From the NCBI GenBank assembly GCA_965231915.1, contig OZ246892.1, forward strand, positions 2,443,247 through 2,507,246: a stretch of 64,000 nt of DNA. The letters run 5' to 3'. The stretch comes from Acidimicrobiales bacterium (lineage in GTDB: Bacteria > Actinomycetota > Acidimicrobiia > Acidimicrobiales > Bin134). The notes beneath the pieces are model-generated. The model did not search any database and had not been told where the DNA came from. It saw only the letters and a program-made list of their open reading frames with translations. A program made the translations under genes and the position numbers. Positions 1-64,000 of this stretch are shown piece by piece; positions within the stretch are counted from its first letter, which is position 1, and every line of letters starts with the position of its first letter.

Positions 1-308
1 CCCCCGAAGTCGCCGCGGTGGTCTATGCCCCACCCCGCAACCCGTGCCGACTCAAGACCGCGGAGTGTCGCCAGAACCTCCTGGATCGCCCCAATACGTC
101 CAAGGCGGCGGCTGGCCTCAGCCTGGGACACCGAGTACTCCAACGCATAAGACTCCACAGCCGCATCCACCTATTCCACAGCCGGGCTTCGCTCTGTCGC
201 TTTAGACGGCTTGTCCTCAGCCGCATGCACCGTGCCCGCGATTGCTGCACCAAAGGCAAACAGCCCAATCGTACCGAGCAAAATGATTTGCCACTTCTTC
301 CACTTCAT
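1..308 (-). pseudogene. 5' part of a secreted-protein gene running off the left edge, interrupted by an in-frame TAG at 171..173
   Basis: ATG at 308..306 has GGAGAA 4 nt upstream. The N-terminus MKWKKWQIILLGTIGLFAFGAAIAGTVHA looks like a signal peptide. After 45 codons there is an in-frame TAG, then the same frame stays open to base 1 (VDAAVESYALEYSVSQAEASRRLGRIGAIQEVL...). Both halves are under 60 aa, so they are absent from the ORF track. Confidence 0.3.
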
Positions 309-541
309 TGGCTTCTCCTATTCTGGGCTTCCTCTTTGTTCTGGGTTTGGGGATGTATTTCTTGCTTCGCCTCTGTTGCGTCTTCAAGTGAACGTATGTC
401 GGATTCACGGGTCTTGCACTCAAAACGGGTGTCAAAACATGACGAGTTTTTGTCATGTTTTGACACTTGACAACGTCGGGACGGGCGTGTACAACGCGGC
501 TTTCTTGCAAGACAAGGCCAAGTTGGTCAAGATTTGGACCA

Positions 542-805
542 ATGAACACAATCCTCCCCTTTTCCGAAGCCAAGAGCCGTCTGTCAGAACTGGCTGATCG
601 CGTTGAACATCAGGAAGACCGAATTCTGGTGACTCGAAATGGCCGCCCTTCGTTCATACTGGTCAATTGCGACTATCTCGAATCTCTAGAAGAGACCTTT
701 GACATCATGAGGGATCCTGAGTTGGTGGCATCGCTTCGCAGGTCTCGCGCCGAGGCCGAAGCAGGCCTGACCCTTCCCCTGCGGGATTGTGTGAATACCA
801 GCTAG
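542..805 (+). CDS. Phd/YefM-family type II antitoxin, with no toxin gene downstream
   Basis: Internal ATG of ORF 467..805. MNTILPFSEAKSRLSELADRVEHQEDRILVTRNGRPSFILVNCDYLESLEETFDIM matches the Phd/YefM N-terminal pattern. The next gene is convergent. Confidence 0.75.
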   Translation: MNTILPFSEAKSRLSELADRVEHQEDRILVTRNGRPSFILVNCDYLESLEETFDIMRDPELVASLRRSRAEAEAGLTLPLRDCVNTS

Positions 806-1158
806 CCGGGCTGGCGGACCACCGTGCCGGGTTCTATGCCGGAGTCGGGGCCGATGCCGTCGAGTTGAAAGGCCATGAGCATGTGGAACTCTTCGTCGTT
901 CTGCACGGCGTGGTCGATGGAGGTGACTCGGGTGGAGATCGACTGACCGCCGACGTCTACCACTAGGGCGTCGCCTTCTTGCACGCGGCCCGCAGTCGCC
1001 CGGCCGATGACGAAGAAATCGTCGGCGGACATGGCCTCGGTGCGGATGACCTCGAAGTGGAACAGCTCCTTGCTGCGGCGCCAGCGCTTGAAGAATGTCC
1101 GCCAGTTGCGGGGCTGGTCGTCCCACTCCCCTTCCACGATGCCCGGCGAGTTGCTCAC
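802..1158 (-). CDS. small hypothetical protein with an EF-Tu domain-2-like beta-barrel signature
   Basis: This is the C-terminal part of ORF 802..1503. A GTG at 1158 avoids overlap with the divergent amidohydrolase. IGRATAGRVQEGDALVVDVGGQSISTRVTSIDHAVQ...GIEPGTVV resembles translation-factor domain 2. The start is uncertain; an alternative ATG lies at 1032. Confidence 0.4.
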   Translation of the reverse strand: MSNSPGIVEGEWDDQPRNWRTFFKRWRRSKELFHFEVIRTEAMSADDFFVIGRATAGRVQEGDALVVDVGGQSISTRVTSIDHAVQNDEEFHMLMAFQLDGIGPDSGIEPGTVVRQPG

Positions 1159-1176
1159 AGTTGGCAAACTAGTGGA

Positions 1177-2382
1177 ATGAGCGACCGGTACACCATCATC
1201 TCGGCCGACTGCCACGCCGGGGCCAACCACGAGACCTATCGCGGGTTCTTGGAATCCAAGTACCACGGCGACTTCGACGCCTGGCGGGATAAGTACCGCA
1301 ACCCGTTCCGCGATCTCCAAGACGGCGGCCGGGTGCGCAACTGGGACAACGAGCGCCGATTGGGCGACCTGTATGCCGACGGACAGGTGGGCGAGGTGGT
1401 GTTCCCCAACACCGTGCCCCCTTTCTTTCCCAGCTTCATCCTGTTCGCCCGCCCGCCCCGGGCTGATCAGCTCGAGCACCGGCTGGCTGGCATCCGGGCT
1501 CACAACCGCTGGCTAGCCGACTGGTGCGCCCAGTACCTCGACCAGCGGGCCGGCATCGGCCAGACATTCTTGAACGACGTGGACGAAGCCATCAAAGACG
1601 TGGAGTTCATCGCGGCCAACAACCTGCGCGGCGGCGTGCTCATCTCGGCCATCCCGCCCGACTGCAAAGATCTGGCTCCCCTGTATGACCCGGCTTACGA
1701 CCCGTTCTGGGCCGCCTGTGAGGACCTCGGGGTGATCGTCAACAGCCACGGCGGCACCGGCGTCCCCAACTACGGCAAGTATTCGGTGTCCGATTTGCTG
1801 TTCATCACCGAAGTGAGCTTTTACTCCCACCGGCCCTTCTACCAGCTGCTGTTGTCGGGGGTGTTCGAGCGCTTCCCCAACCTCAAGTTCGTGATGACTG
1901 AGCAGGGCTGCGCCTGGCTGTTGGACGCTTTGTCCCACATGGACGAGACCCTGGCCAAGATCCGCGACACCGGCCGCATGGGCGAGATGCGCTACGACGA
2001 GAACCACATCCTGCCCCGCAGCGCCACCGAGTACTTCCAGCGGAACTGCTGGGTGGGCATCAGCCAGCCCGGACACGACGACGCCGCCGCCCGTGAGGTG
2101 CTAGGCGTGAATAAAGTTATGTGGGGCTCCGACTACCCCCACAACGAGGGCACCGGCCCCTACACCCGAGAGCACCTGCGCCAGGTGTTCTGCGACACCG
2201 ATCCCGTTGAGCTCCAACAGATTCTGGCCGGCAACGCCGCCGACCTCTACGGCTTCGATCTCGACGCCCTGGCCCCGCTGGCCGCCCAGCACGGCCCGAC
2301 CCACGACGAGATCGCCGTTCCGCTGGGCGAGCTTCCCGCCGAGCCCAACGAAGCGCTGCTGAAAAACGCCGTCGCAGCCTGA
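1177..2382 (+). CDS. amidohydrolase-2 (PF04909/ACMSD-like) family metal-dependent hydrolase
   Basis: Start MSDRYTIISADCHAG at the internal ATG of ORF 979..2382. The C-terminal GSDYPHNEG motif is typical of the family. Confidence 0.85.
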   Translation: MSDRYTIISADCHAGANHETYRGFLESKYHGDFDAWRDKYRNPFRDLQDGGRVRNWDNERRLGDLYADGQVGEVVFPNTVPPFFPSFILFARPPRADQLEHRLAGIRAHNRWLADWCAQYLDQRAGIGQTFLNDVDEAIKDVEFIAANNLRGGVLISAIPPDCKDLAPLYDPAYDPFWAACEDLGVIVNSHGGTGVPNYGKYSVSDLLFITEVSFYSHRPFYQLLLSGVFERFPNLKFVMTEQGCAWLLDALSHMDETLAKIRDTGRMGEMRYDENHILPRSATEYFQRNCWVGISQPGHDDAAAREVLGVNKVMWGSDYPHNEGTGPYTREHLRQVFCDTDPVELQQILAGNAADLYGFDLDALAPLAAQHGPTHDEIAVPLGELPAEPNEALLKNAVAA

Positions 2383-2486
2383 CGGGGCCAGCCACAATTC
2401 GAGCTGCTCGCTAGACAATCCAGGGTCGCCCGGGCACTTCAGCGAGGCGAAGGGAACCAAGCAGCATCACCGGGCGTCGTTGCTGG

Positions 2487-3023
2487 GTGATGAAGACTAT
2501 CCCTTGGATGGCTTCGGGAGTTTCTGAAGGCGAGTGGCCGGTTTCCCGTGAACCAGCGCCAACTGGAGAGGTTCTCAAGCTGGCCAGCTTCGACGACCTG
2601 TACCGTGCCGAATATGAGCCGATGGTCCGGCTGGCCCGGGGGCTGGTGGACGCCAGAGAGGTCGCGGAAGAGGTCGTTCAGGACGCCTTCGCCAAGGTAT
2701 TCGACCGCTGGAGCCGCCTCGACAATCCGGGAGCGTACCTGCGCACTGCGGTGGTGAACGGTTCCCGCAGCGAGCTGCGCAAGCGCGAGGTGAGGCGGCG
2801 CATCGGCCTTCGGCCGTTTATTCCCCCCCAACCCGAGGATCAGGACTACCTGCTCGATGCACTCAACCAACTCTCACCCCGTCAGAAATCCGTCCTTGTT
2901 ATGAAGTTCTATGCCGATATGACCGAAAAAGAGATCGCCCAGGCCATGGGAGTACGGCAGGGCACGGTGAAAAGCGCCACCTCTCGAGGGTTGGCCGAGC
3001 TGCGAAAGGTGGTCGACCAATGA
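2487..3023 (+). CDS. ECF-type sigma-70 family RNA polymerase sigma factor
   Basis: Region 2 (EVVQDAFAKVFDRWSRLDNPGAYLRTAVVN) and region 4 HTH (LSPRQKSVLVMKFYADMTEKEIAQAMGVRQGTVKSATSRGLAELRK) are both present. Confidence 0.9.
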   Translation: MMKTIPWMASGVSEGEWPVSREPAPTGEVLKLASFDDLYRAEYEPMVRLARGLVDAREVAEEVVQDAFAKVFDRWSRLDNPGAYLRTAVVNGSRSELRKREVRRRIGLRPFIPPQPEDQDYLLDALNQLSPRQKSVLVMKFYADMTEKEIAQAMGVRQGTVKSATSRGLAELRKVVDQ

Positions 3024-4987
3024 GCGATGAGCGCCGCACCCCTGAGAACCTGACCGGAGCCGATGATCAGACCCTCGGCGAGGCTCTTGGCTCCGCCATC
3101 CGAAGTCGAGTCGAAACACCGACCACTAGGCCGCCGGCGTCGTCGATCGCGGAGCGGGCCGCCGCCCGGGCCAAGGCCCGTCACACACGCCAGGCGGTTG
3201 TGGGCATCGCCGCGTCGGTCGCCCTGGTGGCGGGCGGAATCGCCGCCTGGAATGCACTGGAGGAAGATCAGTCCACCGAGGTCATCGTGGTCGATGAACC
3301 CACTGCCTCCCCTGCGCTTCAGCCGAGCGCAGAACCGACCCCGGCGCCTATTTCAGAGCCTACGAGTGAACCAGAAAACACCCCTCAGACAAGTTCCGAG
3401 GAGAGCTTCGAACCTCCTACGGCGGAGAGCCTTTCAACCGGGACGACACTTGAATGGACCGAGTTCGATGCCACTGGGGTATTCGGGGGCGAAGTAATCG
3501 ATGCCTTCAACGTCATATCCGTTGGGGACGGGCGGGTGCTTGTCAATACCTATGGCCCAGACGGCAACCAGTTGATGGTCTCCGACAACGGCGCCGAATG
3601 GACCGCTATTCCCATCCCGCCCGACTTCGCTGCTGACCGTTTCGACTTCGCCGGCGGCCGCTGGCTGATCACTGGATGGGACACCGCCGGACTTGGGAAC
3701 TCAATTCAAGCCTTCTTCTCCGACGACCAAGGCACCACCTGGACCGAGCTGGCATTCGACCCCAGCAGAGCCGGCGAAACCTCGGAAGTGGCGGCGGCCA
3801 TGGTGTCCGGGGAGAATATGGTTATCGCCCTAGAGCACCGCGTCCAGCCCGATATCGCTGCGGTGATCGTGGGACGCGACCTGGTGCCCAACAAGGAATC
3901 GATCAAGGGTTGGACGAGCGTGGAGGGCGACACTGTGAGCTTCACCCGCGACGAATCATCGCCCCCCGAGTCGTTCACGCTGACTGCGGAAGAGGAGGAC
4001 TTCCTCTACGAGGGCGACCGCAGCTTCATCCAGATGTATCACAGCAACAACGGTGCAGTTGAGATGACAGGCGAATTCCCAGCCTGGGAGGTTGACGGCT
4101 ACGGCGCAACCGACGGCTTCCACCTCTTCATCTTCAACACCGAGGGAATTATGCGCCTCACCTCGTCTGATGGCCGTCAATGGGCCCAAGCGCCTTTGAC
4201 CACCAATGACAATGTTCTGGTTGATTCGTTGTCCAACTATCACTCCAGTTCGACTCCTGGCATCGTGTGGACGTCGGGTCAGGCAAGCAGCCAGTTGCGG
4301 ATCGAACGCTTCGATGGCGTCTACTCCCCTCCACTAGTGGCCGAGCTTCCCACCGGCATCGCCCATGTAGAACGTCTGGAGGTCGGGCCGGCCGGGATCG
4401 CCATGGTGGCGGTACCAGGACGCTTCCCCGATACCGAAGTCGTGCCGACTTCCCGGATCGCCAAAGACGGCTATGAGCTGCGCTACAACGTGCCTCCGGG
4501 CAGCATCATGCTATGGGATTTGTCTGAAAACAGGGCGATCTACGAATGGGGCGCCGAGAATGCTCAGACCAACATGCTGCCCGAGGGCATTCGTGCCGTG
4601 GACGGCGTTGATGACCGACCTGACTTGCTGGTATTCGATGATCCCGAAACCGGCGAACATCTCGTGACCTTCACCACAGACGAATTAGCGGAGTCCCAAA
4701 TCGGCGGCGGTTTCTTTGCCGCCACGCCCGAAATCAGCACTGAGCAGCCTGAGCGGTGGATGGGCTGGTCGGCTGGCGGCGGCGAGTGGTTCTGGCAGAC
4801 CCTCCCTGAGGCTTTTGGACTCGCAGATACCGAGACAGACTTCGCCAACGTCGAGCTGGCCGTTGGCCGCGACTTCGTGATTGCCCGAGTCCAGCCCTAT
4901 TCCGCCGTCCCCTCCGACACCCCCGGCGATGACAGCATCATGCTCTCCGGCCATGCGCCACTTTGGTTCATTGCCACCATAGAATGA
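3020..4987 (+). CDS. single-pass membrane-anchored protein with BNR/Asp-box motifs; possible anti-sigma partner
   Basis: ATGA overlap with the sigma gene stop. One TM helix (AVVGIAASVALVAGGIAAWNAL), a Pro/Ser/Thr/Glu linker, and Asp-box motifs (SDDQGTTW, SSDGRQW). Confidence 0.8.
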   Translation: MSDERRTPENLTGADDQTLGEALGSAIRSRVETPTTRPPASSIAERAAARAKARHTRQAVVGIAASVALVAGGIAAWNALEEDQSTEVIVVDEPTASPALQPSAEPTPAPISEPTSEPENTPQTSSEESFEPPTAESLSTGTTLEWTEFDATGVFGGEVIDAFNVISVGDGRVLVNTYGPDGNQLMVSDNGAEWTAIPIPPDFAADRFDFAGGRWLITGWDTAGLGNSIQAFFSDDQGTTWTELAFDPSRAGETSEVAAAMVSGENMVIALEHRVQPDIAAVIVGRDLVPNKESIKGWTSVEGDTVSFTRDESSPPESFTLTAEEEDFLYEGDRSFIQMYHSNNGAVEMTGEFPAWEVDGYGATDGFHLFIFNTEGIMRLTSSDGRQWAQAPLTTNDNVLVDSLSNYHSSSTPGIVWTSGQASSQLRIERFDGVYSPPLVAELPTGIAHVERLEVGPAGIAMVAVPGRFPDTEVVPTSRIAKDGYELRYNVPPGSIMLWDLSENRAIYEWGAENAQTNMLPEGIRAVDGVDDRPDLLVFDDPETGEHLVTFTTDELAESQIGGGFFAATPEISTEQPERWMGWSAGGGEWFWQTLPEAFGLADTETDFANVELAVGRDFVIARVQPYSAVPSDTPGDDSIMLSGHAPLWFIATIE

Positions 4988-5125
4988 GTCGAGCGGTGGT
5001 GATATAGCCAACGGTTATGGCTAGAAGGCGGGACTCCTGCGGGTGGTTGGTGAGACCCCCTCCACACCAACCACCCGCAGTGAACTTCGCTACTTCTGCC
5101 GCCGGGTTTTCCCATCTATTGTGCG

Positions 5126-6817
5126 GTGAACATGACTTGTGCCCAGAACAGCCTGCGGGCAGCCGCCGGCGTTGCTGCGCTGGTTGCCTTGGCGATTGGC
5201 GGGATCGCGGGATGCAGTTCTTCAGGAGACTCCGAGGTGATCGTGTCCAGCGATTCCCCGGACTTTGTGGACGCTCCGGCTCCGCAGGTCGCGACACCCG
5301 AGGGAGTTGCTCAGCTACCAGAGCCCACGGTCGCGCCGGTAGTCACACCCACCGAGTCGCCTGAAAACTCTGGGCTGGTCTGGACTGAGGTCGATCTCAC
5401 CGACGCTCTAGGTGCAGATGAGCACTCGACCATCAACCTCGAGTCGGTGGGCGACGGGCGGGTGCTGGCCATGAGCTTCGTCGACCGAGGCATAGACACG
5501 ATATTGGTCACTGACGACAGCACGGAATGGGCGCCAATCCCAGTTCCCGCTGGTTTCCTGCCTTGGGAAGTCGACATCATCGGCGACCGCTGGTTGATTC
5601 AGGGATGGGACTCAACCGTCGAAGCTCCGGGTACTCAGATTCTGTTCTCCGACGACCAAGGAGCGAGTTGGACTGAGCTGGTGGTCGACTTGGGCTCGTT
5701 CGATGGCACTGCTTGGATCGCCGACGCGATTGTGGCCGGAGAGCTCATCGTGGTCGTGGTCCTAAACCATTCAGTACCGCCCGACGTTGAGGCATTTTCT
5801 GAGGACGACATGGGCAACGAGCCAAGCATGAGCAGCGTCCACATCTTTTTGAGCGATGGCGGGCCGGCGGATTGGATCACGGAGTACCCGGGGTGGTTCA
5901 CCATCGGCTACGGAGCGTCTGATGGTTTCCACCTGATCATGTCCGGACCGGATGAGATCTCAATGGTGGAGTCGCTCGATGGTCGTCAATGGACCAGTAC
6001 CGTCGTGGACCATGAGGTAATCGATTCTGGCCCGGACACGATCTGGACAACCGATCAGACCGGCCAGGAATTCATTGTTGAGCGCTTCGATGGTGTCTAT
6101 GGCCCAGGACAGATATTGACCAAGCCCGACGGCATCAGCTGGATCGTGGACCTTTCCGTTGGGCCTGCGGGCGTTGCCGCGGTGGGAGGACCAGAAGCGC
6201 CCTACGCATACTCCAATGTCGATTCCGGGCTACCCGACGTCAGTGTCGAGAAAGACGGCTTCGAGCTTCGGTATAACCAGCCCGAAGGCGGCATCACGTT
6301 GTGGGACCTGGAGGAAGACACTGCCGTGTACGTCTTCGACGCCGAGGCTGTGGAGAGCGAGACGACGCCCGAGGGAGTTCGAGAGGTCCAAGAAGAAGAC
6401 GGCACTCAGCTGGTTGTCTTTGAAGACCCTGAGACCGGCTCTGACTTAGTGACCTTCACTTTTCTTGAGCTGGCGACAGCAACTGATGAAGCCAGAGACA
6501 TCAACCCAACGTTCGACTGGCGCTCTCTCTCGGTGGGCCGGTCATTGGATGGCACCGACTGGGAGTGGCAGTCCCTTCAGGAGGCTTTCGGGCTACCTGA
6601 GCGCAGGGAGGGGGACAACTCATTCACCGAAGTCCAGGTGGCCGTGGGCCGCGATTTCGTGCTCGCCCAGGTTCAGACCTTCGAGTTCCCCCAAACCGAC
6701 TTGTACGAGGACGTCGAGGTCGGCGCCGACGCCGGCCAGTCCGATTCAACCTCTGGCTACCTCGCCGGCCCCATCTCCCCCTCACCCCCGCGCTGGTTCA
6801 TCGCCAAGGTCGGCTGA
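5126..6817 (+). CDS. lipoprotein paralog of 3020..4987 (BNR/Asp-box)
   Basis: Lipobox AIGGIAGCSSS. Collinear blocks are shared with the upstream gene: SDDQGASW, ERFDGVYGP, VGPAGVAAV, KDGFELRYNQPEGGITLWDL, LVVFEDPETGSDLVTFT, WQSLQEAFGL, VAVGRDFVLAQVQ. Confidence 0.8.
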   Translation: MNMTCAQNSLRAAAGVAALVALAIGGIAGCSSSGDSEVIVSSDSPDFVDAPAPQVATPEGVAQLPEPTVAPVVTPTESPENSGLVWTEVDLTDALGADEHSTINLESVGDGRVLAMSFVDRGIDTILVTDDSTEWAPIPVPAGFLPWEVDIIGDRWLIQGWDSTVEAPGTQILFSDDQGASWTELVVDLGSFDGTAWIADAIVAGELIVVVVLNHSVPPDVEAFSEDDMGNEPSMSSVHIFLSDGGPADWITEYPGWFTIGYGASDGFHLIMSGPDEISMVESLDGRQWTSTVVDHEVIDSGPDTIWTTDQTGQEFIVERFDGVYGPGQILTKPDGISWIVDLSVGPAGVAAVGGPEAPYAYSNVDSGLPDVSVEKDGFELRYNQPEGGITLWDLEEDTAVYVFDAEAVESETTPEGVREVQEEDGTQLVVFEDPETGSDLVTFTFLELATATDEARDINPTFDWRSLSVGRSLDGTDWEWQSLQEAFGLPERREGDNSFTEVQVAVGRDFVLAQVQTFEFPQTDLYEDVEVGADAGQSDSTSGYLAGPISPSPPRWFIAKVG

Positions 6818-6852
6818 CAGCGGGGTTGCCAACAGCCACTTAGACTCGGCCC

Positions 6853-8013
6853 ATGATCATCGATGTGGATACCCACTGGGAGATCACGGGGGACACGGCT
6901 GGGGTTGACCCGATTAAGCCGTGGGCCGATCAGATTCCCGACAATCGGACGCATCTGGCCAACGCCATCGCCGGCGACCTGCTCCAGGTGCTGCCTGCGG
7001 AGCGTCGGCCCAGCCCGGCAGAGCTGCTGCCCAAGCTGTTCGAGCGGGCCAGGGAATCGGGTGGGCCGGTGATCTTGCATCCCCGCCACGACTCCACCGC
7101 GGCCGAGCGGGTGGCCTGGATGGACTCGGTGGGCATTGACCACTGTCTGGTAAACCCCGGCGGGTACTGGCAGAAGCTCGACTACCTGCGGCCCGACGAC
7201 CGTGTGGCTGCCGCCCAGCGGTGCAACGACTTCCTCACCGAGCAGCTTTGGGATCAGCAGCACCGTCTCCATTCAGTGGCCACCGTCGACTTCTCCGACA
7301 TCGACGCCGCCGTCGCCGAACTGGAGCGCTGCCGGGAACGGGGCGCTCGGGCGTTCTTCCTCTACACCTTGCGTGGGGCACCCGCAGGAGGCCCTCCCGG
7401 CCACCCCGATTGGGACCAGGTGTGGGCTGCGGCCACTTCGCTGGGCATGGTGGCGGTGATCCATGTGGGCAACACCGAGGCCGATTTCACGAAATGGGCC
7501 GACATCGGCTGGGACTTGCCTGAAGGCACCGGGGTAGGCGGGCTGATCCGGCTGGCCAACACCCAGCGGCTGCACGCCGCCCAGAACCTGGTGGCCAGTC
7601 TGCTGTTCGGCGGGGTATTCCACCGATTCCCCAATCTCACCGTGCTGATCGAGGAGATGCGGGCCGGATGGCTCCCCTGGTATGTGGCCACTCTGTCCCG
7701 CCAGTGCCTCTCGTCGCCCTCTTTGGGCGACTGGCCGTGGCCGGTAAGCGGAGAGGAAATGCTACATCGCAACCTGCGGCTCACTCCCCTGCCCGGCTTC
7801 GGCGACACCGACGCCCTCGACGTGCTGGCTGAGCTGCCCGACATGGTGGTGTTCTCCTCCGACTACCCCCACCAGGAGGGCAACGCCGACCCCATCGAGC
7901 TCTACCAGCCCGCCCTCGACGGCCTTGACGACGAGGTGAGGACCGCATTCATGGGCGCTACCACCGAAGACTGCTTCGCCCGCATCGGCGATCCCCTGCC
8001 TGCGGTGGCCTGA
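6853..8013 (+). CDS. amidohydrolase-2 (PF04909) family hydrolase
   Basis: MIIDVDTHWE N-terminus and SSDYPHQEG near the C-terminus. Confidence 0.85.
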   Translation: MIIDVDTHWEITGDTAGVDPIKPWADQIPDNRTHLANAIAGDLLQVLPAERRPSPAELLPKLFERARESGGPVILHPRHDSTAAERVAWMDSVGIDHCLVNPGGYWQKLDYLRPDDRVAAAQRCNDFLTEQLWDQQHRLHSVATVDFSDIDAAVAELERCRERGARAFFLYTLRGAPAGGPPGHPDWDQVWAAATSLGMVAVIHVGNTEADFTKWADIGWDLPEGTGVGGLIRLANTQRLHAAQNLVASLLFGGVFHRFPNLTVLIEEMRAGWLPWYVATLSRQCLSSPSLGDWPWPVSGEEMLHRNLRLTPLPGFGDTDALDVLAELPDMVVFSSDYPHQEGNADPIELYQPALDGLDDEVRTAFMGATTEDCFARIGDPLPAVA

Positions 8014-8070
8014 CCGCTCCCCGAGTTCAGCGCCCCACGGGCTGCATCTAGAACGTGATGGCCCTGGGGA
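8005..8070. repeat. left copy of the direct repeat flanking the 8071..8861 insertion
   Basis: GTGGCCTGA plus the 44-nt TCAGCGCCCCACGGGCTGCATCTAGAACGTGATGGCCCTGGGGA (8027..8070). By hand alignment, 39 of these 44 nt are identical to 8875..8918. Confidence 0.75.
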
Positions 8071-8098
8071 GCGACTATGTCACACGCAATGGCGATGG

Positions 8099-8386
8099 TC
8101 AGGCCTGCGATCCAGCAACATGGCTGGGCTTCATAACGTGCTCCCACAGATCACTCGGCTGCCCTCTGTCTCCAGAGGCGATCCGCTCATTGATCTCCTT
8201 GTCCAACAGCGGGTGGATCTGCATCACCTCGTTGGGGGACTTCGCCTCTACTACCGCGGGGATCAACAAGATGGAACCGTCTTGGAGCGAATGACCTACG
8301 TAGTGGCTGCTCAACTGCTGGGTGATTCTTGTCAACAGCACCCGACCCCGAGCATCAGGTTGAATAAGAATTTCATTATGTTCCAT
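8099..8386 (-). CDS. small AbrB/SpoVT (MazE/VapB-like) looped-hinge-helix protein, putative antitoxin or regulator
   Basis: Internal ATG of ORF 8099..8509. MEHNEILIQPDARGRVLLTRITQQL...DGSILLIPAV resembles the SpoVT-AbrB pattern. Weak call. Confidence 0.4.
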   Translation of the reverse strand: MEHNEILIQPDARGRVLLTRITQQLSSHYVGHSLQDGSILLIPAVVEAKSPNEVMQIHPLLDKEINERIASGDRGQPSDLWEHVMKPSHVAGSQA

Positions 8387-8524
8387 GTTATTATGGTTAT
8401 CTCCTGACGCCGACTCAACCACAGCAAACGACCGAAGCAAAGACGTTATAGTGTACCGCCGTAACATTGTAACGCAATCCAGGGTCTGATGCCACGGCTC
8501 TCTCGACACAGAACTGCCAGCGAC

Positions 8525-8827
8525 ATGACACTCCGCTTCACCCCCGGGGCAGCTTCAGAACTGGGTATGGCCCACACCAGGTTCGTGGGCACCCCAGAGC
8601 AGGCCACATATGACCGGATTGTCAGAACCCTGGCCGAACTGGACATCGCCCCCGGGCTGTTTGCGCTGGTAAATGCCTCCGAGTTGCCCCGATCCAAACT
8701 CCCCGCAACTCTCAGGGCCTATCAAGTGATCCACGAGGTACAGCCAAAGGGACCGAATGCGTCCATCACATTCATTCTGAGCACTGAAGACGAGGACGTC
8801 ACCGTGTCGGCCATCGTCTGGGGTTGA
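8525..8827 (+). CDS. small RelE/ParE-like protein (tentative)
   Basis: MTLRFTPGAASEL...RIVRTLAELDIAPGL...LRAYQVIHEV...ITFILSTEDEDVTVSAIVWG follows the layout of RelE/ParE toxins. Homology is not verified. Confidence 0.35.
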   Translation: MTLRFTPGAASELGMAHTRFVGTPEQATYDRIVRTLAELDIAPGLFALVNASELPRSKLPATLRAYQVIHEVQPKGPNASITFILSTEDEDVTVSAIVWG

Positions 8828-8861
8828 GCCGGCAAGCGACAGGCGACCCCATTGGGCCGAA

Positions 8862-8918
8862 GTGGCCTGATGGCTCAGCGCCCCACAGGCTGCATGTAGA
8901 ACGTGATGCCGCTGGGGG
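8862..8918. repeat. right copy of the direct repeat; it overlaps the functional 3' end of the GrdB-like gene
   Basis: GTGGCCTGA (8862..8870), a 4-nt spacer, then TCAGCGCCCCACAGGCTGCATGTAGAACGTGATGCCGCTGGGGG (8875..8918). Confidence 0.75.
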
Positions 8919-10032
8919 CTTCTTGTTTGGTGAGGGCGTCGCGGGCCGCGGCCAGGGTCTTGCCTGCCTCAGTCTGCTCATAGAACCAGGCCTCCGCCTG
9001 CCGGGCGTCGGGGGCCGGGCCGCCGACTAACTCCAGGGCAGCCTCCTGGTAGTAGGCCCGGATGTCGTGGGCAATGGCGATGGTGTCCAGCCGGGGGCCG
9101 TACACCTCTTTCCAGTGCTCACCGGCAGCCACCCGCTCCAGGTCGGCCAGCGCCCCGGCCACACCGTCGGCGTCGATGGCCCGGCCCACCTCGGTGGCCC
9201 CCCGACGGGCCACCGCCCGGTCGTAGGCGGCCCGCAGTCCCTGGGCCTCGTCTATTGACGGTGCCAAATCAGGATCGAAGCGGGGCGGCAGCGCACAGGC
9301 CAGCGGCGTTTCTACCGCTTCCACCACTTCGGGATAGTCCACCAGTACCGGGCCCGACGGCGCGTTGAACAAGTCGAACGCCGCGGCGAGCACCCCGTGT
9401 TGGAATTGGGCGTTGTCGGGCATGCCTACTGGGCGACCCAGGGGGAACTCGCAGTACAGCACCCGGGGGACGTTCATCCGCTCAGCCACCGCCCGCATCG
9501 AGGCCAGCACCACCGTAGCGATGCCTGCTTCTTCGAGAATGTGGGCCAGCACACACACGGTGCGCGTGCACAGCGGTCAAACCGGGGTCAAGATGGCCAC
9601 GTCCACCCCATCGGCCCTCAGCTCGGCGGCCGCAGCCGGGCCGGTGTCGAGGCGCACCTCCGAAACCGTGTCGGGCTGGTTGCCGGCGAACGCCACATGG
9701 CGGGGGGCCACGCCCCCGATGGTGCCGGCGGCGGCCAATTCTTCCAACCGGTCGATGGGATACACCACGTTGTGGTCGGACACATACGCGGCACGGTCGA
9801 AATTCGAGCTCCAATGGCCCAAGATCAGCTCCCGGTCGCCCCGGTCGAGCATCCGGTAGCTGACGTCGCCCCGGCCGTCGAAACGATCCTGGTCGGCCCG
9901 GTGCAGACCCGCGCTGGTCACAATGGCAACCGTGGCCTTGGCCAGCGGCGGCGGCGAAGCCCACGGAGTGGACTCAAACTCCGGCACCGGCAAGTTCGCC
10001 ATCATGTCGCGCATCACTTGGTCACTGGACAT
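8875..10032 (-). CDS. glycine/sarcosine/betaine/D-proline reductase component-B (GrdB/PrdB, PF07355-like) family protein with in-frame TGA (9577..9579) as candidate selenocysteine
   Basis: ORFs 9577..10032 and 8875..9558 are in the same frame, separated only by a TGA. The joined sequence reads ...VDVAILTPV-U-PLCTRTVCVLAHILEEAGIATVV. The U-x-x-C-T-R context matches my recollection of the Sec site of GrdB. Confidence 0.7.
9549..9571 (-). promoter_or_regulatory. candidate SECIS-like hairpin downstream of the TGA
   Basis: An 8-bp stem (GUGCACGC / GUGUGUGC, four G-U pairs) with a 7-nt loop GCACCGU, starting 6 nt after the UGA. Confidence 0.3.
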
Positions 10033-10060
10033 GCTCTAACTCTCCCACAGCGTCGCTTCT

Positions 10061-11530
10061 TCACCCGGTGCCAGGCATGGACAATCGTGTCCGGAACTCG
10101 GCGTAGCGAGCCCGGACCTCCCGGCCGTCAACCCCAGCGGGAGGCTCGACACTCGCACCCTGGCCGAGCGCCCAGTCGACGGCCACCTCGGCGGGGCTGC
10201 GCCCAGTTGAGACCGCGGCAGCTTGGACTGCTGCCCCCAGAGCCACCGTCTCATCGTCGTCGGGCACGATGATCGCTTCGCCGTGCAGCCCCGCAGCCCT
10301 AACCCGATAGGCGGGCGATCGAGCACCGCCGCCGATGAGATGCAGCCTCCCACCGGTGCTCACCCCCGCATCCCGCAGGGCATCAAGCCCGTCGAACAGG
10401 CCGCAGAGCACGCCGTCGTGGGCGGCTAAGGCGAGCTCTTCCCTGGTGGTGTCATTGCGCAGACCCGCGAGAAGCCCGGTGGCGTTTGGCAGGTCGGGGG
10501 TGCGCTCCCCGTCGAAGTAGGGCACTAGCACCGGAGTGCTCGCGTTGTCGGCTGAGGCGAGAGCTAGATCGCCCAGCCCGGCCGAGTCGACCCCCAGCCA
10601 GCGGGCAACCGTGTCGGTGACTCGGGTGGCGTTGAGGGTGCACACCAGAGGCAGGTAGCCGCCGGATGCGTCGGCGAACCCTGCCACTGCCCCTGACGGG
10701 TCGCTGGTGGGGGTGCGGGACACGGAATAGGCAGTGCCCGATGTGCCCAGCGAGATCACCGTGTCGCCGGGCTTCAGCCCGAGGCCGAGGGCCGCACCCA
10801 TGTTGTCGCCGGTGCCGGGGCCGACCAGCGTTGAATCTGGCAACCCAAGCGCAACGGCCGCTTCGCCGGCGATTGGTCCGGCAACCTCATCAGGTCCCAA
10901 TACTTGGGGCAGCCGGGACAGCCAGCCGGCAGGATCGTCGACCACCAGCCCCAGCAAGTCAGCAGCCATCTCATTGGCGGCGGGATCGAACCAACCGGTG
11001 CCCGAAGCGTCGCCCCGGTCGGTGACGTGGGCCCCGGACAGCCGCCAAGTGAGCCAGTCGTGGGGCAGCATGATTCGGGCGATGCGGTCGGCCAGATGGG
11101 GCTCGTGCTCCAGCACCCAGGCCAGCTTGGCGATGGTGAACGACGCCAACGGCACCGAGCCGCAGCGCTGGGCCCATCCCTCCGGGCTCAAGCGGGCCAC
11201 CATGTCACGGGCTTGGGGCGCAGATGTGGTGTCGTTCCACAGCTTGGCCGGGCGCAGTACCTCACCGTCGTCGCCCACCAGCACCAGGCCGTGCTGCTGG
11301 CCGGTCACGCTGATGGCCACCACCCGGGCCCGGTCGACCTCGGTGAACTGGGCGAAGCAGGCCGCCAGTGCCTCCCACCAGGTTTGGGGATCCTGCTCGC
11401 TCACCGGCGGATCCCAGCGGGTGTGGGCATGGGGAGCGCTGGCCCGGGCCACCAACTGTCCCGAGTCGCCCACTCGCAGCTCGACTTTGGTCGACTGGGT
11501 GGACGAGTCCACCCCCGCCACCAGCACCAT
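10061..11530 (-). CDS. xylB: xylulokinase (FGGY family)
   Basis: Start [18 protein letters not shown] at the internal ATG of ORF 10061..11944. There is an ATGA overlap with the xylA stop, and FGGY motifs run throughout. Confidence 0.9.
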   Translation of the reverse strand: MVLVAGVDSSTQSTKVELRVGDSGQLVARASAPHAHTRWDPPVSEQDPQTWWEALAACFAQFTEVDRARVVAISVTGQQHGLVLVGDDGEVLRPAKLWNDTTSAPQARDMVARLSPEGWAQRCGSVPLASFTIAKLAWVLEHEPHLADRIARIMLPHDWLTWRLSGAHVTDRGDASGTGWFDPAANEMAADLLGLVVDDPAGWLSRLPQVLGPDEVAGPIAGEAAVALGLPDSTLVGPGTGDNMGAALGLGLKPGDTVISLGTSGTAYSVSRTPTSDPSGAVAGFADASGGYLPLVCTLNATRVTDTVARWLGVDSAGLGDLALASADNASTPVLVPYFDGERTPDLPNATGLLAGLRNDTTREELALAAHDGVLCGLFDGLDALRDAGVSTGGRLHLIGGGARSPAYRVRAAGLHGEAIIVPDDDETVALGAAVQAAAVSTGRSPAEVAVDWALGQGASVEPPAGVDGREVRARYAEFRTRLSMPGTG

Positions 11531-12867
11531 CAGCTCGGCGTGGTCCAGATGATGCGGTTGACCTCGTTCTCGAGGCGCTCTTGGCGACCCGACACCGGCT
11601 GCGGGCTGAGCCCGTCGGCCACTGCCTGGTCGGCCAGAGTGGCCAAGTCCACGTCGCCCTTCATGATGTCGACCCCGAGGCCCGACTCCCATTGGGCATA
11701 ACGCTGTTCCCGGGCCTGCTCGATTGTGCCATCGGCCACCATGGCCTCGGCCACCAGCAGGGAGCGGGCCAGCGTGTCGATGCCCCCGACATGGCCCCAG
11801 AACAGGTCGTCTCGGGCCATGCTCTGGCGCCGGAGCTTGGTGTCGAAGTTGAACCCTCCGGTGGAGAACCCCCCGCCCCGCACGATCTCGTACAGAGCCA
11901 GCGACAGCTCGTCCACCGAGTTGGGGAACTGGTCGGTGTCCCAACCGTTCTGGGGGTCGCCCCGGTTGGCGTCCACGCTGCCGAAGATGCCGTTGTCCAC
12001 CGCGTAGGCCACCTCATGGTGGAAGGAATGGCCTGACAAGGTGGCGTGGTTCACCTCGATGTTCACCTTGAACTCGTCCACGAGGTCGTAGCGCTCCAAG
12101 AACCCGTGGACCGAGGCGCAGTCGTAGTCGTACTGGTGCTTGGTGGGCTCTTGGGGCTTGGGCTCGAGCAGCAGTGTGCCCGAAAAGCCGATCTTGTGCT
12201 TGTGCTCGGCTACCAGGGTCAAAAAGCGAGCGAGCTGGTCGGCCTCTTGGCGCAGGCGGGTGTTGAGCAGCGTCTCGTAGCCTTCACGCCCGCCCCACAG
12301 CACGTAGTTGGCCCCGTTGAGGCGGTGGGTGGCCTCAAGCATGTGGCGCACCTGGGCTGCGGCATGGGAGAACACCTCAGGATCGGGGTTGGTGGCCGCC
12401 CCGGCGGCGTAGCGAGGATGGCTGAACAGGTTGGCGGTGCCCCACAGCAGCCGCACCCCGGTGGCCTCCATCTTGGTGGCGGCCCGCTCCACCATGGCAT
12501 CGAGGTTGGCCCGGCTCTCGGCCAGATCAGCGCCCTCGGGGGCCATGTCCACGTCGTGGAAGCAGAAGAACGGCGTGCCCAGCTTCTCGAAGAACTCGAA
12601 GGCGGCGTCCTGCTTGGCTCGAGCGGCGGCCATCGGGTCCTGCCCCGGCGCCAGCCAGGGTCGGTCGAACGTGCCATGCCCGAATATGTCGCTGCCCGGC
12701 CAGTTGAAGCTGTGCCAATAGCACACAGCAATTCTGAGATGGTCCTCCATCCGCCGCCCCAACACCTGCCGGTCGGGGTTGTAAACCCGATAGGCCAGCT
12801 GGCCAAGTCCGGCGCTACCCCCGGCATGGGCCACCGGTTCGGGAACGGTGTCAAAGAAGTCAGTCAT
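11530..12867 (-). CDS. xylA: xylose isomerase
   Basis: 445 aa. FCFHDVD, WGGREGY and [17 protein letters not shown] are hallmark XylA blocks. Confidence 0.95.
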
Positions 12868-12988
12868 TGTGCGGCTCCGTCACGACGAGAAATCTGCCGC
12901 GTGATTCTAAGGTTCGCCGCACGAAGCCGCTCGTTTGCGCGTACGCTGACGGAGTTGAAAACAAGCGACAAGCATGAGAGGCGGGTCC

Positions 12989-14686
12989 ATGTCTTTTCCA
13001 TCCGATCTTGAGATCGCTCGCGGGGCGAATCTCCGTCCGCTGACCGAAATCGCCGAGGAGGCTGGCATCCCAACGGAGATGCTGGAGCCCTACGGGGCGG
13101 GCGCGGCCAAGATCAGCCTGGATGCGATCGAGGCGCTAGCCGACCGACCTAGAGCCCGTTATGTGGTGGTAACGGCCATCACTCCCACTCCGCTGGGCGA
13201 GGGCAAGACCACTACCACCGTGGGGCTGGGCCAGGGCTTCGGCCACATCAACAAGCGCGCCACCATTGCCATCCGCCAGCCCTCGCTGGGTCCGACGTTC
13301 GGCATCAAGGGCGGCGCGGCCGGCGGTGGCTACAGCCAGGTGGTACCCATGGAGCTGTTCAACCTCCACCTAACCGGCGACATGCACGCGGTGACCGCAG
13401 CTCACAACATGTGCTCGGCCATGCTCGATGCCCACATCTACCACGGCAACGAGTCGGGCCTAGATCTGCACAACATCACCTGGCGCCGGGTGGTGGACAT
13501 CAACGACCGGGCCTTGCGCAACATCGTCGTGGGTCTGGGCGGGCGCCTTGACGGCGTCCCCCGGGAGAGCGGCTTCGACATCACCGCCGCCTCCGAGGTT
13601 ATGGCCACCCTGGCGCTGGCCACATCGCTGTCGGACCTGCGGGCCCGGCTGGGCCGGATCGTGGTGGGCTACACCAAAGACGGCGACCCGGTGACCGCTG
13701 AAGACCTGAAGGCCGCCGGCGCCATGGCCGTACTGTTGAAGGACGCCCTCAAGCCCAACCTGATGCAGACCCTGGAGGGCGGTGCCGCCTTGGTGCACAC
13801 CGGGCCGTTTGGCAACATCGCCACCGGCAACTCCTCCATCGTGGCCGACCGCATCGCCATCCGTACCGGCGACTTCCTGGTGACCGAGGCCGGGTTCGGC
13901 GCCGACATGGGCGCTGAGCGGTTCTTCAACATCAAGTGCCGCTACTCGGGCATCGATCCCGACGCCGCGGTGATGGTGGCCACCGTGCGGGGGCTCAAGG
14001 CCCACTCCGGCAACCACCGGATCGTGGCCGGCCGACCCCTGCCCGAAGCACTGCTGGCCGAGAACCCCGACGAGGTGCACGCCGGAGGCGACAACCTCCG
14101 CAAGCAACTGTCCAACATGAAGGCCCACGGGGTGACCCCGGTGGTGGCCATAAACGCCTTCCCCGGCGACCACGACGCCGACCTGGCCGCCATCGCCGAG
14201 ATCGCCGACGAGTACGGTGCCCGCTGCGCGATCACCACCCACTTCTCCGACGGCGGTGCGGGGGCAGCCGAGTTGGCCGAGGCAGTGGCCGAGGCCTGCG
14301 AAGAACCCAGTTCGTTCAAGGTGCTGTACGAGGACGACTTGTCGCTCAAAGACAAGATCGCCGCGGTGGCCACCACCGTGTACGGCGCCGATGATGTGGA
14401 GTATTCGGCCACCGCCAACCGCCAGCTCAACACCTACGAGTCGGCCGGCTTCGGCCACCTCCCGGTGTGCATCGCCAAGACCCACCTGTCTATCTCGTCG
14501 GACCCCTCCCTCAAGGGTGCCCCCACCGGCTGGACCCTGCCGGTGCGGGAAGTGAGGGCCTCGGTGGGCGCCGGCTTCGTGTACCCCATCTGCGGCGACA
14601 TGCGCACCATGCCCGGCCTAGGCCGCCAACCCGCCGCCATGGGCATCGACCTCGACGAGAACGGCGAGATCGTCGGCCTGAGCTGA
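12989..14686 (+). CDS. fhs: formate--tetrahydrofolate ligase
   Basis: MSFPSDLEIA...VTAITPTPLGEGKTTTTVGLGQ...PVCIAKTHLSISSDP. Confidence 0.95.
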   Translation: MSFPSDLEIARGANLRPLTEIAEEAGIPTEMLEPYGAGAAKISLDAIEALADRPRARYVVVTAITPTPLGEGKTTTTVGLGQGFGHINKRATIAIRQPSLGPTFGIKGGAAGGGYSQVVPMELFNLHLTGDMHAVTAAHNMCSAMLDAHIYHGNESGLDLHNITWRRVVDINDRALRNIVVGLGGRLDGVPRESGFDITAASEVMATLALATSLSDLRARLGRIVVGYTKDGDPVTAEDLKAAGAMAVLLKDALKPNLMQTLEGGAALVHTGPFGNIATGNSSIVADRIAIRTGDFLVTEAGFGADMGAERFFNIKCRYSGIDPDAAVMVATVRGLKAHSGNHRIVAGRPLPEALLAENPDEVHAGGDNLRKQLSNMKAHGVTPVVAINAFPGDHDADLAAIAEIADEYGARCAITTHFSDGGAGAAELAEAVAEACEEPSSFKVLYEDDLSLKDKIAAVATTVYGADDVEYSATANRQLNTYESAGFGHLPVCIAKTHLSISSDPSLKGAPTGWTLPVREVRASVGAGFVYPICGDMRTMPGLGRQPAAMGIDLDENGEIVGLS

Positions 14687-14747
14687 GAGGATTCCACTCA
14701 TCTGAGGGAACCAATCCGCCGAGTAATGCGTCTATACAGGGATAAGT

Positions 14748-17033
14748 ATGACACCGCGTGCCGGAAATCTCTTGGTCTTGGTCGGCACCTTGGTGATTCT
14801 CTCCGTCGGGGTGGCGGGTTGCGGCGCTGACAACTCCCAACCCGCAGCCCATCAGCCCGGCACCATTGCTACCGTCGCTCCCACGGCTGAATCCACTGTT
14901 CTGCCCAGCGCGTTTCCAACAGAACTCCCTACGCCGATTGCCGCACCTGCTTCGACACCGATACCTTCTCTATCAGCCACTCCCCTTCCAACTCCAATGT
15001 CGAGTCCAGATACGGCCCTTGGCCCTACGGTGGACAATTCAGAGGACTCACCTTTCCAATCCGTATCCGCTGGGGAAGACCATGTTTGTGGCCTCCGAGC
15101 AAACGGAACGGCCCATTGCTGGGGAGACAATTCACGCGGCCAACTAAATGTCCCCAATCATCTATTCCACTCAGTCTTTGCGGGCAATGGACACACCTGC
15201 GGACTACTCGCCGATAGCACGGTGGACTGTTGGGGAGGAGCATTCGAATACGAGAACTCTGAATATGCGCTTATTGAGCCTGATGGTTTGTTCCTAGATA
15301 TTTCGGCTAGGTCGAGTCAAGCATGTGGAGTGAAGATAGATCACTCCATACTGTGTTGGGGTAGTGAAGGCGGACGGGGCCAAGAAAGTTACAACTGGGA
15401 CCTTCTGGACCGGTTTGAATACGAAGCTGTCTTCGCAGGGGACGGCGAGACTTGCGGGCTGCGCTTTGACTCTCGAATGGTCTGCTGGGGGCAAAGACAT
15501 GTCCGGGCATGGAGCGGCCCTCCAGAAGGATCACACTTCACCACTGTCTCGACAGGCCAAGACCGCCACTGCGGACTGCTGGCGAACAAGAGAATTGTCT
15601 GCTGGGGTAGCACTTATTCCGGTGTGGCCCTCATTCCTGAAGGGCAATATATCGACGTCTCAAGTGGCGAAGACTTTGTTTGCGCGGTGCGGAGCGACCA
15701 AAGCATCATCTGCTTTGACAACTATGCCCCGAAAGTCGTTGCGCACATCTCTGGCCAATACGAGGCAGTGTCCGTGGGTGGGGCTCACTATTGCGGCTTG
15801 AGGGTAGACGGTACAATCGATTGCTGGAGCGGCGCATACGGGGGGCAAACTGAAGCCCCAGACGGCCAATTTGTCCACATCGCATCAGCAGGATCGGGTA
15901 CCTGTGCAGTTAGCACTGAATCTCAGGCGATGTGCTGGGGTTACGGAAGCAATCAGGAGGCAACCACAACAGGTGCCTATGTTGAAGTCGCGACCAGCGA
16001 CATCATGTCATGCGGTTTACGGGAGGACACAACAATTTCTTGCTGGAGCTCTCAGTATTTTGAGAGTGTCGACGTAGGTGAAGGAGAAATAGAAGTCAAG
16101 AGAGCCTTTGGATGGAGATCAACTTGCCACTTATCCTCAAGTGGGCATATTTCCTGTTTTGGAGACATTGCAGGTCCACCGGCCGCAATTCTCACCCCAC
16201 CTTCAGGCCCTCACATTGATCTCTTCATGGGAACCAGCTATGGCTGTGCATTGCAAGCCGACGGCAATGTGGATTGTTGGGGAGCGCACAATTGCTCCGA
16301 CCGAGAGTGCCTTGAGACGGTGCCAGACTATGAAGATGCTCCCCCGGGTATCTACACAAGATTCCCTGAAATGGATGTTGCCCCACCTTGGGGAATTGAA
16401 GGGATATGCGCATTGCGGGAGGACAAACAGGTTGTCTGCTGGAACTACGACCTGCCCGGCCTTCCGTCAGGAGAGTTCGAAAAACTCTCAGCAGGTTCAG
16501 AGCACTATTGCGGACTCAAGACTGACCGAACGGTTGCCTGCTGGGGCAACAATGGCTACGGCCAAACTATGGCTCCTAGCGGCGAGTATATGGATGTTGT
16601 TGCCAAAGTCGAGCATTCCTGCGCGCAACGAGCTGATTGGTCAGTCATTTGCTGGGGCCGTGGGTTCGATGACATGCCGGACCAGACTGAAGATTCGTTT
16701 GTGCAGATTGTCGGCAGCAAGACGCACATATGCGCACTGAAATCAGACGGGTCCAGTAGGTGCTGGGGATCAGGAGACGAGCCGCCCTTGGACAATGGCA
16801 CTGCTTCTCCCAATGACGAGACTTATACGGCGATCTCGACCGGAACCCATCATGCGTGCGGCCTGCTAGCTGATAGAGACGCAGACTGCTGGGGCGACAA
16901 CACCTACGGGCAAGCGAGTCCACCCGCTAGTCAATTCACATCGATCGCTGCCGGCTCGCTTCACACGTGCGGCCTGCGACCTGACCAAACAGTGGAGTGC
17001 TGGGGAATCCAGCCTGTCGTTCACATCGAATAG
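14748..17033 (+). CDS. RCC1-like repeat (beta-propeller) lipoprotein
   Basis: Lipobox SVGVAGCGADN, a Pro/Thr/Ser linker, then about 17 short repeats ending in C-W-G/S (HVCGLRANGTAHCWGDNSRGQ, HTCGLLADSTVDCWG, ...). The gene is visibly AT-richer than its neighbours. Confidence 0.85.
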   Translation: MTPRAGNLLVLVGTLVILSVGVAGCGADNSQPAAHQPGTIATVAPTAESTVLPSAFPTELPTPIAAPASTPIPSLSATPLPTPMSSPDTALGPTVDNSEDSPFQSVSAGEDHVCGLRANGTAHCWGDNSRGQLNVPNHLFHSVFAGNGHTCGLLADSTVDCWGGAFEYENSEYALIEPDGLFLDISARSSQACGVKIDHSILCWGSEGGRGQESYNWDLLDRFEYEAVFAGDGETCGLRFDSRMVCWGQRHVRAWSGPPEGSHFTTVSTGQDRHCGLLANKRIVCWGSTYSGVALIPEGQYIDVSSGEDFVCAVRSDQSIICFDNYAPKVVAHISGQYEAVSVGGAHYCGLRVDGTIDCWSGAYGGQTEAPDGQFVHIASAGSGTCAVSTESQAMCWGYGSNQEATTTGAYVEVATSDIMSCGLREDTTISCWSSQYFESVDVGEGEIEVKRAFGWRSTCHLSSSGHISCFGDIAGPPAAILTPPSGPHIDLFMGTSYGCALQADGNVDCWGAHNCSDRECLETVPDYEDAPPGIYTRFPEMDVAPPWGIEGICALREDKQVVCWNYDLPGLPSGEFEKLSAGSEHYCGLKTDRTVACWGNNGYGQTMAPSGEYMDVVAKVEHSCAQRADWSVICWGRGFDDMPDQTEDSFVQIVGSKTHICALKSDGSSRCWGSGDEPPLDNGTASPNDETYTAISTGTHHACGLLADRDADCWGDNTYGQASPPASQFTSIAAGSLHTCGLRPDQTVECWGIQPVVHIE

Positions 17034-17139
17034 CTGATCCACCCACTACCAGTCTGCTTCCACTCTCCAACCTGACCGGGAAACAACGGCGCAGGGCAGA
17101 TAGGCTTAATCGACCTCAGGGTGCCTCTGGGGGAAGGGG

Positions 17140-19065
17140 GTGTACATGGCGAGGCGGGAACGTTTGACCGTGCCGATGGTGCGGGACAACGGAAGCCTGC
17201 GGGAAGCGACGTGGGACGAGGCCCTGTCGCGAGCCGCGACTGGATTCAACCAGGTGCTCTCCGAGCATGGGCCGCAGGCGTTCGGGATGTTCAGCTGCTC
17301 AAAGGCCACCAACGAGATGAACTACATCGCCCAGAAGTTCATTCGCACGGTGGTGGGCTCCAACAACATCGACTCCTGCAACCGAACTTGACACGCTCCT
17401 TCGGTCGTCGGTCTGGCGACAGTGTTCGGAGCGGGAGGGGGCACTAGCTCCTACCAGGAGATCGAGGAAACCGACGTAATCCTTCTGTGGGGATCCAACG
17501 CCCGCGAGGCCCATCCCATCTTCTTCCACCACCTGCTCAAGGGCCTCGACAACGGCGCCCGCATGTACTGCGTCGACCCCCGCTATACCTCCTCGGCCCG
17601 CTTCGCCGATGTATGGGTGGGCATCGACGTGGGCACCGACATCGCCCTGGCCAACGGTATCGGCCGCGAGATCATTAGGGCTGGCCTGGCCAATCAGGAA
17701 TTCATCGCTCACTCCACCCAGGGTTTTGAGGCCTACACCGCCTCGGTGGAGCCGTTCACTCCCGATGCGGTAGCTGCCATTTGCGGTATTCCCCCCGAGG
17801 CCGTGGTGGAGATGGCCCACGCCTACGCCACTGCCGACAAAGCCCAGATCCTGTGGACCCTGGGCATAACCGAACACCACAACGCGGTCGACAACGTCTT
17901 GTCGCTGTGCAACCTGGCCCTGCTTACCGGCCATGTGGGGCGGTGGGGATCGGGCCTAGTGCCTCTGCGGGGGCAGAACAATGTGCAGGGCGGGGGCGAC
18001 ATGGGGGCCATTCCCAACAAGTTCCCCGGCTTTGCCAGCGTGGATGATCCTGACCACCAAGCCCGGTTCGAGGCTGCCTACGGCCGGTCGCTCAACCCGG
18101 TGCCAGGCTGGCATCTCACGCTGATGTTCGAGGCCATGGAGCAGGGCGACCTGCGGGCGCTGTATGTGATCGGCGAGAACCCGGCCGATTCCGAGGCCGA
18201 TGTGATCCACGCCCGGGCCCAAATGGAAAGCCTCGACATTCTGGTGGTGCAGGACATTTTGATGACCCGCACCGCGGAGATGGCCGACGTGGTTCTGCCC
18301 GCCTCGGTGGCCTGGGCGGAAAGCAACGGCACCGTCACCTCAAGCGAACGCCGGGTGCAGCGGGTGCGCCCAGCGGTGTCGCCCCCCGGCCAAGCCCGCC
18401 ACGACATTGACATCTTGTGCGACATGGCCGAGGCCATGGGTGACGAACTCGGCCCGCGGGATCCGGAGGCCGCCTGGGACGAGCTGCGCTCTTTGTCGTC
18501 GATGCACGGGGGCATGGCCTGGGAGCGCCTGGAGGCTGCTGGCGGACTGCAATGGCCGTGCCCCGACGAGGATCACCCTGGCAGCCCGTTGCTCCACGGC
18601 TGGCTGTGGGCTGATGATTTGGAAGGCCACGACCCGGCCCCCTTCTCGGTGCTTGAGCACGAGGGACCGACCGAGGAGTTGAGCGAGGAGTTCCCCCTGC
18701 GGCTCACCACGGGACGGGCTCTGGACTCCTATAACACCGGTGTGCAGAGCGGGAACTATGACTCACCGCTGCGGTTTGCCGGGCTTGACCTGAATCCGGC
18801 AGATGCGGCCGCACTGGGTATCGCCGATGGCGACCGGGTGAGGGTCTGCTCCCCCCGTGGTTCGGTGGAGATGAATGCCCGACTGGCGTCGAGCCTGCCC
18901 GCTGGGCTTGCTTTCACCACCCTGCACCAACCCGAGCTGATCGATGTCAACGTGCTCACCAACCCCGACTGGGACCCCAAATCTGGCACCGCCGAGTTCA
19001 AGGCGGCCGCCGTGAGGGTTGAGCTGGTCGAAGCCCCCGAGACTGCGGGGGCCACCGTTGGCTGA
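17140..19065 (+). CDS. fdhA: formate dehydrogenase alpha subunit, molybdopterin part only, with TGA-selenocysteine at 17389..17391
   Basis: ORFs 17140..17391 and 17422..19065 are in frame. The junction ...NNIDSCNRT-U-HAPSVVGLATVFGAGGG matches the FdhF Sec site (CARV-U-HGPSVAGL). GGAAGGGGG lies upstream of the GTG 17140 / ATG 17146 start. MGD-binding blocks follow (GSNAREAHPIFF, ADVVLPASVAWAESNGTVTSSERR). Confidence 0.85.
17404..17420 (+). promoter_or_regulatory. SECIS hairpin (fdhF-type)
   Basis: GUCGUC-GGUCU-GGCGAC: a 6-bp stem and GGUCU loop starting 13 nt after the UGA. Position and loop match the E. coli fdhF mini-SECIS (GGUUGCAGGUCUGCACC), as I recall it. Confidence 0.7.
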
Positions 19066-20814
19066 CCTGCACTTTGGTGACGACCAGCCCACAGATGCCG
19101 AACGGGCCGCCGTCGATGCTGTAGTGCCCCTGGTTGACGCCGCCACTGTCACCGAGACCGAGCGATTGGTGCGAGGGGGCCGCTCCCGCCGACAGGAACT
19201 CCGTCACCTCTTGCTGCCCGTGCTGCACTCGCTTCAACACGAGATCGGCTGGATCAGCCCTGGTGGATTGAACTGCGCCGCCGAGCGGCTGGGGGTGCCG
19301 CCGGCCGAAGCCTACGGCGTGGCTACGTTTTACGAGCTCCTTCGTACCACTGATCCTGGGCACCGAGATGACGTCGTCCATGTGTGCGTCGACCCCACGT
19401 GTGCCATAGCTGGAAATGACGAGCTGCGGGCTTCGTTGGAGGCCAGCGGGGCCAGGGTTCACGCCAGCCCCTGTCTGGGCCAGTGCGAGCGAGGTCCGGC
19501 CCTATTCATACAGGGAGTTGGCCGACCTGACCGAGTGCCGGCCGAAGACGACGAGGATTTTCGATTGCCCCAAGCCGGCCACCCGGGTCTGAGGGTGCTG
19601 CGTCGGGTGGGCGAAGTCGATCCCACTTCCCTGGACTCGTACCGAGAACACGGCGGCTACCAGGCCCTAGCCCAGGCCATCGAGATTGGGCCAGACGCTG
19701 TCATCGCTGCGCTGTCGGAGTCAGGTTTGTCCGGCCGGGGCGGGGCTGCTTTCCCCACCGGCATCAAATGGCGGGCCGTGGCCGATGAGCCCGGACCCGA
19801 CAAGCATGTGGTGGCCAACTGCGACGAGTCGGAACCGGGCACTTTCAAAGACCGCATCGTCTGCGAGCACGACCCGTTTGCTCTTATCGAGTCGATGACC
19901 ATTGCCGGGCTGGCCACCGGCTCGCCTCACGGCTGGATCTACATTCGGGGGGAGTACCCTCGGGCCACCGCCCGCCTCGAGGGCGCCATCGCCCAAACCC
20001 GGGCCGCCGGTCTGCTGGGCGACGACGTGGCTGGCAGCGGGCAGCGCTTCGACATCGAGCTGCGCCGAGGGGCGGGGGCCTATATCTGTGGCGAGGAGAC
20101 CGCCCTGTTCAACTCCATCGAGGGATTCCGGGGAGAGCCCCGCAACAAGCCTCCCTTCCCCACCACTCACGGCCTGTTCTCCCAGCCCACCGCCATCAAC
20201 AATCCCTGAGACCCTCATCAACGTGCTCGACATCGTGACCGACGGCCCCGAGGCCTATCGCTCGGTGGGCACCGAGCGCTCCCCCGGCACCCGGCTGTTC
20301 TGCCTGTCGGGCCGGGTAGCGGTACCTGGCCTTTACGAGGTGCCGTTCGGCACCACGCTGGGGGAGCTTGCTCGAATTGGCCGGCGGTCCGGTCGGTTCA
20401 CCCTGGCCGCGGTGCTGTCTGGGCGGCGCCGCTGGAGTATTCGTCGGTCCCGACGCCCTCGACATGCCCCTCACCCTGGAAGACGCCCGGGAGGCCGGTG
20501 CCACCTTGGGTTCTGGGGTCGTGACCGTGTTCGATGACACCGTTGACATGCAGGCCGTGGTGGTCCGCATAGCCGAGTTCTTCCGAGATGAATCGTGCGG
20601 GCAGTGCGTGCCCTGCCGTGTGGGCACCCAGCGCCAACACGAGGTACTGGTGGAGTTGCAAAGCTCCGGCCAGCCCCTGGCCCCCCAGCGGGCCGAGCTC
20701 ATCGACGACATGGCCCTGGCAATGGTGGACGCCTCCATCTGCGGCCTGGGCCACACCGCGGCTTCCGCGGTGCGCTCCGCTCTGGCGCTGGGCCTGATAG
20801 GAAATAGCTTGTGA
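19019..20814 (+). pseudogene. NuoE-like (2Fe-2S) / NuoF-like (FMN, NAD, 4Fe-4S) fusion, FDH diaphorase subunit, interrupted by about 4 frameshifts
   Basis: Recognisable sequence runs through three frames: ORF 19019..20209 (...GRGGAAFPTGIKW...TAINNP*), ORF 19902..20537 (ETLINVLDIV...GTTLGEL) and ORF 20368..20814 (LELAGGPVG...LGGAAGVFVGPDAL...ESCGQCVPCR). Indels lie near 20205, 20370, 20397 and 20418. A likely TTG start at 19058 overlaps the fdhA stop. Confidence 0.7.
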
Positions 20815-21650
20815 GCGGCGTGGCCACCGAGACAGCGGTCACCATTCGGGTCGACGACCAAGAGGTCGCCGTGCCCGTGGGGGCCACCATACTCGACGCC
20901 TGCAACGCCGCCGGGGTGGAGACTCCCACCATCTGCTACGGACCCACCCTCACCCCGGTGAACGTGTGCCGAGTATGCGTGGTGGAACTCGACGGCAGCC
21001 GGGCCCTGGTTCCCTCCTGCTCGCGCCCCGCAGAGGAGGGAATGGTGGTGCACACCGACAGCGAGCGGGTGCGCCACAGCCGCAAGATGGTGTTGGAGTT
21101 CCTGGCCACCGGTGTCGACTTGTCTCAGGCCGATGAACTCGGCCACTGGGCTGAGCACTACCGGGCCGACCCCGACCGCTATGTCCCCGGTGGCGAGACC
21201 ATGAACGAGCCTGTACGGGTGCAAGACAACCTCTACATCCGCGACTACGACAAGTGCGTGCTGTGCTACCGCTGTGTGGAGGCCTGCGGCGACGACGCCC
21301 AGCACACCTACGCCATCTCGGTAGCCGGCCGGGGCTTCGGCGCCCGCATCTCCACCGAGTTCGACGTCACCCTGCCCGACTCAGCCTGCGTGTACTGCGG
21401 CAACTGCGTGGCCGTGTGCCCCACCAACGCCCTCCAGTTCAAGACGGAGTTCGACCTCCGCCAAGCCGACGACTGGCGCCCCGAAGACCAGACCGTCACC
21501 CAAACCGTCTGCTCCTACTGCGGCGTGGGCTGCAACCTCGAACTCCACGTGCAAGACAACCAAATCGTCAAGTGCACCTCCCCCGACGACCACGACGTCA
21601 CCCAAGGCAACCTCTGCATCAAAGGCCGCTTCGGCTGGAACTACGTGTAG
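20811..21650 (+). CDS. Fe-S subunit equal to the N-terminal (NuoG-like 2Fe-2S, 4Fe-4S and MoCo-domain 4Fe-4S) part of canonical NAD-dependent FDH alpha
   Basis: The GTG start overlaps the upstream stop (TTGTGA). Motifs present: ICYGPTLTPVNVCRVCVVE, CVLCYRCVEAC, CVYCGNCVAVCP, CSYCGVGCNL...LCIKGRFGWNYV*. It ends exactly where the 17140 ORF sequence (RERLTVPMVRD) begins in canonical enzymes. Confidence 0.85.
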   Translation: MSGVATETAVTIRVDDQEVAVPVGATILDACNAAGVETPTICYGPTLTPVNVCRVCVVELDGSRALVPSCSRPAEEGMVVHTDSERVRHSRKMVLEFLATGVDLSQADELGHWAEHYRADPDRYVPGGETMNEPVRVQDNLYIRDYDKCVLCYRCVEACGDDAQHTYAISVAGRGFGARISTEFDVTLPDSACVYCGNCVAVCPTNALQFKTEFDLRQADDWRPEDQTVTQTVCSYCGVGCNLELHVQDNQIVKCTSPDDHDVTQGNLCIKGRFGWNYV

Positions 21651-21751
21651 GGCAATGTAGGATTTAGGCATGGTCCAGCTGCTCGTCCTACAGCAGGACG
21701 CCCTTGCCAATTTGGATATGATGAGAATAGACTGAAAGTTATCTAAAATAT

Positions 21752-22321
21752 ATGAGTGCTACTGAAACCAGATTGGCTGACACAAAGCTGTTGACCGCCG
21801 ACGACCTGCTGCGGTTGAGCGCCCAAGGCGTGCGCGGCGAGTTGGTGAGGGGAGTGCTTCACGAGACGATGGCATCAGGACACCGACACGGCAAGATCGC
21901 TGTCAATCTCGTCATGGAGCTGGGCAACTTCGTAAGGCCCAGGAAGTTAGGGACGCTCGTTGCCTCCGACTCGGGCGTGTGGCTGGAGCGCGACCCCGAC
22001 ACCGTGCGTGAGCCCGACGTGGCATTCACCTCAGCAGCGAAGATCCCACTGGATGCGGAGATCGACGGCTATGCCGATGTCGTCCCCGACCTAGTGGTGG
22101 AGATCGTCTCGCCTAGCGACAGCCGCCGCTGGGCCCGCGACCGAGCACAGATGTGGCTCGACCACGGTGCCCCACTGGTCTGGATAGTCCACCCCGATAC
22201 CCGCACCATCGACGTGTACCACCCCGGCGCAGCTGCCATGACCCTGGGCGAAAACGACTCCCTCAATGGCCAAGACGTCCTCCCCGGCTTCACCTGCTCT
22301 GTCAGAACCATCTTCGCCTGA
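21752..22321 (+). CDS. Uma2 (DUF820) family endonuclease
   Basis: LTADDLLRL...GELVRGVL...PDVAF...VPDLVVEIVSPSD...LVWIVHPDTRTIDVY is the Uma2 pattern. An AT-rich leader precedes it. Confidence 0.85.
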   Translation: MSATETRLADTKLLTADDLLRLSAQGVRGELVRGVLHETMASGHRHGKIAVNLVMELGNFVRPRKLGTLVASDSGVWLERDPDTVREPDVAFTSAAKIPLDAEIDGYADVVPDLVVEIVSPSDSRRWARDRAQMWLDHGAPLVWIVHPDTRTIDVYHPGAAAMTLGENDSLNGQDVLPGFTCSVRTIFA

Positions 22322-22456
22322 TGCCATTGGCGGGCTCCCGAACGAAGAAGCCTGATGGCAGGGCTACAGAGTTGAACGGGATCCCGCCGGGCAGTACCGA
22401 TTGAAGCCGCCGAGGCGCATTGGGGATGGAATATCAGCGAGGGGACCGACTCCCGC

Positions 22457-22903
22457 CTACTCCCCAGTGGCCCAGTACCGCTGAATCCGCTCGATGGCCT
22501 CTTGCCGCGTCATTTCGCTCAGTTGGGCTTCGGAGAGGCCCACCCTGTGCTTCAGCAGATAGAGCAAATCAGCCGGGATTGATTCTGCCGACATTGGCCT
22601 GGTCCCCCGAGCTGGCGGAACGCCGTCTTGGACACATCGCCAGAACTCTTCAGCGCTCACTTTGAGCTGGTCGCGCAGGACGTGTGCCCACAGGGCATCG
22701 CCATAGGTGGTGCGATCAGGCGGGCTGGATACCCGCGTCCTCAAGACATCGCCGTCAGGCATCTCTAGCTCATAGGTCTCATGATGCGTGCTTCGCCTGC
22801 CGACGGCAGAGCGGACCAGCCTCCAACCCTCAACCTCGCAGAACCGGACATGATCACGCCGAGTGGGCGCTGGAAAACTCAAGAAGTCCTGCCGAACGCC
22901 CAA
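22457..22903 (-). CDS. HicA/YcfA-like toxin-domain protein with a C-terminal extension
   Basis: RDHVRFCEVEGWRLVRSAVGRRSTHHETYELEMPDGDVLRTRVS resembles HicA-type 'GW..vr..gsHh' cores. It overlaps the upstream antitoxin-like gene by 25 nt. Confidence 0.55.
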   Translation of the reverse strand: MGVRQDFLSFPAPTRRDHVRFCEVEGWRLVRSAVGRRSTHHETYELEMPDGDVLRTRVSSPPDRTTYGDALWAHVLRDQLKVSAEEFWRCVQDGVPPARGTRPMSAESIPADLLYLLKHRVGLSEAQLSEMTRQEAIERIQRYWATGE

Positions 22904-23289
22904 CTAGCCAATTCAGCGTCAGAACTCATAGACACGAACAGCACGAGCGGCCAAAGGTGTTCGTGGTTGGGTGCCAGTCTGAGCCGGTCCTCCCAATTTC
23001 GAGCGTACTCTCTGAGGGCCTCTATGAACTCCTCGACGGCCCCCTCCAAGTCGACCCCATCGGCAGCAATAGGTGTGCCGGACAAGAACACCGACCAGCC
23101 TCCCGCTTCAGCCACCGCCTCTGGCCTGCCCAACTGCCAGGAGTCGGCGAGGAGTCCTTGGAGACGATCCCGCTCAACCAGTGCAACCCTTCTGCCATGG
23201 CGCTCTATCCCGATTGGCTTGCCTGCCTCGGCTGCGTCAAGTACTTCACGAAGCCGGCGGCGGGTATCCGTGAAAGTGAGAAGTTGCAT
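22879..23289 (-). CDS. Phd/YefM-like antitoxin-domain protein
   Basis: MQLLTFTDTRRRLREVLDAAEAGKPIGIERHGRRVALVERDRLQGLL. Confidence 0.6.
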   Translation of the reverse strand: MQLLTFTDTRRRLREVLDAAEAGKPIGIERHGRRVALVERDRLQGLLADSWQLGRPEAVAEAGGWSVFLSGTPIAADGVDLEGAVEEFIEALREYARNWEDRLRLAPNHEHLWPLVLFVSMSSDAELASWAFGRTS

Positions 23290-23310
23290 AACCGAACACT
23301 ACCTGGACAG

Positions 23311-23336
23311 TGACGTACGTCAAGTACACAATGTAC
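23311..23336. promoter_or_regulatory. candidate operator of the 23289<-22457 TA operon
   Basis: A perfect 12-bp palindrome TGACGTACGTCA (23311..23322) plus GTACA-CAA-TGTAC (23324..23336), 22 nt upstream of the antitoxin ATG. Confidence 0.4.
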
Positions 23337-23449
23337 GCAAATGGTATCTCTTGACGGCCCCGATGAACTGAGCAGCCCAAACGAGACCTTTAGCTCATAC
23401 ACGTTGGCTGACCGTTGCAGGCAGCTTCGATATGCGAGAATTCCAGGCG

Positions 23450-24307
23450 ATGACTGCTATCAAACTGGACGGCGAAATGCTGTCAGCCGAGATCAAAGAA
23501 GGACTGCGGGAGCGGATCGCCGCTCTGGCCGAGAAGGGCAAGACCCCGGGGTTGGGCACGCTGCTGGTGGGCGACGACGGGCCTTCGGCCAACTACGTGG
23601 CCATGAAGCACCGCGACAGCGAGGAACTGGGTATGGGCTCTCGGGAGGTGCATCTGCCTGCCAATGCGACACAAGACGAGGTCGACGCCGTGGTGGACGA
23701 CTTCAACGCAGATCCGGCGGTGGACGCCTACATCATGCAGTACCCGTTCCCCAGCCAGCTCGACTACGAGACAGCGCTGTTGCGGGTGCTGTCCGAAAAG
23801 GACGCTGACGGGCTGCATCCGGTGAACCTGGGGCGGCTGGTGCAGGGGGTGGAGGCCCCGCTGGCCTGCACCCCCCGGGGCATCCAGTTGATGCTGGAGC
23901 GCTACGACATTCCCATCGCCGGCCAGCACGTGGTGATCATCGGGCGTGGGCTCACCATCGGGCGGCCGTTGGCCAATCTGCTATCGCTGAAGCGGCCCAA
24001 CGCCAACGCCGCGGTCACGGTGGTGCATACCGGGGCGGGCGACATCTCCCGCTACACCCGCCATGCCGACATCTTGATCGCCGCGGCAGGGGCACCCCGT
24101 ATGGTGAAGGCCGACATGGTCAAGCCCGGCGCGGCAGTGGTGGCCGCGGGGGTGAGCTTTGCCGACGGCAAGCTGGTGTCGGACGTGGACGACGACGTGG
24201 CCGAGGTGGCGGGCTGGCTCTCGCCCCGAATCGGCGGGGTGGGGCCGATGACCCGTACCATGCTGATGGCAAACACCGTGGCCGCCGCTGAGCGGGCTGT
24301 GGGCTGA
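23450..24307 (+). CDS. folD: bifunctional methylene-THF dehydrogenase / methenyl-THF cyclohydrolase
   Basis: MTAIKLDG...GLGTLLVGDDGPSANYVAMKHR...DGLHPVNLGRL...TPRGI...VVIIGRGLTIGRPLA...GGVGPMTRTML. An alternative start lies at 23432. Confidence 0.9.
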   Translation: MTAIKLDGEMLSAEIKEGLRERIAALAEKGKTPGLGTLLVGDDGPSANYVAMKHRDSEELGMGSREVHLPANATQDEVDAVVDDFNADPAVDAYIMQYPFPSQLDYETALLRVLSEKDADGLHPVNLGRLVQGVEAPLACTPRGIQLMLERYDIPIAGQHVVIIGRGLTIGRPLANLLSLKRPNANAAVTVVHTGAGDISRYTRHADILIAAAGAPRMVKADMVKPGAAVVAAGVSFADGKLVSDVDDDVAEVAGWLSPRIGGVGPMTRTMLMANTVAAAERAVG

Positions 24308-24374
24308 GAGGCTTCGGTCCGTCAAGCCGCGACCTGACGACCAGAGCCAGCGACACCGAACAGAAAGCAACGAA

Positions 24375-25529
24375 ATGGCCGACGCCTACATCATCGACGC
24401 AGTCCGCTCCCCCATGGGCCGCTACGGCGGAGGACTGAGCCACCTCCACCCCGCCGATCTCGGCGCCAACATCTTGAGCGGCCTGATCGAGCGCACCGGC
24501 GTGGATCCCGCGGCGGTAGACGACTGCATCATGGGCTGCGTCGGCCAGATCGGCGCCCAGGCCTTCAATGTGGCCCGCAACGCCTGGCTGTCAGCCGGTC
24601 TGCCCGAGCACGTACCGGCGGTGACCATCGACCGCCAGTGCGGATCGTCGCAGCAGGCGGTGCACTTTGCCGCTCAGGGCATCATGTCGGGCACCCAAGA
24701 CCTGGTGGTGGCCGGCGGGGTCGAGGTGATGAGCCTCATCACCCTCAACAGCCAAGGCGATGTGGGCCCCGATTTGGGCATGCGCTACCCGTTCGACGGC
24801 GAGGGCTGGGCCAACCGCTTCGGCGATGAGGAAGTCCACCAGTTCCGGGGCGGCAACCTGATCGCCGAGCGCTGGGACGTGACCCTGGAGGACATGAACG
24901 GCCTGGCCCTGCGCAGCCACCAGAACGCGGCCCGAGCCTGGGAAGAGGGCCGCTTCGAACGCGAGGTTCTGGCCGTGGACGAATGCGCCCGGGACGAGGG
25001 CATCCGTCCCGACACCTCCATGGAGAAGATGGCCAAGCTGCGGCCCTTCTCCGAGCACGGACCGCTGACCGCGGCCAACTCCAGCCAGATCACTGACGGA
25101 TCAGCCGCGCTGCTCATCGCCTCTGAGAAGGCGGTAGCCGAGCACGGTCTCGCCCCTCGGGCCCGGATCCACACCATGGCCGTGGTAGGCAGCGACCCGG
25201 TGCTAATCCTCACCGGCCCCATCCCGGCTACCGCCAAGGTTCTCGACCGTGCCGGCATGGAATTGGACGACATCGACCTGTTCGAGTGCAACGAGGCCTT
25301 TGCCTCTGTGGTGCTGGCCTGGGCCAAAGACACCGGTGTGGACATCGACAAGGTCAACGTGAACGGCGGGGCCATCGCCTTGGGCCATCCACTGGGGGCC
25401 AGCGGCGCCCGAATCATGACCACCCTGCTCAATGAGCTGGAGCGCTCCGGCGGCCGCTACGGCCTCCAGACCATGTGCGAGGGCGGCGGTCTGGCCAACG
25501 CCACCATCATCGAGAACCTGGCTGCGTAG
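24375..25529 (+). CDS. thiolase (acetyl-CoA C-acyltransferase)
   Basis: AYIIDAVRSPMGRYGG...VTIDRQCGSSQQA...NVNGGAIALGHPLGASGARI...CEGGGLANA. Confidence 0.9.
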   Translation: MADAYIIDAVRSPMGRYGGGLSHLHPADLGANILSGLIERTGVDPAAVDDCIMGCVGQIGAQAFNVARNAWLSAGLPEHVPAVTIDRQCGSSQQAVHFAAQGIMSGTQDLVVAGGVEVMSLITLNSQGDVGPDLGMRYPFDGEGWANRFGDEEVHQFRGGNLIAERWDVTLEDMNGLALRSHQNAARAWEEGRFEREVLAVDECARDEGIRPDTSMEKMAKLRPFSEHGPLTAANSSQITDGSAALLIASEKAVAEHGLAPRARIHTMAVVGSDPVLILTGPIPATAKVLDRAGMELDDIDLFECNEAFASVVLAWAKDTGVDIDKVNVNGGAIALGHPLGASGARIMTTLLNELERSGGRYGLQTMCEGGGLANATIIENLAA

Positions 25530-25576
25530 CCAAGACAGATCGTCTAAGAAAAATCATTGGGGAGACAGCGAAGACA

Positions 25577-26110
25577 ATGGGCATCCACATCGACCACATC
25601 TCACTTCTGGTGAAGGACCTGGACCAGGCCGAAGCCGACTGGCATCAGATCCTGGAAGTGCTGGCCCCCGGCCACACCATGAAGGTCACCCGGGGCTCAG
25701 GCGCCGACGACATGGACGGCACCCCCATGAGCTGGGTGACGTTCCAAAACCCCGACCCCACCGGCGTGTCCATCCAGCTGTGGTCGCCGTCGGAGCCAGG
25801 GCACTGGCCCGACAAGGTGCTGGCCAAGAAGGGCGAGTACGTGCACCACATCGCCTTCTGCTCCGACGACTTCGACACCATGATCGACGGCGTGCGGGAT
25901 GCCGACATCCCCTTGGTTCTGAACGAGCCCAGCAACCCAGATACCCAGCCGTGGCTGAAGTGGAACTTCATCCCCCCCGACAAAGCCCACGGACCGCTGA
26001 TCGAGTTGGCCACCCGATACCTCTCGGTGGGCGAGGAATGGCTCCCCCACCCCGACAACGCCGAGAACCAGCCCCTGGCCGAAGAGCTCCGCGATCGCTT
26101 CGTCGGCTAG
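25577..26110 (+). CDS. VOC (glyoxalase/dioxygenase) family protein
   Basis: The internal ATG gives MGIHIDHISLLVKDLDQAEADW... and HHIAFCSDDFD. Confidence 0.7.
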   Translation: MGIHIDHISLLVKDLDQAEADWHQILEVLAPGHTMKVTRGSGADDMDGTPMSWVTFQNPDPTGVSIQLWSPSEPGHWPDKVLAKKGEYVHHIAFCSDDFDTMIDGVRDADIPLVLNEPSNPDTQPWLKWNFIPPDKAHGPLIELATRYLSVGEEWLPHPDNAENQPLAEELRDRFVG

Positions 26111-26151
26111 TGCTGGCTTCGAATCTCCCAATTCACTAGTCGACCAAGAGC

Positions 26152-27150
26152 ATGGCCAGTCCCCCGGTCGCCATCACCATGCCGGTGGAGGATGGACTCT
26201 CCATCGGCTGGCTGACTGACCTCGTCGTACACGCCGAAAAATCCGGCATCGACACCGCTCTGGTGGGCGAGGTGGCCGGCCCCGAGGTGTTCGCCACGCT
26301 GGGGGCCATGGCCGCCCGCACCGAGCGCATCAAACTGGGCTCGGGAATTGTGGCCGCCTACACCCGCTCCCCCGCCCTCACCGCCATGGGGTTCGCCACC
26401 CTGGCCTCGCTGGCCCCTGGCCGGGTGGTGGCCGGCATTGGGGCCAGCAGCCCGATTGTCGTCGGCCGCTGGCACGGCGGTGACTTCGAGCAGCCCCTGG
26501 CCACGGTGCGGGAGTTCACCGGCCTGCTTCGGGCTGCACTCGCCGGCGAGAAGCTAGATCACGATGGGCCGAGATTCAGGTCCAAGGGGTTCCGGCTCGA
26601 CCTGCCCCCGGCGGATGTGCCCATCTGGTTGGGGGCCATCAACCCCCGGATGCTGGCCGTGGCCGGCGAAATCGCCGACGCGGTGTTCATGACCTGGTGT
26701 CCGCCAGCCGAAGTCTCACCCAAGCGAGAGATCGTCGAAGCCGCGGCCGCCAATTCAGGGCGCAACCCCGACGACGTGGCCACCGTGCTGTCGTTTTGGG
26801 CCTACGCCGGCCCCGATCCCGAGCAGGCCCTGGAGCGGATGCGCCGACAGGTGCTGGCCTACGCCATGGTTCCCACCCACCAGCCCGCATTCGTCGGCAC
26901 TTTCGACAATCTGCCTGAGGTGGCCGCGGCTTGGCAAAACGGCGATCGAGCCCGGGCATTGTCGATGGTGTCCGACGAGACCGTGCTGGCCCAGTGCGCG
27001 CTTGGCCCCGATGCCCTGGCCGACCGCCTCGCCGTCTACCGAGCCGCAGGAGTGGACCTGCCCGTCGTGCTGCTAACCGGCGCCCACGTCGGCGACGACA
27101 TCGGCCCACAGGCCACGGTGGACGCCCTGAGTCGGATTGCCGCGCCCTGA
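26152..27150 (+). CDS. LLM-class (luciferase-like) flavin/F420-dependent oxidoreductase
   Basis: GPEVFATLGAMAARTERIKLGSGIVAAYTRSP...RVVAGIGASSP. Confidence 0.85.
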   Translation: MASPPVAITMPVEDGLSIGWLTDLVVHAEKSGIDTALVGEVAGPEVFATLGAMAARTERIKLGSGIVAAYTRSPALTAMGFATLASLAPGRVVAGIGASSPIVVGRWHGGDFEQPLATVREFTGLLRAALAGEKLDHDGPRFRSKGFRLDLPPADVPIWLGAINPRMLAVAGEIADAVFMTWCPPAEVSPKREIVEAAAANSGRNPDDVATVLSFWAYAGPDPEQALERMRRQVLAYAMVPTHQPAFVGTFDNLPEVAAAWQNGDRARALSMVSDETVLAQCALGPDALADRLAVYRAAGVDLPVVLLTGAHVGDDIGPQATVDALSRIAAP

Positions 27151-27220
27151 GCCCAGGCGACCCTGTGAGGCCCGCCCTCATGAAGTGCCGCCCATAGGCC
27201 CACGCTCTTAGTATCCCCCC

Positions 27221-28606
27221 ATGACCAAACGCGACGTTGTCGTCATCGGCGCCGGGGCGGCGGGGCTGAGCGCAGGCGCTCTTCTGGCCGCCGAGGGCCG
27301 CTCGGTGACCATCCTTGAGAGGTCACCATTCCTGGGCGGCCGGGCGCTGGCGGTGGACGACGAGGGATTCACGGTCAACCTGGGCGGTCACCTCATCGAG
27401 GACCCGGGCTCGGGGCTGACCAAGGTATTCGAGCACGTCGGCAAAGAGCTGATCCACGGCGAGGTGTCCCATGACATGCCGATCTGGGACAACGACGCCG
27501 GCAAGTGGGGATCGATCCGAGACCGCTACCCCGACAAGGCCGAGGTGAAGAAGGTCATCAAGGCCCTAACCGAGACCTCCTGGGACGAACTGGAGGAGTG
27601 GGACGACCGCCCGATGCGGGATTGGCTGGCCCAGCACACCACTGACCAGGGCGTCTATGACCTGTACGAGTTCATAGCCGTGCTGGAGTGCATGACCGAC
27701 GAATGGTACGACCACTCGGCCAGCGACAACCTGTGGGTGCGCAAGATGCACTACGAGGAGCGGCACATGGCCGCCTATTCCTGCTGGCCCGGCCAAGGCT
27801 GGGATGGCATGTGGCAAGACCTGGCCGACGGATTCACCGAGCACGGCGGCGAGCTGCGGATGCAGACCCCGGCCGGGCGGGTGCTGATAGAGAACGGGGC
27901 GGTGGTCGGCGTGTCGATCCCCCACACCCCCAACGTGCCCAACGACTGGGACATCGGCGAGGTGATCGAGTGCGACGCGGTCATCTCCACCCTGCCGGTG
28001 TGGAACGTGTTCAACGTGGTGCCCGAGTGGGAGCTGCCCGAGTGGTACACCAGCCAGATCCGCTACCTGGCCCAAGACCAGTACCGGGTGACCATGCTCA
28101 ACCTCTATTTCGCCACCGAAGAGCCGGTGACCATGTTCGACCCCCGGGAGCTGGCCACCTGGCTCGCCACCCCCCACAGCCCCACGCCGGGGTACATGTA
28201 CGACCAAACGGCGATGGACCCGACCGGCGTTCCCGACGGACTCCATCTCTACTGCACCGGCGGCATAGTCCCCGGCTCGCGTGGGCGGGACCGGCGCTTC
28301 ATCGAAGACATGTACGACCGCCTCGAACAGGGCCTGTACGTGATGTATCCCGGCCTGGCCAAGCACGTATGGAAGAGACGGCTGCTGGCCTTCGACCCGG
28401 CGTTCGGTGTCGCCCAAAAGCCCATGCTGGTGGGCAAATTCCGGCCCCATTGGCGGGCGCCCACCGTGGACGGCCTGTACTTCGCCAGCGAGACGTTCCG
28501 CAGCCGGGGCATCGGCACCGACCGAGCAGCCCGGGCCGCCCTCACCTGTGTGGAGGACATCTTGGCCCGCCGCATCCCCACCTTTGGCGACGGTTGGCGC
28601 TACTGA
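27221..28606 (+). CDS. NAD(P)/FAD-dependent oxidoreductase (phytoene-desaturase-like fold)
   Basis: N-terminal Rossmann motif DVVVIGAGAAGLSAGALLAAEGRSVTILERSPFLGGRA. Confidence 0.8.
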   Translation: MTKRDVVVIGAGAAGLSAGALLAAEGRSVTILERSPFLGGRALAVDDEGFTVNLGGHLIEDPGSGLTKVFEHVGKELIHGEVSHDMPIWDNDAGKWGSIRDRYPDKAEVKKVIKALTETSWDELEEWDDRPMRDWLAQHTTDQGVYDLYEFIAVLECMTDEWYDHSASDNLWVRKMHYEERHMAAYSCWPGQGWDGMWQDLADGFTEHGGELRMQTPAGRVLIENGAVVGVSIPHTPNVPNDWDIGEVIECDAVISTLPVWNVFNVVPEWELPEWYTSQIRYLAQDQYRVTMLNLYFATEEPVTMFDPRELATWLATPHSPTPGYMYDQTAMDPTGVPDGLHLYCTGGIVPGSRGRDRRFIEDMYDRLEQGLYVMYPGLAKHVWKRRLLAFDPAFGVAQKPMLVGKFRPHWRAPTVDGLYFASETFRSRGIGTDRAARAALTCVEDILARRIPTFGDGWRY

Positions 28607-28648
28607 CCGCGACTGACTGATTCTTCAAGACAAGGAGCAACCAAGCAC

Positions 28649-29809
28649 ATGGAGTTCACCCTCACCGACGAACAGCAGATGTTCCAAGAGATGGTCCGCA
28701 ACTGGGTCGAGAAGGAATGCCCCAAGGACGCGGCCCGCGACTATGAGGCCCAGGAGTTCGAGTACCCCTTCGAGCTGTGGGACAAGATGTCCGAAGCCGG
28801 CTTCCACGCCATCGGCCTTCCCCCCGAGCTGGGCGGCCAAGGCGGCGACGTGGTCACCCAGATGATTCTCACCCGTGAGCTGGCCCGCTCGCTGGCCGGT
28901 CTCACCTGGATATTCGGCATCTCCTCGTTCTGCGCCAAGTCGATCAACAAGTTCGCCTCCGACGTGGCCCGCGAGGAGCTCATCCCTCAGCTCGCCGAGG
29001 GCAAGCTGCGGGTGGCCATCGCGGTCACCGAGCCGTCGGGCGGCACCGACCTGATGGGTGCCATGAAGACCCGGGCCACCAAGGTGGACGGCGGTTGGAG
29101 CATCACCGGCCAGAAGATCTGGTCGACCGCGGCCCACGTGTCCGACTACCTGTTCTTGATGGCCCGCACCGAGGACATCCAAGACAAGCCGGCCCGAGGG
29201 GTCACCCTGTTCTTGGTGAAGAACCCGGCTGGAGGGCTCGAATGCCGCCAGATACCCAAGGTGGGCATGAAGTCGGTGGGGTCGTGCGAGGTGTTCCTCG
29301 ACGAAGTGTTCGTTCCCGACGAGTATGTGGTGGGCCAACCCGGCCAGGGTTTCTACCAAATGCTGTCCACCCTCAACAACGAGCGGATCATGGTGGCCGC
29401 GCTGTGTACCGGCATCATCGATGGCTGCATCGAAGAGGCCCTCAGCTACCTGATGGAGAGGGAGGCCTTCGGCAAGAAGATCGGCTCGTTCCAGGTGTGG
29501 CACCAGAATCTGGCCGACATGGCCATGATGCAGAAGCAGTCCGAGCTGATGACCTACTACGCGGCGTGGAAGTCGGAGTCGGGCGAGGACTGCGGCCGGG
29601 AGGCCAACATGGCCAAGGTGGTGGCATCCGAGTACGCCGGCAAGTGCTCCGACATCGCCATCCAGGTGCTGGGCGGAATGGGCTACGCACTCGAAACCCA
29701 TCCTCAGCGCTATTGGCGGGACAGCCGTCTGTACCGCATCGGCCCCATCACCAACGAGATGGCACGGAACAGCATCGCTGAGACCTTCGGACTGCCCCGA
29801 AGCTTCTAG
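28649..29809 (+). CDS. acyl-CoA dehydrogenase
   Basis: ACAD blocks TEPSGGTDL, GQKIWST, and a QVLGGMGY...YRDSRLYRIGPITNEM C-terminus. Confidence 0.9.
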   Translation: MEFTLTDEQQMFQEMVRNWVEKECPKDAARDYEAQEFEYPFELWDKMSEAGFHAIGLPPELGGQGGDVVTQMILTRELARSLAGLTWIFGISSFCAKSINKFASDVAREELIPQLAEGKLRVAIAVTEPSGGTDLMGAMKTRATKVDGGWSITGQKIWSTAAHVSDYLFLMARTEDIQDKPARGVTLFLVKNPAGGLECRQIPKVGMKSVGSCEVFLDEVFVPDEYVVGQPGQGFYQMLSTLNNERIMVAALCTGIIDGCIEEALSYLMEREAFGKKIGSFQVWHQNLADMAMMQKQSELMTYYAAWKSESGEDCGREANMAKVVASEYAGKCSDIAIQVLGGMGYALETHPQRYWRDSRLYRIGPITNEMARNSIAETFGLPRSF

Positions 29810-30612
29810 TGGGCAACGCTTTAGAGGGGCGCGCCGCGCTGGTCACCGGAGCCGGCCGGGGCATCGGGTTGGCGGTTGCTTCTCGGCTGGCCCGTGACGG
29901 GGCCGCGGTGGTGGTGAACGACGTGGACGCCGACGTGGCCGATGAGGCCGCAGCCTCCATCACCGCCGCTGGCGGACAGGCCGTGTCCGCTCCTGGGTCG
30001 GTGGTAGACCTAGACGATGTCGCCGCCATGCTGGGCACCGCTCAAGACACATTCGGCAGCCTGGACATCCTGGTGAACAACGCGGGAATCACCGCCGACG
30101 CCATGGCCCACAACATGACCGACGAGCAGTGGAACCTGGTGTGCGAGGTGGCCCTCAAGGGCACGTTCAACCTGTGCCGGGCGGCTTTTCCAATGCTTCG
30201 GGGCAGCCGAGACAACCCACCGGCCCACCACCGCAAGATTGTCAACATGGCCTCCATCAACGGGATCTACGGGATCGCGGGCAACGCCAACTACTCGGCG
30301 GCCAAGGGCGGGGTGATAGCGCTCACCAAGTCGCTGGCCCGGGAGTGGGCCCGCCATCGGATCAACGTCAACGCGGTGGCACCGGGCTATATCGCCGGCA
30401 CCCGCCTCACCGGCGCTCGCGACGATGACACCGGCCTGGGCATCCCCGAGTCGATCATCGAGCGCATCGAGGCCCAGATCCCCATCGGGCGGGCCGGAAC
30501 CCCCGAGGACGTGGCCGGGGCCTGCGCTTGGCTGGCGTCCCCCGATTCCGACTATGCAACCGGTCAGGTGATCGAACTCCACGGAGGCCGAGAGATGGTT
30601 GAGCTCTTATGA
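29809..30612 (+). CDS. SDR family oxidoreductase (FabG-like)
   Basis: ALVTGAGRGIG, NNAG, YSAAKGG. Confidence 0.9.
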   Translation: MGNALEGRAALVTGAGRGIGLAVASRLARDGAAVVVNDVDADVADEAAASITAAGGQAVSAPGSVVDLDDVAAMLGTAQDTFGSLDILVNNAGITADAMAHNMTDEQWNLVCEVALKGTFNLCRAAFPMLRGSRDNPPAHHRKIVNMASINGIYGIAGNANYSAAKGGVIALTKSLAREWARHRINVNAVAPGYIAGTRLTGARDDDTGLGIPESIIERIEAQIPIGRAGTPEDVAGACAWLASPDSDYATGQVIELHGGREMVELL

Positions 30613-31496
30613 GCGCAGAAAAACTGACGACGCTGCCTGAGGCGGCCGCGCTGGTGCGCGATGGCGACACCGTGGCCATCCAGAACATGGCCACCCAGGC
30701 CGCGCCGATGGCCCTCGTGCGAGAACTGATCCGCCAGGGTCGGCGAGAACTCGGGGTGGTGTGCTTGGTAGGCGGCATCCCCGTGGACTTGCTGGCCGCA
30801 GCCGGGGCCATAAACCGCCTCATCGGCGCCGCGGTATCCATGGAGCAATTCGGACTGTGCCAGCGCTACCGCAAAGCGGTAGAAGCCGGTGCAATACGGG
30901 TAGAGGAGCTCTCGGAGACCGCGTTGAATGCCCGCTTGGGTGCCGGTGCTCGCAACCTGCCGTTCTTGCCCACCCGGGGGCTGATCGGCACCGACCTGAT
31001 CGACGTGAACGACAACCTGATGATGCTCGACGACCCGTTCGGCGGTCCGTCGGTGGTGGCCTGCAAGGCGCTGGTGCCCGATGTGGCGCTGGTACACGCC
31101 CACAAGGCCGACCGGTTCGGCAACATTGGCTACGAGCCCACCGCCCTGTGGCCCGACCTGGGCATCATGCCCAAGGCGGCCACCACGGTGATCGTCACCG
31201 CCGAAGAGATCGTCGACTCCGAAGTGCTGCGAGCCAACCCCGACCGCACGGTGCTGCCCGGCTTCATGGTGGATGCTGTGGTGGAGGCCCCCTACGGCGC
31301 CCATCCCACCTCGTTCTTCCCCCGCTACGGCTACGACACGGCAATGCACCTCGAGTGGATTGGCGCCACCCGAGACGACGACGCGGTGGCTGCGTTTATG
31401 GAGAAGTACGTGACTGGCCCCTCTGACCACGCGGCCTACTTGGAGGCCGTGGGCGGCGCCGACCGGACGGCTGCCCTGGAAGCGTGGGAGGCATAA
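30609..31496 (+). CDS. CoA-transferase subunit A (glutaconate-CoA-transferase-like)
   Basis: LPEAAALVRDGDTVAIQNMATQAAPMALVRELIRQ...ALVHAHKADRFGN. The start overlaps the upstream stop. Confidence 0.85.
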   Translation: MSAEKLTTLPEAAALVRDGDTVAIQNMATQAAPMALVRELIRQGRRELGVVCLVGGIPVDLLAAAGAINRLIGAAVSMEQFGLCQRYRKAVEAGAIRVEELSETALNARLGAGARNLPFLPTRGLIGTDLIDVNDNLMMLDDPFGGPSVVACKALVPDVALVHAHKADRFGNIGYEPTALWPDLGIMPKAATTVIVTAEEIVDSEVLRANPDRTVLPGFMVDAVVEAPYGAHPTSFFPRYGYDTAMHLEWIGATRDDDAVAAFMEKYVTGPSDHAAYLEAVGGADRTAALEAWEA

Positions 31497-32314
31497 TGAG
31501 CGACTGGCAGAACAGCCCTCCGGCTGGTGACTGGACCATCGATGAGCTGATGATCGCCCGGCTGGCCGCGTGCTTCGCCGACGGCGACCAGGCCTGCAAC
31601 GGCATGGCCTCGTTCGTGCCGGTCAGCGCCTTTTGGCTGGCCCGGCTCACCCACGCCCCCGACCTGGTGTGGCTGGCGGGAGCGGTGGGGCTCGAACCCC
31701 GCCCCGACCGGGTTCCCGCCTCCACCCTGGAGGCCCCGCTGTGGCGGGACTCCATTATGTATGTGGAGCAGTTCGGCGACTTCTGGAACTTCGCCCTCAA
31801 CGGCCGGTGGCTCACCAAGTTCTGCGTGGGTGCTGCCCAGCTCGACCGCTACGGCAACGGCAACAACTCGGTGATCGGCTCTGACTACCACAACCCCAGA
31901 GTGCGGCTGCCGGGCACCGCTGGGCTGGGCGACATGGGCTCCATCGGCAAGGCGCTGTACTACTGGAATCCCAACCACAACCCCCGCTCGCTGGTGGAGA
32001 GGGTGGACTTCATCTCCTGCGCGGGCTATTTGGGCGGCGGGTCGGAGCGGGCCGACGCCGGTTTGGAAGGCGGACCTGAGCTGGTGATCACCAACCTGTG
32101 CGTTATGGATTTCCACCCGGAAACCCGACACATGCAGGTGGCGTCGCTGCATCCCGGGGTCACCTTCGAGCAGGTGCAAGAGGCCACCGGCTTCGAGCTG
32201 CCCGCCGCTGAAGGGCAGTTGCCCACTACCCCAGTCCCCACCAGTGAGCAGGTGCGCCTCATCAGAGATGTCATCGACCCCGACAACATGCGCCGCCGGG
32301 AGTTTGGCGGATGA
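31496..32314 (+). CDS. CoA-transferase subunit B
   Basis: TAATG overlap. MSDWQ...TIDELMIARLAACF...GNGNNSVIG. Paralog of 53106..53903. Confidence 0.8.
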   Translation: MSDWQNSPPAGDWTIDELMIARLAACFADGDQACNGMASFVPVSAFWLARLTHAPDLVWLAGAVGLEPRPDRVPASTLEAPLWRDSIMYVEQFGDFWNFALNGRWLTKFCVGAAQLDRYGNGNNSVIGSDYHNPRVRLPGTAGLGDMGSIGKALYYWNPNHNPRSLVERVDFISCAGYLGGGSERADAGLEGGPELVITNLCVMDFHPETRHMQVASLHPGVTFEQVQEATGFELPAAEGQLPTTPVPTSEQVRLIRDVIDPDNMRRREFGG

Positions 32315-33417
32315 AAGACCTGGAAATCGGCGTACCGGGGCAGATCATGCCGCCCGCGGATCGGGCGGTGACCCTGGGCCAACGGGCCGAAGCCGACGGA
32401 TTCGACGCCCTGTGGTGGCCGTGCCATCTCATGGGCTGGCATCCCGACTCGATTTGGACCCCAGACATGAGCCCGCTGGCCGCGATGCAGCCCAGCTCCC
32501 ATGTGTACTTCGACCCGCTGGTGATGATGGGCGCGGTTGGGGCTCAGACCGAGACCATCAAGGTGGGATCGGTGGTGACCGACCTGATCCGCCGCCACCC
32601 GGCCATGGTGGCCAACATGGCTCTCACCGTCGACCACCTCACTCAAGGCCGGTCGATCTTGGGACTGGGCTCGGGAGAGCGGATGAACGTGACCCCTTAC
32701 GGCATGGGCTTTGACCGCCCGGTCGGCCGTCTCGAAGAGGGCATCGAGATCATCCGGGCACTGTGGGCCGCCGACGGCCCCATCAACTACGAGGGCAAGT
32801 TCCATCAGCTAAAGGACGCAGTGCTGGGCCTGTCCCCCTACGGTGACGCTCCCCCGCCGATCTGGACTGCGGCCCACGGCCCCAGGATGCTGAACATCAC
32901 CGGGCGGCTGGCCGACGGCTGGCTGCCCACCAAACTGGCCCCCGAGGTCTATTCCGATTCGCTGACCACCATTCGCCAGGCGTCGGTGGACGCGGGACGG
33001 AGCGCCGACGCCGTCACACCGGGGCTCTTGGCCTACGTGCTGGCCGCTCCCGACGAGGCCACGCTGCGGCGTATGCAGGAGGCCCCGCTGCTGCGAGCCA
33101 TCATGGTCATGCTGCCCCCGCAGATCTTCCGCCAACTGGGCGTGGAACCGCCCGAGGGATTTCACGAGCTGATCCCCGCTTCGGTGCCCCGCCAGCAGGC
33201 CGAGGCCATCATCGCCGGCATCCCCCCCAAGGTGGTGGACTACTACTGCTTCTGCGGCACCCCCGAGCAGATCGCCGAGGAGGTCCGCACCTACTACGAC
33301 GCCGGTCTGCGCCATTTGATCATGTGGAACGTGACCGCCTTCGGCGACCCCGAGTTGGCCGGCTGGTCTTTCCGGGCCATGCGCGAGGTCAAAGACATCT
33401 TGAGGAGCGAGGGATGA
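32311..33417 (+). CDS. LLM-class F420/flavin-dependent oxidoreductase
   Basis: FDALWWPCHLMGW...RSILGLGSGERMN... Confidence 0.85.
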   Translation: MKDLEIGVPGQIMPPADRAVTLGQRAEADGFDALWWPCHLMGWHPDSIWTPDMSPLAAMQPSSHVYFDPLVMMGAVGAQTETIKVGSVVTDLIRRHPAMVANMALTVDHLTQGRSILGLGSGERMNVTPYGMGFDRPVGRLEEGIEIIRALWAADGPINYEGKFHQLKDAVLGLSPYGDAPPPIWTAAHGPRMLNITGRLADGWLPTKLAPEVYSDSLTTIRQASVDAGRSADAVTPGLLAYVLAAPDEATLRRMQEAPLLRAIMVMLPPQIFRQLGVEPPEGFHELIPASVPRQQAEAIIAGIPPKVVDYYCFCGTPEQIAEEVRTYYDAGLRHLIMWNVTAFGDPELAGWSFRAMREVKDILRSEG

Positions 33418-33806
33418 GCCAGCCTGAACATACGAGAAGCCCGTTGGAAACAATCCAGAGCTACTTCACCGCCCTCAACACCGAAGACTGGGAGCTGATG
33501 GCCACGGTGCTGCACCCCGAGGTCGATCTGGTGCCCACCGGATCACGCCCTCGCACCGGTTCCGACAAGGCCATCGCCATGTTTCAGAAGATCTTCGAGC
33601 GCTTCCCAGTCCACGCCGACGACCCCACCCGATACATCTGCGACGGCAGCACCGTGGTGGTGGAGATCACCTTCACCGGCGCCACGGCTGACGGGCTCGA
33701 CGTGACCTTCGACGCGGTTGACATCTTCGACGTCGAAGATGGCCGTATCTGCCGCCTCTCCCAGTGGTTCGACTCTGCCGCGCTGGCTGCGATGTTGCAG
33801 GCGTGA
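33414..33806 (+). CDS. SnoaL/NTF2-like family protein
   Basis: ATGA overlap. ETIQSYFTALNTEDWELMATVLHPEVDLV... Confidence 0.75.
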   Translation: MSQPEHTRSPLETIQSYFTALNTEDWELMATVLHPEVDLVPTGSRPRTGSDKAIAMFQKIFERFPVHADDPTRYICDGSTVVVEITFTGATADGLDVTFDAVDIFDVEDGRICRLSQWFDSAALAAMLQA

Positions 33807-33941
33807 CCGCGTTTATCTGGTCTGCGGCATTTGCCCGGGCTGCGGGTCCTGTCGCCGGGGCGGCTCGGCGCGCGGTGGCGCCGAGTCCCAGCCGTGACGC
33901 CACCCACAGCCCTCACGGGGGCCATCCCACAAATCCGTGAT

Positions 33942-35498
33942 ATGCCTTCGGTAGTCGTCGTCGGGTCGGGGGCGGCAGGACTGACCGCGGCCGTGACGGC
34001 AGCTCAGGCGGGAGCTGAGGTGACCGTGGTAGAGCGGGCCCCGGTTCTGGGTGGGACCACAGCGCTGTCGGGCGGACTGGCCTGGATGCCGGCCAACCCG
34101 ATGATGGCCGCCGAAGGGGTGGACGACTCCCCCGCCGAAGCTCGGAAATACCTGCGGGCCCTGCGGCTGGGGGACGTGGACGACGATCTCGTGGACTATT
34201 TCGCTGGGCAGGCGTCATCTGTGGCCGACTGGCTGGAGTCGGCCACCGGGCTCTCGTGGCAGACCGTCCCCTATCCCGACTACCACCCCGAACTGCCCGG
34301 TGGAAAACCCGGCCACCGGCCCCTGGAGCCCCAGCCCCGAGTGGTGCGGGCTGAACTCGACCAGCGAATCCGCACTGCCCCCAACGTGACTGCCCCAATC
34401 ACCTACCGGGAACTGGCCACTGGAAACATCAATTGGGACGAAGTAGCCGACCGAACAAGCCACGGAGTGATCACCATGGGCCGGTCGATGATTGCCTCGC
34501 TGGTAGAGGCGGCCGAAGCTGCCGGCGCGATGATCCATGTTGGAACGGGGGTAGATGGCCTTGCCCAGTCCGGCGGCACCGTGAACGGAGTGCGGATCGG
34601 CGACGAGGTGCTACCCGGACGGGTGATCCTGGCTTCCGGCGGATTCGAGCGCGATCCCGCCATGGTGCAGTCATTCCTGCGGGGACCGATGACCGGCCCA
34701 GTGGGTGCCCCCGGCATGGACGGCACCGCTTTGCGGCTGGCACTAGCCATGGGCGCCGAACTGGGCAACATGGCCGAGGCCTGGTGGTGCCCGGCCATGA
34801 CCGTGCCTGGCGAAGAGATCGATGGCCAGCCGTTCCACCGTCTAGTACTCACCGAGCGGGCTCGGCCCCGGTCGCTGATGGTGGACTCCCGGGGGCGGCG
34901 GTTCGCAAACGAAGCCTGCAATTACAACGACGTCGGCCGGGCTATGCACGCCTTCGACCCCACTAGCTTCCAGCACCCAGCCTCCACTTCCTGGCTGGTG
35001 TTCGACGCCGGTTATCGCCGCCAATACCACCTGGGGCCGTTACGTCGGGGAGGGTCAGATCCAGAGTGGCTGCACCGGGCCGAGAGCCTGGCTGAACTGG
35101 CCGACGCCATCGGCGTGAGTGGAAGCGAGCTGGCCGCATCGGTAGCCCGATTCAACGAACTGGCTGCCGCGGGCGACGACCCCGACTTCGGCCGTAGCCG
35201 CTCCATCTACGACCGTTTCGTCGGCGACCCCGCCGCCCCCCACCCCACCCTCGGCCCAGTAGACGAGCCGCCGTTCTACGCCGTCCGCCTCCACCCTGGC
35301 TGCCTGGGCACCAAAGGCGGCCCCCGCACCAACGTCAACGGCCAGGTCCGCCACCAAGACGGCGACCTAATCGAAGGCCTCTACGCCGTCGGCAACGCCG
35401 CCGCCAGCCCCCTCGGCGCCGCCTACCCCGGCGCCGGAGGCACCATCGGCCCCCTCCTGGTCGCCGCCCGCGCCGCTGGCATCACAGCAGCCAGCTAG
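33942..35498 (+). CDS. FAD-binding dehydrogenase (KstD / fumarate-reductase flavoprotein-like)
   Basis: The internal ATG gives MPSVVVVGSGAAGLTAAVTAAQAGAEVTVVERAPVLGGTTALSGG; the C-terminus contains LYAVGNAAAS. Confidence 0.85.
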   Translation: MPSVVVVGSGAAGLTAAVTAAQAGAEVTVVERAPVLGGTTALSGGLAWMPANPMMAAEGVDDSPAEARKYLRALRLGDVDDDLVDYFAGQASSVADWLESATGLSWQTVPYPDYHPELPGGKPGHRPLEPQPRVVRAELDQRIRTAPNVTAPITYRELATGNINWDEVADRTSHGVITMGRSMIASLVEAAEAAGAMIHVGTGVDGLAQSGGTVNGVRIGDEVLPGRVILASGGFERDPAMVQSFLRGPMTGPVGAPGMDGTALRLALAMGAELGNMAEAWWCPAMTVPGEEIDGQPFHRLVLTERARPRSLMVDSRGRRFANEACNYNDVGRAMHAFDPTSFQHPASTSWLVFDAGYRRQYHLGPLRRGGSDPEWLHRAESLAELADAIGVSGSELAASVARFNELAAAGDDPDFGRSRSIYDRFVGDPAAPHPTLGPVDEPPFYAVRLHPGCLGTKGGPRTNVNGQVRHQDGDLIEGLYAVGNAAASPLGAAYPGAGGTIGPLLVAARAAGITAAS

Positions 35499-35522
35499 CG
35501 TGTCCCGCGGCAGGTTGCCCTC

Positions 35523-35771
35523 TTAAAGCCGCTCTGGAACCCCAAGGAACTCTGCTGACTTGGTCAAGCTGGCCATTAGTGCATCTTGAGTGAATGACAC
35601 TGTCAGGTCAGCAAGCACGCCTTCGCATTCTGCCCACTCCGTGATCATGGCCAAGAGCTCTTCCAGGTCGTCCGAACCACCGGTGAATCCAATGTCGTCC
35701 TCAGCCCACCAACGGACGCCATCATCTTGGTTGAGGTGTATTCGCACTTGGTGCTTCATTCCTTCGAGCAC
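35523..35771 (-). CDS. HicB-like antitoxin (tentative)
   Basis: Immediately downstream of hicA. MKHQVRIHLNQDDGVRWWAEDDIGFTGGSDDLEELLAMITEW resembles HicB/DUF1902 N-domains. Confidence 0.55.
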   Translation of the reverse strand: MLEGMKHQVRIHLNQDDGVRWWAEDDIGFTGGSDDLEELLAMITEWAECEGVLADLTVSFTQDALMASLTKSAEFLGVPERL

Positions 35772-35781
35772 TCCTTACCAT

Positions 35782-36021
35782 CTACAGCAACTGCCGTATC
35801 TCGTCGTCGGTCAATCCAGCCCGCTCCACCAGCATATGCCGAAGCGCCCAGGGGGGAACTTCAGACCGGTCATGGAACGCGAACCCAATCGGCAAGCGCC
35901 CCTCCGCAACCAGTTTGCGATGTGATCCCCTTTGCCGCTCAATCCGGTATCCAATGCTCCTGAGCATTCTCAGCACCGTACGCGCCTTCAGCGCAGGAAA
36001 GTGGGACGACGGGATGGGCAT
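35782..36021 (-). CDS. hicA: HicA family mRNA-interferase toxin
   Basis: 79 aa. KARTVLRMLRSIGYRIERQRGSHRKL. Confidence 0.8.
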   Translation of the reverse strand: MPIPSSHFPALKARTVLRMLRSIGYRIERQRGSHRKLVAEGRLPIGFAFHDRSEVPPWALRHMLVERAGLTDDEIRQLL

Positions 36022-36112
36022 GGCGTCAGCGGCGCAAATACTCGCTTGCCGAGATCATTCTCGCGTTTCCGATCCCCCTTGCTGTCGGCTTGTTGTTGCC
36101 CATACATGCTCC

Positions 36113-36162
36113 TGTGGATATGTGGAAATGTCTGTGGATACAGTTATTTTCAATATTTTTCC
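36113..36162. repeat. TGTGGATAT-type module, copy 1 (three DnaA-box-like 9-mers plus an AT tract)
   Basis: TGTGGATAT/TGTGGAAAT/gtc/TGTGGATAC followed by AGTTATTTTCAATATTTTTCC, about 100 nt upstream of the MTase start. Confidence 0.5.
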
Positions 36163-36269
36163 GTGTATCAAGGAGCCAGTGTCGTTCGAAAGGGTTTTCG
36201 GCTTGCTCGCCATCCCCAGCAGGGTGAAGAGCGCAAGGCTCAACTCGCCGCTGCCTAGGCTTGGTCCTG

Positions 36270-37124
36270 ATGGGAAAGATCGTTTTCGGTGACAACCTGC
36301 CGGTCTTGCGGGGCTTGTCCGACGGCAGCGTTGACCTCATCTATGTCGACCCGCCGTTCAACACCGGCAAGCGCCAAGAGCGCGAGCGGATCAAGACGGT
36401 GCATGACGAGGCCAACGGCGATCGAACAGGCTTCGCCGGTCGCCGCTACCAGACCATCCGCCTGGGCAAGTCTGGCTACGAAGACGCCTTCGACGACTAC
36501 ATGGCCTTCCTGGCTCCCCGCTTCGAGGAGGCCCACCGAGTGCTGGCCGACAACGGCAGTTTCTTCCTCCACATCGACTACCGGGAGGTCCACTACTGCA
36601 AGGTGCTTCTCGACCAGATCTTCGGCCGAGAGTCGTTCATGAACGAGATCATCTGGGCCTACGACTACGGCGCCCGCTCCAAGAGGAAGTGGTCAGCCAA
36701 GCACGACAGCATCCTGTGGTACGCCAAAGACCCTGCTGACTACACATTCTGCTTCGAGGAGATGGACCGGATCCCCTACATGGCCCCTGGTCTAGTAGGC
36801 AAGGAGAAGGCCGCCCGCGGCAAGACTCCCACCGACGTGTGGTGGCACACCATCGTGAGCCCCAACGGGAAAGAGAAAACCGGCTACGCCACCCAGAAGC
36901 CCCTCGGCGTCCTCGAACGTCTGGTGAAAGTCCACTCCCGCCCAGGCGACCTGTTGCTCGACTTCTTCGCCGGCAGCGGCACCCTCGGCGAAGCCGCCGC
37001 CAAACACGGCCGCGACTACCTCCTCATCGACAACAACCCCGAAGCCATCCAAGTCATGATCCAGCGCCTCGCCCCCACCAATCCCGAACTCATCGGCTGC
37101 GACGCTCTACTCGGAACGCCGTAG
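36270..37124 (+). CDS. beta-class N6-adenine or N4-cytosine DNA methyltransferase
   Basis: Motif IV DLIYVDPPFN lies N-terminal to motif I LLDFFAGSGTLGEAA. An alternative TTG start lies at 36261. Confidence 0.9.
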   Translation: MGKIVFGDNLPVLRGLSDGSVDLIYVDPPFNTGKRQERERIKTVHDEANGDRTGFAGRRYQTIRLGKSGYEDAFDDYMAFLAPRFEEAHRVLADNGSFFLHIDYREVHYCKVLLDQIFGRESFMNEIIWAYDYGARSKRKWSAKHDSILWYAKDPADYTFCFEEMDRIPYMAPGLVGKEKAARGKTPTDVWWHTIVSPNGKEKTGYATQKPLGVLERLVKVHSRPGDLLLDFFAGSGTLGEAAAKHGRDYLLIDNNPEAIQVMIQRLAPTNPELIGCDALLGTP

Positions 37125-37330
37125 AGCACTAAGGGCACTCCCCCAATTCCCATTCCCCGCCAGCAAACGCCGACTCAGCACACAGGTCGCCGACGAAGAT
37201 TCCCAGCGTGTCCGCATCGCATCCAAAGAATGACACCGGCAGCGACCCGACTTTGCCAGCCTCCTGGACCACATTCTCAAAGTAGCAACTTGTGAACTCA
37301 GGGAACCTATCTAACTTGGTCTGAGTTCTT

Positions 37331-37390
37331 TGTGGATATGTGGATATCTCTGTTGATTAAGTGTATTTCAGTATGATTATATATATTTCC
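37331..37390. repeat. TGTGGATAT-type module, copy 2
   Basis: TGTGGATATGTGGATATCTCTGTTGATT... The first 28 nt match copy 1 at 24/28 positions by hand alignment. An AT tract follows (GTATGATTATATATATTTCC). Confidence 0.5.
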
Positions 37391-37716
37391 ATCATGCCAT
37401 TTGGGAAGCCACCCACGATCAGTTGATGGGCCACCTAGACGATCCCCCCAGCCGCTGGCGCCAGCTGGGCGGCGCTAGTGGCCACGCCAACCTCGCCCTC
37501 CAAGCCGCCCTCGAGACCCGCGGCGGCGGCACTCTCCTCATCAAGACTGGCAAGGACTCTCCAGTCGAGTCACCAGTGATCGTCGTCGCTTGCTCAGAGC
37601 ACCTCATAGCCGCTGGTACGATAAGGAAGCAGAGGCGGGCGCATGATTCTCGACTGCCGACTCGCGTATCTGGACTAGAGGGGCAACTACTCTCTTTAAC
37701 GAGGAAAGGGGTGTGA

Positions 37717-39438
37717 ATGGCTCGACCCGCTGTACGCGAGTACAAAGTCGCGCATCGGCGGTCTGATCCGCTGCACCTTGATCCACACCCTGACACACCG
37801 GAGGAATCTGACTGGAGCGATTGGGTGCAGGGGTTGACTGCGCCGATCGCGGTCGATTTGTTTTGCGGAGCCGGAGGATTGAGTTGCGGGCTTGAGGCTG
37901 CTGGGTGGCAGGTTGTGCTGGCTGCTGACAGCGACGAGTGGGCATTGGAAAGCCATGGGCACAATGTGGCTGGACGGGCTCTGCACCTCGACTTGAGCGA
38001 ACAGCGGGATCGCGATGCGCTAGTAGAGGTCCTCGATGGCGTCGATGTGGGGCTTGTCGCTGGCGGGCCACCTTGCCAGCCCTTCTCGCGGGCAGGTCAC
38101 TCCAAGATCCGAAGCCTTGTCCAACAGGGAGTCCGAAGCGGTGAAGACTCCCGCCGTGAGCTTTGGCGAGCATTCCTGGAGATAGTGGAGGCGGTTCGGC
38201 CGCACGCGGTGCTCATGGAGAATGTGCCAGACATGGCGCTTGGAGACGGTTTTACCGTGTTGCGCAAGATGATCGAGCGTCTCGGCAAGGCTGGATATGA
38301 GGCCGAGGCAAGGATTGTGGATACTTGGCGTTTTGGCGTTCCACAACACCGGCAGCGGCTGATTCTGGTTGGCCTGAGGAACGGGGCTGTATTCGCGTGG
38401 CCCGGTGAATCGGCCCAAGCAACAGTGCGCGACGCGATCTGGGATCTACCGCGCCTTCATGTGGCGCCTAATACCCAGATCGGAGCATCAGAAATGGGTT
38501 ATGGGGCCGCCGCAGCATGTCGCGATGGTCATCCCTCAGCAATGGGAGAGGCGGCTGGCAACGGCGCTGCCCCATTGAGCGGCTTTGCCGCACAAGCTCG
38601 TGAAAGATGCGCAGGAGACAACCCGGGAATTGTCTACGACCACCAGACGCGTGCCGTGCGCGCTGATGACTTTGAGGCGTTCAAGCTCATGGACGGCCAC
38701 ACGCTGTATTCAGATTTGCCTGAGTCCTTGAAGCGCTACAGAGATGACATTTTCGACGACAAGTACAACCGACTTGACTGGGACAAGCTTTCCCGGACGA
38801 TCACGGCGCATATAGCAAAGGACGGCTACTGGTACATCCATCCTGAGCAGCCCCGGACCCTCACCGTCCGGGAGGCTGCCCGCCTCCAGACGTTTCCCGA
38901 CACGTTCCGATTCGCCGGATATCGGTCTCATCAGTTCCAACAGATCGGCAACGCTGTGCCCCCAGTGCTAGGGCAGATAATCGGGAAGGCAATCCTCTAT
39001 AGCCTGCGTGTCCAACCAACTCGCAAAGATCCGCAACCCTCGACTACTGCACTACGCAGCAGGTTCAGAGAGTCAGTACAGCGCTGGACCGACGAAGACC
39101 CTGTTGCAAAGCGAGTAGCGGCCTCACTGGCTAAGGGAGAAGGAAGACACGGCCAGCGGTGGACTGACCTGTTGAATGGCCCCGAGAGCGGGATAGTGGC
39201 ATCGGCTCCAGCCCTGCGCGTGGCATCAAGGGTTTCAGGTGCTGCCAACGAGGGCAGACTCCATAGGTCAACAGCACAGATGGAGTTGGCACAGTTAGTT
39301 GGCATCAGCGGACAAGCCAGGAAGCTCAACATCGCATCACATGTCCTCGGAACAGAAGTCTGCAAACCCGCTATTCCTCTATGCGACAAGTGCCCCGTCT
39401 CGGACATTTGCGCCGAATCCTCGGACGCTGAGCTTTGA
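37717..39438 (+). CDS. DNA (cytosine-5)-methyltransferase with a 143-aa C-terminal extension ending in an EndoIII/MutY-type Fe-S cluster loop
   Basis: Motifs I DLFCGAGG, IV GGPPCQPFS, VI ENV, VIII QHRQRL and X GNAVPP. The extension contains LAQLVGISGQARKLNIASHVLG and C-x6-C-x2-C-x5-C (CKPAIPLCDKCPVSDIC). Confidence 0.9.
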   Translation: MARPAVREYKVAHRRSDPLHLDPHPDTPEESDWSDWVQGLTAPIAVDLFCGAGGLSCGLEAAGWQVVLAADSDEWALESHGHNVAGRALHLDLSEQRDRDALVEVLDGVDVGLVAGGPPCQPFSRAGHSKIRSLVQQGVRSGEDSRRELWRAFLEIVEAVRPHAVLMENVPDMALGDGFTVLRKMIERLGKAGYEAEARIVDTWRFGVPQHRQRLILVGLRNGAVFAWPGESAQATVRDAIWDLPRLHVAPNTQIGASEMGYGAAAACRDGHPSAMGEAAGNGAAPLSGFAAQARERCAGDNPGIVYDHQTRAVRADDFEAFKLMDGHTLYSDLPESLKRYRDDIFDDKYNRLDWDKLSRTITAHIAKDGYWYIHPEQPRTLTVREAARLQTFPDTFRFAGYRSHQFQQIGNAVPPVLGQIIGKAILYSLRVQPTRKDPQPSTTALRSRFRESVQRWTDEDPVAKRVAASLAKGEGRHGQRWTDLLNGPESGIVASAPALRVASRVSGAANEGRLHRSTAQMELAQLVGISGQARKLNIASHVLGTEVCKPAIPLCDKCPVSDICAESSDAEL

Positions 39439-41636
39439 CTCTCACGAACGATCCACAGCGCACGGGACTGCGGTTCCGCCCTCGCGCCCGCCTGATGAAC
39501 ACTTTGGGACGCGAGCTGATCAGCAGCGATACGGTCGCGCTAGCCGAACTAGTCAAGAACTCCTATGACGCTGGCTCCAGTCTTGTGCTGGTTCGCATTT
39601 CCGGAGAAGTCGATGCGGATGGGGCGATCACACCTGACACAGGCACTATTAGCGTCCTAGATGACGGGCACGGAATGGACGAAGAACGGATAATCGGCAC
39701 CTGGCTAGAACCTGCCACCTCGTTCAGGAACGAGCGCGACCCGCTGCAAAATGGGCGGCGTGTGCTCGGAGAGAAGGGTGTCGGCAGGTTTGCGGCTGCC
39801 AAGCTGGGCAACATATTGAATCTGACTTCCAAAACCGCCGATGGTGAAGAAGTCCGGCTAGGACTGGATTGGCGAGCCTTCAATGATGACTCCAAATATC
39901 TGGAGGACATCGGAATCGACTTGTTAGTTGGCAGCACTGGTGTTTTTGCGCAGGATGGGGATGCCGAACGAACATGGCGGGAGCAGTCCGACTTCAGACA
40001 CGACGACCGAATCCGACCCACTCTTGGGCAAGGCACGCTAATCGAAATAGCAGGCCTCCACAGCCGGTGGAACCCAACGCTGGCCATAGCCGTACATCGG
40101 GCGCTCTCAAGGCTTGTAAGCCCTTTCGCAGAGGAACGCGGAGTAGGCGATGGTTTCAGGATATTCCTCGAGATCCCCGATGATCTTGGCCCTCATAGCG
40201 GGGCGGTCACATCAGATGACCTGCTAAAGCAAAGCCATTACAGCCTTAGCGCCGAAGTTGAGGCCGACGGGCAAGCCACAGTTCTGCTCACCCTGAAAGA
40301 CCGAAGTGAACGTGAACAGGAACTTATCCTGAGTCCCAGCCACGATAGCGAGGTGCTCAGATGTGGCCCGTTCGAGGTGTTCTTGTACGTCTGGGACCGC
40401 GATGCCGACTCCATGAGCAGCCTGGCCGAATACTTCGGTGAAAAGAAACTAGCTAGAGATGCGTTGGACGCAGCATCAGGCGTGAACATCTACCGCGACG
40501 AGTTCCGGGTCCTACCCTACGGTGAGATAGGAGATGACTGGCTGGGTCTAGACGCTCGAAGAGTCCAAAATCCGACGATGCGCCTGTCGAATAACCAGAT
40601 AGTGGGGTACGTCCTCATAGGCCGCGACGGAAACCCGGATCTTGTAGATCAGTCCAACAGAGAACGAATAGTCGAAACCCCAGCTTTCGCAGATCTCCGC
40701 GAAGCCGTCAAACAACTTCTAGGAATCATCGAGACGGAACGATTCAAGTTTCGCCCGAGGCAGCCGAAGAAGAGACGTGGCAGTCTGTTTGACCCGATTG
40801 ATCTAGAGCCACTGCGTGAGGCCGTTTCCGAGTTGGCACCGCACGATGAACAAATTCAAGGATTGGTTGACAAGGCTCAAAGTGATTTTGATGAACAACT
40901 CAAACATGCGGGCGAAGCACTATCCAGATACCATCGCCTGGCCACATTGGGGAGACTCACTGATATGGTCGTCCATGAGTTGGCCCAGCCGATTTTCGCA
41001 ATCAGGCAAACTGCTTCACTGAGCATGGCCAAACTTGACGACGTTCCCAACCAGGATCAGGGTGACATCCTAGAAGACATTGATGCCAACTTCAGCAGGA
41101 TAAAAGACCAAGCCGACATTGCAAACACCGTCGTGAGGCGCATCGAACCGTTCGGTGGCAGACAACGAGGCCGACCAGCTAGTCATATTGCAGAAGACGC
41201 CATCCGCAACACAATCGACCTACTCTCCTCTCAGATATCTGATGCTAAAGCGAAAGTCAACTTGCCGACAACGACACACCAGGTAACAATTGATAAAGGT
41301 GAGTTTCAGGAAATCCTCATCAACTTGCTTGACAACAGTCTCTACTGGTTGAAGCAATCTAAGGCAACACTAAGAGAGATCAGCGTGTCAGCAGAAAGAC
41401 ACGATGACGGCAGCCTGTCCATCGTAGTTGAGGACTCTGGACCAGGCATCTCTGATGAGCACAGAGACCTGATTTTCCAGCCGTACTTCTCTACAAAAGC
41501 CGACGGGGTCGGACTAGGTTTGGCCATTGCAGGAGAAATAGTCGAAGATTACTACGGAGGAAGTCTGGAGTTGCTACCACCCGGGCCGCTCGGAGGATCA
41601 AGGTTTAGGGCAACACTTAAAAAGCGAGTCAACTGA
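39435..41636 (+). CDS. cytoplasmic hybrid protein: N-terminal MORC/HATPase_c_3-like GHKL ATPase module plus C-terminal HisKA/HATPase_c histidine kinase
   Basis: N-terminal Bergerat motifs: ELVKNSYDAG, VLDDGHGM, GEKGVGRFAAAKLG. C-terminal H-box VVHELAQPIFAI, N-box LINLLDNSLYW, G1 VEDSGPGI, F IFQPYFSTK and G2 GVGLGLAIA. No TM segment. The TTG start overlaps the dcm stop; an alternative ATG lies at 39495. Confidence 0.85.
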   Translation: MTLTNDPQRTGLRFRPRARLMNTLGRELISSDTVALAELVKNSYDAGSSLVLVRISGEVDADGAITPDTGTISVLDDGHGMDEERIIGTWLEPATSFRNERDPLQNGRRVLGEKGVGRFAAAKLGNILNLTSKTADGEEVRLGLDWRAFNDDSKYLEDIGIDLLVGSTGVFAQDGDAERTWREQSDFRHDDRIRPTLGQGTLIEIAGLHSRWNPTLAIAVHRALSRLVSPFAEERGVGDGFRIFLEIPDDLGPHSGAVTSDDLLKQSHYSLSAEVEADGQATVLLTLKDRSEREQELILSPSHDSEVLRCGPFEVFLYVWDRDADSMSSLAEYFGEKKLARDALDAASGVNIYRDEFRVLPYGEIGDDWLGLDARRVQNPTMRLSNNQIVGYVLIGRDGNPDLVDQSNRERIVETPAFADLREAVKQLLGIIETERFKFRPRQPKKRRGSLFDPIDLEPLREAVSELAPHDEQIQGLVDKAQSDFDEQLKHAGEALSRYHRLATLGRLTDMVVHELAQPIFAIRQTASLSMAKLDDVPNQDQGDILEDIDANFSRIKDQADIANTVVRRIEPFGGRQRGRPASHIAEDAIRNTIDLLSSQISDAKAKVNLPTTTHQVTIDKGEFQEILINLLDNSLYWLKQSKATLREISVSAERHDDGSLSIVVEDSGPGISDEHRDLIFQPYFSTKADGVGLGLAIAGEIVEDYYGGSLELLPPGPLGGSRFRATLKKRVN

Positions 41637-41654
41637 AGCGAAAGGACTGGAAAC

Positions 41655-42791
41655 TTGGGAGCTGCGTGGCATATTTTGGTAGTTGATGATAACGAAGGAG
41701 TTGCAAAAGACACTGCTGAACTCTTGCATCTAAAATTGAACGCAGATTCACCGACAGGACGTATTATCGCCATGCCAGAAAGCTCCTTCGACAAAGCTTT
41801 GGAGAGGCTTGATCGGGGTGGCATTGACCTACTTGTCTTAGATGTTATTCAACAAGGAGAAATGACACCAAGATCAGAAGAAGAACTCAGAGGCATCGAT
41901 GTATTTGAGCAAGTGCGTGCCACACGGTTTCTCCCAATTGTGTTCCTAACTGCGCTCCCGAACGAGGTCGAACATTACAAGAACCCCCCTTTCGTGCATG
42001 TGGTATCTAAGCAGACAGATGACTTCAATGAAGAATTGGCCCAATGCATATCGGAATGCTTGAATTCCCTGTTTCCACGACTTTCTAGAGAACTACAGAA
42101 CCACATTGATCACGTATCTCGCGACTTTATGATCGAGTTTGTGGAAGAGAATTGGAATGAGTTGAGCGACAACGAAGAAGATATAGCCCATCTGCTGATG
42201 AGAAGACTGGGCGTCTCTTTCGACAATGGCGGCAATCTCTTTGAAGACAGATCTGAAGACTCCACGTCCCTGTTAGGAAAAGTCCCGCCAATTCGCCATT
42301 ACATCGTCCCCCCACCTAAAGAGTTCAGAATGGGCGACGTCTTAAGGCTCCCAGATGAGAGTGGCAGCAGTGAGACTGCAAATAATTGGTACGTCATCAT
42401 GACACCGAGCTGCGACTTGGCCAACGACAAAGCCGACTCGGTAATATTGGCCGAATGCGTTGGAATTAGCGCATTCAATGAGTATAAACAATGGCTAGAG
42501 AGTAGAAGCAGCTCTGCACGAAAGAATTTGACGCGTTTGCTTAGATCAAATCCAAGCGGTGGTCAACAATACCGTTACTACTATCTGCCGAAGGCGTGGA
42601 AGCTACCAGATTTGATTGTCGATCTTCAAAAGATCTTGCACATAGCCTATGAGAACCTTAACAACTACGAGAAGATCGCATCGATTGATAGTCCCTACGC
42701 TGAATCTCTATCACAACAGTTTCTCAGCTATATCGGACGTATTGGTACGCCTGACCTAGATATTGATCTTGCCATAGATCGAATGTCTTGA
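41655..42791 (+). CDS. response-regulator receiver (REC) domain fused to an uncharacterised ~240-aa output domain
   Basis: ILVVDDN, phospho-acceptor context IDLLVLDV, IVFLTA and HVVSKQ form a complete REC signature. I cannot assign the remainder to a family. This is the most AT-rich gene in the window. It starts 18 nt after the kinase stop, with AGGA upstream of a TTG start. Confidence 0.85.
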   Translation: MGAAWHILVVDDNEGVAKDTAELLHLKLNADSPTGRIIAMPESSFDKALERLDRGGIDLLVLDVIQQGEMTPRSEEELRGIDVFEQVRATRFLPIVFLTALPNEVEHYKNPPFVHVVSKQTDDFNEELAQCISECLNSLFPRLSRELQNHIDHVSRDFMIEFVEENWNELSDNEEDIAHLLMRRLGVSFDNGGNLFEDRSEDSTSLLGKVPPIRHYIVPPPKEFRMGDVLRLPDESGSSETANNWYVIMTPSCDLANDKADSVILAECVGISAFNEYKQWLESRSSSARKNLTRLLRSNPSGGQQYRYYYLPKAWKLPDLIVDLQKILHIAYENLNNYEKIASIDSPYAESLSQQFLSYIGRIGTPDLDIDLAIDRMS

Positions 42792-42842
42792 TAAATCAGC
42801 AATTTTCGAGATATCCCCGAGACTGCTTTGGATGATATTTGA

Positions 42843-43043
42843 ATGGTGAAGGTCAAACCGCAACCGGCTGGCCTTCTGCTTGACTTCTTCCCTGGCAGAG
42901 GCACGTCTAACGAAGTCGCCGCCAGACACGGCCGCGACTACCTGCTTGTCAACAACACCAGTCCCATTGGCATCATGACCCAGCGCCTCGCCTCCACTAA
43001 CCCCTAGCTCATCGGTTGCAACGCGCTCTTCGAATCGTCATAG
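42843..43043 (+). pseudogene. decayed 3' fragment of a beta-class MTase gene, homologous to 36921..37124
   Basis: It translates to MVKVKPQPAGLLLDFFPGRGTSNEVAARHGRDYLLVNNTSPIGIMTQRLASTNP*LIGCNALFESS*. The intact gene has LVKVHSRPGDLLLDFFAGSGTLGEAAAKHGRDYLLIDNNPEAIQVMIQRLAPTNPELIGCDALLGTP*. The fragment has an in-frame TAG and a degenerate FxGxG motif. Confidence 0.7.
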
Positions 43044-43047
43044 TGAA

Positions 43048-44067
43048 CTAATGCCTCGGCGTCAGATTTCGATAGTCCCCCTGGAAGACATGCTCGTGAT
43101 GCCATTCCAAGTACGAGTTTCCAGGGCGCTGCCCTCGCTTGGGAACAACCAACTTTGGCCTCAGGGCCTGGCCAAAGTACTGGTCGACTCCGGGATCAGC
43201 ACGACTGCTTGCCTCCAGTTTGGGGGATTGGTGGACCCTGAGGCCCCCGTTCACAGTAATCAGCCCTGTGTCAAAAGCAGCGTCATGAGTCGGGCAGGCT
43301 GCTACGCCGTTGCGAAAGTCCAACCGCTCATTGTCATCGCACGCTGCCCAGGGCTTGATGTGTGAGGCCACCAGGAGCTTGTTGCCCCTAAGCCTTTTGG
43401 GTGCAAATCCGCAAAAACCGCATGTGTAGCTAAAGTTTTCAAGCACTATCGTTGCGAATCTGTGCTGGCCGTTGCGAATCTTTTGCTCGACGACTCGTTC
43501 TGTTTCACCTACGTCTACCAGATGACGACCTCGTTGCTGGGCAACCATACTGGTCACCACCCTCAACAAATCCTGATGATTCAATTCGTCTTGACCCAAT
43601 AGATCAGCATAATCGAGTCCTTCCAGCATCAGAAAGTCCGGTAGTTTCTGAGTGGTAATTCCCAATTCTCGTGCTGCCGAGAGTACCTGGTTGTAGAGCT
43701 GCGTGAACAGGTTAGGATCTCTCCTCATAGCGGCGTAGAAATCTGGCTCGAATTTTCCGCCCCGATTCCTAGACCCTCCTTCCAGGTTCATCATCTTGTG
43801 AGTGATCGAAGTCGACGGCCTGACAAACAGCTCTGCGAGCTCATGCACCAGCGGCGGGGCGTTACGAATGGACTCGCTCCCATATTTGTGGGGATCGTCG
43901 ACGACCTGGAAGAGTCCATAGCACAAGATGGCTTCTACCGGCGTGAACGGCTCCTGACGAGGTTTCGGCTGGCGGCGAAGTATCTGGCTCCACTGCGATC
44001 GAGCCTGCTCGACTGTGAGGTCGAGGTAGTCGCTCAGCGATCGCACCCTGCCAACGTAGCCGGCCAC
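43048..44067 (-). CDS. HNH endonuclease (HNH_2-type) with an uncharacterised ~210-aa N-terminal region
   Basis: CGFCGF...LLVASHIKPWAACDDNERLDFRNGVAACPTHDAAFDTGLITV. Confidence 0.85.
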   Translation of the reverse strand: MAGYVGRVRSLSDYLDLTVEQARSQWSQILRRQPKPRQEPFTPVEAILCYGLFQVVDDPHKYGSESIRNAPPLVHELAELFVRPSTSITHKMMNLEGGSRNRGGKFEPDFYAAMRRDPNLFTQLYNQVLSAARELGITTQKLPDFLMLEGLDYADLLGQDELNHQDLLRVVTSMVAQQRGRHLVDVGETERVVEQKIRNGQHRFATIVLENFSYTCGFCGFAPKRLRGNKLLVASHIKPWAACDDNERLDFRNGVAACPTHDAAFDTGLITVNGGLRVHQSPKLEASSRADPGVDQYFGQALRPKLVVPKRGQRPGNSYLEWHHEHVFQGDYRNLTPRH

Positions 44068-44166
44068 TGATCTGGGATCACAGGAAGCAGCGCACTGAGC
44101 GTCGATTGCAGGGAATACTCCCTGTTCAGCCGGCGCGTAGTCCCTAGAGAACCATAGGATCAGCTG

Positions 44167-44955
44167 ATGCCCGTGCTTGCACTCAAACCGGCAACCACCA
44201 CCTCTTCTCTGGTGGCCCGGTACACCCGAGCTCTAGTCATGCCCGAAGTCGCAGTCAGGCTCCCCGCGGTGACGGTGATGGAGTCCGGGATCACCCGCGT
44301 GCCCGTCGGGCGTGTCTCAGGGGAGCGCTTGTACCAGTCAGAGCACTTCTTCTTTTGGATGACGGTGATCGAGAACCTCCCCGAGTACACCTTCCAGCGA
44401 GCCTTGAGCTACGCCGACCCCGATAACGTCGAAGAGCTCGCTCAGTTAGCAGGCAGGCTCCGGCTTGAGTCGGTGGAACCTGGCAACTGGTACCCCACCG
44501 AAGAAGACGCGACGGCTCTCTTCTCAAGGTCAGGCGGCTTCGAAGGAGTCCAAGTCACAAAGCAGTCGACTATGGACACGCCGGAGGGGGCCAAGTGCAC
44601 TGCGATGATCTGGTTCACTCCTGACACCCTGGAGAAGATGAGCCTTGCGCTGCTGGCCGCAGCGTATCGGGAAGCAAACGAACAGGGGTACAAGCCGATC
44701 AGCGCTGAAATTGCTGAAGTGGTGCTCCCAGTGGCCAAGCAAATGGATCGATTCGCTGGGTCCGCAGTATTCATGCCGGATACCAGCTACGGGCTTGGAG
44801 GACTGCTGGAAGCCCGTCACGCCCTCAGAATCGGGTCGATCTCTGTACCGAAATCCAGGCTCGCGGAACTCGACGACATCATTTCAACCCATGGCGAGCA
44901 ATACCGCGAATATCTCGGTGGGCGTGATGCCTACGGTCTGACTGTCCGGGTATAA
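44167..44955 (+). CDS. hypothetical protein; start uncertain (candidates 44278 and 44359)
   Basis: Long ORF with a plausible composition from about MTVIENLPEYTFQRAL onward. No family recognised. Confidence 0.4.
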   Translation: MPVLALKPATTTSSLVARYTRALVMPEVAVRLPAVTVMESGITRVPVGRVSGERLYQSEHFFFWMTVIENLPEYTFQRALSYADPDNVEELAQLAGRLRLESVEPGNWYPTEEDATALFSRSGGFEGVQVTKQSTMDTPEGAKCTAMIWFTPDTLEKMSLALLAAAYREANEQGYKPISAEIAEVVLPVAKQMDRFAGSAVFMPDTSYGLGGLLEARHALRIGSISVPKSRLAELDDIISTHGEQYREYLGGRDAYGLTVRV

Positions 44956-44998
44956 GCCAATAGCGGGATCGGATTACCAAGGTCGACGTAGGCTTGGG

Positions 44999-46147
44999 TC
45001 AAGGCCAAAGCTGGTCCGAGGCCAGAGCTTCATGGAAGTACTCGAGGGGCCAGACATGGATGCCGTCTTCGGTTTGGAAGTGGTGGGTGCCGTTGTAGAT
45101 GAGGATGCGGCGGGCCAAGCCGGGGAGGTCGGCTATGGCTCGTAGGCCCTTGAGCATCGCGGTGTTGTAGCGGGCTGCGGCTTTGACTTCGATCGCCAGG
45201 TGCTCGCCGTCGCGGGTAAGTACGAAGTCGACTTCGGCGTTGGACTCGGTGGGCGACCAGTAGGCGATGGCATCGAACACGCTCTGGGTCACATTGTGGG
45301 TCCTCAGCAGCCCATAAACCCAGCCCTCCAACAGAGCGCCTCGCTCTTCGGCGGCAACCGGGCCGAGTTGGCGCTTAGCCGCCCGCACCAACCCCGGGTC
45401 GACCCAGTAGAGCTTGGGACGCTTCCGCTCGCGCACTCGGAGCTTGGCCTCGAACGCCTCTACGCGAGTGGCGAGCAGTGTGTCCTCTAGCACCTCCAGA
45501 TAGCCAGCCACGGTGGGTCGGGCAACCCCCGCATCTCTTGCCAATCCAGCCACATTGAGCGTCTGGGCATGCATCAGCGCGGCCACCGGGAGGAACCGAA
45601 TGAAGCCAGGCAGATTCCGCACTGCGGCCTCAGCTCTGATCTCCTCGCGAAGATAGAGCTGGGTGTAGCTCTCCAAGACTTCACGGCGGTCATCGGCCGC
45701 CCACACCAGCGGAATGGTCCCGAAACTGAGGGCGTCGTCCAAATCGAAATCGCCACCCAACTCGGCCGGGGTGAGCGGATACATGGCCTTGTGGGCTGCC
45801 CGCCCGGCCAGCAGATTCGTGCCTGCTGTCTTGAGTTTCCGAGCGCTGGAGCCCAGCAGAGCAAAGCGCAAACCTCGTTCTTCGATCTGACGGTGAACCT
45901 CATTGAGCAGGGCGGGAATGCGCTGCACTTCGTCCACCACTATCCACTCATCAGGCTCAGCGCCCGACAGGAGGTTTCCGAACAGCGCTGGATCAGCCAG
46001 CAAATCTGTGTAAAGGGCCTCGTCGAGCAGGTCGAAGCGCGTGGCGTCGGGCAGCATCATGCGCACCCAGGTGCTCTTGCCCACGCCGCGCACGCCGAAC
46101 AGGAAGAAGCTCCGCTCGGGAACCGGCAAGAGCCTCGTGTATACCAT
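44999..46147 (-). CDS. AAA ATPase with DUF4143 domain (AAA_14/DUF4143 family)
   Basis: Walker A FGVRGVGKST, Walker B WIVVDEVQ, and the typical C-terminal ...AEVDFVL...AIEVK block. Confidence 0.85.
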   Translation of the reverse strand: MVYTRLLPVPERSFFLFGVRGVGKSTWVRMMLPDATRFDLLDEALYTDLLADPALFGNLLSGAEPDEWIVVDEVQRIPALLNEVHRQIEERGLRFALLGSSARKLKTAGTNLLAGRAAHKAMYPLTPAELGGDFDLDDALSFGTIPLVWAADDRREVLESYTQLYLREEIRAEAAVRNLPGFIRFLPVAALMHAQTLNVAGLARDAGVARPTVAGYLEVLEDTLLATRVEAFEAKLRVRERKRPKLYWVDPGLVRAAKRQLGPVAAEERGALLEGWVYGLLRTHNVTQSVFDAIAYWSPTESNAEVDFVLTRDGEHLAIEVKAAARYNTAMLKGLRAIADLPGLARRILIYNGTHHFQTEDGIHVWPLEYFHEALASDQLWP

Positions 46148-46249
46148 TCCACAAAAAATAGCCGAAAAGTGATAGCTATCTATACATTTTTCGATCTACC
46201 CATTTCCCTGGGGAGGCAAGAAACCAGCAGGGTGCGCGAAGCTACGGGG

Positions 46250-47890
46250 ATGAGCACTTGGGTTGATGTGACCACGTATGGGGATCTGGTGGTGCGGGGG
46301 GCGGCGCTGTATGGGGACCAGGATGCGGTGGTGTTCCCCGATACCCGGCATAGCTTTGCGTCGCTGGAGAATGCGGCTAGGCGGTCGGCTCGATCACTGC
46401 TCGGGTTGGGAGTTCGGCCTCAGGATCGGGTGGGGATCCTCATGCCCAACTGCATGGACTTCATCGAAGTCATGTTCGGCGCCTCGCTTATCGGCGCGGT
46501 CCCGGTTCCCATCAATGCCCGCTTCAAGGGGCGGGAGCTGGCCTATGTCACCGAGAACGCCGACCTCAAGGTTCTGGTCACCAGCGACATCATCGACCAG
46601 TTCACCGATTATGTGGTGATCCTGCACGACTGCCTGCCCGGCTTGGCCGAGGCGCTTGACCCGGCCAACCTCGATCTCGGGGTTGCTCCCGAATTGAAGG
46701 CAGTGGTGCTGTTGGGCAGCACCTCCCCCGCCGGGATGGTGGACCGGGGCGCATTCGAAGCCTTGGCCGACGACGCCACCGACGACGAGGTGGAGCTGCT
46801 CCGCAGCCAGGTAGCCATCCGGGACGAGGCCCTCATGATCTACACCTCGGGCACCACGGCCGAGCCCAAGGGCTGCCCCCTGAATCACGAGTCGCTGGTG
46901 CGAACTGCCATCACCGCCTGTCGGACCCGGTTCGAGCTGACCGACACCGACGTGTTCTGGGACCCGCTCCCCCTGTTCCACATGAGCTCGATCCTCCCGC
47001 TCATCGGCTGCCTCGATGCGGGATCGTCCTATGTGACCATCACCCACTTCGAACCGGCGTCGGCCATCTCCCAGATGCGCGATGAGAAGGCCACCGTGTG
47101 CTTCTCCACCTTCCCGCCGGTCACCCAGGCCATGATCAACCACCCCGACTGGGACTCCGACGAGTTCCAGCGCATCCGGCTGGTGAACAACGTGGCGCCC
47201 CCCGACGCCTTGCGGGCCATCCACGCCCTGCTCCCCTGGGCCCGCCACATGAACGCCTACGGGCTCACCGAGTGCGGCGGCGTGGTGGCCTTCTCCGGCC
47301 CCGACGATCCGCCCGAAACTTGGGCCGTGTCTTCTGGCCGCCCGTTCCGGGGCATCGAGGTCAAGATCAAAGACCTCGAGACCCGAGAAACCCTCACCGA
47401 GCCCCACCAAGCCGGTGAGATCTGGGTGCGGGGCTACAACGTGTTCGAGGGCTACCACAAGGATCCCGAGAAGAACGCCGAGTGCTTCGACGACGAGGGC
47501 TGGTTCTTCACCGGAGACATCGGCTCGCTCGACCCCGACGGGCGCATCAGCTACCTGGGCCGCACCAAGGACATGCTCAAGGTGGGCGGCGAGAACGTGG
47601 CCGCAGTGGAGATCGAGAGCTACCTCCAGACCCACCCGGCGGTGGCCATCGCCCAGGTGGTCCCGTTGCCCGACGAGAAGTACCAGGAGATACCGGCCGC
47701 CTTCGTCGAGCTCAAGCCCGGCACCGAGGCCAGCGAGAAAGAGCTGATCGAGTTCTGCCAAGGCCAGATCGCCAGCTTCAAGATCCCCCGCCATGTCCAA
47801 TTCGTCGCCCCCAACGAATGGCCCATGTCCGCCACCAAGATCCAAAAATTCCGCCTGGCCGACAAGCTCCAAGCCGAACTGGGGCTCTAG
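46250..47890 (+). CDS. AMP-dependent acyl-CoA synthetase/ligase
   Basis: Internal ATG (MSTWVDVTTYGDL) of ORF 45569..47890. Motifs IYTSGTTAEPKGC and GWFFTGDIG...GRTKDMLKVGGENV. Confidence 0.9.
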   Translation: MSTWVDVTTYGDLVVRGAALYGDQDAVVFPDTRHSFASLENAARRSARSLLGLGVRPQDRVGILMPNCMDFIEVMFGASLIGAVPVPINARFKGRELAYVTENADLKVLVTSDIIDQFTDYVVILHDCLPGLAEALDPANLDLGVAPELKAVVLLGSTSPAGMVDRGAFEALADDATDDEVELLRSQVAIRDEALMIYTSGTTAEPKGCPLNHESLVRTAITACRTRFELTDTDVFWDPLPLFHMSSILPLIGCLDAGSSYVTITHFEPASAISQMRDEKATVCFSTFPPVTQAMINHPDWDSDEFQRIRLVNNVAPPDALRAIHALLPWARHMNAYGLTECGGVVAFSGPDDPPETWAVSSGRPFRGIEVKIKDLETRETLTEPHQAGEIWVRGYNVFEGYHKDPEKNAECFDDEGWFFTGDIGSLDPDGRISYLGRTKDMLKVGGENVAAVEIESYLQTHPAVAIAQVVPLPDEKYQEIPAAFVELKPGTEASEKELIEFCQGQIASFKIPRHVQFVAPNEWPMSATKIQKFRLADKLQAELGL

Positions 47891-47894
47891 CCCC

Positions 47895-48479
47895 CTACTC
47901 CGCGTAGCCATCGGGCAGTTGGTCGACGTGCCAGATTTGGCTCCTCCACCAGCGCCACTTCCCGGCAATCACATCCTCAACGGTGCAGTGCGGGTGGGGC
48001 TCGAGCCAGTCGATCTCAGAGTCGACGATTTGAAACAGGCATCCGTGCCCTGACTTGGGCCGCACATAGGTCTCCCGCCAGTGCGGTTCGCTCAGGTCGG
48101 TGTCGACCACCTCATAGCCGGTGGCCTCCAAGTCGGCGATAGTCGCCTCCACATCGTCTACGAAGATGGTCACGTGGTGGAACCCCTCCCCATGCTTGTC
48201 GATGAAGCGGCGCAGGTAGCTCTGCTCGTTCAGCGGCTCCAGCAACTCCACCTTCACGGTGTCGGGCAGCTTGAACATGGCGGTGCGGATGTCCAGCGGC
48301 AAATCGTCGCCTCCCATCACGAACTGCCCGCCGAACACATCTCGAAACAACGGCAAGGCAGCCTCGATGGAGCGCACTGCGATGCCGATGTGATCCCACC
48401 GCTGAATGCGGGGCGACACCGCCGGGTTCGAGTCCAGACCGGCCGGATATCCGGCTTCGCCCATTGTTCTCCAGCCCAT
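47895..48479 (-). CDS. VOC family protein (methylmalonyl-CoA-epimerase-like)
   Basis: WDHIGIAVRSIEAALPLFRDVFGG...GFHHVTIFVDD. Confidence 0.75.
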   Translation of the reverse strand: MGWRTMGEAGYPAGLDSNPAVSPRIQRWDHIGIAVRSIEAALPLFRDVFGGQFVMGGDDLPLDIRTAMFKLPDTVKVELLEPLNEQSYLRRFIDKHGEGFHHVTIFVDDVEATIADLEATGYEVVDTDLSEPHWRETYVRPKSGHGCLFQIVDSEIDWLEPHPHCTVEDVIAGKWRWWRSQIWHVDQLPDGYAE

Positions 48480-48543
48480 GGCCGACTCCTCTCGGTGTCC
48501 TTACATTCTTCGGACAGCTTCCAAGTGTGCTATCTAGCAGGGC

Positions 48544-49326
48544 ATGGGCAAACTTGACGAAGCCATCGCCGGACAAAGTGGATTTCCTCGGGTGATGCCC
48601 GGACTCGACCAGCCGCTCACCGTTCCTCAGAAGATCGCCTGTGCCGCCCGCATCCTCGACGCCGAGGGATATGCGCTGGACGTGGCCGGTCACATCACGG
48701 TGGTGCGAGACGACGCCGACGACGGCTCCATGTGGTGCACACCCTATGGGCTGTGGTGGAACGAGATCACCGCCTCCGACATCTTGGCCATCGACGCCGA
48801 CGGCGAGGTGCTGGAGGGCCGCTGGGACGTGACCCCGGCGGTGCATATCCACACCGAGATGCACCGGGCCCGCCCCGACGCCCAGGTCGTGATCCACAAC
48901 CACCCCTACTACGGAAGCCTGCTGTCCACCATGCACAAGCTGCCCGACATCACCGACCAGCAGGCCTGCATGTTCGACGGCGACATAGCCTTGTTCGGCA
49001 CCTACACCGGCGGGGTGGACGACGCCGCCGGGGGCCAGCAATTGGCCGACTCGGTGGGCAGCGCCACGGCGGTGATCCTGGCCAACCACGGCGTGCTCAT
49101 CACCGGCGAGACCACTGAGCAAGCCGTATACCGGGCCTCCAACTTCGAGCGGGTTTGCCGCCTCAACTACGACGCCATGCAGGCAGGCCAGACCCCGGTT
49201 CCAGTGCCCCCTGAGCAGCGCCCCACGCTGAAGGCCGCGGTCAACAGCCACCACATGACGGTCAAATATTTCTGGGAGGGGGCGGTGCGAAAACTGCTGC
49301 GCGAGGCCCCCGAAGTGTTGAACTAA
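48544..49326 (+). CDS. class II aldolase/adducin family protein
   Basis: ASDILAIDADGEVLEG...PAVHIHTEMHRARPDAQVVIHNHPYYG. Confidence 0.85.
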   Translation: MGKLDEAIAGQSGFPRVMPGLDQPLTVPQKIACAARILDAEGYALDVAGHITVVRDDADDGSMWCTPYGLWWNEITASDILAIDADGEVLEGRWDVTPAVHIHTEMHRARPDAQVVIHNHPYYGSLLSTMHKLPDITDQQACMFDGDIALFGTYTGGVDDAAGGQQLADSVGSATAVILANHGVLITGETTEQAVYRASNFERVCRLNYDAMQAGQTPVPVPPEQRPTLKAAVNSHHMTVKYFWEGAVRKLLREAPEVLN

Positions 49327-49337
49327 CGGGCACTTCT

Positions 49338-50951
49338 ATGAGTTGGACAATCAGCCCAGACAGCCCGCGCACCATCGGCACGTGGATCCGCCATAAGGCC
49401 GATGTCAACGGCGACCGTCTGGCCCTCACCGTGGAGGGTCGGGACAAGACCTATGCCGGAGTCCATGCCGACTCCGACCGCCTGGCCGCCGGCCTGGCCT
49501 CACTCGGCCTCGGACCGGGCGACCGCTCCTGTTTGATGATGCAGAACTCCCTTGAGTGCATCGACGCCTGGTTCTCCATGAACAAGGCCGGAGTAGTGGA
49601 AGTACCCATCAACCAGGCCTATAGAGGCCATCTACTGGAGTACCTGATCAGCCAGTCGCGCTCTTCGGCGGTGGTATGCGATGCCGATTATTTGGACCGC
49701 ATCGCCGAGGCGGCTCCGAGCCTTCCCGGCCTAGAGCACGTTGTGGTCAACCGGGCCACAGGCACGGTCGACGCCGGCACCCCCGACTTCCCCAGCCACG
49801 TCACCGTGCATGAGCTATCCGACCTGTACCTAGACTCTCCGCCCCCAGAGCCCGACGTCAACTACCGAGACACCGCAGTCATCTTGTACACCTCAGGCAC
49901 CACCGGCCCGTCCAAGGGCGTGATGCTGTGCCATGAGGCCAATCTGAACCTGGCCCGACACACCGTGGACCTGGTGGGCTATGGCGCCGACGACGTGCTC
50001 TACACCGCCTTTCCGCTGTTTCACATCAACGCCAAGTACACCAGCGTGATGTGCGCCATGGAGGCCGATGCCCGCCTAATCATGGACCGGCGGTTCTCGG
50101 CCAGCCGTTTCTGGGACCGCTGCCGGGCCGAGGGTATCACCGCCTTCAACTACCAGGGCGGGCTTTTGATGATGCTCTGGAAGCAGCCCGAGCGGTCCGA
50201 CGACGCCGACAACCCGGTGCGCAACGGCTTCGGCGCCCCCTGCCCGGTGGAGATCTGGGAGCCCTTCGAAGAGCGCTTCGGGGTCCACCTCTCCGAGGTC
50301 TACGGCATGACCGAGGTGGCCATCACCACCGAGAACCGCCGCGGGGTGCGCAAGATCGGCACCGCGGGCCGTGAATCAGCGCTTTACCACGTGGCGGTGG
50401 TGGATTCCGAGGACCGACCGGTGCCGCCGGGCACCGCAGGCGAGATCGTGGTGCGGCCCAAGAAGCCATACATCATGATCGACAGCTACTTCGACATGCC
50501 CGACGTCACGGTGGAGACATTCCGCAATCTGTGGTTCCACACCGGCGACCGGGGCCGCCTCGACGAGGACGGCTACCTAACCTTCATCGACCGCATGAAG
50601 GACTGTGTGCGCCGCCGGGGCGAGAACATCTCCTCCTACGAGGTAGAAGCAGTGATCAACACCTGCGATGCCGTGCTGGAGTCAGCGGTGATCGGTGTGC
50701 CCTCCGAGCTGGGTGAAGAAGAGGTGATGGCCGTGGTGGTGCTCAAACCCGACCACGAGCTGTCTGAGACAGAGCTGCTCGACTTCTGCGTCCCCCGCAT
50801 GGCCCACTTCGCCGTGCCGCGATTCGTGCGCTGGTGCGACGATCTGCCCAAGACCCCGTCAGAGCGGGTGCAGAAGTTCAAGCTGCGTGAAGAAGGCATT
50901 ACTCCCGACACCTGGGACCGCGACGACGCGGGATACGTGGTGCCCCGCTAG
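49338..50951 (+). CDS. AMP-binding acyl-CoA synthetase
   Basis: LYTSGTTGPSKGV, WFHTGDRG, DRMKDCVRRRGENIS. Confidence 0.9.
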   Translation: MSWTISPDSPRTIGTWIRHKADVNGDRLALTVEGRDKTYAGVHADSDRLAAGLASLGLGPGDRSCLMMQNSLECIDAWFSMNKAGVVEVPINQAYRGHLLEYLISQSRSSAVVCDADYLDRIAEAAPSLPGLEHVVVNRATGTVDAGTPDFPSHVTVHELSDLYLDSPPPEPDVNYRDTAVILYTSGTTGPSKGVMLCHEANLNLARHTVDLVGYGADDVLYTAFPLFHINAKYTSVMCAMEADARLIMDRRFSASRFWDRCRAEGITAFNYQGGLLMMLWKQPERSDDADNPVRNGFGAPCPVEIWEPFEERFGVHLSEVYGMTEVAITTENRRGVRKIGTAGRESALYHVAVVDSEDRPVPPGTAGEIVVRPKKPYIMIDSYFDMPDVTVETFRNLWFHTGDRGRLDEDGYLTFIDRMKDCVRRRGENISSYEVEAVINTCDAVLESAVIGVPSELGEEEVMAVVVLKPDHELSETELLDFCVPRMAHFAVPRFVRWCDDLPKTPSERVQKFKLREEGITPDTWDRDDAGYVVPR

Positions 50952-52171
50952 CCGGCAACAAAATCCGGGTTCGGCGTGAACGTCAGCGGCAGAGAGGTCA
51001 GCCCACGGGTGTACACCCCGGTCTCTACCTGCTCGTAGCCGTCGGCGTAGGCGATGTCGTCCATGGCGTCCAACAGCGCGTCCAAGGCAACGGTCAGCTC
51101 AGCCCGGGCCAGCATCGATCCCACGCAGAAGTGGCGGCCTAAGGCGAACGCGGTGTGGTCGGCTGCGGCGGTGAACGCCTCGTCGAACTCCATGTCGGTG
51201 CGGTGGATGTTGAACCGATCGGGTTCGCTGAATACCTCCGGGTCCCGGTTGGCCGAGCCCAGCAGCAGCTCCAGGGTGTGGCCCGCCGTTACTGTGCCTC
51301 CGGAGAACTCCACGTCTTCTTCCGTTTGGCGCATGATCATCTGCACCGGCCCGGTAAAGCGCAGCGTCTCGGCGAAGGCCCGGCCGATGAGCTGGCGGTC
51401 GGCCCGCACCTCGGCCATCTGCCCAGGATTGTCCAGCAGGTTCCGCATGGTCAGCGTGATGGCCTTCTCGGTGGTCTCCCCGCCGGCGGTCAGCAGCAAA
51501 CTGCAAAAGCCGCGGATGTCGTCGTCGGTCATCTGAACGCCGTCGAACTCCTTGGTCACCATGGCGGTGAGCAGGTCGTCGCCGGGGTTGGCCCGCCGCT
51601 CGGCGATCTTGGGCATGAGGTACTCCCCCATCTCCACCCTGGCCGCCATGCCCCGGCGGTTCTTCTCTTCGTCGCCGGTGATGTTGGACACGAAGTCCAT
51701 GATCATCGTGTACCACTCGTAGAACTGGGGCACGTCCTCCATCGGCAGATCGAGGAGCTGCACGATCACCCCGATTGGGTAATGGGTGCTGAACCGCTTG
51801 CACAGGTCCACCTCGCCGTCGGCCACGAACTCACCAATCTGGCTGCGGGCCGCCTTGGTGATGGCCGGAACGATGCTCTGCTCCAGGTAGCTGCCCCTAA
51901 AGATCGGGTTCACGATGCCCCGGTAGGAAGAATGCTCCTTGCCCTCCATCTGCAAGATGGTGCGCCCGTGGACCGGCTCGGTTTGCCACTCGTAGTTGCG
52001 GCTGGATATCTGAGGGTTGCGGAAGGCACCAGCAACGTCTTCATATCGGCTAATCACGAAGGCCTGGGTGCCTTCGTGCCACATCACTGGATGCTCGTTG
52101 CGCAGCACCTCATAGAGGGGATATGGATTGGCGTCGTACTCCGGGGAGAGGATGTCGGGGGCAGCAGTCAT
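50948..52171 (-). CDS. cytochrome P450
   Basis: Haem-binding FALGRHFCVGSMLA, an ETLR (EXXR) motif, and I-helix LLLTAGGETT. Confidence 0.95.
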   Translation of the reverse strand: MTAAPDILSPEYDANPYPLYEVLRNEHPVMWHEGTQAFVISRYEDVAGAFRNPQISSRNYEWQTEPVHGRTILQMEGKEHSSYRGIVNPIFRGSYLEQSIVPAITKAARSQIGEFVADGEVDLCKRFSTHYPIGVIVQLLDLPMEDVPQFYEWYTMIMDFVSNITGDEEKNRRGMAARVEMGEYLMPKIAERRANPGDDLLTAMVTKEFDGVQMTDDDIRGFCSLLLTAGGETTEKAITLTMRNLLDNPGQMAEVRADRQLIGRAFAETLRFTGPVQMIMRQTEEDVEFSGGTVTAGHTLELLLGSANRDPEVFSEPDRFNIHRTDMEFDEAFTAAADHTAFALGRHFCVGSMLARAELTVALDALLDAMDDIAYADGYEQVETGVYTRGLTSLPLTFTPNPDFVAG

Positions 52172-52239
52172 GGGCCGTATAGTACGGCGGGCTGCATGAA
52201 CAGCAAGAACAGCGAGCCCAGGGGGAAGCGAACAGTCCC

Positions 52240-53109
52240 ATGAGCAAAGTCACCACACTGGAAGAGGCGGCGGCGTCCATACCCGACGGATCAACCGTGG
52301 CCATCGGCGGGCTGTCCATGAACAGCGCCCCCATGGCCCTGGTTCGGGAGCTGGTGCGCCAGCAGAAAAAGGACCTGGATTTGGTGGCCATAGTGGCCGG
52401 CATGGCGGTGGACTGGCTGGTAGCCGGGGGCTGCGTGCGCCGGGTCATGTCCGGGCTGGTCAGCTTCGAGGGTCTTGGCTTGGCCCCCAATTTCCGAGCT
52501 GCGGTGCAGTCGGGGCAAGTGGCCATCGAGGAGTACAGCGAGCATCTTCTGATCTGCCGACTCCAGGCTCAGAGCTACAACCTGCCGTTCATGCCCACCA
52601 AGGCCGGGCTGGGAACCGACGTGCTCGGCTTGCACGCCGAAAGCGGCGCGGTGCGGGAGGAGAAGGATGGCCCCACCGGAGAGCACTACGTGGCCTGCAC
52701 CCGCCTGCCGGTGGACGTGGCGCTGGTCCACGCCCACGAAGCCGACCAGCGGGGCACCACCCGGGTCAACCCCAAGCTGGTGTGGATGGACAACGAGATC
52801 GTCAACGCGGCTGCCCGTTCGGTGGCCTCGGTGGAGCGGGTGGTGGACACTGCGGCGTTCACCGCCGAACCGGAGCGGACGACCTATCCCCGATTCATGA
52901 TCGACACGGTGGCCCCCGCCCCTATGGGGGCCTACCCCTGTTCGTGCTTCCCCGAGTACGGCCACGACTCTGGATTCTTCACGGAGTACTCCATGGCGGC
53001 CCGTGATCCGCAGGACTTCTCGCGCTTCTTCCAAGAGCGAGTTGTGAGCCCGGACACCTGGGAGGACTTCCTGGCCGCCAACAGCGTCTCGACGGGAGTA
53101 TCGCCATGA
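52240..53109 (+). CDS. CoA-transferase subunit A (second copy)
   Basis: LEEAAASIPDGSTVAIGGLSMNSAPMALVRELVRQ...ALVHAHEADQRG. Paralog of 30609..31496. Confidence 0.85.
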   Translation: MSKVTTLEEAAASIPDGSTVAIGGLSMNSAPMALVRELVRQQKKDLDLVAIVAGMAVDWLVAGGCVRRVMSGLVSFEGLGLAPNFRAAVQSGQVAIEEYSEHLLICRLQAQSYNLPFMPTKAGLGTDVLGLHAESGAVREEKDGPTGEHYVACTRLPVDVALVHAHEADQRGTTRVNPKLVWMDNEIVNAAARSVASVERVVDTAAFTAEPERTTYPRFMIDTVAPAPMGAYPCSCFPEYGHDSGFFTEYSMAARDPQDFSRFFQERVVSPDTWEDFLAANSVSTGVSP

Positions 53110-53903
53110 GCACCCCGGTCCCCGGATACGACTGCACCATCGACGAATTGATGGTGGTGGCCTTCTCCCGGGCCATGTCCAACGACACCCGGGCGTTCAA
53201 CGGCGCGGTGTCGTTCATCCCCGTGTGCGGCTATCTGCTGGCCCGGCGCACCCACGCCCCTGAGCTGGTGTGGGCGGCCAGCTCCATCGCCATCGACGCC
53301 GACCCCGATGAGATCGGCGACTCCACCCTGTCGGACTCGCTGTGGGGCGGGGCCTCCATGCTGAGCAACTCCCCCTTCGACTTCTGGACCTACGCCCAGG
53401 GCGCCCGCTACAACACATTCGCCTTCCGGGGGGCGCAAATGGACGCCTACGGCAATGTGAACAACACGGTGATCGGCCCCTACGACGCCCCCAAAGTGCG
53501 TCTGCCCGGTGGCGGCGGCATGGCCGACCTCGGCGCCATGATCCCCCGCATCTACCTATGGTCGTCCACCCACGACCCCCGCACCTTTGTGGATCGACTC
53601 CATTTCCGCTCCGGGATCGGCTGGGGCGACGGCGGCGACCACCGGGAGCGCATGGGCATGCCCGGCGGACCCCAGCTGTGCATCACCAACCTGTGCGTGT
53701 TCGACTTCGAGCCGGCCAGCAAGCGAATGCGGCTGGCCTCGCTGCACCCGGAGGTCACTGCTGAGCAGGTGCAAGACGCCACCGGATTCGAAGTGTTGAT
53801 GCCCGACGGAGACATCCCCACCACCGCACGGCCCACCGCCGAAGAGCTGCACATCTTGCGCACCGAGGTAGACCCGACCAGCGCCCGCCTCCGGGAGTTC
53901 TAG
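53106..53903 (+). CDS. CoA-transferase subunit B (second copy)
   Basis: ATGA overlap. TIDELMVVAFSRAM...GNVNNTVIG. Confidence 0.8.
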   Translation: MSTPVPGYDCTIDELMVVAFSRAMSNDTRAFNGAVSFIPVCGYLLARRTHAPELVWAASSIAIDADPDEIGDSTLSDSLWGGASMLSNSPFDFWTYAQGARYNTFAFRGAQMDAYGNVNNTVIGPYDAPKVRLPGGGGMADLGAMIPRIYLWSSTHDPRTFVDRLHFRSGIGWGDGGDHRERMGMPGGPQLCITNLCVFDFEPASKRMRLASLHPEVTAEQVQDATGFEVLMPDGDIPTTARPTAEELHILRTEVDPTSARLREF

Positions 53904-53905
53904 CT

Positions 53906-54676
53906 ATGCAGGTTCCTGGATCTGTAGCCCTGGTCACCGGCGGCGCCTCCGGGCTGGGCGCCGGTGTGGTCAATACGCTGCTCGACAAGGGCGGTCGGGC
54001 CGTGATCATGGATCTGCCCTCATCAGCCGGGGAGGCAATGGCCAACGAGTTGGGCAATGCAGCCGCCTTCGTCCCCGTTGACGTCACCAACCCCGATGAC
54101 GTTGAACTAGCCGTATCCGCCGCGGCCTCCGCTTTCGGCCGCATCGACGTGCTCGTGAGCTGCGCAGGTATCAGCTCCGGCCAGCGGGTGGTTTCCCGCG
54201 ATGGCACGCCCAATCCCCTCGGGCATTTCCGCAGCCACATCGAGGTGAACCTGATCGGGTTGTTCGACGTGGCCCGCCACGCGGTGTCGGCCATGTCGGC
54301 CAACGAGCCCAATGCCGACGGCGAGCGAGGCCTGATCGTGAACATCGCCTCCATCGCCGGCTACGAGGGCCAGGTTGGGCAGTCGGCCTACGGATCGTCC
54401 AAGGCCGGGGTGATCGGCTTGACCCTGCCCATGGCCCGGGATCTGGCCGTGTGGGGCATCCGGGTGATGTCCATCGCACCGGGCACCATGGACACCCCGA
54501 TGCTGGCCACCCTCAATGAGGAATTCATCGCCAAGCTGGTGGAAGACAACGTTTTCCCCCACCGTCTGGGCACGCCCGCCGACGTCGGGGCGCTGGTGGC
54601 CCACTTCATGGAAAACGTCTTCTTGAACGGAGAGGTCGTCCGGCTCGACGCCGGGTTGCGGCTAACCAGCAACTAG
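53906..54676 (+). CDS. SDR, 3-hydroxyacyl-CoA dehydrogenase type-2-like
   Basis: ALVTGGASGLG...YGSSKAGVIGLTLPMARDLA... Confidence 0.9.
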   Translation: MQVPGSVALVTGGASGLGAGVVNTLLDKGGRAVIMDLPSSAGEAMANELGNAAAFVPVDVTNPDDVELAVSAAASAFGRIDVLVSCAGISSGQRVVSRDGTPNPLGHFRSHIEVNLIGLFDVARHAVSAMSANEPNADGERGLIVNIASIAGYEGQVGQSAYGSSKAGVIGLTLPMARDLAVWGIRVMSIAPGTMDTPMLATLNEEFIAKLVEDNVFPHRLGTPADVGALVAHFMENVFLNGEVVRLDAGLRLTSN

Positions 54677-54722
54677 AAGTGGCGTCCGCTCAGGGCTGCC
54701 CTACGTCTGCCCGATGAGCAGC

Positions 54723-54761
54723 GGCGGCCGAGACGCGGGAGGGGGTGGCGCCTCGGCCGCC
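54723..54761. terminator. bidirectional hairpin between convergent genes
   Basis: A perfect 10-bp stem GGCGGCCGAG ... CTCGGCCGCC with a 19-nt loop, lying between the stops at 54676 (+) and 54779 (-). No clear U-tract. Confidence 0.45.
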
Positions 54762-54778
54762 AGTTGCCATCACATGCC

Positions 54779-55861
54779 TCAAGTCCCGATGCGCTCACCG
54801 TTGGGAGCAAACACATGAACCGGGCCACGGCATGCGACCTGGACGTTGTCGCCGCGCTGAATCATGGTTTCCCCCTCAGCGCGCACAACAAGAAGGAGCG
54901 GACCACCCTGATGCTCCACGGTGACGTGGACGTATGACTCTGAGCCCAACTCTTCCACCACGGTGACCTCCCCCGCGATGCCCTCGTCAGCCAGTTGCAG
55001 GTGCTCGGGGCGTACCCCGACCGTGTAGGCACCCGGGCCGCGAGCAGCCAGATCATGGGTTATCTGCTCATCGATGGGAAGTGAGAGGGAGCCCAGACGG
55101 AGACCGTCCGCGCCCTCTGAGGAGACTTCGACAAGATTCATTGCCGGCGAGCCGATGAACCCGGCGACGAACAGATTGACCGGATGGCTGTAGAGAGTTC
55201 GCGGTCGGTCCACCTGCTGGAGGAGCCCGTCTTTGAGGACCGCGACCCGATGGCCCATGGTCATGGCCTCCACCTGGTCGTGGGTGACGTACACGGTGGT
55301 AACCCCCAGCCTGGCCTGGAGGTCGGCGAGCTCAGTTCGAGTCTGAACCCTCAGCTTGGCGTCGAGGTTGGAGAGCGGCTCGTCCATCAAGAAGACCTGC
55401 GGCCGGCGCACGATGGCGCGGCCCATCGCCACCCGCTGGCGCTGCCCCCCAGACAAGTTCTTCGGCTTGCGATCCAGATAGGGCTCCAGATCGAGGATGC
55501 GGGCTGCTTCTCGCACTCGCTCGGCCCGCTCCGCCTTCGCGACACCCTGCTGCTTGAGCGCGAATCCCATGTTCGCCTGCACGGTCATATTGGGGTAGAG
55601 GGCGTAGTTCTGGAACACCATGGCGATATCGCGGTCTTGGGGCGGAGTCAGCGTCACATCCTGGTTGTCGATATAGACACTGCCCTGGTCGACGAACTCC
55701 AGCCCGGCCAGCATTCGCAGCGCGGTGGACTTGCCCGAGCCCGATGGGCCCACGAGCACCAAGAGCTCGCCGTCGGGGATGTCGAGGTTCAGCGACCCCA
55801 CCGCGGGAATGTCGGTTCCCGGATAGATTCGACTGGCGTTCTCGTAGCGGACTTCAGCCAT
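54779..55861 (-). CDS. sugar ABC transporter ATP-binding protein (MalK/UgpC/MsmX-like)
   Basis: GPSGSGKST, LSGGQRQRVAMGRA, FLMDEPLSNLD. Confidence 0.95.
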   Translation of the reverse strand: MAEVRYENASRIYPGTDIPAVGSLNLDIPDGELLVLVGPSGSGKSTALRMLAGLEFVDQGSVYIDNQDVTLTPPQDRDIAMVFQNYALYPNMTVQANMGFALKQQGVAKAERAERVREAARILDLEPYLDRKPKNLSGGQRQRVAMGRAIVRRPQVFLMDEPLSNLDAKLRVQTRTELADLQARLGVTTVYVTHDQVEAMTMGHRVAVLKDGLLQQVDRPRTLYSHPVNLFVAGFIGSPAMNLVEVSSEGADGLRLGSLSLPIDEQITHDLAARGPGAYTVGVRPEHLQLADEGIAGEVTVVEELGSESYVHVTVEHQGGPLLLVVRAEGETMIQRGDNVQVACRGPVHVFAPNGERIGT

Positions 55862-55891
55862 GTCCCAGCTCCTTTCGGCACTTGAACCAAA

Positions 55892-56749
55892 TCACTTGAT
55901 CGCTCCCATCGAAAGGCCGCGTATCATCCGCTTCTGGGCCAACCACCCGGCCAATACCACCGGGAGGGTGGCGAGAGTGGACGCAGCCGACAGCTTGGCC
56001 AAGAAGTTGCCGCGAGTGCTGACGTTGGAGGTGACCCAGATGGGAATGGTCGACCCGTCCACCGGGTTGAGCTGGACGGCGAGGAAGAACTCGTTCCAGG
56101 CGAAGATCACGCACAACAGGGCGGTGGCGGCCAGGCCTGGGGCGACGATGGGCAGAATCACCGAGGTGATCTGGCCGCGCAGCTTTGCCCCGTCGATCTG
56201 GGCGGCTTCGATGAGCTCTTTGGGCACTTCGCTGAAGAACGACCGGAGCATCCACACCGCCAGCGGGAGGTTCATCGCGGTGTAGAGGATGATGAGCACC
56301 AGCCGGGTGTTAAGGAGATCCAACTCCCGGGCGATGATCCATAGCGGGAGGATCGCCGCCACCACCGGCAGGAACTTGGTGGAGATGAAGAAGAACAGCA
56401 CATCCCGCCACTTGGCCACGGGCCGAATGGCCAGGGCGTAGGCAGCCGGGACGGCGAGAACCAGCACCAGGATGGTCGAGATCGACACCGCCCACACCGA
56501 GTTCATGAACGCCTCCCTGAAGCCGAGCAAGCCCTGGGTCTGAGAGGTCACCTCGTCGAACCGGTCGAATGTCGGGTCGAAAACAAGCTTCGGGTCGGTG
56601 TTGGCATCAATCTCTTCTTTGAAGCCGTTCAGAACCATCCAGAAGATGGGGAAGAAGAAAACAAGGGCGACCCCCCAGCTCAAGAGTCCCAGAAGGAAGG
56701 AGACAGCTCGCTTCTTCCCAACTTCCATGCCAGTCCTGCCGGTCCTCAC
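55892..56749 (-). CDS. carbohydrate ABC transporter permease
   Basis: Six-TM pattern with the EAA loop EAAQIDGAKLRGQ. Confidence 0.9.
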   Translation of the reverse strand: MRTGRTGMEVGKKRAVSFLLGLLSWGVALVFFFPIFWMVLNGFKEEIDANTDPKLVFDPTFDRFDEVTSQTQGLLGFREAFMNSVWAVSISTILVLVLAVPAAYALAIRPVAKWRDVLFFFISTKFLPVVAAILPLWIIARELDLLNTRLVLIILYTAMNLPLAVWMLRSFFSEVPKELIEAAQIDGAKLRGQITSVILPIVAPGLAATALLCVIFAWNEFFLAVQLNPVDGSTIPIWVTSNVSTRGNFLAKLSAASTLATLPVVLAGWLAQKRMIRGLSMGAIK

Positions 56750-57660
56750 GGCTTCTCACCTTCCAGGAGATTGGACAGCACCCGCAGACCGAAGGTGGCA
56801 ATCACGATTGAGGCGATCACCACCACGATGCTGTAGGCCGAGGCCTGCCCGAACTGCCAGCCGCCGCCGATGGATCGCTGGAAGACGAAGTAGGGCACGT
56901 TGGTGGAGTCGGGTCCCCCACCGGTGATTACATCCACGTAGTCGAAGACCTGGATGAGGTAGATGGAACCCAGCAGGATCCCCAACTCCAGATAGGGACG
57001 GAGCTGGGGCAGCGTGATCTGGAAGAACATCGCCCTGCTCGACGCGCCGTCCACCCGGGCGGCTTCCAACACCGACTGGTCCTGACCCTGCAATCCGGCC
57101 AGAACGATCAACATCATGAACGGCGTCCATTGCCACACCAGCACAGACACGATCGACCACAACGGCCAGCGGGTCACGAACTCGATCCGCTCGAACCCAA
57201 GGGAATCGAGCAGCCAGTTCAACACCCCGAATGACGAGTTGAACACCTGTGTCTTCCACACCAGCCCGGCAACAACGGGCATGATCAGGAACGGGGTGAT
57301 CAACAGCGTCCGAACAAACCCCTGTCCGAAGAACTTTCGGTCGAGCAGGAGGGCGAGAAGCGTTCCCAGCAGCAATGAGAGCAGCACCGCGGAGACCGTC
57401 ATCCAGACGCTGGTCCACACAGCCTCTCGGAAGAACCGATTGTCGAGGAGATCGACGTAGTTGTCGAAGCCGATGAAGTTCCGCGGCTCAGGCGGAACGA
57501 TCTTCCATTCGGTCAGGCTGTACCACAGGCTCAGGATGAAGGGAACCTGGGTGACAACGATGGTGAACACCAGGGCAGGAACAAGGGGGAGCCGACGCCG
57601 CCAACCTTCTCGGCGTTGCAGTCTCTTTACCTGCTCCGCTCGATCTGTCTGCTGCGACAC
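56746..57660 (-). CDS. carbohydrate ABC transporter permease
   Basis: EAARVDGASSRAMFFQITLP. The stop overlaps the downstream start. Confidence 0.9.
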   Translation of the reverse strand: MSQQTDRAEQVKRLQRREGWRRRLPLVPALVFTIVVTQVPFILSLWYSLTEWKIVPPEPRNFIGFDNYVDLLDNRFFREAVWTSVWMTVSAVLLSLLLGTLLALLLDRKFFGQGFVRTLLITPFLIMPVVAGLVWKTQVFNSSFGVLNWLLDSLGFERIEFVTRWPLWSIVSVLVWQWTPFMMLIVLAGLQGQDQSVLEAARVDGASSRAMFFQITLPQLRPYLELGILLGSIYLIQVFDYVDVITGGGPDSTNVPYFVFQRSIGGGWQFGQASAYSIVVVIASIVIATFGLRVLSNLLEGEKP

Positions 57661-57772
57661 GGCTCCCCCTAGCCTGTTCCTGAAATTGTGTTCAACCTAG
57701 GCCAAGCCAACGCATCTCAATCAGAGGACATGCACTTTCTTGGCCAGTGGGTTTTCTCGGGTGAGTGTGCTC

Positions 57773-59221
57773 CTAATTGCTCACTTCGGACGCGATGTCC
57801 TGACACGCACTGAGAGCTGAGTCAACGCTGATCGACCCGGCAATGGCAGCCGAGAACTGCTCGGTGCAGCGGGTGCCGACATCTTGGAACTCGGGCACGC
57901 CGACGTACTGCACGCCCGGCAGGCCCGGACGGGGCGTGGTGCCCGGGTTGTCGATGGGTGCGGCCAGCATGGCGTCAAGCGTCTTCTGGGCAAAGGCCTG
58001 CGCCGCAGCCTGATAGTTAGGATTGGCGTAGGTTGACTCGCGCGTCCCCGGCGGGACCGCGGCCCAGCCTCCAGGCAGCGACTCGCCGGCAGCGTTGATG
58101 TACTCCTCGCTGGTGGCCCAGCTCACGTACTCCCACGCGGTGTCGGGGTCAGAGGAGTTTTGCGGAATGGCCAGCGCCCAGGCCCACAGCCAGCCAGAGG
58201 CATCGGTGACCTTGGTCGGCGCGAGGGCGAAGCCGTTGAGGCCCTTGACCGGGCTGTCGTCGGCTTCGAGGATGCCGGCTGCGACCGTGGCGTCGTACCA
58301 CATGGCCACCTGGCCGTTCTGGTAGAGGCTCAAGCACTCGTTGAAGCTGGCGTTGGCTGCGTCGTCCTGGCCGGCGTCGTTGATGAGCGCGACATAGAAC
58401 TCGAGGGCCTCGCGGAACTCAGGCTGATCAACCTGGGCCGCTCCAATCGAGCCGTCAGCGTTGGCCAGCCACCAGGTGCCGCCGAACGTGTTGAGAACGG
58501 TGGTGAAGGCGGCACCGAGGTCGCCCCAGCCCGGCTTGCCCCGCAAGCAGATGCCGGCCATCTCATCGGAGTCGATGGTGCGGGCGATGTCGGCCAGCTC
58601 ATCCCAGGTGGGGGCGGCCGGCATCGTCAGACCTGCGGCGTCGATGACGTCTTGGCGGTACATGACGAACGAGGACTCCGCATAGAAGGGCGACGCGTAG
58701 AGGCCTCCCTCATAGGAAAGGCCGCCGCGTACTGCGGGGATGATGTCGTCGACGTTCCACTCGGGCGTGTCAGCGGCGAAGTCGTTGAGATCGTAGAGCC
58801 ATCCGTTGGCCCCGAACTGCGGCGCCTCGAACATGCCGATCATGACCACGTCGAACTGCTCGCCCCCGGCGCCCACGTCGCGGGTGACGATCTCGCGCAG
58901 GGTCTGCTCCTCCAGGAACGTGTAGTTGACTTCGATACCGGTCTCGGCGGTGAACAGACTCGGGGTGAGACTGGCAATGTCCTCCATCTGCGGGTTGCCC
59001 ACGATGGCCACGTTGATCGATCGGCTCTCAACCGGGGCTGCGGGGGCTTCAGTGGCCGGAGCGGGGGCTTCGGTGGCCGCAGCAGTGGCCGGTGCATCAC
59101 TCGACGTGTCGCTGTCATCATCGTTGCCGCATGAAGCGGCCACGAGAGCGAACGCCGCGAGCAGGCTGAAAAACAGGAGCCGAATGCTCCACCTCTGTCG
59201 GCTGGTTCTTGTCATTGGCAC
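57773..59221 (-). CDS. sugar/polyol ABC transporter substrate-binding lipoprotein
   Basis: Lipobox LVAASCGNDDD, an Ala/Thr/Pro linker, and a family-1 SBP-like body. Confidence 0.9.
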   Translation of the reverse strand: MPMTRTSRQRWSIRLLFFSLLAAFALVAASCGNDDDSDTSSDAPATAAATEAPAPATEAPAAPVESRSINVAIVGNPQMEDIASLTPSLFTAETGIEVNYTFLEEQTLREIVTRDVGAGGEQFDVVMIGMFEAPQFGANGWLYDLNDFAADTPEWNVDDIIPAVRGGLSYEGGLYASPFYAESSFVMYRQDVIDAAGLTMPAAPTWDELADIARTIDSDEMAGICLRGKPGWGDLGAAFTTVLNTFGGTWWLANADGSIGAAQVDQPEFREALEFYVALINDAGQDDAANASFNECLSLYQNGQVAMWYDATVAAGILEADDSPVKGLNGFALAPTKVTDASGWLWAWALAIPQNSSDPDTAWEYVSWATSEEYINAAGESLPGGWAAVPPGTRESTYANPNYQAAAQAFAQKTLDAMLAAPIDNPGTTPRPGLPGVQYVGVPEFQDVGTRCTEQFSAAIAGSISVDSALSACQDIASEVSN

Positions 59222-59359
59222 TTTCCCCCTTGGGTAGGAACCGGTGGGAGACCTCCTCCCTGACGGTACTTTGCCCGAACTTAGTTGGGTTTATTTGGGA
59301 TTGCAAGCCATAAGGTTGGTTTTATGTGGTTATAGTCCTGAATTTCCGCCACTTTATCT

Positions 59360-60874
59360 GTGTATGTGTTGGTAGTAGGGTGTATGGCCGTGCCAGCCGA
59401 ACCGCCAGACACTCTGCTCCAGAGCCGGTCTCTCCACCGTCTGCGGGCGTCTGTCGCTGTCCCCACCTACGACCGCAGCCAACTCCAGCGCAGCATTGTC
59501 CATGTCGGCGTCGGCGGCTTCCACCGCTCGCACCTGGCCACCTATATCCACGAACTGTGCCAGTCCGGCCACCGCGACTGGTCGATCACCGGGGCCGGCG
59601 TGCTTCCCAGCGATCAGGCGATAGCCGATGCCCTCAAACCGCAGGACTACCTCTATACCCTCATCATTCGGGGCCCCCAGTCCACCGAGGTAGAGGTCAT
59701 CGGCAGCATCGTCGACTATGTTCACGCCTCCCCCAGCGCAGACCGGCTGCTCGCTTCCATCGCCGACCCGGGCACCCAAATCGTGTCGCTCACCATCACC
59801 GAAGGCGGCTACCCGGTAGACGACATCACCGGCGACTACCTCTCCACCTCGCCAACCGCGGGGCCGGCATCGGCCTTCGGCATCCTCGCTGCCGGGCTCC
59901 AACAGCGCTACCAGAACGGCCACTCAGGGCTCACCGTGATCAGTTGCGACAACATCCTCAGCAACGGCTCGGTGGCCCGCACCGCCACCCTCGGCGAAGC
60001 CCACTCATTGGGCGACGACCTCGCCGACTGGATCGCTGACTCGGTCGCCTTTCCCAACAGCATGGTCGACCGCATCACACCGGCTACTACCGACTCCGAC
60101 CGGGCCTGGCTGGCCCAGCACAAGGGCGTCAATGACAACTGGCCCGTTGTCACCGAGTCGTTCCGGCAGTGGGTGATCGAGGACAATTTCGCCGCCGGTC
60201 GCCCCCCTTTCGAGCAACTCGACGTGCTGACCACAACCGACGCCAGGCCCTACGAGCTCATGAAGCTCCGCCTGCTCAACGCAGGCCACTCCTGTTTGGC
60301 CTACCTGGCCGCCCTCAAGGGGATGGAAACCATCGGCGCGGCCATGACCTGTCCCGAGTTAAACAACTTCACGGCGAGCTTCCTAGATCGCGAGGCTCGC
60401 CCCGTCTTGCCGCCCATTGCCGGGATCGACCTCGACCAATACGTGGCGTCGATCATCGCTCGATTCTCCAACGCCAGCATCGGAGACCAGATCAGCCGTC
60501 TTTGCCTAGACGGGTCGGTGAAGTTCCCCAAGTTCCTGTTGCCGACGGTCAGAGCCCAACTCGAAGCAGGAGGGTCAATCAGTCTCAGTGCATTGGCCCT
60601 GGCCGGCTGGTGCGAATATCTCGCGGGGCCGCCGGAGCGCTTGGCCTCCGATCCCATGCTCGACCTAGGTGTGAGCCACGCACGGCGAGCCCAGCACAAC
60701 TCCCCGGCTTTCCTCGACTTCACCGAAGTGTTCGGAGACGATCTGCCGCGCTCGCAGCGGTTCTCCGATGCCTTCGACCAGGCTCTCCGCTCCTTGCGGG
60801 AACGAGGAGTAGAATCTGCCATCAACGAAGCACTGAAAGGGGATAGAGACCTCGGTGACCGACCAGCTGACTGA
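59360..60874 (+). CDS. mannitol dehydrogenase family oxidoreductase (MtlK/UxuB-type long-chain polyol dehydrogenase)
   Basis: IVHVGVGGFHRSHLATYI...SLTITEGGY...CDNILSNG...FPNSMVDRITP. The likely start is the internal ATG at 59384. Confidence 0.9.
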   Translation: MYVLVVGCMAVPAEPPDTLLQSRSLHRLRASVAVPTYDRSQLQRSIVHVGVGGFHRSHLATYIHELCQSGHRDWSITGAGVLPSDQAIADALKPQDYLYTLIIRGPQSTEVEVIGSIVDYVHASPSADRLLASIADPGTQIVSLTITEGGYPVDDITGDYLSTSPTAGPASAFGILAAGLQQRYQNGHSGLTVISCDNILSNGSVARTATLGEAHSLGDDLADWIADSVAFPNSMVDRITPATTDSDRAWLAQHKGVNDNWPVVTESFRQWVIEDNFAAGRPPFEQLDVLTTTDARPYELMKLRLLNAGHSCLAYLAALKGMETIGAAMTCPELNNFTASFLDREARPVLPPIAGIDLDQYVASIIARFSNASIGDQISRLCLDGSVKFPKFLLPTVRAQLEAGGSISLSALALAGWCEYLAGPPERLASDPMLDLGVSHARRAQHNSPAFLDFTEVFGDDLPRSQRFSDAFDQALRSLRERGVESAINEALKGDRDLGDRPAD

Positions 60875-61652
60875 ACCGACCACAACAACACTCTTTCAGA
60901 CCGAGCGCCAGCGAGAGATTGTGGGAATTACGCTGCAAAGCGGTCGAGTCGAAGTGGCCGAGCTGGCCGACCGATTCGGGGTGACCACCGAGACCATCCG
61001 TCGAGATCTGTCCGACCTCCAGCGCCAACAGGTGGTGCGCCGAGTTCACGGCGGGGCGATTCCCTGGGAAACAGACGATTTTGAACCACTCCTGTCGGTT
61101 CGCGCCGATCAGCACGACCCTGAGAAGCGCCGGCTGGCCCAAGCGGCGGTGCAAGAATTGCCCGACACGGGAGCCATCATCATCGACTCGGGCAGCACGC
61201 TCACTCGGTTCGCCGAAGTATTGCCCCGCCACTGCAACCTCCGCGTGGTCACCAATTCTCTGCATACCGCCCAGATCCTGGCCGAATACGAGGATGTCGA
61301 CGTGATCGTGATCGGCGGCAAGCTCCGCAAGAACACCCTGGCCATGGTGGACACCGACGCCGTTGCCGCCGTCAAGCCGCTATTGGTCGACACCTTGTTC
61401 ATCAGCAGCGATGGCCTGTCGGCCACCAAGGGCCTTACCACTCCCTACCGGGAGGAAGCGGCTCTGAAGCAGGCCATGATTAGAGCGGCGCGCCGAGTTG
61501 TCGCCCTCGTCGATCATTCCAAGGTGGGCCAAGACCAGTTCGTCCGCTTTGCCGACTGGTCTGAAGTGGACGTGCTGGTCACCAATTCCGAAGTCGACCG
61601 AGGCATCATCGCCACCATCGAATCGCTCGGCACCACCGTGTTGCTGGCGTGA
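60855..61652 (+). CDS. DeoR/GlpR family transcriptional regulator
   Basis: ERQREIVGITLQSGRVEVAELADRFGVTTETIRRDLSDL plus a sugar-binding C-domain. Confidence 0.9.
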   Translation: MTDQLTEPTTTTLFQTERQREIVGITLQSGRVEVAELADRFGVTTETIRRDLSDLQRQQVVRRVHGGAIPWETDDFEPLLSVRADQHDPEKRRLAQAAVQELPDTGAIIIDSGSTLTRFAEVLPRHCNLRVVTNSLHTAQILAEYEDVDVIVIGGKLRKNTLAMVDTDAVAAVKPLLVDTLFISSDGLSATKGLTTPYREEAALKQAMIRAARRVVALVDHSKVGQDQFVRFADWSEVDVLVTNSEVDRGIIATIESLGTTVLLA

Positions 61653-62443
61653 GCGAAGGCCACCAGTCGGCCCGAGCCCGCCATCTCGAAGACGTGGCCA
61701 TCGAAGTCGCCTCAGCGGCCGCCGGCTATGTACGAGTGCGCAGCGGCCAAGCCACCGCGGCACGAACCAAGAGCTCGCCCACCGACGTGGTCACCCACAC
61801 CGACATGGAGTGCGAGCAGCTCATACGGTCGGAACTGCTGGCACGCTGTCCTGGATCGTCAATAGTTGGCGAGGAACTCGACGACGATGACGGAGGCAAC
61901 AACGTCGGTTGGATCGTCGACCCCATCGATGGGACCGTCAACTTCCTCTACGACTTACCGGTGGTCTCGGTCAGCATTGCCGCAACCATTGATGGCGAAG
62001 TGATGGCCGGAGCTGTTGCCGACATCCACCGAGATGAGGTGTTCTCCGCCACCCGAGACTTGGGGGCGAGGCTTGCGGGCAAGCCCATCTCCCCTACAGA
62101 ACTGGCCGATCTCGACGGCGCACTGGTGGCCACCGGCTTCGCTTATGACGCTGGACTGAGGGCAACCCAGGCCCAAATGCTGACCCGGTTGCTTCCCGTT
62201 TGCCGCGACATTCGGTGCATGGGCTCCGCGGCACTCAACCTCTGCTGGGTTGGATGCAGTCGCCTCGACGCCTACTTCGAGCGCGACTTGAAGATGTACG
62301 ACTATGCCGCTGGTGCTCTTGTCGCGAGCGAGGCCGGGGCCAAGATCGAGCTCCCCTCCACTACGGACCGCAACCTGACCATCGCGGCCACTGGCGGCGT
62401 ATTCGACTCGCTCCGAGCAATCCTGGTCAGCCCCAGCGACTGA
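61649..62443 (+). CDS. inositol monophosphatase family protein
   Basis: WIVDPIDGTVNF and the GSAALNLCWVG motif. Confidence 0.85.
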   Translation: MSEGHQSARARHLEDVAIEVASAAAGYVRVRSGQATAARTKSSPTDVVTHTDMECEQLIRSELLARCPGSSIVGEELDDDDGGNNVGWIVDPIDGTVNFLYDLPVVSVSIAATIDGEVMAGAVADIHRDEVFSATRDLGARLAGKPISPTELADLDGALVATGFAYDAGLRATQAQMLTRLLPVCRDIRCMGSAALNLCWVGCSRLDAYFERDLKMYDYAAGALVASEAGAKIELPSTTDRNLTIAATGGVFDSLRAILVSPSD

Positions 62444-63284
62444 CGCCTCCGGCCAGCAGAGCCTCCAGCAAGGAGGCATCCCCGCCTTCTCCTCCGGCCT
62501 GCCACAGCGCCAACAACGGCGACTCGTCGGTCTCGGCCTCCTCGGCCAGCCGACTGGCCGCAACCACCGCCTCCCACTGGCAGAGCTCATCGCCGGGAAA
62601 CGCCAGCACATCGTGCATCGCCGATACATACGACTTGTGCAACTCCTCTAGCACCGGTCGAGCCACCCTCGGCATGTGCGGCCTGTCAGCCACGGAGTCA
62701 AATGGCCGGATCAACAGAGAAGATCGGACGACGTCAGCGACAGGATGGCCGATGGCGGCGTCGAACCAGTCGATAGCTACGGGACCAGCCGGGCTCATTA
62801 GGACATTTCCGGGGTGAAGGTCGCCGTGCAGGAGTGCCGCGCCGCAGGGCAGGCTCTCCAAGATATGCAGGGCGCGATCTCGCTCGGCCTCGGAGAACTG
62901 TTTGATCTCGATGATCTTCCTTTGCATTCTCCCCACCAACCCGGACACTGCGACGGGTAGCCCCGCCCGAAGGATTTGCCGGTGGATATCTGCCAGTTGC
63001 TTCCCGAACGCCGCGGCGTTCTGGGGACCCTCCACGATCAGCTCCCACATCGACGGACCCCACACCCTCTCAAAGACGATGGCATCCCGCCCTTGGACTT
63101 GCACCACATCCAACACTGCGGGGGCTGGGGCTCCCAGATCGCGCACCGCCGCGGTGAACTCTGCCTCGTCCCCGGCCCAATGGGCGGGAACGGAAGGCCG
63201 GGACACCTTCACTACCGCGCCAGGCCCGAACGTATATACATCTGACGTCCTGCCCACGGCCACCAATTGCCCAGGACGGCTCAT
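62427..63284 (-). CDS. phosphotransferase (APH/choline-kinase-like) family protein
   Basis: LLHGDLHPGNVLMSPAGPVAIDWFDA. Confidence 0.8.
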   Translation of the reverse strand: MSRPGQLVAVGRTSDVYTFGPGAVVKVSRPSVPAHWAGDEAEFTAAVRDLGAPAPAVLDVVQVQGRDAIVFERVWGPSMWELIVEGPQNAAAFGKQLADIHRQILRAGLPVAVSGLVGRMQRKIIEIKQFSEAERDRALHILESLPCGAALLHGDLHPGNVLMSPAGPVAIDWFDAAIGHPVADVVRSSLLIRPFDSVADRPHMPRVARPVLEELHKSYVSAMHDVLAFPGDELCQWEAVVAASRLAEEAETDESPLLALWQAGGEGGDASLLEALLAGGVSRWG

Positions 63285-63291
63285 CGGCCAA

Positions 63292-64000
63292 CTACGCCAG
63301 CATGCCGCCGTCGATTACCAGGACGGCGCCGGTGATGTAGGACGCCGCCGGGGAGGCCAAGAACGCCACTGGCAGGGCTACTTCTTCGGCGGTTGCCCAC
63401 CTTCCCAGGGGGATGCCGATGCCGGCTTCGGCCACCACCGCGTCTTTGTCGTAGCTGTCCCAGCCGCTGGTGTCCACAAAACCGGGGGCAACCGCGTTCA
63501 CCCGCACTCCGTGGGGAGCCCACTCGCGGGCCAGCGCCTTGGTCTGCTGGAACAGGCCGCCCTTGGCCGCCGAGTAGGCCGCCATTCCCGGTAGGTGGCG
63601 CAACCCCGACAACGAGCCCACGTTGACGATGCTGCCCTGGCCCCGCTCGATCATCGACCGGCCGAAGGCCTGTGACACCAGGAACGGCCCCGTCAGATTG
63701 AGGGCCACCGTTTTGGACCAGCCCGGCTCGGCAATGTCCAGCACCGGTGCGGTGAACCGGGCGCCGCCCGCGTTGTTGATTAGAACGTCTACTGGGCCAA
63801 TCGCGGTGGTGACCTGCGCGGCGGCCTTGGAAATGGCGTCGGAATCGGTCACGTCGCAGGGAGCGACGCACACCTCAGCGCCCCTGCTTCGGAGTTCTTG
63901 GGCCAACTCCTCCAGCCGCTCCACTCGACGGGCCATGAGCGCCACCCGTGCCCCCTGCTCGGCCAGCACCCGGGCGATGGCTCCGCCGATGTCGCCGGTG
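63292..64000 (-). CDS. SDR family oxidoreductase; N-terminus lies beyond the right edge
   Basis: NNAG and YSAAKGG motifs. The frame continues open to base 64000 (..TGDIGGAIARVLAEQG..). Confidence 0.85.
   Translation of the reverse strand, partial: TGDIGGAIARVLAEQGARVALMARRVERLEELAQELRSRGAEVCVAPCDVTDSDAISKAAAQVTTAIGPVDVLINNAGGARFTAPVLDIAEPGWSKTVALNLTGPFLVSQAFGRSMIERGQGSIVNVGSLSGLRHLPGMAAYSAAKGGLFQQTKALAREWAPHGVRVNAVAPGFVDTSGWDSYDKDAVVAEAGIGIPLGRWATAEEVALPVAFLASPAASYITGAVLVIDGGMLA

What the first reader, a model, noticed from the sequence alone, without database searches (positions are those of the whole stretch)
39435..40725. MORC-like GHKL ATPase used as the N-terminal sensor module of a histidine kinase
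The first ~430 aa carry an independent GHKL ATP-binding signature followed by a long non-TM region (...GVNIYRDEFRVLPYGEIGDDWLGLDARRVQNPTMRLSNNQIVGYVLI...). Only after this do the DHp helix and catalytic domain begin.

Histidine kinases normally sense through PAS/GAF/HAMP or periplasmic domains. A second, non-kinase Bergerat ATPase (of the type that clamps DNA in MutL/MORC/GyrB) as the input is unusual. It suggests that ATP-dependent nucleic-acid engagement is the signal.
Basis: partly seen in the sequence, partly recalled or inferred. Interest (0 to 1): 0.6.

Follow-up and report, generated by a model that had tools for sequence, protein, structure and literature searches.

The report
Methylase-linked MORC-like histidine kinase cassette
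The gene does encode a soluble histidine kinase whose front half is a MORC/Hsp90-type ATPase, but it belongs to a widespread, mobile, already described and mostly untested gene trio (cytosine DNA methylase, this kinase, a receiver protein with a toxin-like fold) that probably acts like a restriction system that signals instead of cutting.

Summary
ORF 39435-41636 (733 aa) has an N-terminal HATPase_c_3 domain with intact ATP-binding motifs and a second, transducer-like domain. Its predicted fold aligns over 440-490 columns with SMCHD1, MORC2 and Hsp90/TRAP1. A helical linker follows, then an intact HisKA-type DHp (H514) and catalytic domain. There is no membrane segment.

The gene sits in a low-GC island, translationally coupled to an upstream C5 methylase. 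A response regulator follows, made of REC, a helical linker and a 170-aa domain of probable MazF/PemK fold. In that protein only the phospho-Asp and Cys253 are invariant.

The trio is conserved. The receiver lies directly downstream in 77 of 84 loci and a Dcm lies within 6 kb in 73 of 84. At least 586 species across most phyla and archaea carry a relative, as do 70 plasmids. Only 3 of 61 relatives have it.

The architecture was published in silico in 2021 (HEF_HK / Response_reg_2). This clade fails both Pfam models and has a different output, yet its kinase matches a bona fide HEF_HK kinase at E = 1e-56. A possibly related system, Ambrosia, was reported in 2025 to block phages.

"Unusual" is overstated, and DNA sensing remains inference. 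I classify it as a new variant of a known kind.

The parts
37717..39438 (+). C5 cytosine DNA methyltransferase (573 aa). Its C-terminal aa 499-568 (39211-39420) are an EndoIII/MutY-like iron-sulfur-loop remnant. Its stop overlaps the kinase start.
   Evidence: PF00145 E 1.3e-55. PADLOC MTase_II/DrmMII. The C-terminus matches a glycosylase HMM at positions 158-227, E 1.9e-11. TTGA overlap.
39435..41636 (+). Soluble GHL-ATPase / histidine-kinase fusion (733 aa, P0001)
39435..40124 (+). N-terminal strap (aa 1-20, conserved R19) plus GHKL Bergerat ATP-binding domain (aa 21-230)
   Evidence: HATPase_c_3 E 3.1e-20. Invariant E38, N42, D45, D76xGxG80, G112xKGxG117. Hsp90-family PDB sequence hits near 1e-7. 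R19 is conserved in at least 90% of 82 sequences, which supports a start upstream of M21.
40125..40754 (+). Second, transducer-like domain (aa 231-440). It holds the most conserved block, aa 341-420, with motif YRDGFRVLPYG..DWL.LD.RR and a cluster of conserved arginines.
   Evidence: Foldseek aligns 440-490 columns with the SMCHD1 6mw7, MORC2 9cdh/9cdj/5ofa and TRAP1 4ivg ATPase modules. Conservation profile. Conserved R341, R354, R358, R375, R376, R383, R409, R436, R440.
40755..40934 (+). Poorly conserved helical linker (aa 441-500)
   Evidence: Model secondary structure. Low conservation.
40935..41159 (+). DHp helical hairpin with the phospho-accepting His514 (codon 40974-40976; H-box VHELAQP)
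   Evidence: H514 invariant in 82 sequences. PDB profile hits to FixL chimeras, ThkA, ZraS and HK853 at 1e-29 to 1e-18.
41187..41633 (+). Histidine-kinase catalytic ATP-binding domain (aa 585-733)
   Evidence: PF02518 E 1e-24. N, G1, F and G2 boxes conserved.
41655..42791 (+). Response regulator (378 aa, P0003). REC is aa 1-137 (D63 codon 41841-41843). The helical linker is aa 138-205. The output domain is aa 206-378 (42270-42788), with invariant Cys253 (codon 42411-42413) in a TPSCD motif.
   Evidence: REC hits in PDB, TrrA 3a0u at 1.7e-10. Model pLDDT 87.5. D63 and C253 are the only invariant residues in 71 diverse sequences. BFVD Foldseek hits to PemK/MazF-like proteins.
36922..37132 (+). 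Left copy of a diverged direct repeat (3' end of the N4/N6 methyltransferase gene) that brackets the cassette
   Evidence: Repeat families D1 and D2, 72-75% identity
42844..43051 (+). Right copy of the repeat (methyltransferase 3'-end remnant) just after the receiver gene

Best explanation
The first ~440 residues of ORF 39435-41636 are a GHL-type ATPase module of the MORC/SMCHD1/Hsp90-like kind. It consists of a Bergerat ATP-binding domain plus a transducer-like second domain, fused through a helical linker to an intact HisKA-type transmitter.

The protein is the middle gene of a horizontally mobile three-gene cassette. The order is C5 DNA methyltransferase, then this kinase, then a response regulator made of REC, a helical linker and a probable MazF/PemK-fold domain with an invariant cysteine. 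The cassette occupies the place a restriction enzyme would hold in a Dcm(-Vsr) restriction-modification unit.

Most likely mechanism (inferred, not shown):
1. The kinase is a constitutive dimer through its DHp bundle, which stands in for the C-terminal dimerisation domain of MutL/MORC/Hsp90.
2. ATP-driven closing of the two N-terminal GHKL heads depends on a cue tied to the methylase's mark. Candidate cues are unmethylated target DNA, loss of methylation, or a phage product.
3. That state is passed through the linker helices and switches autophosphorylation of His514.
4. The phosphate moves to Asp63 of the receiver.
5. This releases or dimerises the toxin-fold output domain, which arrests the cell or the invader. 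The outcome would be defence or addiction rather than DNA cleavage.

Shown here: domain identities, intact catalytic motifs, gene linkage, mobility, and homology to the published HEF_HK class. Inferred: the cue, the direction of the switch, and what the output domain does.
For: Domains and motifs.

Fold of the N-half: Foldseek matches SMCHD1, MORC2 and TRAP1 at 2e-11 to 5e-10 over 440-490 columns.

Linkage: the Dcm stop overlaps the kinase start, and there is an 18-nt gap to the receiver gene.

Census of 84 loci:
- The receiver lies directly downstream in 77.
- A Dcm lies within 6 kb in 73.
- Vsr is present in 55 of 82.
- No recurrent restriction nuclease was found.

Phosphorelay residues: H514 and D63 are invariant.

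Mobility:
- The island has 51-59% GC against about 65% around it.
- Diverged direct repeats bracket the cassette.
- Only 3 of 61 relatives carry it, one of them disrupted.
- It is on 70 plasmids, 53 of them conjugative.

Relation to the published class: a bona fide HEF_HK kinase (PF19191, 3.6e-21) sits next to a Dcm and a Response_reg_2 protein. It matches this family's HMM at 1.3e-56 in three segments.

Precedent for defence:
- Ambrosia (N6 MTase + 'sensor HK/Hsp90-like ATPase' + REC + HNH) blocks phages and needs the receiver Asp (bioRxiv 10.1101/2025.09.30.679545).
- Homologous GHL kinases sit in cassettes of that gene content (L119, L124).
- Detocs shows that a kinase plus REC-effector pair can be an immune system (bioRxiv 10.1101/2023.01.24.525353).

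Output domain: seven PemK/MazF-like hits in BFVD, with listed probabilities of 0.96-1.00 and TM up to 0.66 on the target. The order of secondary-structure elements matches MazF.
Against: - No experiment exists for this clade.
- No DNA-binding or sequence-reading domain was identified in the kinase. Segment 161-340 is acidic family-wide (median net charge -8).
- The MazF-fold call rests on structure prediction only. Pfam PemK does not hit, and profile-profile comparison with eight PemK toxins is not significant (E 0.06, against 0.11 for the REC control).
- The arginine and threonine conserved in the PemK toxins aligned here, which I equate from memory with the MazF catalytic pair, have no conserved counterpart. 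The output may therefore not be an RNase.
- PADLOC v2 has no model for either protein beyond a GHKL hit to a type II REase.
- Homology of P0001 to Ambrosia AbrB itself was not tested, because that sequence was not on hand.
- The Ambrosia authors favour transcriptional control through a wHTH receiver, which this receiver lacks.
Confidence: 0.6

Rival explanations
1. The N-terminal GHL module senses a phage protein or a proteotoxic or replication cue in an Hsp90-like, client-binding way, and does not engage DNA. The methylase is a co-travelling partner, for example the target or guardee, and not the source of the self mark read by the kinase.
For: By sequence the GHKL domain is closest to Hsp90, endoplasmin and TRAP1. 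TRAP1 and GRP94 are among the fold matches. The N-module is acidic. In Ambrosia, methylation by AbrA did not protect phages, and the kinase is proposed to 'detect phage infection'.
Against: Linkage to C5 methylases is very tight, across phyla and in both gene orders. MORC2 and SMCHD1 score as well as or better than Hsp90 in fold search. There is a conserved arginine cluster in aa 341-440.
Confidence: 0.2
2. The cassette is mainly an addiction (post-segregational killing) module that stabilises the methylase or mobile element, and not an anti-phage system. Loss of methylation after loss of the element triggers the kinase and the toxin-fold receiver.
For: It has the same linkage and mobility evidence as the main reading. 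It is enriched on conjugative plasmids (53 of 70). It lies next to toxin-antitoxin genes on C. jejuni pAR-0413-1. Type II R-M systems are known to behave this way (established knowledge).
Against: This reading is not exclusive of defence. If the kinase and receiver are lost together with dcm, no killing follows unless the proteins outlast the methyl marks.
Confidence: 0.12
3. The GHL module acts like MutL in very-short-patch repair of T:G mismatches that arise from 5-methylcytosine deamination. The two-component part only regulates that repair or methylase activity.
For: Vsr is present in 55 of 82 loci. A MutY/EndoIII-like glycosylase gene or fusion occurs in others, and a remnant sits on this Dcm. 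MutL stimulates Vsr in E. coli (established knowledge). Iyer et al. 2008 draw the MutL/paraMORC parallel.
Against: Vsr accompanies Dcm generally, so its presence is not specific to this cassette. The receiver has no DNA-binding output, but a toxin-like fold with an invariant Cys. The sporadic, plasmid-borne distribution is typical of conflict systems and not of repair.
Confidence: 0.06
4. This is an ordinary environmental sensor kinase whose N-terminal domain is a degenerate, duplicated kinase catalytic domain.
For: Public annotation is simply 'sensor histidine kinase' or 'ATP-binding protein'.
Against: The N-domain hits HATPase_c_3 and not HATPase_c. All ATP motifs are invariant. The fold matches GHL ATPases including their second domain. 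The context is never an ordinary regulon.
Confidence: 0.02

Closest known systems
HEF_HK / Response_reg_2 'two-component-system-like' elements linked to R-M systems and paraMORC ATPases (Bellieny-Rabelo, Pretorius & Moleleki 2021, PMC8011034)
   Same: Both have a soluble HATPase_c_3 + DHp + HATPase_c kinase directly followed by a receiver-like gene, next to a C5 methylase, with Vsr or HNH_2 often nearby. A bona fide member (L116: Dcm 365 aa, HK 993 aa, RR 555 aa) has a kinase that matches this family's HMM at 1.3e-56 over the GHKL, middle and DHp-CA parts.
   Different: P0001 and ten diverse relatives do not hit PF19191. P0003 does not hit PF19192, and only 1 of 71 partners does. This kinase is about 730 aa, against about 990 aa in that member. 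This receiver is about 380 aa with a canonical REC (25 of 71 partners hit PF00072) and a different C-terminal domain. That domain's HMM does not hit the Response_reg_2 protein.
Ambrosia anti-phage system, AbrR-AbrA-AbrB-AbrC-AbrD (van den Berg et al. 2025, bioRxiv 10.1101/2025.09.30.679545)
   Same: It combines a methylase, a 'sensor histidine kinase/Hsp90-like ATPase' and a REC protein in one cassette. It is experimentally anti-phage and needs the receiver Asp. Gammaproteobacterial homologues of P0001 (E 3e-62) sit in cassettes with a short REC, an HNH and an Eco57I-like N6 methylase.
   Different: Ambrosia has an N6-adenine methylase, an XRE regulator, a REC-wHTH receiver and a separate HNH nuclease. 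The window's cassette has a C5 methylase, no regulator, no nuclease of its own and a REC-MazF-fold receiver. Homology of P0001 to AbrB itself was not tested.
Prokaryotic MORC / paraMORC GHKL+S5 ATPases of restriction-modification operons (Iyer, Abhiman & Aravind 2008, PMC2292703), and eukaryotic MORC2 / SMCHD1
   Same: Both have an N-terminal GHKL domain with intact ATP motifs followed by a second domain, and both associate with cytosine methylases and Vsr. The fold matches MORC2 and SMCHD1.
   Different: The C-terminal partner here is a histidine-kinase transmitter, not a nuclease, TIR or helicase partner. The 2008 paper mentions no receiver or two-component link. Assignment to paraMORC1-5 could not be tested.
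BbrUII/HgiDII family restriction enzymes (NCBIfam NF050001)
   Same: The N-terminal GHKL domain is similar (E 4.6e-14; aa 21-144 against profile positions 10-126).
   Different: Only the GHKL domain matches. The rest of that 659-position profile is not matched, and here a kinase takes its place.
Detocs defensive two-component system (Rousset et al., bioRxiv 10.1101/2023.01.24.525353)
   Same: Both have a kinase plus a receiver-effector pair used as an immune switch with a non-DNA-binding output.
   Different: Detocs has a TPR sensor, a third buffer receiver and a PNP ATP-nucleosidase effector, and no methylase. No sequence relationship was detected.
MazF / PemK / Kid / CcdB toxins
   Same: The receiver's aa 206-378 have the predicted fold and the same order of strands and helices.
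   Different: There is no Pfam PemK hit and no significant profile-profile score. The 'RP' arginine and T/S residue conserved in the PemK toxins aligned here are not conserved in this domain, whereas Cys253 is invariant and Asp254 nearly so. A helical insert lies at aa 275-296.

Membership tests
GHL-type (MORC/paraMORC/Hsp90-like) ATPase module | Bergerat-fold ATP-binding motifs: N box ExxxNxxD, G1 DxGxG, G2 GxxGxG | tested here: met
   E38/N42/D45, D76xG78xG80 and G112xK114G115xG117 are invariant or nearly invariant in 52 and 82 sequences. PF13589 scores 73 bits against a cut-off of 25.
GHL-type (MORC/paraMORC/Hsp90-like) ATPase module | A second (transducer / S5-like / middle) domain directly after the GHKL domain | tested here: met
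   Foldseek alignments of 440-490 columns to SMCHD1 6mw7, MORC2 9cdh/9cdj/5ofa, TRAP1 4ivg and GRP94 5uls, E 2e-11 to 6e-10, TM on target 0.31-0.49. The model pLDDT is 78.8, so the match is at fold level only.
GHL-type (MORC/paraMORC/Hsp90-like) ATPase module | ATP-dependent dimerisation of the N-terminal heads; ATP hydrolysis; DNA or client engagement | not testable with these tools
   This needs multimer modelling or biochemistry.
MORC family proper / paraMORC1-5 of Iyer et al. 2008 | Family-specific signature motifs and C-terminal extensions | not tested
   No models of these families were on hand. The paper lists no kinase fusion.
HisKA-type sensor histidine kinase | DHp with the phospho-accepting His in an H-box | tested here: met
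   The VHELAQP motif is present and H514 is invariant. PDB profile hits to the FixL, ThkA, ZraS and HK853 DHp+CA reach 2e-29 to 5e-18. Pfam HisKA itself scores only 17.7 bits, below its 26.9 cut-off.
HisKA-type sensor histidine kinase | CA domain with N, G1, F and G2 boxes, and a cognate receiver with the phospho-Asp | tested here: met
   PF02518 E 1e-24. N630/N634, DxGxG and GxGxG are conserved. An adjacent REC carries invariant D63, with D12, P94 and K119 nearly invariant.
HEF_HK / Response_reg_2 system (PF19191 + PF19192) | The kinase matches PF19191 above its cut-off | tested here: not met
   There is no hit at E <= 10 in the protein or in the whole genome. None of ten diverse relatives hits it at E < 0.01. 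A positive control, the L116 kinase, scores 75.9 bits.
HEF_HK / Response_reg_2 system (PF19191 + PF19192) | The partner matches PF19192 above its cut-off | tested here: not met
   No hit for P0003. Only 1 of 71 partners hits it, at 2e-5. A positive control, the L116 partner, scores 80.9 bits.
HEF_HK / Response_reg_2 system (PF19191 + PF19192) | Architecture HATPase_c_3 + DHp + HATPase_c, no membrane segment, adjacent receiver-like gene, C5 methylase nearby | tested here: met
   The kinase is homologous to a bona fide member at 1.3e-56.
Ambrosia | Five genes: XRE regulator, N6 methylase, HATPase kinase, REC-wHTH, type IV HNH | tested here: not met
   The cassette has a C5 methylase, no XRE and no wHTH. 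The island's N4/N6 methylase and HNH lie outside the repeat-bracketed cassette. An HNH like P0005 occurs in only 4 of 84 loci.
MazF/PemK toxin (receiver output domain) | Sequence membership (PF02452), and the 'RP' arginine and T/S residue conserved in the PemK toxins aligned here | tested here: not met
   There is no Pfam hit. hhalign gives E 0.06, the same as the control. No conserved Arg precedes strand 2 and no conserved Thr lies in strand 3.
MazF/PemK toxin (receiver output domain) | SH3-like barrel fold with a C-terminal helix | tested here: inconclusive
   There are seven PemK/MazF-like BFVD hits with listed probabilities of 0.96-1.00 and TM on target 0.30-0.66, and the element order is compatible. 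The tool does not report which residues align, and the PDB search was swamped by REC hits.
Type II restriction-modification system | A methylase plus a cognate restriction endonuclease | tested here: not met
   The methylase is present. No recurrent nuclease family was found in the flanks of 82 loci.

The most novel reading that the evidence does not exclude
The cassette is a distinct form of methylation-keyed immunity in which 'restriction' is not DNA cleavage. A MORC-like ATP-driven clamp, dimerised through a histidine-kinase DHp bundle, reads whether DNA carries the partner C5 methylase's mark. It converts that reading into His-to-Asp phosphotransfer. The phosphotransfer activates a MazF-fold effector with a novel cysteine-based active site (invariant Cys253, near-invariant Asp254) that arrests the cell or the invader.
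Probability: 0.3. Interest if true: 0.8.

Novelty: new variant of a known kind. Interest (0 to 1): 0.5.

Why it matters
If the inferred mechanism holds, this would be a widespread way of coupling an epigenetic self mark to a phosphorelay instead of a nuclease. At least 586 species genomes carry a relative of the kinase, and 5,221 protein clusters at 50% identity match the receiver's output-domain profile.

It would also give a bacterial model for how MORC/SMCHD1-type ATPases turn ATP-dependent clamping into a downstream signal. And it would add a MazF-fold domain with a different, cysteine-centred chemistry to the known effector repertoire.

The cassette rides on conjugative plasmids, including many Campylobacter plasmids. 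It may therefore affect plasmid and phage traffic in natural populations. The class has been noted in silico since 2021, and only one, possibly distant, relative has been tested.

Tried and rejected
1. Filing under PF19191/PF19192. Both models fail on the window's proteins, on the whole genome and on diverse relatives, while positive controls pass.
2. Proving the MazF relationship by sequence. hhalign of the output-domain alignments against eight PemK toxins from related genomes was not significant and no better than the REC control. My first PemK alignment was contaminated by wrong-frame ORFs and was discarded.
3. PDB Foldseek with the whole receiver model. The top 50 hits were all REC matches.
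4. Profile search of 1.84 billion representatives with the output domain, looking for stand-alone or differently fused versions. The best 150 are mostly the same REC-linked architecture at about 360-420 aa. The shorter entries (159-322 aa) may be fragments; I did not check them.
5. MADS as a relative. It is an eight-gene N6-methylase system without this kinase.
6. WonAB (Vibrio). The paper only cites paraMORC in passing.
7. Promoter and terminator scan of the island. It found no more sites than shuffled sequence.
8. A fused DNA reader. One homologue (L051, Duganella) has a 380-aa N-terminal extension with an EcoRII-N hit of 18.9 bits, below the cut-off of 25. This is only a weak lead.
9. Direct comparison with Ambrosia AbrB.

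Full report
**Observation**

The window holds an ORF at 39435-41636 (+) of 733 aa. Pfam finds three domains:
- HATPase_c_3 at aa 33-154 (E 3.1e-20).
- A sub-threshold HisKA at aa 505-558.
- HATPase_c at aa 622-730 (E 1e-24).

The N-terminal Bergerat motifs are invariant or nearly so in 52 close and 82 diverse homologues. These are E38/N42/D45, D76xGxG80 and G112xKGxG117. The same holds for H514 and the kinase N, G1 and G2 boxes.

There is no hydrophobic segment. One amendment: a poorly conserved helical linker (aa ~416-500) separates the N-module from the DHp.

R19 is conserved upstream of M21. This argues that the TTG at 39435, which overlaps the Dcm stop as TTGA, is nearer the real start than the ATG used for the 713-aa database homologues.

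**What the N-module is**

By sequence, the profile of the family hits Hsp90-family N-domains in the PDB (endoplasmin, TRAP1, HtpG) at about 1e-7 over aa 10-137. The C-half hits FixL chimeras, ThkA, ZraS and HK853.

An AlphaFold2 model has pLDDT 78.8. It matches histidine kinases with its C-half. With its N-half it matches, over 440-490 aligned columns, the ATPase modules of SMCHD1, MORC2, TRAP1 and GRP94.

The module is thus a GHKL domain plus a second, transducer-like domain, as in GHL ATPases. It is not a decayed copy of the kinase catalytic domain. NCBIfam also links the GHKL domain to the BbrUII/HgiDII restriction-enzyme family (E 4.6e-14).

**Context in the window**

GC falls from about 0.65 to 0.51-0.59 between 36 and 44 kb. 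The kinase is flanked as follows:
- Upstream lies a C5 methyltransferase at 37717-39438 (PF00145, E 1e-55).
- Eighteen nucleotides downstream lies a 378-aa protein at 41655-42791.

Further out are an N4/N6 methyltransferase (36261-37124) and a convergent HNH_2 nuclease (43048-44067). About 210 nt of the N4/N6 methylase 3' end is repeated at 42844-43051 with 72-75% identity. The Dcm-kinase-receiver block therefore looks like an insertion into an older methylase/HNH pair.

**The receiver**

P0003 is a REC domain, with PDB TrrA at 1.7e-10. Its acidic pocket residues D12, D63, P94 and K119 are conserved. A helical linker and a 170-aa domain without any family hit follow.

In 71 diverse sequences only D63 and C253 (motif TPxCD) are invariant. 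The model is good, with pLDDT 87.5.

Against the PDB, REC hits fill the list. Against viral predicted structures, seven PemK/MazF-like proteins appear, with listed probabilities of 0.96-1.00 and target TM up to 0.66. The order of strands and helices in aa 228-362 fits MazF with one helical insert.

Sequence methods do not confirm this. The arginine and T/S residue conserved in the PemK toxins I aligned are not conserved here either. I rate the fold assignment about 65% likely and regard the chemistry as unknown. An earlier agent reached the same fold call. That is a repeat, not independent proof.

**How general the cassette is**

- More than 120 full-length database homologues at 46-88% identity nearly all share the two-domain signature.
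- A scan of one genome per species found at least 586 genomes with a relative. They span Actinomycetota, Chloroflexota, Verrucomicrobiota, Planctomycetota, Acidobacteriota, Bacteroidota, Cyanobacteriota, Pseudomonadota, Bacillota and methanogenic archaea.
- In 84 loci the receiver homologue lies directly downstream in 77, often with a 4-nt overlap.
- A Dcm lies within 6 kb in 73 of those loci, either just before the kinase or just after the receiver.
- Clustering of the flanks finds Vsr in 55 of 82 loci, a MutY/EndoIII-like glycosylase in 8, and no recurrent restriction nuclease.
- The receiver's output-domain profile finds 5,221 clusters at 50% identity. The best 150 are mostly of the same REC-linked architecture.
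- Only 3 of 61 related genomes carry the kinase, and one copy is split and carries a stop.
- Seventy plasmids carry it, 53 of them conjugative, with the same trio annotated generically.

**What is already known**

Bellieny-Rabelo et al. 2021 described HATPase_c_3 + HEF_HK + HATPase_c proteins with three properties. They showed 91.6% linkage to Response_reg_2 proteins, were enriched near C5 methylases, Vsr and HNH_2, and were tied to paraMORCs. Iyer et al. 2008 defined MORC/paraMORC ATPases in R-M operons but described no kinase fusion.

The window's proteins fail both Pfam models, as do diverse relatives. A bona fide HEF_HK locus (L116) has Dcm, a 993-aa kinase and a 555-aa Response_reg_2 protein. 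Its kinase matches this family's HMM at 1.3e-56 in three segments, but its receiver does not match ours. The window therefore holds a sister clade with a different output.

Following a lead from earlier notes, I read van den Berg et al. 2025. Ambrosia consists of XRE, an N6 methylase, a 'sensor HK/Hsp90-like ATPase', a REC-wHTH protein and a type IV HNH. It protects P. aeruginosa from phages and needs the receiver Asp. I could not compare AbrB directly.

Gammaproteobacterial homologues of P0001 (E 3e-62) do sit in cassettes with a short REC, an HNH and an Eco57I-like N6 methylase. Detocs is a further precedent for a defensive kinase/REC-effector pair.

**Mechanism**

The domain logic suggests a GHL clamp whose constitutive dimerisation domain is the DHp bundle. 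ATP-dependent closure of the heads would be gated by a cue tied to the methylase's mark. That closure would set the kinase state, and phosphotransfer to D63 would activate the toxin-fold domain.

The linkage, the intact catalytic residues and the mobility are shown. The cue, the sign of the switch and the effector chemistry are inferred.

Points against direct DNA reading are the absence of a recognisable DNA-binding domain and the acidic aa 161-340. A conserved arginine cluster in aa 341-440 is compatible with nucleic-acid or gamma-phosphate contact.

**Verdict**

The finding is a new variant of a known, computationally described and barely tested kind.

Noticed in passing
window 39211-39420 (Dcm aa 499-568); L001 5391-7337: The C5 methylase carries a C-terminal extension ending in a C-x7-C-x2-C-x5-C iron-sulfur loop. 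It matches only the last third of a MutY/EndoIII-like glycosylase family (E 1.9e-11). That glycosylase is a separate gene in about 8 cassette loci and a complete fusion on the Mycolicibacterium lacusdiani Dcm. It may replace Vsr for T:G repair after 5mC deamination; this window has no Vsr.
   Followed up: partly
window 36922-37132 and 42844-43051: Diverged direct repeats (72-75% identity, about 210 nt) of the N4/N6 methylase 3' end bracket the Dcm-kinase-receiver block. This suggests the block was inserted into, or recombined within, an older methylase/HNH pair. No integrase was seen among the ORFs I scanned in this island.
   Followed up: partly
window 36113-36156 and 37331-37374: A 44-nt motif rich in TGTGGATA repeats occurs upstream of both methyltransferase genes (80% identity). 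It may be a shared operator or regulatory site.
   Followed up: no
window 43048-44067 (-): An HNH_2 nuclease resembles phosphorothioate-DNA-binding / type IV restriction enzymes (NCBIfam NF045808, 1.8e-19; PADLOC HNH, 1.3e-27). Its N-terminal ~210 aa are unassigned. It converges on the methylase remnant.
   Followed up: partly
window 41655-42791 and 39435-39494: The database gene call for the receiver is 339 aa (P0126) and cuts into the REC domain. Homologues support the 378-aa TTG start. Close kinase homologues are called at 713 aa (M21), although conserved R19 lies upstream.
   Followed up: partly
genome G236, contig C1, 1495391-1495873 and 1514677-1516407: In a same-genus genome the kinase gene is split into two pieces about 19 kb apart, and one piece holds a TGA stop. 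This is an inactivated copy.
   Followed up: no
own genome G000 (11 places): The genome carries 11 PemK/MazF-family toxin genes, so it is rich in toxin-antitoxin modules.
   Followed up: no
L119 8031-13352; L124 7767-13035: Gammaproteobacterial cassettes hold a GHL-kinase, a short REC protein, an HNH nuclease and an Eco57I-like N6 methylase. Their gene content resembles the validated Ambrosia system, and their kinase is homologous to the window's.
   Followed up: partly
L051 4846-8226: A Duganella homologue is 1,127 aa by longest ORF. Its 380-aa N-terminal extension gives a sub-threshold EcoRII-N (DNA-binding) hit of 18.9 bits against a cut-off of 25.
   Followed up: partly
window 44167-46147: At the island edge, an unknown 262-aa ORF (no Pfam hit) converges on an AAA_14/DUF4143 ATPase.
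   Followed up: no
L117 (C. jejuni plasmid pAR-0413-1) and 40 other Campylobacter plasmids: The kinase-receiver-dcm trio is common on conjugative Campylobacter plasmids. On pAR-0413-1 it lies next to vapD, a recombinase and a HicB antitoxin.
   Followed up: no

What the first reader, a model, noticed from the sequence alone, without database searches (positions are those of the whole stretch)
42060..42791. Orphan output domain of the receiver protein (residues ~136-378)
After the REC domain the protein continues with a helical stretch (SRDFMIEFVEENWNELSDNEEDIAHLLMRRLG). A beta-rich module then follows, with conserved-looking blocks: RMGDVLRLPDESG, NWYVIMTPSCDLAND, SVILAECVG, YRYYYLPKAW, LIVDLQKILHIAYENL and SPYAESLSQQFLSYIGRIGTPD.

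I recognise no HTH, nuclease, TIR, PNP, cyclase or protease catalytic motif. The G-D-V...hydrophobic-strand...D layout is only loosely reminiscent of SH3-like-barrel toxin folds (MazF/CcdB style). I cannot claim homology. If the pair is a defence system, this domain is the effector.
Basis: inference. Interest (0 to 1): 0.65.

Follow-up and report, generated by a model that had tools for sequence, protein, structure and literature searches.

The report
MazF-fold output domain, restriction-linked response regulator
The unannotated C-terminal half of this response regulator is predicted to have the fold of MazF/PemK toxins but lacks their catalytic residues, and it sits in a widespread, uncharacterised cassette that pairs a cytosine DNA methylase with a MutL/MORC-like histidine kinase where a restriction enzyme would normally be.

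Summary
Window 41655-42791 (+) encodes a 378-aa protein with an intact receiver domain, a conserved helical hairpin (residues ~139-195) and a ~175-residue beta-rich domain (~205-378).

No Pfam, NCBIfam, PADLOC or PDB sequence model recognises the C-domain. A confident AlphaFold model of it (pLDDT 86.8) matches only MazF/PemK/EndoA toxins at the top of Foldseek searches.

MazF's catalytic Arg and Thr positions are not conserved. The family has its own signature instead: T-P-S-C-D with an invariant Cys253, plus Cys268, Arg307, Asp323-x-Gln325, Asp345 and Arg362-x-Gly364.

The gene is operon-coupled to a soluble histidine kinase whose N-terminus is a paraMORC/MutL-like GHKL ATPase. A C5 DNA methylase lies next to the pair in at least 31 of 38 evaluable genomes, usually with Vsr or an HhH-GPD glycosylase. 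This holds across many bacterial phyla and on conjugative plasmids.

Best reading (inferred, about 0.5): a restriction-modification-like module in which His514-to-Asp63 phosphotransfer switches on a MazF-fold effector. The gene pair was described computationally in 2021. The output domain was not.

The parts
41655..42791 (+). Response-regulator gene (378 aa, TTG start; stop included): REC + helical hairpin + MazF-fold domain
   Evidence: ORF and translation. 123 homologues, nearly all full length. AF2 pLDDT 89.6. AAAGGA lies 9 nt upstream of the TTG.
41667..42059 (+). Receiver (REC) domain, residues ~5-135. D11/D12, D63 (codon 41841-41843), T99 and K119 are all conserved.
   Evidence: Weak Pfam PF00072 hit. 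Foldseek top hits are REC domains. Column counts: D12 90/90, D63 90/90, T/S99 90/90, K119 89/90. DLLVLDV verified.
42069..42239 (+). Conserved helical hairpin linker, residues ~139-195 (R156, F162, V163, W167, R183, R184, L185 near-invariant)
   Evidence: DSSP on the AF2 model gives helices 139-170 and 174-195. Conservation.
42267..42788 (+). MazF/PemK-fold beta-barrel domain, residues ~205-378 (the finding proper)
   Evidence: AF2 of residues 200-378: pLDDT 86.8, pTM 0.79. Foldseek PDB: best 9g2a_B MazF at E 9e-5, target TM 0.63-0.74, top 42 hits all MazF/PemK/EndoA/MoxT. BFVD top hits are PemK-like.
42402..42419 (+). T-P-S-C-D-L signature (T250-L255). Cys253 is the most conserved residue of the whole superfamily.
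   Evidence: Translation. P251, C253 and D254 are 90/90. The Cys is kept in remote plasmid homologues and in the divergent clade.
42477..42542 (+). Two-helix insert (residues 275-296) between barrel strands; absent in MazF and in the divergent sister clade
   Evidence: DSSP helices 275-283 and 286-296. hhalign gap opposite this region.
42735..42761 (+). G-R-I-G-T-P-D-L-D block (G361-D369) after the C-terminal helix. R362 is invariant; the tail is acidic.
   Evidence: Column counts. R-x-G is retained in all remote members.
39435..41636 (+). Cognate soluble histidine kinase (733 aa). Contains an N-terminal paraMORC/MutL-like GHKL ATPase (residues 21-154; 39495-39896), a conserved central region (residues 349-410; 40479-40664), a DHp with His514 (codon 40974-40976) and a CA domain (residues 622-730; 41298-41624).
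   Evidence: Pfam HATPase_c_3, HisKA and HATPase_c. NCBIfam BbrUII/HgiDII restriction-enzyme N-terminus and HK models. Invariant E38, N42, D45, D76xGxG80, H514, N630, N634, D667xGxG671. The profile matches FixL-type HK cores and the Hsp90/MutL N-domain in the PDB. The HK lies immediately upstream of the RR in 35/38 genomes, often with a 4-nt overlap.
37717..39438 (+). C5 cytosine DNA methylase (573 aa) with a C-terminal HhH/[4Fe-4S] MutY/EndoIII-like module (residues ~500-570; 39214-39426). Its stop overlaps the HK start.
   Evidence: PF00145 at 1.3e-55. TIGR00675 dcm, and a mutY match at residues 501-568. Homologous C5 MTases adjoin the HK-RR pair in at least 31/38 genomes.
43048..44067 (-). 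HNH_2 endonuclease-like gene, convergent with the RR gene. A recurrent but non-core neighbour.
   Evidence: PF13391. PADLOC HNH at 1.3e-27. NCBIfam PT-DNA restriction-like. Also present in L006/L008, L009, L026, L108 and the P0119 contig, but in only 3/38 genomes.

Best explanation
Residues ~205-378 are a divergent member, at fold level, of the CcdB/MazF (PemK/Kid) toxin superfamily. The domain is fused through a conserved helical hairpin to a fully functional-looking receiver domain.

The protein is the response-regulator half of a dedicated, translationally coupled two-component pair. The kinase is cytoplasmic, and its 'sensor' is a MutL/MORC-like GHKL ATPase. The pair occupies the slot of the restriction enzyme next to a C5 DNA methylase, which usually comes with a T:G repair function (Vsr or an HhH glycosylase).

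Proposed mechanism. Steps 1-3 are inferred; the parts list is shown.
1. The paraMORC-type ATPase module engages DNA that lacks the methylase's mark, or senses another infection- or loss-of-methylation cue, and activates the C-terminal kinase core.
2. His514 is phosphorylated and passes the phosphoryl group to Asp63 of the receiver.
3. Receiver phosphorylation, probably by driving dimerisation (MazF toxins act as dimers), or by releasing the acidic C-terminal tail or the hairpin, switches on the MazF-fold domain. That domain then damages nucleic acid. RNA is the default expectation from the fold. The result is growth arrest or exclusion of unmodified DNA.

The domain does not use MazF's Arg/Thr chemistry. 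Its own invariant Cys253-Asp254, Cys268, Arg307, Asp323/Gln325, Asp345 and Arg362 must form the functional site.
For: Fold:
- AF2 model of residues 200-378 has pLDDT 86.8.
- Foldseek against the PDB gives 22 hits at E<=1e-3. The first 42 ranks are exclusively MazF/PemK/EndoA/MoxT from several species (target TM 0.63-0.74), followed by CptN.
- BFVD top hits are PemK-like endoribonucleases.
- Local sequence correspondences agree: G-D in strand 1, (T/S)-P after strand 2, and the strand 3 register (hhalign).

Signalling competence:
- REC residues D11/D12, D63, T99 and K119 are conserved, as is the kinase H-box His514.
- The N, G1 and G2 boxes and the N-terminal GHKL motifs are all invariant or nearly so.
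- HK and RR genes are adjacent in 35/38 genomes, with a 4-nt overlap in 22 of the 49 loci where both ORFs could be delimited.

Context:
- A C5 MTase lies within 3 kb in at least 31/38 GTDB representative genomes, and Vsr or HhH-GPD in 26/38.
- The same cassette is found around homologues of only 23-26% identity and on Campylobacter, Bacillus, Acaryochloris and Hymenobacter plasmids.
- No other nuclease is conserved in the cassette; HNH_2 occurs in 3/38.
- The island has low GC and lies among HicA, MTases and a PADLOC candidate ATPase.
- In the closest relative that lost the MTase to IS elements, the kinase has also lost its N-terminal 158 residues.

Domain status: the domain occurs essentially only in the REC-X architecture, as expected for a dedicated output domain.
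Against: - No activity has been shown for any member.
- The MazF catalytic Arg and Thr positions are variable in this family. There is no sequence-profile match to PemK_toxin. hhalign to four MazF/Kid sequences is weak (P=0.003, probability 10%). Homology, as opposed to fold convergence, is therefore not proven, and RNase chemistry cannot be assumed.
- An SH3-like barrel can also be a binding module.
- A minority of loci have the HK-RR pair with no methylase within reach (L026, L028, L001). That is awkward for a strict restriction-modification reading unless the methylase is elsewhere or the trigger is something else.
- The kinase has a large conserved central region (residues ~155-470) of unknown fold that could itself hold the effector activity.
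- I could not map the conserved residues onto the 3D model, because the tools do not give access to the coordinates.
Confidence: 0.5

Rival explanations
1. The C-domain is the DNA-cleaving (restriction) subunit. It would be a new metal-dependent or Cys-dependent DNase built on a MazF-like barrel, recruited and licensed by the paraMORC kinase at unmethylated sites. The cassette would then be a true restriction-modification system with a phospho-gated nuclease.
For: - The cassette looks like a C5 type II R-M operon in every respect except the nuclease.
- The kinase N-terminus matches the N-terminus of the BbrUII/HgiDII restriction-enzyme family, and paraMORCs are R-M associated (PMC2292703).
- The domain has many conserved acidic residues (D228, D254, D323, D345, E350, D367, D369) plus two Cys and two Arg, more like a metal site than MazF's metal-free site.
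- MazF's own catalytic residues are gone.
Against: - To my knowledge no member of the CcdB/MazF fold is a DNase. MazF chemistry needs a 2'-OH.
- No recognisable nuclease motif is present.
- Some loci lack a methylase.
- Nothing here shows DNA binding.
Confidence: 0.2
2. The C-domain is not catalytic. It would be a binding or adaptor output that regulates something else. Candidates are the kinase's own ATPase/clamp, the methylase, or expression of the R-M genes, which is the 'regulatory two-component system controlling R-M' idea of Bellieny-Rabelo et al. The real effector would be the kinase's central region, or accessory nucleases such as HNH_2 or Vsr.
For: - The authors of PMC8011034 proposed a regulatory role.
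- The kinase has a strongly conserved central block of unknown function, YRDxFRVLPYG...DWL..RRVQNP...NNQ...DQSNRE.
- HNH_2 genes recur next to the pair.
- Related kinases pair with SF2-helicase-like proteins or with REC-only proteins instead of REC-X.
- The MazF catalytic residues are absent.
Against: - The domain carries about 20 invariant or near-invariant polar residues, including a Cys kept over extreme divergence. That is more typical of an active site than of a protein-protein interface.
- HNH_2 is present in only 3/38 genomes.
- Vsr is interchangeable with an HhH glycosylase, which points to deamination repair rather than restriction.
- No HTH or other DNA-binding output is present.
Confidence: 0.2
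3. The C-domain is a CcdB-like poison of a host enzyme (for example gyrase or topoisomerase) rather than a nuclease, released on phosphorylation.
For: - CcdB shares the MazF fold (established knowledge).
- Loss of the MazF catalytic residues fits a non-enzymatic poison.
- The partner kinase carries a GHKL ATPase domain of the kind found in gyrase B.
Against: - No CcdB structure appears among the top 50 Foldseek hits, which are all RNase-type members.
- A stoichiometric poison rarely needs an invariant Cys/Asp/Arg constellation.
Confidence: 0.05

Closest known systems
MazF / PemK / Kid / EndoA type II toxins (CcdB/MazF superfamily)
   Same: - Predicted fold: an SH3-like barrel with a short helix after strand 2 and a C-terminal helix. 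These toxins are the exclusive top Foldseek matches.
- G-D in strand 1 and (T/S)-P after strand 2 line up.
   Different: - No sequence-profile match.
- The catalytic Arg and Thr positions are not conserved.
- A 2-residue insertion creates the invariant S-C-D. There is an extra two-helix insert and an extra G-R-x-G-T-P-D-L-D tail.
- There is no antitoxin gene. Control is by a fused receiver domain. The domain is about 175 residues versus about 110.
TCS-like elements linked to R-M systems and paraMORC ATPases (Response_reg_2 PF19192 / HEF_HK PF19191; Bellieny-Rabelo et al. 2021, PMC8011034)
   Same: - Same operon logic: C5 methylase (plus or minus Vsr or HNH_2), then a soluble kinase with N-terminal HATPase_c_3, a DHp and a C-terminal HATPase_c, then an adjacent RR-like gene.
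- The genera overlap (Hymenobacter, enterobacteria).
- A divergent 405-477 aa RR-like clade, found here next to kinase homologues, shares the C-domain (hhalign probability 94%, E 1e-7).
   Different: - The window proteins and all relatives tested hit PF00072/HisKA, not PF19192/PF19191. Formal membership is therefore unconfirmed.
- That paper characterised only the REC-like and DHp-like parts and did not analyse the RR's C-terminal domain.
Detocs (DtcA kinase - DtcB buffer - DtcC REC-effector; bioRxiv 10.1101/2023.01.24.525353)
   Same: A defence logic in which a histidine kinase phosphorylates a receiver fused to a toxic effector domain.
   Different: - No PADLOC match and no DtcB-like Hpt gene.
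- The sensor is a GHKL/MORC ATPase.
- A DNA methylase is part of the cassette.
- The effector fold is MazF-like rather than PNP.
GHKL-containing type II restriction enzymes (BbrUII/HgiDII family, NCBIfam NF050001) and paraMORC R-M systems (Iyer et al. 2008, PMC2292703)
   Same: An N-terminal MutL/MORC-like ATPase associated with C5 methylases and Vsr.
   Different: Only the first ~125 residues match. Here the ATPase is fused to a histidine-kinase core, and the putative effector is on a separate phospho-accepting protein. Iyer et al. do not mention receivers.

Membership tests
CcdB/MazF (PemK/Kid) toxin superfamily | SH3-like beta-barrel fold with C-terminal helix | tested here: met
   AF2 model has pLDDT 86.8. 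Foldseek against the PDB puts only MazF/PemK toxins in the top 42, with E down to 9e-5 and target TM 0.63-0.74. BFVD hits are PemK-like. This rests on a predicted structure, not a solved one.
CcdB/MazF (PemK/Kid) toxin superfamily | Sequence-profile match to PemK_toxin (PF02452) or CcdB | tested here: not met
   No Pfam hit for 37 C-domains even at E<=10, nor for 90+106 full-length members. hhalign against 4 MazF/Kid sequences gives P=0.003 and probability 10% over 40 columns only. A deeper MazF profile could not be built.
CcdB/MazF (PemK/Kid) toxin superfamily | MazF catalytic Arg (start of strand 2) and Thr/Ser (end of strand 3) | tested here: not met
   In the hhalign register, R25 aligns to window N244 (variable: G/R/N/T) and T48 aligns to V269 (V/L/I/T). 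The mapping rests on a weak alignment.
CcdB/MazF (PemK/Kid) toxin superfamily | Cognate antitoxin gene immediately upstream (MazE/PemI/CcdA) | tested here: not met
   The domain is fused to REC, and the upstream gene is the kinase in 35/38 genomes. There is no small antitoxin ORF in the cassette.
CcdB/MazF (PemK/Kid) toxin superfamily | Toxicity / endoribonuclease (or gyrase-poison) activity | not testable with these tools
   Needs expression and biochemical assays.
Response regulators (CheY-like receiver) | Acidic pair, phospho-acceptor Asp, Thr/Ser and Lys at the canonical strand ends; (beta-alpha)5 fold | tested here: met
   D/E11 90/90, D12 90/90, D63 90/90, T/S99 90/90, K119 89/90. Foldseek hits are REC domains. 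The Pfam score is below the gathering cut-off for the window protein (16.4 vs 30.2 bits), but 70/90 relatives hit PF00072.
R-M-associated TCS-like pair of Bellieny-Rabelo et al. (PF19192/PF19191) | RR-like gene adjacent to a soluble GHKL kinase (HATPase_c_3 + DHp + HATPase_c) next to a C5 methylase | tested here: met
   Paper description.
R-M-associated TCS-like pair of Bellieny-Rabelo et al. (PF19192/PF19191) | [quoted passage not shown] | tested here: inconclusive
   Neither model hit any protein scanned, including enterobacterial and Hymenobacter plasmid members and the divergent clade. I could not verify that the two models are present in the Pfam copy used.
Type II restriction-modification system | Cognate DNA methylase plus a site-specific DNA endonuclease | tested here: inconclusive
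   The methylase is present and conserved. No recognisable endonuclease is conserved in the cassette: HNH_2 occurs in 3/38 genomes, and Vsr/HhH are repair-type. Whether HK+RR cut DNA is unknown.
Detocs | DtcA/DtcB/DtcC profile matches and an Hpt buffer protein | tested here: not met
   No PADLOC hit for the RR, and only weak unrelated hits for the kinase. There is no third small gene between or after the pair.

The most novel reading that the evidence does not exclude
DNA-methylation status would be read by a MutL/MORC-like ATPase and transduced by a His-Asp phosphorelay into activation of a MazF-fold effector. That effector would have replaced MazF's active site with a new Cys-centred one. 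This would be a 'two-component restriction' or methylation-gated abortive-infection system. It would also be a new enzyme family (more than 3000 sequence clusters) on the MazF scaffold, and a new class of response-regulator output domain.
Probability: 0.3. Interest if true: 0.85.

Novelty: new variant of a known kind. Interest (0 to 1): 0.64.

Why it matters
- **A new kind of regulated toxin.** If the reading is right, this is a widespread restriction-modification-like immune or addiction module with no classical nuclease. Its killing arm would be a phospho-switched MazF-fold protein. That would link three well-studied worlds that are not known to be wired together: two-component signalling, toxin-antitoxin folds and DNA methylation. 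The module is seen in Actinomycetota, Chloroflexota, Planctomycetota, Acidobacteriota, Cyanobacteria, Bacteroidota, Proteobacteria, Campylobacter conjugative plasmids and one archaeal MAG.
- **A handle on an orphan system.** The gene pair has been known only as a 2021 bioinformatic association. This work gives a concrete, testable effector and specific residues to mutate: D63, H514, C253, D254 and R362.
- **An annotation for many proteins.** Thousands of proteins now labelled 'response regulator' or 'hypothetical' would gain a functional annotation.
- **Relevance to MORC biology.** How prokaryotic MORC-like ATPases read epigenetic marks is an open question.

Tried and rejected
1. Foldseek with the full-length model returned only receiver domains. 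I therefore remodelled residues 200-378 alone.
2. Sequence libraries gave nothing for the C-domain: Pfam, NCBIfam, PADLOC, PHROGs, PDB phmmer and a profile search.
3. My first idea was a PD-(D/E)xK-type nuclease with D254 ... D323-x-Q325. I dropped it because the predicted topology and the Foldseek hits are MazF-like, not restriction-endonuclease-like.
4. A C-x5-R phosphatase-like reading of 'SCDLVxGR' was rejected. The Arg is not conserved, and the window itself has SCDLANDKA.
5. I tried to build a deep MazF profile for profile-profile comparison. The big-database search with B. subtilis MazF returned only sequences at least 94% identical, and the fetched loci held a single PemK gene. Only a 4-sequence MazF alignment could be compared.
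6. A test for PF19192/PF19191 membership found no hits anywhere.
7. The first related-loci run with the 37-sequence C-domain alignment failed for lack of a conserved stretch. It succeeded with an 11-sequence alignment.
8. Protein comparison A1 vs A7 failed internally, so I ran hhalign offline instead.
9. No homologue was found in 50,697 phage genomes.
10. A profile of the kinase's central region against the PDB gave no nuclease match.
Full report
**1. The observation**

Window 41655-42791 (+) is a 378-codon ORF with a TTG start. An AAAGGA lies 9 nt upstream of the start, 18 nt after the stop of the preceding gene. The finding's coordinates, 42060-42791, are residues 136-378.

The protein is real and conserved. 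A 5.8-billion-protein search found 123 relatives at E<=1e-3, nearly all covering 97-100% of the query. In a 90-sequence alignment, Y216, P251, C253, D254, L311, P312, P347 and R362 are invariant. G227, T250, L255, C268, R307, P318, D323, Q325, D345, G364, T365, D367, L368 and D369 are at least 90% conserved.

A public gene call for this exact protein (P0001, 339 aa, 100% identical) starts 39 residues further in. That would remove the receiver's first strand with D11 and D12. The conserved N-terminus of the homologues supports the TTG start.

**2. Anatomy of the protein**

AlphaFold2 with the 90-sequence alignment gave a confident model (pLDDT 89.6, pTM 0.80). It has three parts:
- a (beta-alpha)5 receiver, residues ~5-135;
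- two long helices, 139-170 and 174-195;
- a beta-rich module (strands 228-231, 245-248, 262-270, 308-311, 320-331, 339-344), with helices at 252-256, 275-283, 286-296, 348-362 and 370-377.

The receiver is catalytically complete: D/E11, D12, D63, T/S99 and K119 are conserved in 89-90 of 90 sequences. Foldseek with the whole model found only receiver domains.

**3. Fold of the C-domain**

No sequence library recognises the C-domain (Pfam, NCBIfam, PADLOC, PHROGs, PDB sequences). I remodelled residues 200-378 alone, using 37 trimmed homologues (pLDDT 86.8, pTM 0.79).

Foldseek against the PDB gave 22 hits at E<=1e-3. Ranks 1-42 are exclusively MazF, PemK, MoxT or EndoA/YdcE toxins from Staphylococcus, Bacillus, E. 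coli, Mycobacterium, Klebsiella and Deinococcus. The best E-value is 9e-5, the probability is 1.00, and the target-normalised TM-score is 0.63-0.74. Rank 43 is the type III toxin CptN, which shares the fold. Against predicted viral structures, all of the top 13 with a name (12 of them) are 'PemK-like protein' or 'endoribonuclease'.

The domain is larger than MazF, about 175 residues versus about 110. The excess is a two-helix insert (275-296) and a C-terminal G-R-I-G-T-P-D-L-D block plus helix.

**4. Is it a MazF?**

Profile-profile comparison with a small MazF/Kid alignment is weak but consistent in register (P=0.003, probability 10%). The B. subtilis MazF sequence in that alignment was checked against PDB 4ME7. 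R-M-G-D-V aligns with K-R-G-D-V, the Y-V-I-M-T-P strand with P-V-L-V-I-Q, and S-V-I-L-A-E-C-V-G with T-A-I-V-A-A-I-T-A.

In that register, MazF's catalytic Arg25 falls on window N244, a variable column (G/R/N/T). Thr48 falls on V269 (V/L/I/T). S252-C253 are an insertion relative to MazF.

So the domain has the MazF scaffold but not the MazF active site, and it has no antitoxin gene. What it has instead is its own constellation: T250-P-S-C253-D254-L, K259, C268, R307, L311-P312, D323-x-Q325, D345-x-P347-(Y/F)-A-E350 and G361-R362-x-G364-T-P-D-L-D369.

**5. Size and spread of the family**

The family is large and architecturally uniform. A C-domain profile searched against 1.84 billion cluster representatives finds 3037 clusters at E<=1e-3, 1323 at E<=1e-10 and 299 at E<=1e-30. 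The listed top 150 are ~370-400 aa proteins with the domain at ~200-380, or fragments of such proteins.

Remote plasmid-borne members all match the C-domain profile (E 1e-61 to 6e-26) and keep P-x-C-D and R-x-G. These are:
- Acaryochloris pREB1 (34% identity to the window protein);
- a Bacillus plasmid (24%);
- 39 Campylobacter plasmid records (23%; 40 of the 42 matching plasmid records, mostly Campylobacter, are typed conjugative);
- a Hymenobacter plasmid and an Enterobacter mori plasmid (both ~29% to the Campylobacter protein).

A still more divergent clade of 405-477 aa REC-like proteins lies downstream of kinase homologues. Its members have T-P-x-C-D ... R-(P/Q)-G near the C-terminus. The clade aligns to the C-domain profile with hhalign probability 94% and E 1e-7, and it lacks the helical insert. 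The Cys is the one residue kept throughout, even where its neighbours change (H-K-C-T, G-E-C-E).

**6. The partner kinase**

The upstream gene (39435-41636, 733 aa) has an N-terminal HATPase_c_3 domain, a HisKA-like DHp and a C-terminal HATPase_c.
- The N-terminal domain is MutL/MORC/Hsp90-like. It also matches the first ~125 residues of the BbrUII/HgiDII restriction-enzyme family.
- The DHp carries H514 in D-M-V-V-H-E.

In 26 orthologues, both ATPase sites and His514 are invariant or nearly so: E38, N42, D45, D76xGxG80, N630, N634, D667xGxG671 and G691xGxG695.

Residues ~155-470 have no match to known families. They include a strikingly conserved block at 349-410.

The kinase gene abuts the regulator gene in 35 of 38 evaluable GTDB representative genomes. 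The three exceptions are a frameshifted regulator, a regulator fragment and an interrupted kinase. Among the 49 fetched loci where both ORFs could be delimited, the two genes overlap by 4 nt in 22.

**7. The cassette**

In the window, the kinase start overlaps the stop of a 573-aa C5 cytosine methylase (PF00145, 1.3e-55). The C-terminus of that methylase resembles the HhH/[4Fe-4S] part of MutY/EndoIII.

The arrangements seen elsewhere are:
- C5 MTase - HK - RR - Vsr (L002, and the contig of P0119, which is only 26% identical);
- C5 MTase - HhH-GPD - HK - RR (L004);
- Vsr - C5 MTase - HK - RR (L005);
- C5 MTase - HK - RR (L007).

Across 38 evaluable genomes found with a protein-pattern scan, a C5 methylase lies within 3 kb in at least 31. 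Vsr or an HhH-GPD module lies within 3 kb in 26, and HNH_2 in 3. The genomes come from Acidimicrobiia and other Actinomycetota, Chloroflexota, Planctomycetota, Acidobacteriota, Cyanobacteria, Bacteroidota, Gammaproteobacteria, Omnitrophota, Poribacteria and one Methanotrichaceae MAG. The plasmid examples show the same trio.

Vsr and HhH glycosylases are interchangeable in these loci. That fits 5-methylcytosine deamination repair rather than restriction (inference from established knowledge of Vsr and of Mig-type T:G glycosylases). The only genes conserved alongside the methylase are the kinase and the regulator. They sit where a restriction enzyme would.

**8. The island in the window**

The region from ~35.5 to 46.1 kb has GC 0.51-0.59 against ~0.65 for the flanks. 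It holds a HicA toxin, an N4/N6 methylase, the C5 methylase, the kinase, the regulator, a convergent HNH_2 gene, an unknown 262-aa ORF and an AAA_14/DUF4143 ATPase (PADLOC PDC-S01). It is bounded by metabolic genes.

The closest relative is an Acidimicrobiales MAG (88% identity). There, IS elements replace the methylases, and the kinase lacks its first 158 residues. This is one anecdote consistent with the pair being harmful without the methylase. Several other copies are frameshifted or interrupted (L013, L021, L036, L052, L060), as is common for toxic or defence genes.

**9. Prior knowledge**

Bellieny-Rabelo, Pretorius and Moleleki (2021, PMC8011034) described this type of pair. They called the two parts RR-like 'Response_reg_2' and HK-like 'HEF_HK', the latter with HATPase_c_3 and HATPase_c. 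They showed its linkage to C5 methylases, Vsr and HNH_2, and proposed a two-component system that regulates R-M systems. They analysed only the receiver-like and DHp-like regions and said nothing about the regulator's C-terminal half.

Iyer et al. (2008, PMC2292703) placed paraMORC ATPases in R-M systems but do not mention receivers. I found no experimental follow-up and no description of a MazF-like response-regulator output in the searchable literature.

The two Pfam models named in the 2021 paper never hit any protein I scanned. Formal membership in that family is therefore unconfirmed, even though the architecture and context are the same.

**10. Mechanism**

Shown here:
- a signalling-competent HK-RR pair;
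- operon coupling;
- conserved linkage to a C5 methylase;
- a MazF-type predicted fold for the output domain;
- loss of the MazF catalytic pair and gain of a new invariant Cys/Asp/Arg set.

Inferred:
- The MORC/MutL-like ATPase module is the sensor, most plausibly of DNA lacking the methyl mark.
- It drives His514 autophosphorylation and transfer to Asp63.
- Phosphorylation activates the MazF-fold domain. This could happen by receiver-mediated dimerisation, since MazF toxins function as dimers (established knowledge). It could also happen by displacing the acidic T-P-D-L-D-x-D tail, which is reminiscent of the acidic MazE tail that blocks MazF (speculation).
- The target of the domain, RNA or DNA, is unknown.

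I put about 0.5 on 'phospho-switched effector of an R-M-like module'. Within that, RNA cleavage is somewhat more likely than another activity.

The rivals are:
- a bona fide DNase subunit (0.2);
- a non-catalytic adaptor or regulator, with the effector elsewhere, for example in the kinase's central region or in accessory nucleases (0.2);
- a CcdB-like poison (0.05).

Two observations count against a strict R-M reading:
- A few loci have the pair but no methylase in reach. L026 has HNH_2-HK-RR among metabolic genes. L028 sits between an AIPR gene and ThiF-JAB plus patatin genes.
- Related kinases pair with SF2-helicase-like proteins or with receiver-only proteins.

**11. Verdict**

The domain is best described as a new, large, REC-fused branch of the MazF-fold world with a different conserved site. 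It is embedded in a known but uncharacterised methylase-linked two-component cassette.

It is a new variant of known kinds rather than categorically new. Its function is unproven. It is cheaply testable through toxicity assays, phosphotransfer assays, the C253, D63 and H514 mutants, and methylase deletion.

Noticed in passing
window 37717-39438 (C-terminal part ~39214-39426): The C5 methylase carries a C-terminal ~130-aa extension that matches the HhH plus C-x6-C-x2-C-x5-C iron-sulfur loop of MutY/EndoIII. In other loci a separate HhH-GPD gene or a Vsr gene sits in the cassette instead. This suggests a methylase fused to its own T:G-repair (or DNA-binding) module. By eye the usual catalytic Asp position reads A-S-H, so the module may be inactive. 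That was not tested.
   Followed up: partly
window 43048-44067 (-) and 44167-44955 (+): An HNH_2 endonuclease-like gene (similar to PT-DNA/type II HNH restriction enzymes) lies convergent with the regulator. It is followed by a 262-aa ORF with no family match. Both are co-conserved with the cassette in L006/L008 and L009. HNH_2 also flanks the pair in L026, L108 and the P0119 contig. Its role is open: a type IV enzyme, or a partner of the N4/N6 methylase at 36261-37124.
   Followed up: partly
window 35523-36021 (-): A HicA toxin gene (35782-36021, PF07927 at 5e-10) lies next to an adjacent 82-aa ORF that no Pfam model recognises and that may be its HicB partner. Together they mark the left edge of the low-GC defence island (~35.5-46.1 kb).
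   Followed up: partly
window 41655-41771: The public gene call for this protein (P0001, 339 aa) starts at an internal Met and omits the first receiver strand with D11/D12. The TTG at 41655 gives the conserved full-length N-terminus.
   Followed up: yes
window 40479-40664 (kinase residues 349-410): A very strongly conserved block, YRDxFRVLPYG..DWL.LD.RRVQNPT.R.SNNQ..G...DQSNRE, sits in the middle of the kinase. It has no Pfam or PDB sequence match. It may be the S5/transducer part of the MORC-like module or an unrecognised catalytic domain.
   Followed up: partly
L100, L105, L110, L113, L119 (metagenome loci): Homologues of the kinase that keep an H-E DHp motif and the CA domain are followed by 1045-1373 aa SF2-helicase-like proteins instead of a response regulator. 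In L138 and L142 they are followed by ~210-aa receiver-only proteins. These are partner-swapped variants of the system.
   Followed up: partly
L006/L008 (Acidimicrobiales MAG, 88% identical regulator): IS110/DDE transposases occupy the place of the methylases, and the kinase is 5'-truncated (it lacks residues 1-158). This looks like a decaying copy in which loss of the methylase coincides with loss of the kinase's ATPase sensor.
   Followed up: partly
L060 (Methanotrichaceae archaeon MAG) and L028 (Dehalococcoidia MAG): The cassette occurs in an archaeal MAG, with the kinase interrupted by ~1.5 kb. In L028 the HK-RR pair has no nearby methylase and lies between an AIPR abortive-infection gene and ThiF-JAB plus patatin genes (CBASS-like accessory and effector genes).
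   Followed up: no
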